A DNA stretch of 64,000 bases, from the NCBI GenBank assembly GCA_044892525.1, contig CM097885.1, positions 7,380,001-7,444,000 on the forward strand, written 5' to 3'. The notes beneath the pieces are model-generated. The model was given only the letters and a program-made list of their open reading frames with translations, did no database searches and had not been told where the DNA came from. Of this stretch, positions 1 through 64,000 are shown piece after piece. Source of the DNA: Schmidtea polychroa. Its lineage: Eukaryota. The position numbers and the translations under genes were made by a program. Numbering within the stretch: position 1 is the stretch's first letter; every line of letters begins with the position of its first letter.

Positions 1-6290
<6,290 letters not shown>

Positions 6291-6371
6291 TTCTATCAAA
6301 ATAATAGTGCTACATCCTGTTTATGTAAAGCTTAATTTTACTGGAGATTTTACATTCACTTAATAATTCAT

Positions 6372-20074
<13,703 letters not shown>

Positions 20075-21779
20075 GTCACGATTTTGATTACTGTGATGTC
20101 TTTACTTTTGTCTTTTTATGAAAGTTGATATTGACTTTGAATAAATAATTATTATTTTATTTTTGTCCTATCCTCATTTGAGGTTTCCACTGTCAATTTA
20201 TGAGTTTGGTAAGTCACTGGATTTTTCTGTCAACATCTGATGCAGAAACATATTTCCTTTCAACAGATGCCTTGAGTTAAATTATACTAAAATAACTTAT
20301 AATGACACAAAATTCCTCAAAACTTATTAATGATTGTCTGGTTATGTTTAATAAAATCATGGAAAACCTTCCAAGCACCAGACTAGGAATGAAATCAATA
20401 TCAGAAGTATACATACCACTGGTGGTATTATTGCTTTTATTGTTACAAGTCAGTACTAGTTTCTGATTCCTTGGTATCATTATTCAAATCAATTGAACTA
20501 CCTAACACAAAAACGTTTATTCAAAATTACTACAATTGTTTACAACACTTTTATATCAATAACACTTTTAACCTTTCATGCTGGGATAAGTCTTTCAATG
20601 GGAGATCTCCTTTCTGGTACGCTAAAAATCAATTTGATACTAACTGGAACCTTTAAACTTCTTGAAATTTTACCTACTTGTCTACTTCTTTTATATCATT
20701 CTCATAATGAAGTCCACTTTTCTTTTAGATTGGTTTAGTAGCAGGCGCCTCTTGATGATATCAATTTTGTTTATCACTCCCCGGGTTTTGATTTTTATAC
20801 TAATTTATTGTCGATTTGGAGATCATGGAACTTTCACATAACCCTTATATCTCTGGGTTATTTTGTCAACTTTTTAATAAAAGTCGGGTTCCAGTTTTTC
20901 TTGTGTTTCCCACTATTAGTTTGGTTCTAATTTAATAAATTTGTAGACAAAGAGGGTTTCTCACACTGCTGTGGGTTTTTCATTCGATAATTAATTTTTA
21001 ATTAAACTTAATTTTCTTTAAATATTTCCTTCTGGTGATCCATATTGATTTTATTTAATCATATTTGGATTTGTATCATTATGTACCATCATTATGTACC
21101 ATTCGCCCATATTAATTTACCCCGCAAAATATTTATTTTAAATTTTTTGATTTTTTAATTAATTTTTGCACTTTAGTTATTATTTTGGATTTGGTTTTTA
21201 TTGATTTGCACTTATTCGTTGTAATTTTTATTTTGGTTTTCATTTTGCTAGGCCAAACCCCAACACTTGTAACACTCAAATATTTGTCCACGAGTGTTAC
21301 GCTAATGTGCCTTTGAGTCTCTTTCGAATCGTCGTAAGACGTCATTGACCAGTTGGATTTTAATAGATGATAAATCACAAAAAAACCCTCCTATTAAAAT
21401 TTACAAACAAATTATTACAAATTATTTGGTGACACAAAGTTGATATAAGTCACTTATACGCCTGGTTTGTAAGATATCTAATGTATTTATACACGTTTGA
21501 TAAGAGTAATACAAACAGTGTTATTTGATGCGGCCTGAGATTTTGGGATTTGATCACAAATTCACTGAGGTTGATCTCAGATAAAACAAATAAGAGTCAA
21601 ATAAGTTCGAAACTAGTCAACCAATAAAAATCGCATTCAATATTACTTTAAAAACTTTATTGAGTATTAAACTGTTTAATTGATTTTTAACCTATTAATC
21701 ATGAAATAATATTTATATTTTAAATGGTAAATCATTCTTTTACTCAACAAAAAATATTATTTACAGGAAGTTTGTCAAA

Positions 21780-22380
21780 TCTTAATATTAAAGATAAAAT
21801 TGCTAGCTGGGGTTCTTTATCACCAACAAAACAGACTAAAATTTATATTTCATAGCACCTATATTTATAAACAATATATAGATAGAATTCAAATCTCTAC
21901 AAAATGACTTCATTATTTATTTCAAATTCACAATCATAACACCTTAAACAGCGCCTTTTTCAATCATCTTTTACATAAACATGCATTTTCAACATTTAAA
22001 AATACAAAAAAAATACATATCCATTCAATCTTCACCACCGCTGCACCTTTGAAATCAAAACTTCGAAAATCTCAAAAATCTCCAACATCAGACCTGTTTT
22101 ATCGAGATTGTCTATGCCATTCCTTTACCAAATTGTTTTGCTTTACAAAAAACATTGTATATCAAATCACTTGCACAAAATATGACGCAACGTACATAAG
22201 AGAAACCCATAAAACATTTACAACACGACTCAATCAACACATCAAAAACGAAATCAGTAATTATCACGAACACTGGGAAAATGTACACAAAAATTCAAAA
22301 ATACATTACAATGATTAGCCATAGAAATTCTTTTTATCAAAAAACACAAACCCTCCATCATCGTTCAACTAATTTAAATT
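21780..22380 (+). pseudogene. Old Penelope-like element 3' fragment (GIY-YIG endonuclease remnant)
   Basis: KNIVYQITCTKYDATYIRETHKTFTTRLNQH...H parallels LVYQFSCNGCNAIYIGETARHLCTRVLEH of the intact PLE; frameshifts and stops present. Confidence 0.8.
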
Positions 22381-22472
22381 TCAGGGACATTTAAAACTTC
22401 TAAAATTTAAATCAAATAATTTAAAAATCAATATTATTTAATTATAAGATAACGCCAATCAAACATTCTTTT

Positions 22473-22511
22473 CACGATATATTTCGACAGTTTTCCTGTC
22501 ATCATCAGGTG
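22473..22511 (-). ncRNA. Minimal type I hammerhead ribozyme (family 2)
   Basis: Minus strand CAC-CUGAUGA-U-GACAG(GAAAA)CUGUC-GAAA-UAUA-UC-GUG. Confidence 0.85.
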
Positions 22512-22663
22512 GGATATAATAACTCATTAAATTAAGGATTTTAAACAAATTTATTAATTATATATAAAAAAAATTTTTATTTTATAAAAACATTTAATTA
22601 TTTTTAAAAAATTATACTTAAATTAATATTAGAGAAACGCCAACTCAATAAATTCAACATAAA

Positions 22664-22704
22664 CGCGATATATTTCAATTGTACAACAATCTTCGTCAGG
22701 CTGC
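22664..22704 (-). ncRNA. Hammerhead ribozyme motif in the PLE 3' UTR/pLTR
   Basis: Minus strand GC-CUGACGA-A-GAUUGU(UGU)ACAAUU-GAAA-UAUA-UC-GC; stem I is short. Confidence 0.75.
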
Positions 22705-23017
22705 AATCTGGATAATCAATAATAAGACATAAAATATGCAATATCTAAACAAATTAACTAATAATAATCATCTCCAAACTGTATCAAAAATTTTAAAAAA
22801 AAATATTTTAAAAAAAAAAATATTTCAAAAAAAACATTTTAAAAAACCAAACCATATTTTACATAACCCACATACATATTATTTTAAAATTAAATTTTAA
22901 TTTAATCACATTTAACATTCAACATAAAATTAACAAATTTTAAAAAACAAATTACATAGTTTACAAAACACAAACATAATTATACCACAAACAAGACTCC
23001 CAACCTTCATCCTTCAA

Positions 23018-25249
23018 TTACTTAAACACATTCAAAATCTCCGTGGAACGGGCAACTTGATCATTTATTTTTGGATTTAAATATCTAATCAACAATGCCT
23101 CACAAGTTACTCGTTCCCAATAATTACTTAAACCTTTTGAAATAATTTTAAAATCAGAGATACCTATTTTTTTACTGACACATTTCCTAACATGATTACT
23201 AATATTAGTCAATCCTTTTGGTCGACAGTGTTCAAGAACTCGGGTGCAGAGATGACGGGCAGTCTCTCCAATGTATATGGCATTACACCCATTACATGAA
23301 AATTGATACACAAGCTCAGAACACAAACCAATTGGCGTTGGACATTTACTAGTAAACATACTGCTAACTTTGCAAGAAGTGGAAACAATCCTGAATTGAT
23401 CCTTGTCTACATATTTGAGAATTTTATGTTTAAATTCTCTGAAACCCTCCGAATAAGGCAATACTAACACATATTTCGGCTCCATGCGATTGGATCGATT
23501 CTTGTCACTTTCCGAATTTAACATAGTACTTTCCTCAGGATCAATAGGTACCTCAGATTCAGACGTACGCATACCAACGTTATCAGATTTAAACATTAAC
23601 TTATCCACAGTCACTTTTGTCATTTTCTCAAGAAAAGATTTAGAGTAGCCATTTTTAAGTAACAACTCAACCAATACATCAATACTTTTTACTGAATTAG
23701 CAAACGTGGAGGATAGTGACCAAGCACGAAACACTAATCCTCTCACCATATTCCTTTTATATTTAAACTCACAAAAACTATCAGGCGTTGTATATAAACC
23801 AGTATCCGTCGACTTTCTATATATTTCAGTCTCATAATGTTTCGATTTGCGTTGAATGAGTAAATCTAAAAACGCAATCGATGACCCTTTTTCTTCCTCA
23901 CATGTGAATTTAATATTCTTATGCAAATCATTCATAAAATATAAAAACGGCATTACATGTTCACGACTCTCAAACACCAAAAAAATATCATCCACATACC
24001 GTTTGTACACACTAGGTTTAACAAGATGGCATGAAGACATTTTCTTTTCCAAACTAGACATAAAAATAGAAGCCATAGTTGGGGCTAATGGAGAACCCAT
24101 AGCAACACCATCCACTTGTTTATACCATTCATTATTAAACAAAAAGTTAACATTCGACGTTGAAAATTCAAGCAATTTGCGAAAAGCAATTTTATCCACA
24201 TTCTTATGTTCAGACTCATTATTATTCCACATTTCACAACATAAATCAATCGTTTCCGCCAATGGAACATTAGTAAAAAGACTACACACATCAAACGAAA
24301 CCATCACTTCATCATCAGAACTTTTCTTCAGTGCAGCAATGAATGAAGCAAATTCAAAGCTATCCTTACATTCGAACTCAGACACCATTAACGGTTTTAA
24401 TAACCCATCCAAAAATTTGGCAATTTTATATTGAGCGGTTCCTACCATCGATAACACTGGTCTCATAGGCATACCTGCTTTATGTACTTTTGGAAGACCA
24501 TAAAGCTTTGCGGGTTGAGATCCTTTCGGTTTTAGGAATTTCACCAAATCTATATCAATATTTTTATCATCCGACAATTTGTTTAACATTTTTATCAAAG
24601 TTAGTTCATCTTTCAGAGGAGGCAACTTCCCATTTTTTCGACAACTACCATCTTTAACAAACTGTGGAGATGACAAAACATCGTTCAATTTATTCACATA
24701 CACATCATGGTCTAAGATAACCAAACCATTACCTTTATCATATTTACAAACGTTAATATCTTTTTTAGCTAAATTCTTCAAGATCAAAAAATCTTTTATA
24801 TCTTGTTTTTTATTTTTATTAATATAATCAATCGTACTCACATTCAACAAATTCTTTACATAATTATTATCTATATTCTTATCAAACACGCACATATTGT
24901 AGTACAATCTTTCAATTTTAGCACACAGTTTAGTTTTGTCAATACGATTTTTAATACCATGATTAGGACCATATTTTAAAATTCGCTCTTCATCATGTGT
25001 CAACACAATTTTACTCATATTTAAAAATGTCTCCTTTACATCAAACTTATAAATACCAAACAATCTTCTTAAATTATTCAACTTTTTAATATGGGAATCA
25101 TACTTATGCTTTAATTGTAACTCAGAGCAATTGATACACCATTTGATACAATATTGAAAACGAAAATCACCAATCAACCTGATCAAAACCGCTTCTATTC
25201 CAACTAATTCATCATCCAAAATCCGCTTCTTTTTCTTCTGTGCTTCCAA
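23018..25249 (-). CDS. PLE reverse transcriptase + C-terminal GIY-YIG endonuclease; frame stays open upstream to the truncation at ~25291
   Basis: LYGLPKVHK, SFDVCSLFTNVP, GVAMGSPLAP, YKRYVDDIF, FLDL, YRKST; endonuclease VYQFSCNGCNAIYIGET..RVLEH..H..EALLI..PKIN. Confidence 0.97.
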   Translation of the reverse strand: MEAQKKKKRILDDELVGIEAVLIRLIGDFRFQYCIKWCINCSELQLKHKYDSHIKKLNNLRRLFGIYKFDVKETFLNMSKIVLTHDEERILKYGPNHGIKNRIDKTKLCAKIERLYYNMCVFDKNIDNNYVKNLLNVSTIDYINKNKKQDIKDFLILKNLAKKDINVCKYDKGNGLVILDHDVYVNKLNDVLSSPQFVKDGSCRKNGKLPPLKDELTLIKMLNKLSDDKNIDIDLVKFLKPKGSQPAKLYGLPKVHKAGMPMRPVLSMVGTAQYKIAKFLDGLLKPLMVSEFECKDSFEFASFIAALKKSSDDEVMVSFDVCSLFTNVPLAETIDLCCEMWNNNESEHKNVDKIAFRKLLEFSTSNVNFLFNNEWYKQVDGVAMGSPLAPTMASIFMSSLEKKMSSCHLVKPSVYKRYVDDIFLVFESREHVMPFLYFMNDLHKNIKFTCEEEKGSSIAFLDLLIQRKSKHYETEIYRKSTDTGLYTTPDSFCEFKYKRNMVRGLVFRAWSLSSTFANSVKSIDVLVELLLKNGYSKSFLEKMTKVTVDKLMFKSDNVGMRTSESEVPIDPEESTMLNSESDKNRSNRMEPKYVLVLPYSEGFREFKHKILKYVDKDQFRIVSTSCKVSSMFTSKCPTPIGLCSELVYQFSCNGCNAIYIGETARHLCTRVLEHCRPKGLTNISNHVRKCVSKKIGISDFKIISKGLSNYWERVTCEALLIRYLNPKINDQVARSTEILNVFK

Positions 25250-25323
25250 AGTTCTACGTAACGTTTTCCGGTGGATTGAAGTAATATCTTCAATAATAAT
25301 AATATAATAATAATTATAATAAT

Positions 25324-27100
25324 AACCCGCAAAGCTTTATGGTCTTCCAAAAGTACATAAAGCAGGTATGCCTATGAGACCAGTGTTATCGATGGTAGGA
25401 ACCGCTCAATATAAAATTGCCAAATTTTTGGATGGGTTATTAAAACCGTTAATGGTCTCTGAGTTCGAATGTAAGGATAGCTTTGAATTTGCTTCATTCA
25501 TTGCTGCACTGAAGAAAAGTTCTGATGATGAAGTGATGGTTTCGTTTGATGTGTGTAGTCTTTTTACTAATGTTCCATTGGCGGAAACGATTGATTTATG
25601 TTGTGAAATGTGGAATAATAATGAGTCTGAACATAAGAATGTGGATAAAATTGCTTTTCGCAAATTGCTTGAATTTTCAACGTCGAATGTTAACTTTTTG
25701 TTTAATAATGAATGGTATAAACAAGTGGATGGTGTTGCTATGGGTTCTCCATTAGCCCCAACTATGGCTTCTATTTTTATGTCTAGTTTGGAAAAGAAAA
25801 TGTCTTCATGCCATCTTGTTAAACCTAGTGTGTACAAACGGTATGTGGATGATATTTTTTTGGTGTTTGAGAGTCGTGAACATGTAATGCCGTTTTTATA
25901 TTTTATGAATGATTTGCATAAGAATATTAAATTCACATGTGAGGAAGAAAAAGGGTCATCGATTGCGTTTTTAGATTTACTCATTCAACGCAAATCGAAA
26001 CATTATGAGACTGAAATATATAGAAAGTCGACGGATACTGGTTTATATACAACGCCTGATAGTTTTTGTGAGTTTAAATATAAAAGGAATATGGTGAGAG
26101 GATTAGTGTTTCGTGCTTGGTCACTATCCTCCACGTTTGCTAATTCAGTAAAAAGTATTGATGTATTGGTTGAGTTGTTACTTAAAAATGGCTACTCTAA
26201 ATCTTTTCTTGAGAAAATGACAAAAGTGACTGTGGATAAGTTAATGTTTAAATCTGATAACGTTGGTATGCGTACGTCTGAATCTGAGGTACCTATTGAT
26301 CCTGAGGAAAGTACTATGTTAAATTCGGAAAGTGACAAGAATCGATCCAATCGCATGGAGCCGAAATATGTGTTAGTATTGCCTTATTCGGAGGGTTTCA
26401 GAGAATTTAAACATAAAATTCTCAAATATGTAGACAAGGATCAATTCAGGATTGTTTCCACTTCTTGCAAAGTTAGCAGTATGTTTACTAGTAAATGTCC
26501 AACGCCAATTGGTTTGTGTTCTGAGCTTGTGTATCAATTTTCATGTAATGGGTGTAATGCCATATACATTGGAGAGACTGCCCGTCATCTCTGCACCCGA
26601 GTTCTTGAACACTGTCGACCAAAAGGATTGACTAATATTAGTAATCATGTTAGGAAATGTGTCAGTAAAAAAATAGGTATCTCTGATTTTAAAATTATTT
26701 CAAAAGGTTTAAGTAATTATTGGGAACGAGTAACTTGTGAGGCATTGTTGATTAGATATTTAAATCCAAAAATAAATGATCAAGTTGCCCGTTCCACGGA
26801 GATTTTGAATGTGTTTAAGTAATTGAAGGATGAAGGTTGGGAGTCTTGTTTGTGGTATAATTATGTTTGTGTTTTGTAAACTATGTAATTTGTTTTTTAA
26901 AATTTGTTAATTTTATGTTGAATGTTAAATGTGATTAAATTAAAATTTAATTTTAAAATAATATGTATGTGGGTTATGTAAAATATGGTTTGGTTTTTTA
27001 AAATGTACCTGACGAAGATTGTTGTACAATTGAAATATATCGCGTTTATGTTGAATTTATTGAGTTGGCGTTTCTCTATTATTAAATCATTGCCACGTTT
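25324..27100 (+). mobile_element. Penelope-like element, right (inverted) arm; ORF 25368-26822
   Basis: Near-identical reverse complement of ~22625-24516. One synonymous SNP seen in the ORF; ~133 bp (22701-22833) is absent just 5' of the HHR. Confidence 0.95.
27004..27045 (+). ncRNA. Hammerhead core of the right PLE arm (stem I 5' strand altered by deletion)
   Basis: CUGACGA at 27009, same stem II and GAAAUAUAUC as 22664-22704. Confidence 0.65.
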
Positions 27101-27738
27101 TTTTGATTATTTATTAAATTAATATATTATTTTTTTAAAATTTTAGCATTTAAAATTTAATTTAATAATTTAAAAAATTTTTATTAATTATTTAATTTAA
27201 TACAACAATCAATACTATTTATCAATATTATTTTATCAATATTTTTTATCAATATTATTTTATTTATATTTTATTTTATTAATATTATTTAAAATTTAAA
27301 ATCAAAATTTTCCAATAATATCAATACAAAATAAATTTTTTTTAAATTAATAGATAATGATCAAATCCACATGAAAAAGGCACGGCCAAAAATTCGTGAA
27401 TATAAAAAACATCGATATATTTACTGATTCATAGTGAAGCGTTTTAGTAAATACAATGTCAATCAGAGAAATCAGAGGTGGAAATCGAAAGTTAATATTA
27501 TAATTATAGTTTAGATTAATTATTATACAAAATAATAGTTGAATTAAAGTGTATCATATGACAATGAATATTCTGTCGAATATGTTAATCAGTTTCATTC
27601 TATGAACAGATCTTGATTCGTTCACCAGCGATTTTTCGGCGAATAGTTCGCAGGTGTAGTCATCACTAATTTTTGTTTACAAGATCTGTTTACAATAAAT
27701 ATTCAAACATTTGTTTTGGTTTTTTGTCGAAAATTGAA

Positions 27739-50992
<23,254 letters not shown>

Positions 50993-51449
50993 ATATTTCA
51001 ATGGTTTATCGAAATAATTTTAAATTGTAAATTATTGACTATTAAAATAACTTTAAATAGTTTTTAAATTGGATTTCTTAAGTTGAAATTTTTAAATTAA
51101 AAATTAAAATAGCTTTTTAAAAAAAGAAGTTTTATTAATGAAAAATTTTAAATAAATATGTTTTAAATATTGAAATATTTTGATAAATGGTTTTGAAAAT
51201 ATTTTATTCAACGCGGAAAATTTTTTGTATATTGTATATATGGATTGTTGTTGTTAAATTAAATAATTATTAAATTATTAAATTAAATTTCAATATTTTA
51301 AAATTTTATATTTGATTGATAAAATTAAAAAAAATAATATATTATTTGAATTATAATGTTTTAAAGAATGAAATATTTTTAAAAATTTTTTTAATATAAT
51401 TAATAATTAATACAATTAATAATCTATAATTTCTATAGTTATTATATCC

Positions 51450-51488
51450 TACCTGATGATAACAGGAAAACTGTCGAAATATATCGTA
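51450..51488 (+). ncRNA. Family-2 hammerhead ribozyme copy
   Basis: UAC-CUGAUGA-U-AACAG(GAAAA)CUGUC-GAAA-UAUA-UC-GUA; flanks match 22441-22530; followed by (AAT)n. Confidence 0.8.
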
Positions 51489-51554
51489 AGACGAATGTTT
51501 GATTGGCGCTTTTTTATAATCAAATCGTTGCCATTCATGTTTAATTATTTAATC

Positions 51555-51809
<255 letters not shown>

Positions 51810-51955
51810 TGACATAATGATTTAACAAAATTCAAATATTTATTTTATCACAATTCTTAATTATTTAAACAAAATTAAACTAATATTTTCTTTAAATGGT
51901 TTTGTGTGATTAATGCTTTACTAATCACAACAATTTTCCCCTCCTAATTTGATTG

Positions 51956-53350
51956 TCATGCTGGCTTTAGACGATCAACTGATACATTCTCCCCATTCGA
52001 TAGCTTGAAATATTTTGGCTGCTTTTCTAATACACGAAACGGACCTGTATATGGAGCTTCTAATGATTTCCGTACATCTTTTCTTATGTACACGAATTCA
52101 CAGTCCTTGATAGATTTTGGGATTGTCATACCATCTTGCAAGGGTCTTTCGATTATTCTGAAGCTCTCAATAATTTGTTTTAATTGATGTGAGAAGCTTC
52201 TTTTGGGGGAATTAAACATAATTCCTGGTACAAGATCACATCTAAATGCTCTCTGTGTCGGAGAGTAACCTGTTGAATCGGGACTATTCCTTATCATTAA
52301 CAGTACCTGATGTAAAACATCAATCCACCTTTTATTAGTTTTATCCATTGAAGCCATAACTTGAGAATTGGTAACTTGGTTTTTATTTCCAGGGCAGTAA
52401 ACTATCTTTCATTGAAATTCGTGAATATATTGGAGATGTCTTCATTGTCTGTTGCTTGTGTCTTTTAGTTGTCCTTTGGCGATTGGCTTGTGATCCGTCT
52501 GTATCGCAAATTCAGTGGCTTCGAGAAAATGACGGAAGTGCTTGCAAGCTTTGTATAATGCAAGTAATTTTCTGTCGTATGTATTGTATCTAGATTCTGT
52601 CTTCGTTAACAGTCTGCTAAAAAATGATATTGGTCTCCAATGCAACTCCAATACCTGATTCTGAGGCATCTGTTCTCAAGGTGGAAGGTTTTGATTCATG
52701 AAGTAACGCGAGTTCGGTCGTTTTTTGTAATAATTGTTTCGCTTCATCAAAACATTTTAGACTTTCCTCCGTCCAAATTATCTTTTTGGATTTAGAATTG
52801 ATGAGTTTATATAATAATTCCAATTTATTTGCAGACTCTGAAATTAGATGGTTATAAAAATTAATTATACCTAAAATCTTCTTAGTTGTTTTGTTGTTTC
52901 TGGCAATTTATAATTTTTGATTGTTATAATTTTAATTTCTAAAGGACAAATTCCAGTTCTTGATATGTGATGGCCCAAAAAATATACTTCAGGTTGCATA
53001 ATTTTGCATTTTCTACATTAATTACCAATCCAACTTTGTTTAATTCATTTGCAATTATTTTTAAATGGTTGTCATGTTCTTCTTCTGTGTCTGATGCAAT
53101 AATTACATAATCCAAGTATGCTCTTGCGAATGGAAATTTCAGCAGTATTGCGTCAATTGTTCTTTGAAAAGTCAATGGGGCATTTCGTAATCCAAATGGC
53201 ATAAAAAGGAATTCGTACATACCAAACGGAATAGTTATTGCTGTCTTTGGAATGTCATTTTCGTTCATTGGAATTTGTAAATACGCCTTTTCAAGGTCGA
53301 TAGTAGAGAAGTATTTTTTATTTCTCACAATCTGCAATATATCCTCGATT
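51956..53350 (-). mobile_element. Decayed Ty3/Gypsy pol (RT, RNase H, integrase C-terminus)
   Basis: FSTIDLEKAYLQIPM, MPFGLRNAPLTFQR, YLDY (for YxDD), TDASESGIG, PISFFSRLL, LEAPYTGPFRVL; frameshifts and deletions. Confidence 0.93.
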
Positions 53351-53368
53351 CTTTTACTATTATTATTA

Positions 53369-53689
53369 TTAGAGGCTCTGCCCCCGTTCGCTTCGCTTCA
53401 CCAACCCCGTTAGAACGTGGGGTTAATGTTAAAGTTAATATCCAGGGTATTCTCGGACAGGAATAAGATTCAGTTTATTAATATGTTCACATAACTATGA
53501 TAAAAGATAATAGCATAAACCGTTTCAAAGTAATATAGAACGATAAGTACAAAAGAATAAATATATCATAAAAAATTAAAAATGACAACTGGAAAAAAAA
53601 ATAAAATAAATAAAAAAATAATAAAAAAAATTTTAAAAAAAGTAAAATTCGGATGGAGGGGACCCTTAGCGCTTTTATATATAGAGAGA
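53369..53689 (-). mobile_element. Non-autonomous Helitron in an (ATT)n tract
   Basis: Minus strand A|TCTCTCTATATATAAAAG ... GAAGCGAAGCGAACGGGGGCAGAGCCTCTAA|T (TC...CTRR). Confidence 0.7.
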
Positions 53690-53923
53690 TTATTATTATT
53701 ATTATTATTAAGACTTACATTTTTTACCTTAGAAACTGACCAACAATTACGATTATCATTTAAAAAGGAAAAAGAAGGTTATTTTTTATTTATTACCAAT
53801 GCCAATAATTATTGTTGTTGATATGTTTTTAAATTTATTTTGCATGTTTTAATAGATCTAACTTAATTGCCTTATTTCAAATTTACCCAAAAATAATTTT
53901 GTTTAAATCAATGAAACTATATA

Positions 53924-54137
53924 CAGTAATACCCCGTTTTACGTACACTAAAATAAAAGTATAAAACTACATGCATAATATCCCTCTTTTTCTTTTTCTT
54001 TTTATTTATATGTTTATTGTTTTAGTTTATTTCAAACATATTATTCATCAATAAAAGCAGTAGATTCATTTTACGTACATTTTTGTTTTACGTACACGCT
54101 CCGGTCCCAAAGTGTACGTAAGTGCGGGGTATTACTG
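53924..54137. mobile_element. Tigger-like MITE
   Basis: TA|CAGTAATACCCCG..TACGTACAC ... GTGTACGTA..CGGGGTATTACTG|TA. Confidence 0.88.
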
Positions 54138-54513
54138 TATATAAATTGTGATGAAACTTTTATGATCGAAAAATGTTATTTGTATATCTTAATTCGAATC
54201 TGACTCCAGTATAAATAAATAAAATATAAATAAAAAAATATGTGTAAAAAATATTAAATGTAAACAGCATGTCGGTTTCCTATTTAATATATTTTATTTA
54301 TCTGAATAAAATTTGGAAACAGAGACAATATTGTGATCAGAAGGAGCCTGCAAGAGCATGGTAACCTCTAATTTGAGGGAAATAAGAGAGGACATAAAAG
54401 ATTGATTTTGGGGCTATTCAGGTGCCATGAAATCGGTCTATCTGATTTGGGCACAATTACTTTGAGATTATCATTTAATTTTCAGGATAGCAATGTATTA
54501 AACTACCATTATA

Positions 54514-54781
54514 CAGGAATACCTCGCATAGTACGGTTTCGATCAGTACGGTTTCTCTATAGTACGGTTTTGAAATTTTCAAAATATGATTGTTTTTAAA
54601 ATGATTAAATAAAATTTTCGAAATTTAAAAAAGTTTTTTTTAATTAATTTTTTAGAATTTATTCGTTATTAGGGGTACTAAGCCGTAAATTTATTAGCGC
54701 CAGAATGCCTCGAATAGTCCGGTTTCAAATAGTACGGCTAAATTCCAGAACCGATTAACCGTACTGTTCGAGGTTTTCCTG
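54514..54781. mobile_element. Tigger-like MITE
   Basis: TA|CAGGAATACCTCGCATAGTACGGTT ... AACCGTACTGTTCGAGGTTTTCCTG|TA. Confidence 0.85.
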
Positions 54782-56356
54782 TACATATAAATTAGTTAAT
54801 AATAACATAATGTTATTAATTCATACTTAACGACAAAATTAACAATGTGAGATAAAATGTAAAATTAAAGTAACTTTAAAATAAAATTTTTAATAAATTA
54901 ATTGATAGTATGTTGTATTGAATGATTGAGGAATTTTGAAAATTAAATCTCCTTTAAAAAATGTTGTTTAATTAACGTTGTTTAATTAACTCTCTCTATA
55001 TTAACTTCGCTGCTGTTTGTCTGTTTGTATGTGCTACCCAAATTTTGTGAGGCCAAATTAAACTACTTTCCGTTATCTGATTGGCAAGTAGATTCGTTGT
55101 CGAGAACATTGAATGCTATCAAAACTTTAGATCGATCCGATCTCTGAAAGTGCGTTTATTTAAAAAAATATTAATATATCAAATCTAGTGTTATTTCCTT
55201 ATGTCAATAGAAATTCTTATCTATTCATTAACTTGAGATTAAAGAGATAACGTAATTATATCTAAAATATGTCGAAATTAAGAAAGTTTCAAAAAACATG
55301 TTTTCATGGTTGACTTTTTTCAATATATGGGAATTTTTAATTCTAATTATTTTGAATAATTATAAATGTCGTAAACACTAGGAATTCCAAAAAAGGTAAC
55401 TCTAATAAGGCGAGCAACCAATGAATTAGGCCAAGATATCCAAATATTTATTGTAAAACTTCAGCGCCGTACAATCACAAGTGTAATCGCACCGAGCCCC
55501 CTATTTTGTTAAGGGCCCCAAATATTAAATACATTAGAAATACTTCTATCCAGTCACAAAAATATCACGAATTGAAAGAAAAATAACAAAGATGAAAATT
55601 TAAAATTCAAACAAATTTAGTTACGATTTAATTTGAAACAAATAATAATTCATTTGTTTTTTTCAAGAGCTAGAAAAATTGCTTTATAATTTCCTGTATT
55701 ATTTTTTTAATTAAAATCAATAAAAATGAATGCAATAAAATTTTAGTGTCTGCATAATCCCCAAAGTTACAGTGATCAAATTATTCATTTCGTTCAATAG
55801 CACTTAAATAAGTTGTTTTTTTGAAAGATATTATTAAAATAATGAATTTTGAATCTATTGTGTTGTAATCATAAAATATATATTACTTACTAATAATAAT
55901 AATATATTTAATTTAATCCAAGTTTTCATATAATTCTATGCCTAAAATGAATGTCTAAATAATTAGAAAATATTTTGTTAAAAAATATTAAATTACATTT
56001 AGGTTATTACATAAAAATTATTTAAATTTTGAAATTAAATAATCAGATAAAATTTCCAAATAACAAAAAAATTCTGTGACAATTAGGCACACACTACAAA
56101 AATGCAATAGAAGAAAACCCGATGAACTTCCGAATTTATTCACGTATGTTAATTTATACCTGTGTAATCTAAATTACTTACAAACGACTTTTTAAAATAC
56201 ATTTCAATCGAGTATGACTTACAACTTGTCTATTAATAGTAGATTCAATTTGAAAATGGTGTATCATTTATATGGGGTTTCATTGTTGTTTGAACCTTAA
56301 AACAAAATTTTCCAATGTTTTTAATATTGTTGAAAACATAAATATTTCTTGATTAA

Positions 56357-56567
56357 CCTCTTCAGACCTGAATTACAAACTGTCACAGCGAAACTGATCA
56401 CTAATTGTATTGTTGCCAAAAATTCCTCATAGTGGTATGATTTTAAAACAATCAAAATAGTTTGGTCGGTGTGTGGAGAGATGGCGATGAAGTAAAATAT
56501 ATTAAATAAGGAATCTATAAGGTTTTAAATGTTATGTGCATAATTCTGCACACGGGGTCTGAAGGGG
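56357..56567. mobile_element. piggyBac-like MITE
   Basis: TTAA|CCTCTTCAGACC ... GGTCTGAAGGGG|TTAA. Confidence 0.75.
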
Positions 56568-56999
56568 TTAAGAAAATTTATAAAACAAAATTAATGCTCA
56601 ATCTCTGTAAAAAGTAAATTGTATAATGTTTATATTTTCAGATTTTGAAAATCTCTACGAATGAATATGAAAACTGATTGCAATTTTTTTAATCCAATAT
56701 ATTTTATGGAAATTTTTTTTAATTTTGGCATCTTACAAATTCAATGGTCACTAGTTGACATTGTTATTAAAAACTTAAAATGGCTTGCAATACTCTCATG
56801 AAAAATTGTGATTTCCAATTTTCCATTTATATGTGTACAGTAAAGTTTCTCTAATTAGCCAACTACGGCGATTTATTTTGTAAATTTGAAAGGGGTAAAA
56901 TATAGCTAATTTAATTGAAAAAAACAATAAATAAAAAAAATAAATAATTAAAACAAATATATATCTTTAATTACCGTATATTTTGCAAAGCAATTAGAC

Positions 57000-58365
57000 T
57001 AGAGCATCCAATCCCGGGATCCCGGGAATACCGGCTTATTTGTGGCACAAGAATCCCGGTGCTGAGAATCTTCGAATCCCGGGATTTCGGTACTGACTAC
57101 TTGTATGTGAAATTATGCGAAAATATTCAAAATAAACTCAAGTATTTATGTTATGCTAGAACGTTTTTTTGAAGTAAAAAATGCTGTACTGAAATCATTG
57201 ATTGATATCAAATCACCGTTATCGCTCAATGAAGAAGAAATGGACTTGATTAAGAATTTGCTGTCAACACTAGAGCCAATTAAATTAGCTGTTGAAGAAT
57301 TATGCCGTCGTGATTCAACACTTTTGACAGCAGATGCAACTATTTCTTTTCTAATCAATAATTTGGGCAACAACTATTTAGCATATTCATTTTTTAATCA
57401 AACAATCCTTAAAGTTGAAAGGCTCCGGGCTAAATGAGCCATAGCCACAGGGCGCAAGCCTTTTGGGGCGGCAATTTTTATTTGCGATGTATGTATAATT
57501 ATTAGTTTTATAAAAAAATTTTTTTCATTTTATTAGTTTTCACGTATTTCTAAATTTAAAACAATTTCTTAAAATATTTAACTGATTTTTATATTCAAAT
57601 GTGCTGGAATGACAAACAATATTACAATAATTTATGATGCGATAAACTTCGATAGACTACTTAAATGTGAGCTGACCTGTTATGTTTAAAGACGATAATC
57701 GGGTCGAAAATTAAATCTACATTTCCAAAATTGACCACAGCACTGCGCATTTTTTAAAGTATTGCCACTACAAACTGTAATAGCGAAAGATCATTTTCAG
57801 CAATAAAAAAAATAAAAAAGTATTTATTAAAAAGAGAGCTTGAAGACTATAAATCAGTAATATATCGATGTTTTTTAATACTCACGTATTTTCAGTACTG
57901 CCTTTTTCAAGTGAATTTCAAGTGATGGAAAAGATAATCAGTGGTGAAATTGGAAAAAAAAGTTCTTATAATAATAAAAAAGTATTTATGATCTTCTTTT
58001 GGGCAGAGCAAATTCAATGATTCAAGTATTTTATCAATTGAGAGAGATTTATTTGATAACTTAAATACGATGGATATTTTTTATCAGTTTGCGAATGAAA
58101 AAGCTAGGAAAATAAATATACAAGTTACTTTTTTTCTTGTTTTCATTAATGTTTGTTTTTGTTCTTAAAGGTTTTTTAATTTAAGTTAATTGAATTTTGT
58201 GTTTTTGTTTTGTATAGAGGTAATAAAATGCTTTCTTTAGTTCTGACAATTTTGTAAAACTTTGTGGTCATCCCGCTTCTATTTGCTATTCTGTGAATTT
58301 TCTTACTAAGGGAAGCGCATTATTTTTAGTAGTTCATGGGTGACGAATTTCTTTAGACGGCACTG
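57000..58365 (+). mobile_element. Two adjacent hAT remnants
   Basis: CCCGGGA-rich subterminal repeats followed by MLERF..LEPIKLAVEELCRRDSTLLTAD; then FPKL..CNSERSFSAIKKIK..FANEKARK ending in GACGGCACTG. Confidence 0.75.
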
Positions 58366-58369
58366 GAAA

Positions 58370-58637
58370 GACTTAATTGTTTCAATAATTTTTCTTATGG
58401 ATATTATATTTTAAAATGATTTTGAATCCAGCGGTTTTTGATTGAAATATTCCTTGATTTTTTTCAAGGCTCCAACATATTCCCGTTTTGTTACAAACAT
58501 CGGGACCTCCTACTTCAATATGATCTATTTATTTAGCAAATTCCTGTTCGTTAAATTTGGTTTTCATTGCCTTAATGGTTCCTTGATCTAATGGTTGCAT
58601 AGTAGATGTTAGATTAGGTGGTCGAAGGTAAGTTTTA
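58370..58637 (-). pseudogene. pogo/Tigger DDE fragment
   Basis: PPNLTSTMQPLDQGTIKAMK. Confidence 0.75.
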
Positions 58638-60774
58638 ATCTAATATATAAAAATGAAATTATGTGTGTTTGTATGTTTGGATATATAAATTTCAAATTAT
58701 GGGTTAAAGGTAGACAAATGTATTCAATTTTTCAAGTTAAAAATGTAGAAGACCGTATGAACTTCTTATTAGTTCTGTTTACTACACTGTTGGGGTTGTT
58801 AAATTTAAAATGATTTAAAAATTGAAAAAATTAAACAAAGTGGATTCTGGAAAGCCATTATCATGACAACATGAATAATGGGAAAACGGAAAAGAGATTA
58901 TCGCAATGGAGACGCACGGTGGGACAATTAATCATTTCTTTCAAAGGAGAAATGATGAAAAAGACCGCGAGGTAATGCTTGTCAAAATGATGCGATCTAG
59001 TTGAAATACCATTAATTGAGGCTATTATTTCAACTATATAAGAGCGCTCGATTTCAGAAGCATAACCATTTTATATAACCATTTTATATCGATATTATAG
59101 ATTCTCGTATCAATTTCACTTGCGCTTCAATTTAATTTAAACAAAATTAATCGCATCATGGATCCAATGGAGAATTTTTACCAGCACGTGGCGCGTTACA
59201 CAATGGAGGTCACTCGCCAAACCGAAAGGTCCAAGTTTCTGGTCAGGAAATGCAAGAGGACCAAAGCGACATGGTTTTGACAGGAACATGTTCGAAAATT
59301 ACAGCAAAAAACCGAGTCAATCGAGAGGTCTTGGGTCGAGGATCAATGGATCATTCGAAATATCAAGATCACGATCTGAGAGCAGGTACAGAAGGTTATC
59401 GAGCTTCAAATCGGGATCGACACAGACGCAGAAGTTGGTCAAATACCGTCATATTTGAAAACAGAACTATTCTTGGCTATCATGGATCTCACCTCAAGAA
59501 TTCCGGCGGTGGCTCCAGTTATCAAGAAGCCTTGTAGCCCCACTCCCAGCAAGTTCTAGACAAAGAAGATTAGAGAGTTAAGAACGGAGCAGAATGCCAG
59601 GTAAAAGAAATTATAAAACACTGTTTAAACTTTTATATTAATGTTTAAATATATATTTAAATTGCTTGCATCAATTTATAATTAAAAGTGTTTAATTTTA
59701 CCATTTTGTTTGATTTTTGAATAAATTTAAACAGTAAATTAATTTTGAAAGATTACTTCACTAGGAATTAGTTATTTTAAATTCGATAGTTAACAAGCCT
59801 AAAATCAAGCAAGTTGATATACCATTGTTTCGTGTTCGGGTCAAAGAGAATTTGCAGTCTTAGAATACTTAGAATAATATGAAACTTGAAGATGAATTTG
59901 ATTGAATAATAAACTCAATGCAACTGTTTAAATAGCTGTGTAATATGAACAACTACAATATAGTATGTAGTAATCGCAGACGATTCGATAGAAAGCACTA
60001 ATCATAATCTCGTATTTTTGAATTCTTTGAAACTCATTTTCCGGGAAGGTTTTAACATAGAAGTCCAAGGTAGACGCAACGACTGATAGGTTGAGTAAAT
60101 CATAAAATGATGACGGGACAAGAAGAAATTCGGCAAGATGACTTCTACAGTAACCCATGAACACAGAGGCTCATCAGGCCATTAGCAGTCCTCGTGATAG
60201 GGATGACCTTTTTGCTGACACCCACCCGCTAAATCGCAGTACCAACGTCACTTGAGACGGGTGTTTAGTGGTCGATTAAAATAATTATACGTGGTTGCGA
60301 GGGTATTCGAACATAATAAACGCGATGACTAGATAAATTTCCAGAGGTAAAAGAGTTTCCCCACACATAACACACTACTTTGTTGTATAGTGTTTGATAC
60401 GTAGGTTATTTGGCAGCTGTTTGAACGTTTTGTTATGAAAGTTCAATTAAAATAATATTTATTATTAACCAAATAAACTAAATCCCAAGGAAACAGTTAT
60501 CATATCTTTAAATTTTGTAATAAATTTATTTTAATTATAATAAATTCCCGATTTAATAAAATATATTAAAAGCATTTTCACTAAAGAGGATTAAATAAAA
60601 AATTAATTTTATATTTATAAACTGTTTAATTTTAAAATATTTATTTATTTATTCTACAGTACCTACCTTTTATTAAAAATATTTAATGAAAATACGAAGC
60701 TTACTAAAAACTTGTTTAAGTTATCATATTTAAACATATCCAATTTGAATTTAGTGATTTCGTTTAATTCGTAG

Positions 60775-61485
<711 letters not shown>

Positions 61486-61999
61486 GTAAATTTATTCTAT
61501 AATTATTTTTTATTAATAATAATTGACATTAAATTTTATAATCAATAATTATTAAATATTTTAATTAATATAAATTATTCCTATGAAATAATTTTCTTTA
61601 AAATGTTTAATTTATTTTTATTTAATAATTAATTAATTAATATTTGATTTTAAAATTTTAGAAAAAAAATTTTTTGGATGCAAAAAATATTCTAAAAAAA
61701 ATTAATTTTAATTTAAAATTAATTAAATTTTTTATTCAAAATTAATTAATAATAATTGAAATTTAATTAATTATATTTTAATTATTTATTCATAATTTTT
61801 TTGATTTTTAAAATTAATAGACAAAATAATTATTTATAGTCTGAAAAGAAATGAAAATTATAAATTGATTTTATTGAAATTATTATTTAAATAAAAATCA
61901 ATTGAAATTATGAAATTCTGCTATGATTTTTTGGTTTTTCCTGAGGCTTTATTTCATTTAATAACAGATCGACTGATTTCAATTAGACTAATAGAGGTG

Positions 62000-63403
62000 A
62001 CCATTTTCTTTATGAAGTTCTTCCGCAGCTTTTTATTTGATTTCCCTTTATATTTCTCCCTTCTGTTCTGAGTGGAAATCAATGATTTTCATGCTCCTTA
62101 TGAGGTCTTGCATTGCCTTGGTGACATTTGATGCGTCCTGAGCTGATCTTAATCTTGGTTTCATAACCTCTGTGAACCTAGGCTTCTGACAGTTCCTAAT
62201 ATAAATCAGCATTTCTTATCTCGCCATTATCCCTTTTCCAGTGCTAAAATCATAAATTCGCTATTTGTCTTCTTTTATTTCAGCTAGATTTTCTTGGCAA
62301 ATCTCCTTTATGTTTATGGTATCCATGGTAACCAGTGACTCGATTTCATAACCTACAAATTTCTGCAAAAGATTACATTTCTTGATCGACAGACAGCTTT
62401 CTATAAGGTTTGACATGTCGGTAAGCTGGATCACTTCCATGGTTTCTCCCACCCTCATCGTGTCACATTTAAACTCCAATTCACTCTCAAACTACCCAAC
62501 TCTGAAGGTAACATCTCATCTAAGTTTGGATACACTTTTGCAGTTTTAGCATTGTAGCTTCTTTCTTTGGAACTCCTAAAGTTGAAATTGATCTTACTGG
62601 TTAATCTGAACCAGAATTAATAGAGCTTCTCAAGTTAGCAACAAACTCAGACATTATCTGGATATCGTGGGCAACAATCTTTCAAACAATTTTCACATAT
62701 TCTAAAATAACTTTATAGTTTCGAAAATTAGACTTTGGAAATAAGAGAGTATTCAAGAAGAGATGGATTGATGGAATCCTATAGTCTCTCTAATTCCTCC
62801 AGATCTCATTTTATTCTCCCATGGTAGCGCTATACAAAAAAGAGTAAAGCAACTTCACAAATTCTTTATTAATTAACAACTACTGTTACACTGTCGAGGA
62901 ATAGACATATTTGTTCTGATAACCTCGATCTGGTATTGTACATCATATTTTTTCGAAGCATCAGTTAAAAGCCTTTGACTTGATTCCTCATATTATAATA
63001 ACTCATCTTCGGGAATAACGGCAAGCATAAATTCCAATTTATAGAGATTCATGTCCAAATTTCCATGCGTCTGTTCCAGTTTTATTATTCAAAGATATAT
63101 AAATTCATCTTTCGATAATGAATCAATCATCCACTTAAAGTCAATAATGTCTGAAACTTCAACTGATTTGAATTTATTCAACTTCATTTGATCAAGATTT
63201 AATTTCCATACGATTACATAATCACATAAATCCACACTTACAAGGAATGAGTTAGTTTCATTGATTAATTTCGTTATTGATTCTGAATGTCCATATAATA
63301 TATCAATCTGTTTGCCATCTTTTAAACTCCATACAATTATAATATCATCCATTCCAACAATGATTGCAACTCTCGATTTATTGTCCCAAACTACATTTTC
63401 CAT
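62000..63403 (-). pseudogene. Decayed coding region with an N-terminal WD40-like repeat
   Basis: DDIIIVWSLKDGKQIDILYGHSESITKL..LVSVD..VIVW; downstream frames are broken by stops. Confidence 0.5.
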
Positions 63404-64000
63404 TTCGAAATCAGCACGCCAAACGAATTTTAAATCTTTTTATTTTCAAATTCACAGAAAAACTACAAAATTTAAACAACTTCTCGAAATTCCAAACTTG
63501 ACATAAAAATCCAAAAATTCGAATCAAAAAACCGATAAATCTCCAAAATCACACTGTTCGCGTCTGTGTGTGCATACAAAAAACAACTCCAAATCCAACG
63601 CGCACACAGACGCGAATTAACGCCAGGATTGACCAACTACCTCGTCATATCCGCTAAACTTTCGATACTTCTGCATTTTAGAAATCTCTAATGTCAAACG
63701 ATTGGTCTCTTTTCTATTGGTTTATAAACGCATTTGCCTTAGATGCTACCCAACTGACAAAGGAGATTTATCGAACCTTCCATACTCAACTCAATGAACA
63801 AAGCTCATAAATAGGAAAATTTGGGAAAGTGCATAAAATAACACCTTGCTACAAGATGGGGTTAAAAGCTTTTTACAATGATTTACTTCCGAAACAACAA
63901 TCTTTTTATCATCATCCAGCTTCTATCTAATAAGCCCCTTATGTACGAGCCTTCATAATTTGAGTGATTAATCAATACAGCATACTCATTTGCCGACCCT

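Follow-up and report, generated by a model that had tools for sequence, protein, structure and literature searches.

How do two different hammerhead ribozymes come to lie in tandem on one strand, and can they act together? This question is raised by a 64,000-nt stretch of Schmidtea polychroa DNA (the window), on whose minus strand one hammerhead motif (H1; 22704-22664, CUGACGA core starting at 22699) is followed by a second (H2; 22511-22473, CUGAUGA core starting at 22508). An earlier note on this DNA, whose positions for both motifs were confirmed by reading the sequence and by a descriptor search, had proposed that a Penelope-like element (PLE) landed beside a related pseudo-LTR (pLTR) and gained a partner ribozyme, the AUAUAU palindromes of the two motifs cross-pairing into a double hammerhead.

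Minimal type I hammerheads with a small palindromic helix III have been described in the pLTRs of metazoan PLEs (Cervera & De la Pena, 2014; PMC4209133). They resemble H1 and H2 in the CUGANGA/GAAA/UH core, the extra base between positions 9 and 10.1, the short stem I and the palindromic stem III region, as well as in having many dispersed copies from truncated elements and a presumed action as dimers. The dimers described there consist of one motif, whereas in the window two family variants are adjacent. Here, we report that an inverted pair of copies of one PLE family (family 1) very probably landed in the AT-rich 3' UTR that belongs to a stub of a related family (family 2), and that the H1-H2 tandem is likely to be a functionless by-product.

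Results

Two end motifs of related Penelope-like families

In both motifs the CUGANGA box goes with a single extra base that follows A9, and stem II has 5 bp and is capped by a loop of 5 nt. With its intact core, stem II, extra base and palindromic stem III region, each has the sequence features of a minimal type I hammerhead of PLEs. Stems I and II of H1 are unlike those of H2 while GAAAUAUAUC is common to the two, just as the earlier note had read them. H1 has a G10.1·U11.1 pair in place of the usual G-C of the hammerheads in PMC4209133. With C17 at 22667 in H1 and at 22476 in H2, the predicted cuts fall at 22667/22666 and 22476/22475 and are 191 nt apart, which bears out the interval of about 191 nt given before.

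A stricter hammerhead descriptor matched only H1 and H2 within the window and found no match in 400 kb of other genome stretches. An Rfam scan of the window at the gathering score returned no match; minimal PLE hammerheads need a custom descriptor. Across the 781 Mb of the genome searched (29% GC in sampled stretches), exact 33-nt cores numbered 298 for H1 and 790 for H2, against none for reversed-pattern controls, so that each motif is far beyond chance. Of 136 family-1 copies, 132 have UAUAUC after GAAA, and so do 47 of 51 family-2 copies. H1 and H2 are thus the standard motifs at the ends of two abundant Penelope-like families that are related to each other, which is why GAAAUAUAUC is found in both, and we infer that the shared stem III derives from common ancestry. 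H1 and H2 belong to the known minimal PLE hammerheads, and the supplementary alignments of PMC4209133 may include both families.

The relationship extends to the proteins. The two families are homologous, with an amino-acid identity of 73% over the reverse transcriptase (RT) and 56% over the C-terminal part. The tails that follow H1 and H2 are also similar, since they are the starts of the two reading frames. The family-1 AUG lies 6 nt past the predicted H1 cut (L063:4313 onward; 22660 in the window), and a corresponding AUG is present in the family-2 tail. Cleavage at H1 would leave an RNA that starts with a 5'-OH and has hardly any leader before its reading frame.

The family-1 insertion is an inverted pair

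H1 lies in the 3' pLTR of a family-1 element that forms the left arm of the insertion (22630-25291, minus strand). This arm comprises a 5'-truncated frame of RT and C-terminal GIY-YIG (stop at 23018-23020), a 3' UTR and H1, and it has no tail at its short end. Its RT part matches RVT_1 (E 3.8e-12), and the last 104 amino acids match GIY-YIG PF01541 with E 3.8e-4 and 21.1 bits, slightly below the Pfam cut-off of 22.6; VYQFSCxxCxAIYIGET and two downstream histidines are visible in the C-terminal part of family 1. A full-length relative (L063) has a frame of 834 amino acids. Family 1 thus has the features of an endonuclease-positive Penelope-like element, a single RT frame with a C-terminal GIY-YIG; Naiad/Chlamys membership is excluded by the domain order outlined in PMC8557442.

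A short (TAT)n filler (25292-25323) separates the left arm from the head-to-head right arm (25324-27113, plus strand), an inverted family-1 copy that is further 5'-truncated, shares 1683 nt with the left arm at 99.9% identity and ends in a long tail, which is found at the right end of the pair only. The right arm lacks 133 nt of 3' UTR, equivalent to 22833-22701. Because of this deletion, a third core at 27009-27041 (plus strand), identical to H1, is without the 5' strand of its stem I. The deletion junction, at 26990-27041 (plus strand), is seen in none of 92 other family-1 copies. The gap starts near GT and ends at AG, and a spliced intron was considered as its source. This was rejected, as the junction AAAATGTACCTGACGA is not the one that clean splicing gives, and most copies lack the AG, about 65 of 92 reading GCGGC.

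Among the first 100 listed H1 cores, direct pairs 2.8-2.9 kb apart were seen and 25 outward-facing inverted pairs were counted. Partial pLTR tandems, an inverted truncated copy and a one-sided tail are all present in family 1.

The family-2 end is split by the insertion

Family-2 copies have a long AT-rich 3' UTR ahead of H2. The window holds this UTR in two pieces: counted from the core, positions -211 to -109 are found at 27215-27114 and positions -114 to +76 at 22622-22433, in register on both sides of the family-1 insertion and with ATATTAATTTAA at each junction. The upstream half of the stub (27114-27215, minus strand) is 98% identical to the family-2 copy L040 over 102 nt; the downstream half (22440-22629, minus strand), with 3' UTR, H2 and a short end, shares 185 of 190 positions with L040 over 22622-22433. 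Comparison of the junctions identifies ATATTAATTTAA as a target-site duplication of 12 bp, at 22618-22629 and 27114-27125 (minus strand), the limits of which are ambiguous by a few bases owing to microhomology. The older family-2 stub has a candidate duplication of its own, an AT-rich 13-bp sequence at 22427-22439 matched at 27221-27233 (both minus strand); it is less certain, as a third copy is present at 27248-27260. Thus, the earlier suggestion that a PLE had landed at a related one is correct in that an insertion joined two related families, but the element landed inside the family-2 end rather than beside it, as the split stub and ATATTAATTTAA reveal.

The order of events would then be as follows. 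The family-2 stub was presumably present first at the site, and the head-to-head family-1 pair would have been inserted later into its 3' UTR, probably by family 1's own GIY-YIG endonuclease and RT, making the 12-bp duplication and putting H1 191 nt upstream of H2. An inverted pair has outward-facing hammerheads, and therefore any insertion in a family-2 UTR gives an H1-H2 tandem on the same strand.

Family-2 remains are locally frequent, with five motif regions in the window compared with two in 400 kb of sampled genome. A separate family-2 fold-back stub at 28028-28480, 0.9 kb beyond the nest, carries a minus-strand core at 28131 that is exact but has A as its base 1.1, together with a plus-strand copy that has decayed, and two older family-2 stubs with damaged motifs lie at 51221-51562 (plus strand) and 12976-13058 (minus strand). 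The window also contains a third hammerhead-like motif, CUGAUGA...GAAACUAGUC with the palindrome ACUAGU, at 13320-13352 (plus strand); it sits in a 220-nt repeat of 89% identity with a related copy within 42779-42998. Positions 1-6150 are taken up by a tandem array of four nearly identical units, each about 1.5 kb long and made of short sub-repeats and (TAA)n tracts.

Recurrence of the tandem

A genome search with the two-motif query gave 1561 candidates; none of the 40 best was a second match over the full length, and the core is broken in the only partial one among them. In the first 111 Mb of contig C1, an exact H2 lies within 1 kb of one of 44 exact H1 cores, and this is the window's own. 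For exact copies under uniform placement, 0.03-0.08 adjacent pairs are expected genome-wide before a roughly fivefold bias towards AT-rich targets is considered, so that the adjacency is only mildly unlikely.

The 575 nt behind each of 144 other family-1 ends were then examined (85 + 25 + 34). The first set was taken by position from the 100 listed cores, of which eight were left out (two the window's own, six already sampled); the remaining 92, of which 91 were distinct, gave 85 ends after subtraction of six internal pLTRs. The second set consists of 25 ends from the two-motif query and the third of 34 further ends, and all tandem counts refer to these 144 ends and to the first 100 listed places per core. 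A family-2-like motif was found behind 5 of the 144 ends, at four distinct loci and always on the same strand (four loci versus none). Three of them belong to the first set (L068, L126 and L129; 3/85), and the other two flanks are not independent, being the query locus L061, which came from the two-family query, and a duplicate of L129. An intact second core was found at none of the four loci: that of L068 lacks G5, that of L126 has A for C3, and the others have decayed. A conserved chimeric H1-H2 element was therefore rejected, as the 40 best hits contain no full-length copy and the 144 ends no intact pair.

One of these loci is a second independent nest, at 3.69 Mb on contig C1 (3688400-3691100; L068/L156), in which a family-1 inverted pair lies in a family-2 3' UTR with a duplication of its own. 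Its insertion point is about 50 nt nearer the H2 core than that of the window, and it is here that H2 is without G5. Its short end (L156) is cut back to 17 nt past the predicted cleavage site.

Family 1 might recur at such sites by homing on family-2 ends, its endonuclease recognizing the homologous tail and cutting the AT-rich DNA just upstream, so that tandems arise repeatedly. The two clear independent nests only about 50 nt apart in the family-2 UTR are consistent with homing, as are a further two or three less clear cases, none of which departs from the same-strand order, and the similarity of the tails; in Drosophila virilis Penelope, the tail is reported to be necessary for endonuclease recognition (cited in PMC11167929). 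However, the 59 further ends yielded no new independent case, their two matches being L061 and the L129 duplicate, and the 57 independent ends among them added no family-2-like neighbour. No second intact H1 was found behind a family-1 end in 92 flanks, although the family's own tail should be its best target. The reverse order, a family-1 motif downstream of H2, was seen in none of 42 H2 flanks, many of which are from one array region.

The base composition of the targets offers another account. Among 86 family-1 ends, 51% lie in 40-nt stretches of at most 5% GC, compared with 1.9% of background windows, and the family-2 UTR has 5-7% GC. The family-2-like neighbours in the first, unbiased set (3/85) exceed the 0.125 per 100 ends expected under uniform placement, a rate that is based on two hits in 400 kb. 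Weighted for AT-richness, the expectation rises to 0.29 per 100 ends, or to 1.06 at the upper limit of the background, and the probability of two or more per 100 becomes 0.035 for the point estimate and 0.29 at that limit. Within error, AT-rich target bias thus suffices for the recurrence, and we regard homing as unlikely. PLEs are known for such behaviour: they tend to land within or beside copies already present (reviewed in PMC6765202), AT-rich targets are on record (PMC3846280), and an anole PLE cleaves AT-rich DNA in vitro (PMC11167929).

Pairing of H1 with H2 in a mixed dimer

Even if the nest is accidental, co-transcribed H1 and H2 might form a mixed double hammerhead, cut at one or both sites and release a 191-nt RNA. 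Both cores are intact and have AUAUAU in common, and their spacing is like that of natural family-2 tandems (139-198 nt). It is plausible that a promoter in the family-1 pLTR transcribes both motifs, as inferred from PMC6765202. No run recorded as RNA was listed as containing this stretch, which weighs neither for nor against expression. Minimal PLE hammerheads are reported not to cleave as monomers and to cleave at low levels and slowly as dimers in vitro (PMC4209133), and the anole Penelope hammerhead is reported to cleave only with its protein present (PMC11167929). A natural cross-family hammerhead dimer was not found in full-text literature searches, as judged by titles and the starts of abstracts.

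The strand order of the hammerhead bears on this. In a dimer, A15.1 pairs with U16.1 of the other motif, and U16.1 brings with it both the cut site and stem I's 3' strand; a crossed stem III therefore entails an exchange of stem I. The two families differ in this stem: at pair 2.2-1.2, 130 of 136 family-1 copies have G-C, whereas 48 of 51 family-2 copies have A-U, a compensatory difference. The junction that would cut H2, made of the H1 5' strand and the H2 3' strand, has C-G and G·U followed by mismatches, and thereby keeps two stem I pairs, equal to the contiguous pairs of native H1. The junction that would cut H1, made of the H2 5' strand and the H1 3' strand, has C-G and then, in place of a second stem I pair, the mismatch A·C. 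Exchanged stem I pairing was thus not found in both junctions, and release of the 191-nt RNA needs both, the mismatched A·C junction included.

Folding calculations point in the same direction. The crossed stem III of six A-U pairs is sterically possible in a nested fold, but its ensemble probability is below 0.01. In a nearest-neighbour model, which has no terms for tertiary contacts or protein, the mixed dimer costs 17.8 kcal/mol more than the best fold that 22760-22440 can form, against 7.9 kcal/mol for an H2 monomer and 7.4 kcal/mol for an H2-H2 control. For four H2-H2 neighbours that occur naturally in a tandem array, two being near-identical copies, the values were 6.0, 6.0, 6.6 and 9.0 kcal/mol. 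The H1-H1 control costs 15.0 kcal/mol, near the value of the mixed dimer, and hence much of the penalty is H1's own, and real folds may be undervalued by the model. The 191-nt piece folds no better than shuffled sequences (z +0.35), and an unusual structure for it was rejected.

Taken together with the loss of the second core at the four other loci, these values make a working mixed dimer very unlikely; H1 and H2 are predicted to pair poorly and would probably cleave poorly as a mixed dimer. The earlier idea that the AUAUAU palindromes could cross-pair into a double hammerhead holds as far as the six A-U pairs are concerned, but fails to take in the exchanged stem I with its A·C mismatch and the cost of 17.8 kcal/mol. 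That the element had gained a partner ribozyme is not supported, given this mismatch, the lack of chimeric copies among the 40 best hits and the broken second cores at the other four loci.

Discussion

Nothing out of the ordinary marks the locus as a nested insertion: one Penelope-like family sits in a related one, a behaviour that is already known. It is like the insertion units described for endonuclease-positive PLEs, which have a head-to-head inverted 5'-truncated copy, a 30-40-nt tail at one end, a target-site duplication, AT-rich or microsatellite targets and nesting of family in family (PMC3846280, PMC8557442). The closest case is from Adineta vaga, in which Pen2a was inserted into Pen3 with an inverted pLTR, a tail and a 9-bp duplication (PMC3846280). 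There, as described, the target was an asparagine-rich coding insert and the orientation was opposite, whereas in the window the target was the 3' UTR just upstream of the host hammerhead. Family 1 is also like Poseidon PAc of Anolis carolinensis, which has RT followed by GIY-YIG, a hammerhead near the start codon, an AT-rich target and a tail that is the start of the reading frame (PMC11167929); PAc is reported to be cut 26 nt after the start codon, whereas the family-1 AUG lies 6 nt after the predicted cut.

The non-LTR retrozymes of animals (PMC7229834; bioRxiv 10.64898/2026.07.22.740005) share with this locus tandem type I hammerheads and, at 170-400 nt, a similar cut-to-cut unit. As described in these sources, however, retrozymes consist of one unit that is tandemly repeated, multi-copy and expressed, whereas the 191-nt unit of the window is an unrepeated two-family chimera, half family 1 and half family 2; in the sample of the 40 best hits and 144 other ends, no second copy was found. 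It could be imagined that the families sharing AUAUAU complement each other, that family 1 homes on family-2 ends and that the nest releases a 191-nt chimeric RNA as a nascent retrozyme-like circle, but we hold this combination to be highly improbable.

For a working double hammerhead, a more promising candidate than H1-H2 is found elsewhere. Family-2 ends form tandem arrays at 225.65-225.69 Mb of contig C1 (L043, L044, L051 and L062:6415-7560), with units of 139-149 and 197-198 nt, intact and broken cores mixed, and eight units in L062. The arrays are repeated at several places within 40 kb, adjoin long open frames and have the appearance of retrozyme-type arrays that arose from the end of a PLE.

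With regard to the accidental nest itself, it would date family 1 later than family 2 at this site, and it provides a ready natural construct for the stem I mismatch tolerance of dimeric hammerheads. Should the mixed dimer cleave, the ribozymes of one Penelope family could process the transcripts of another, and nesting could be a source of chimeric retrozyme-like RNAs.
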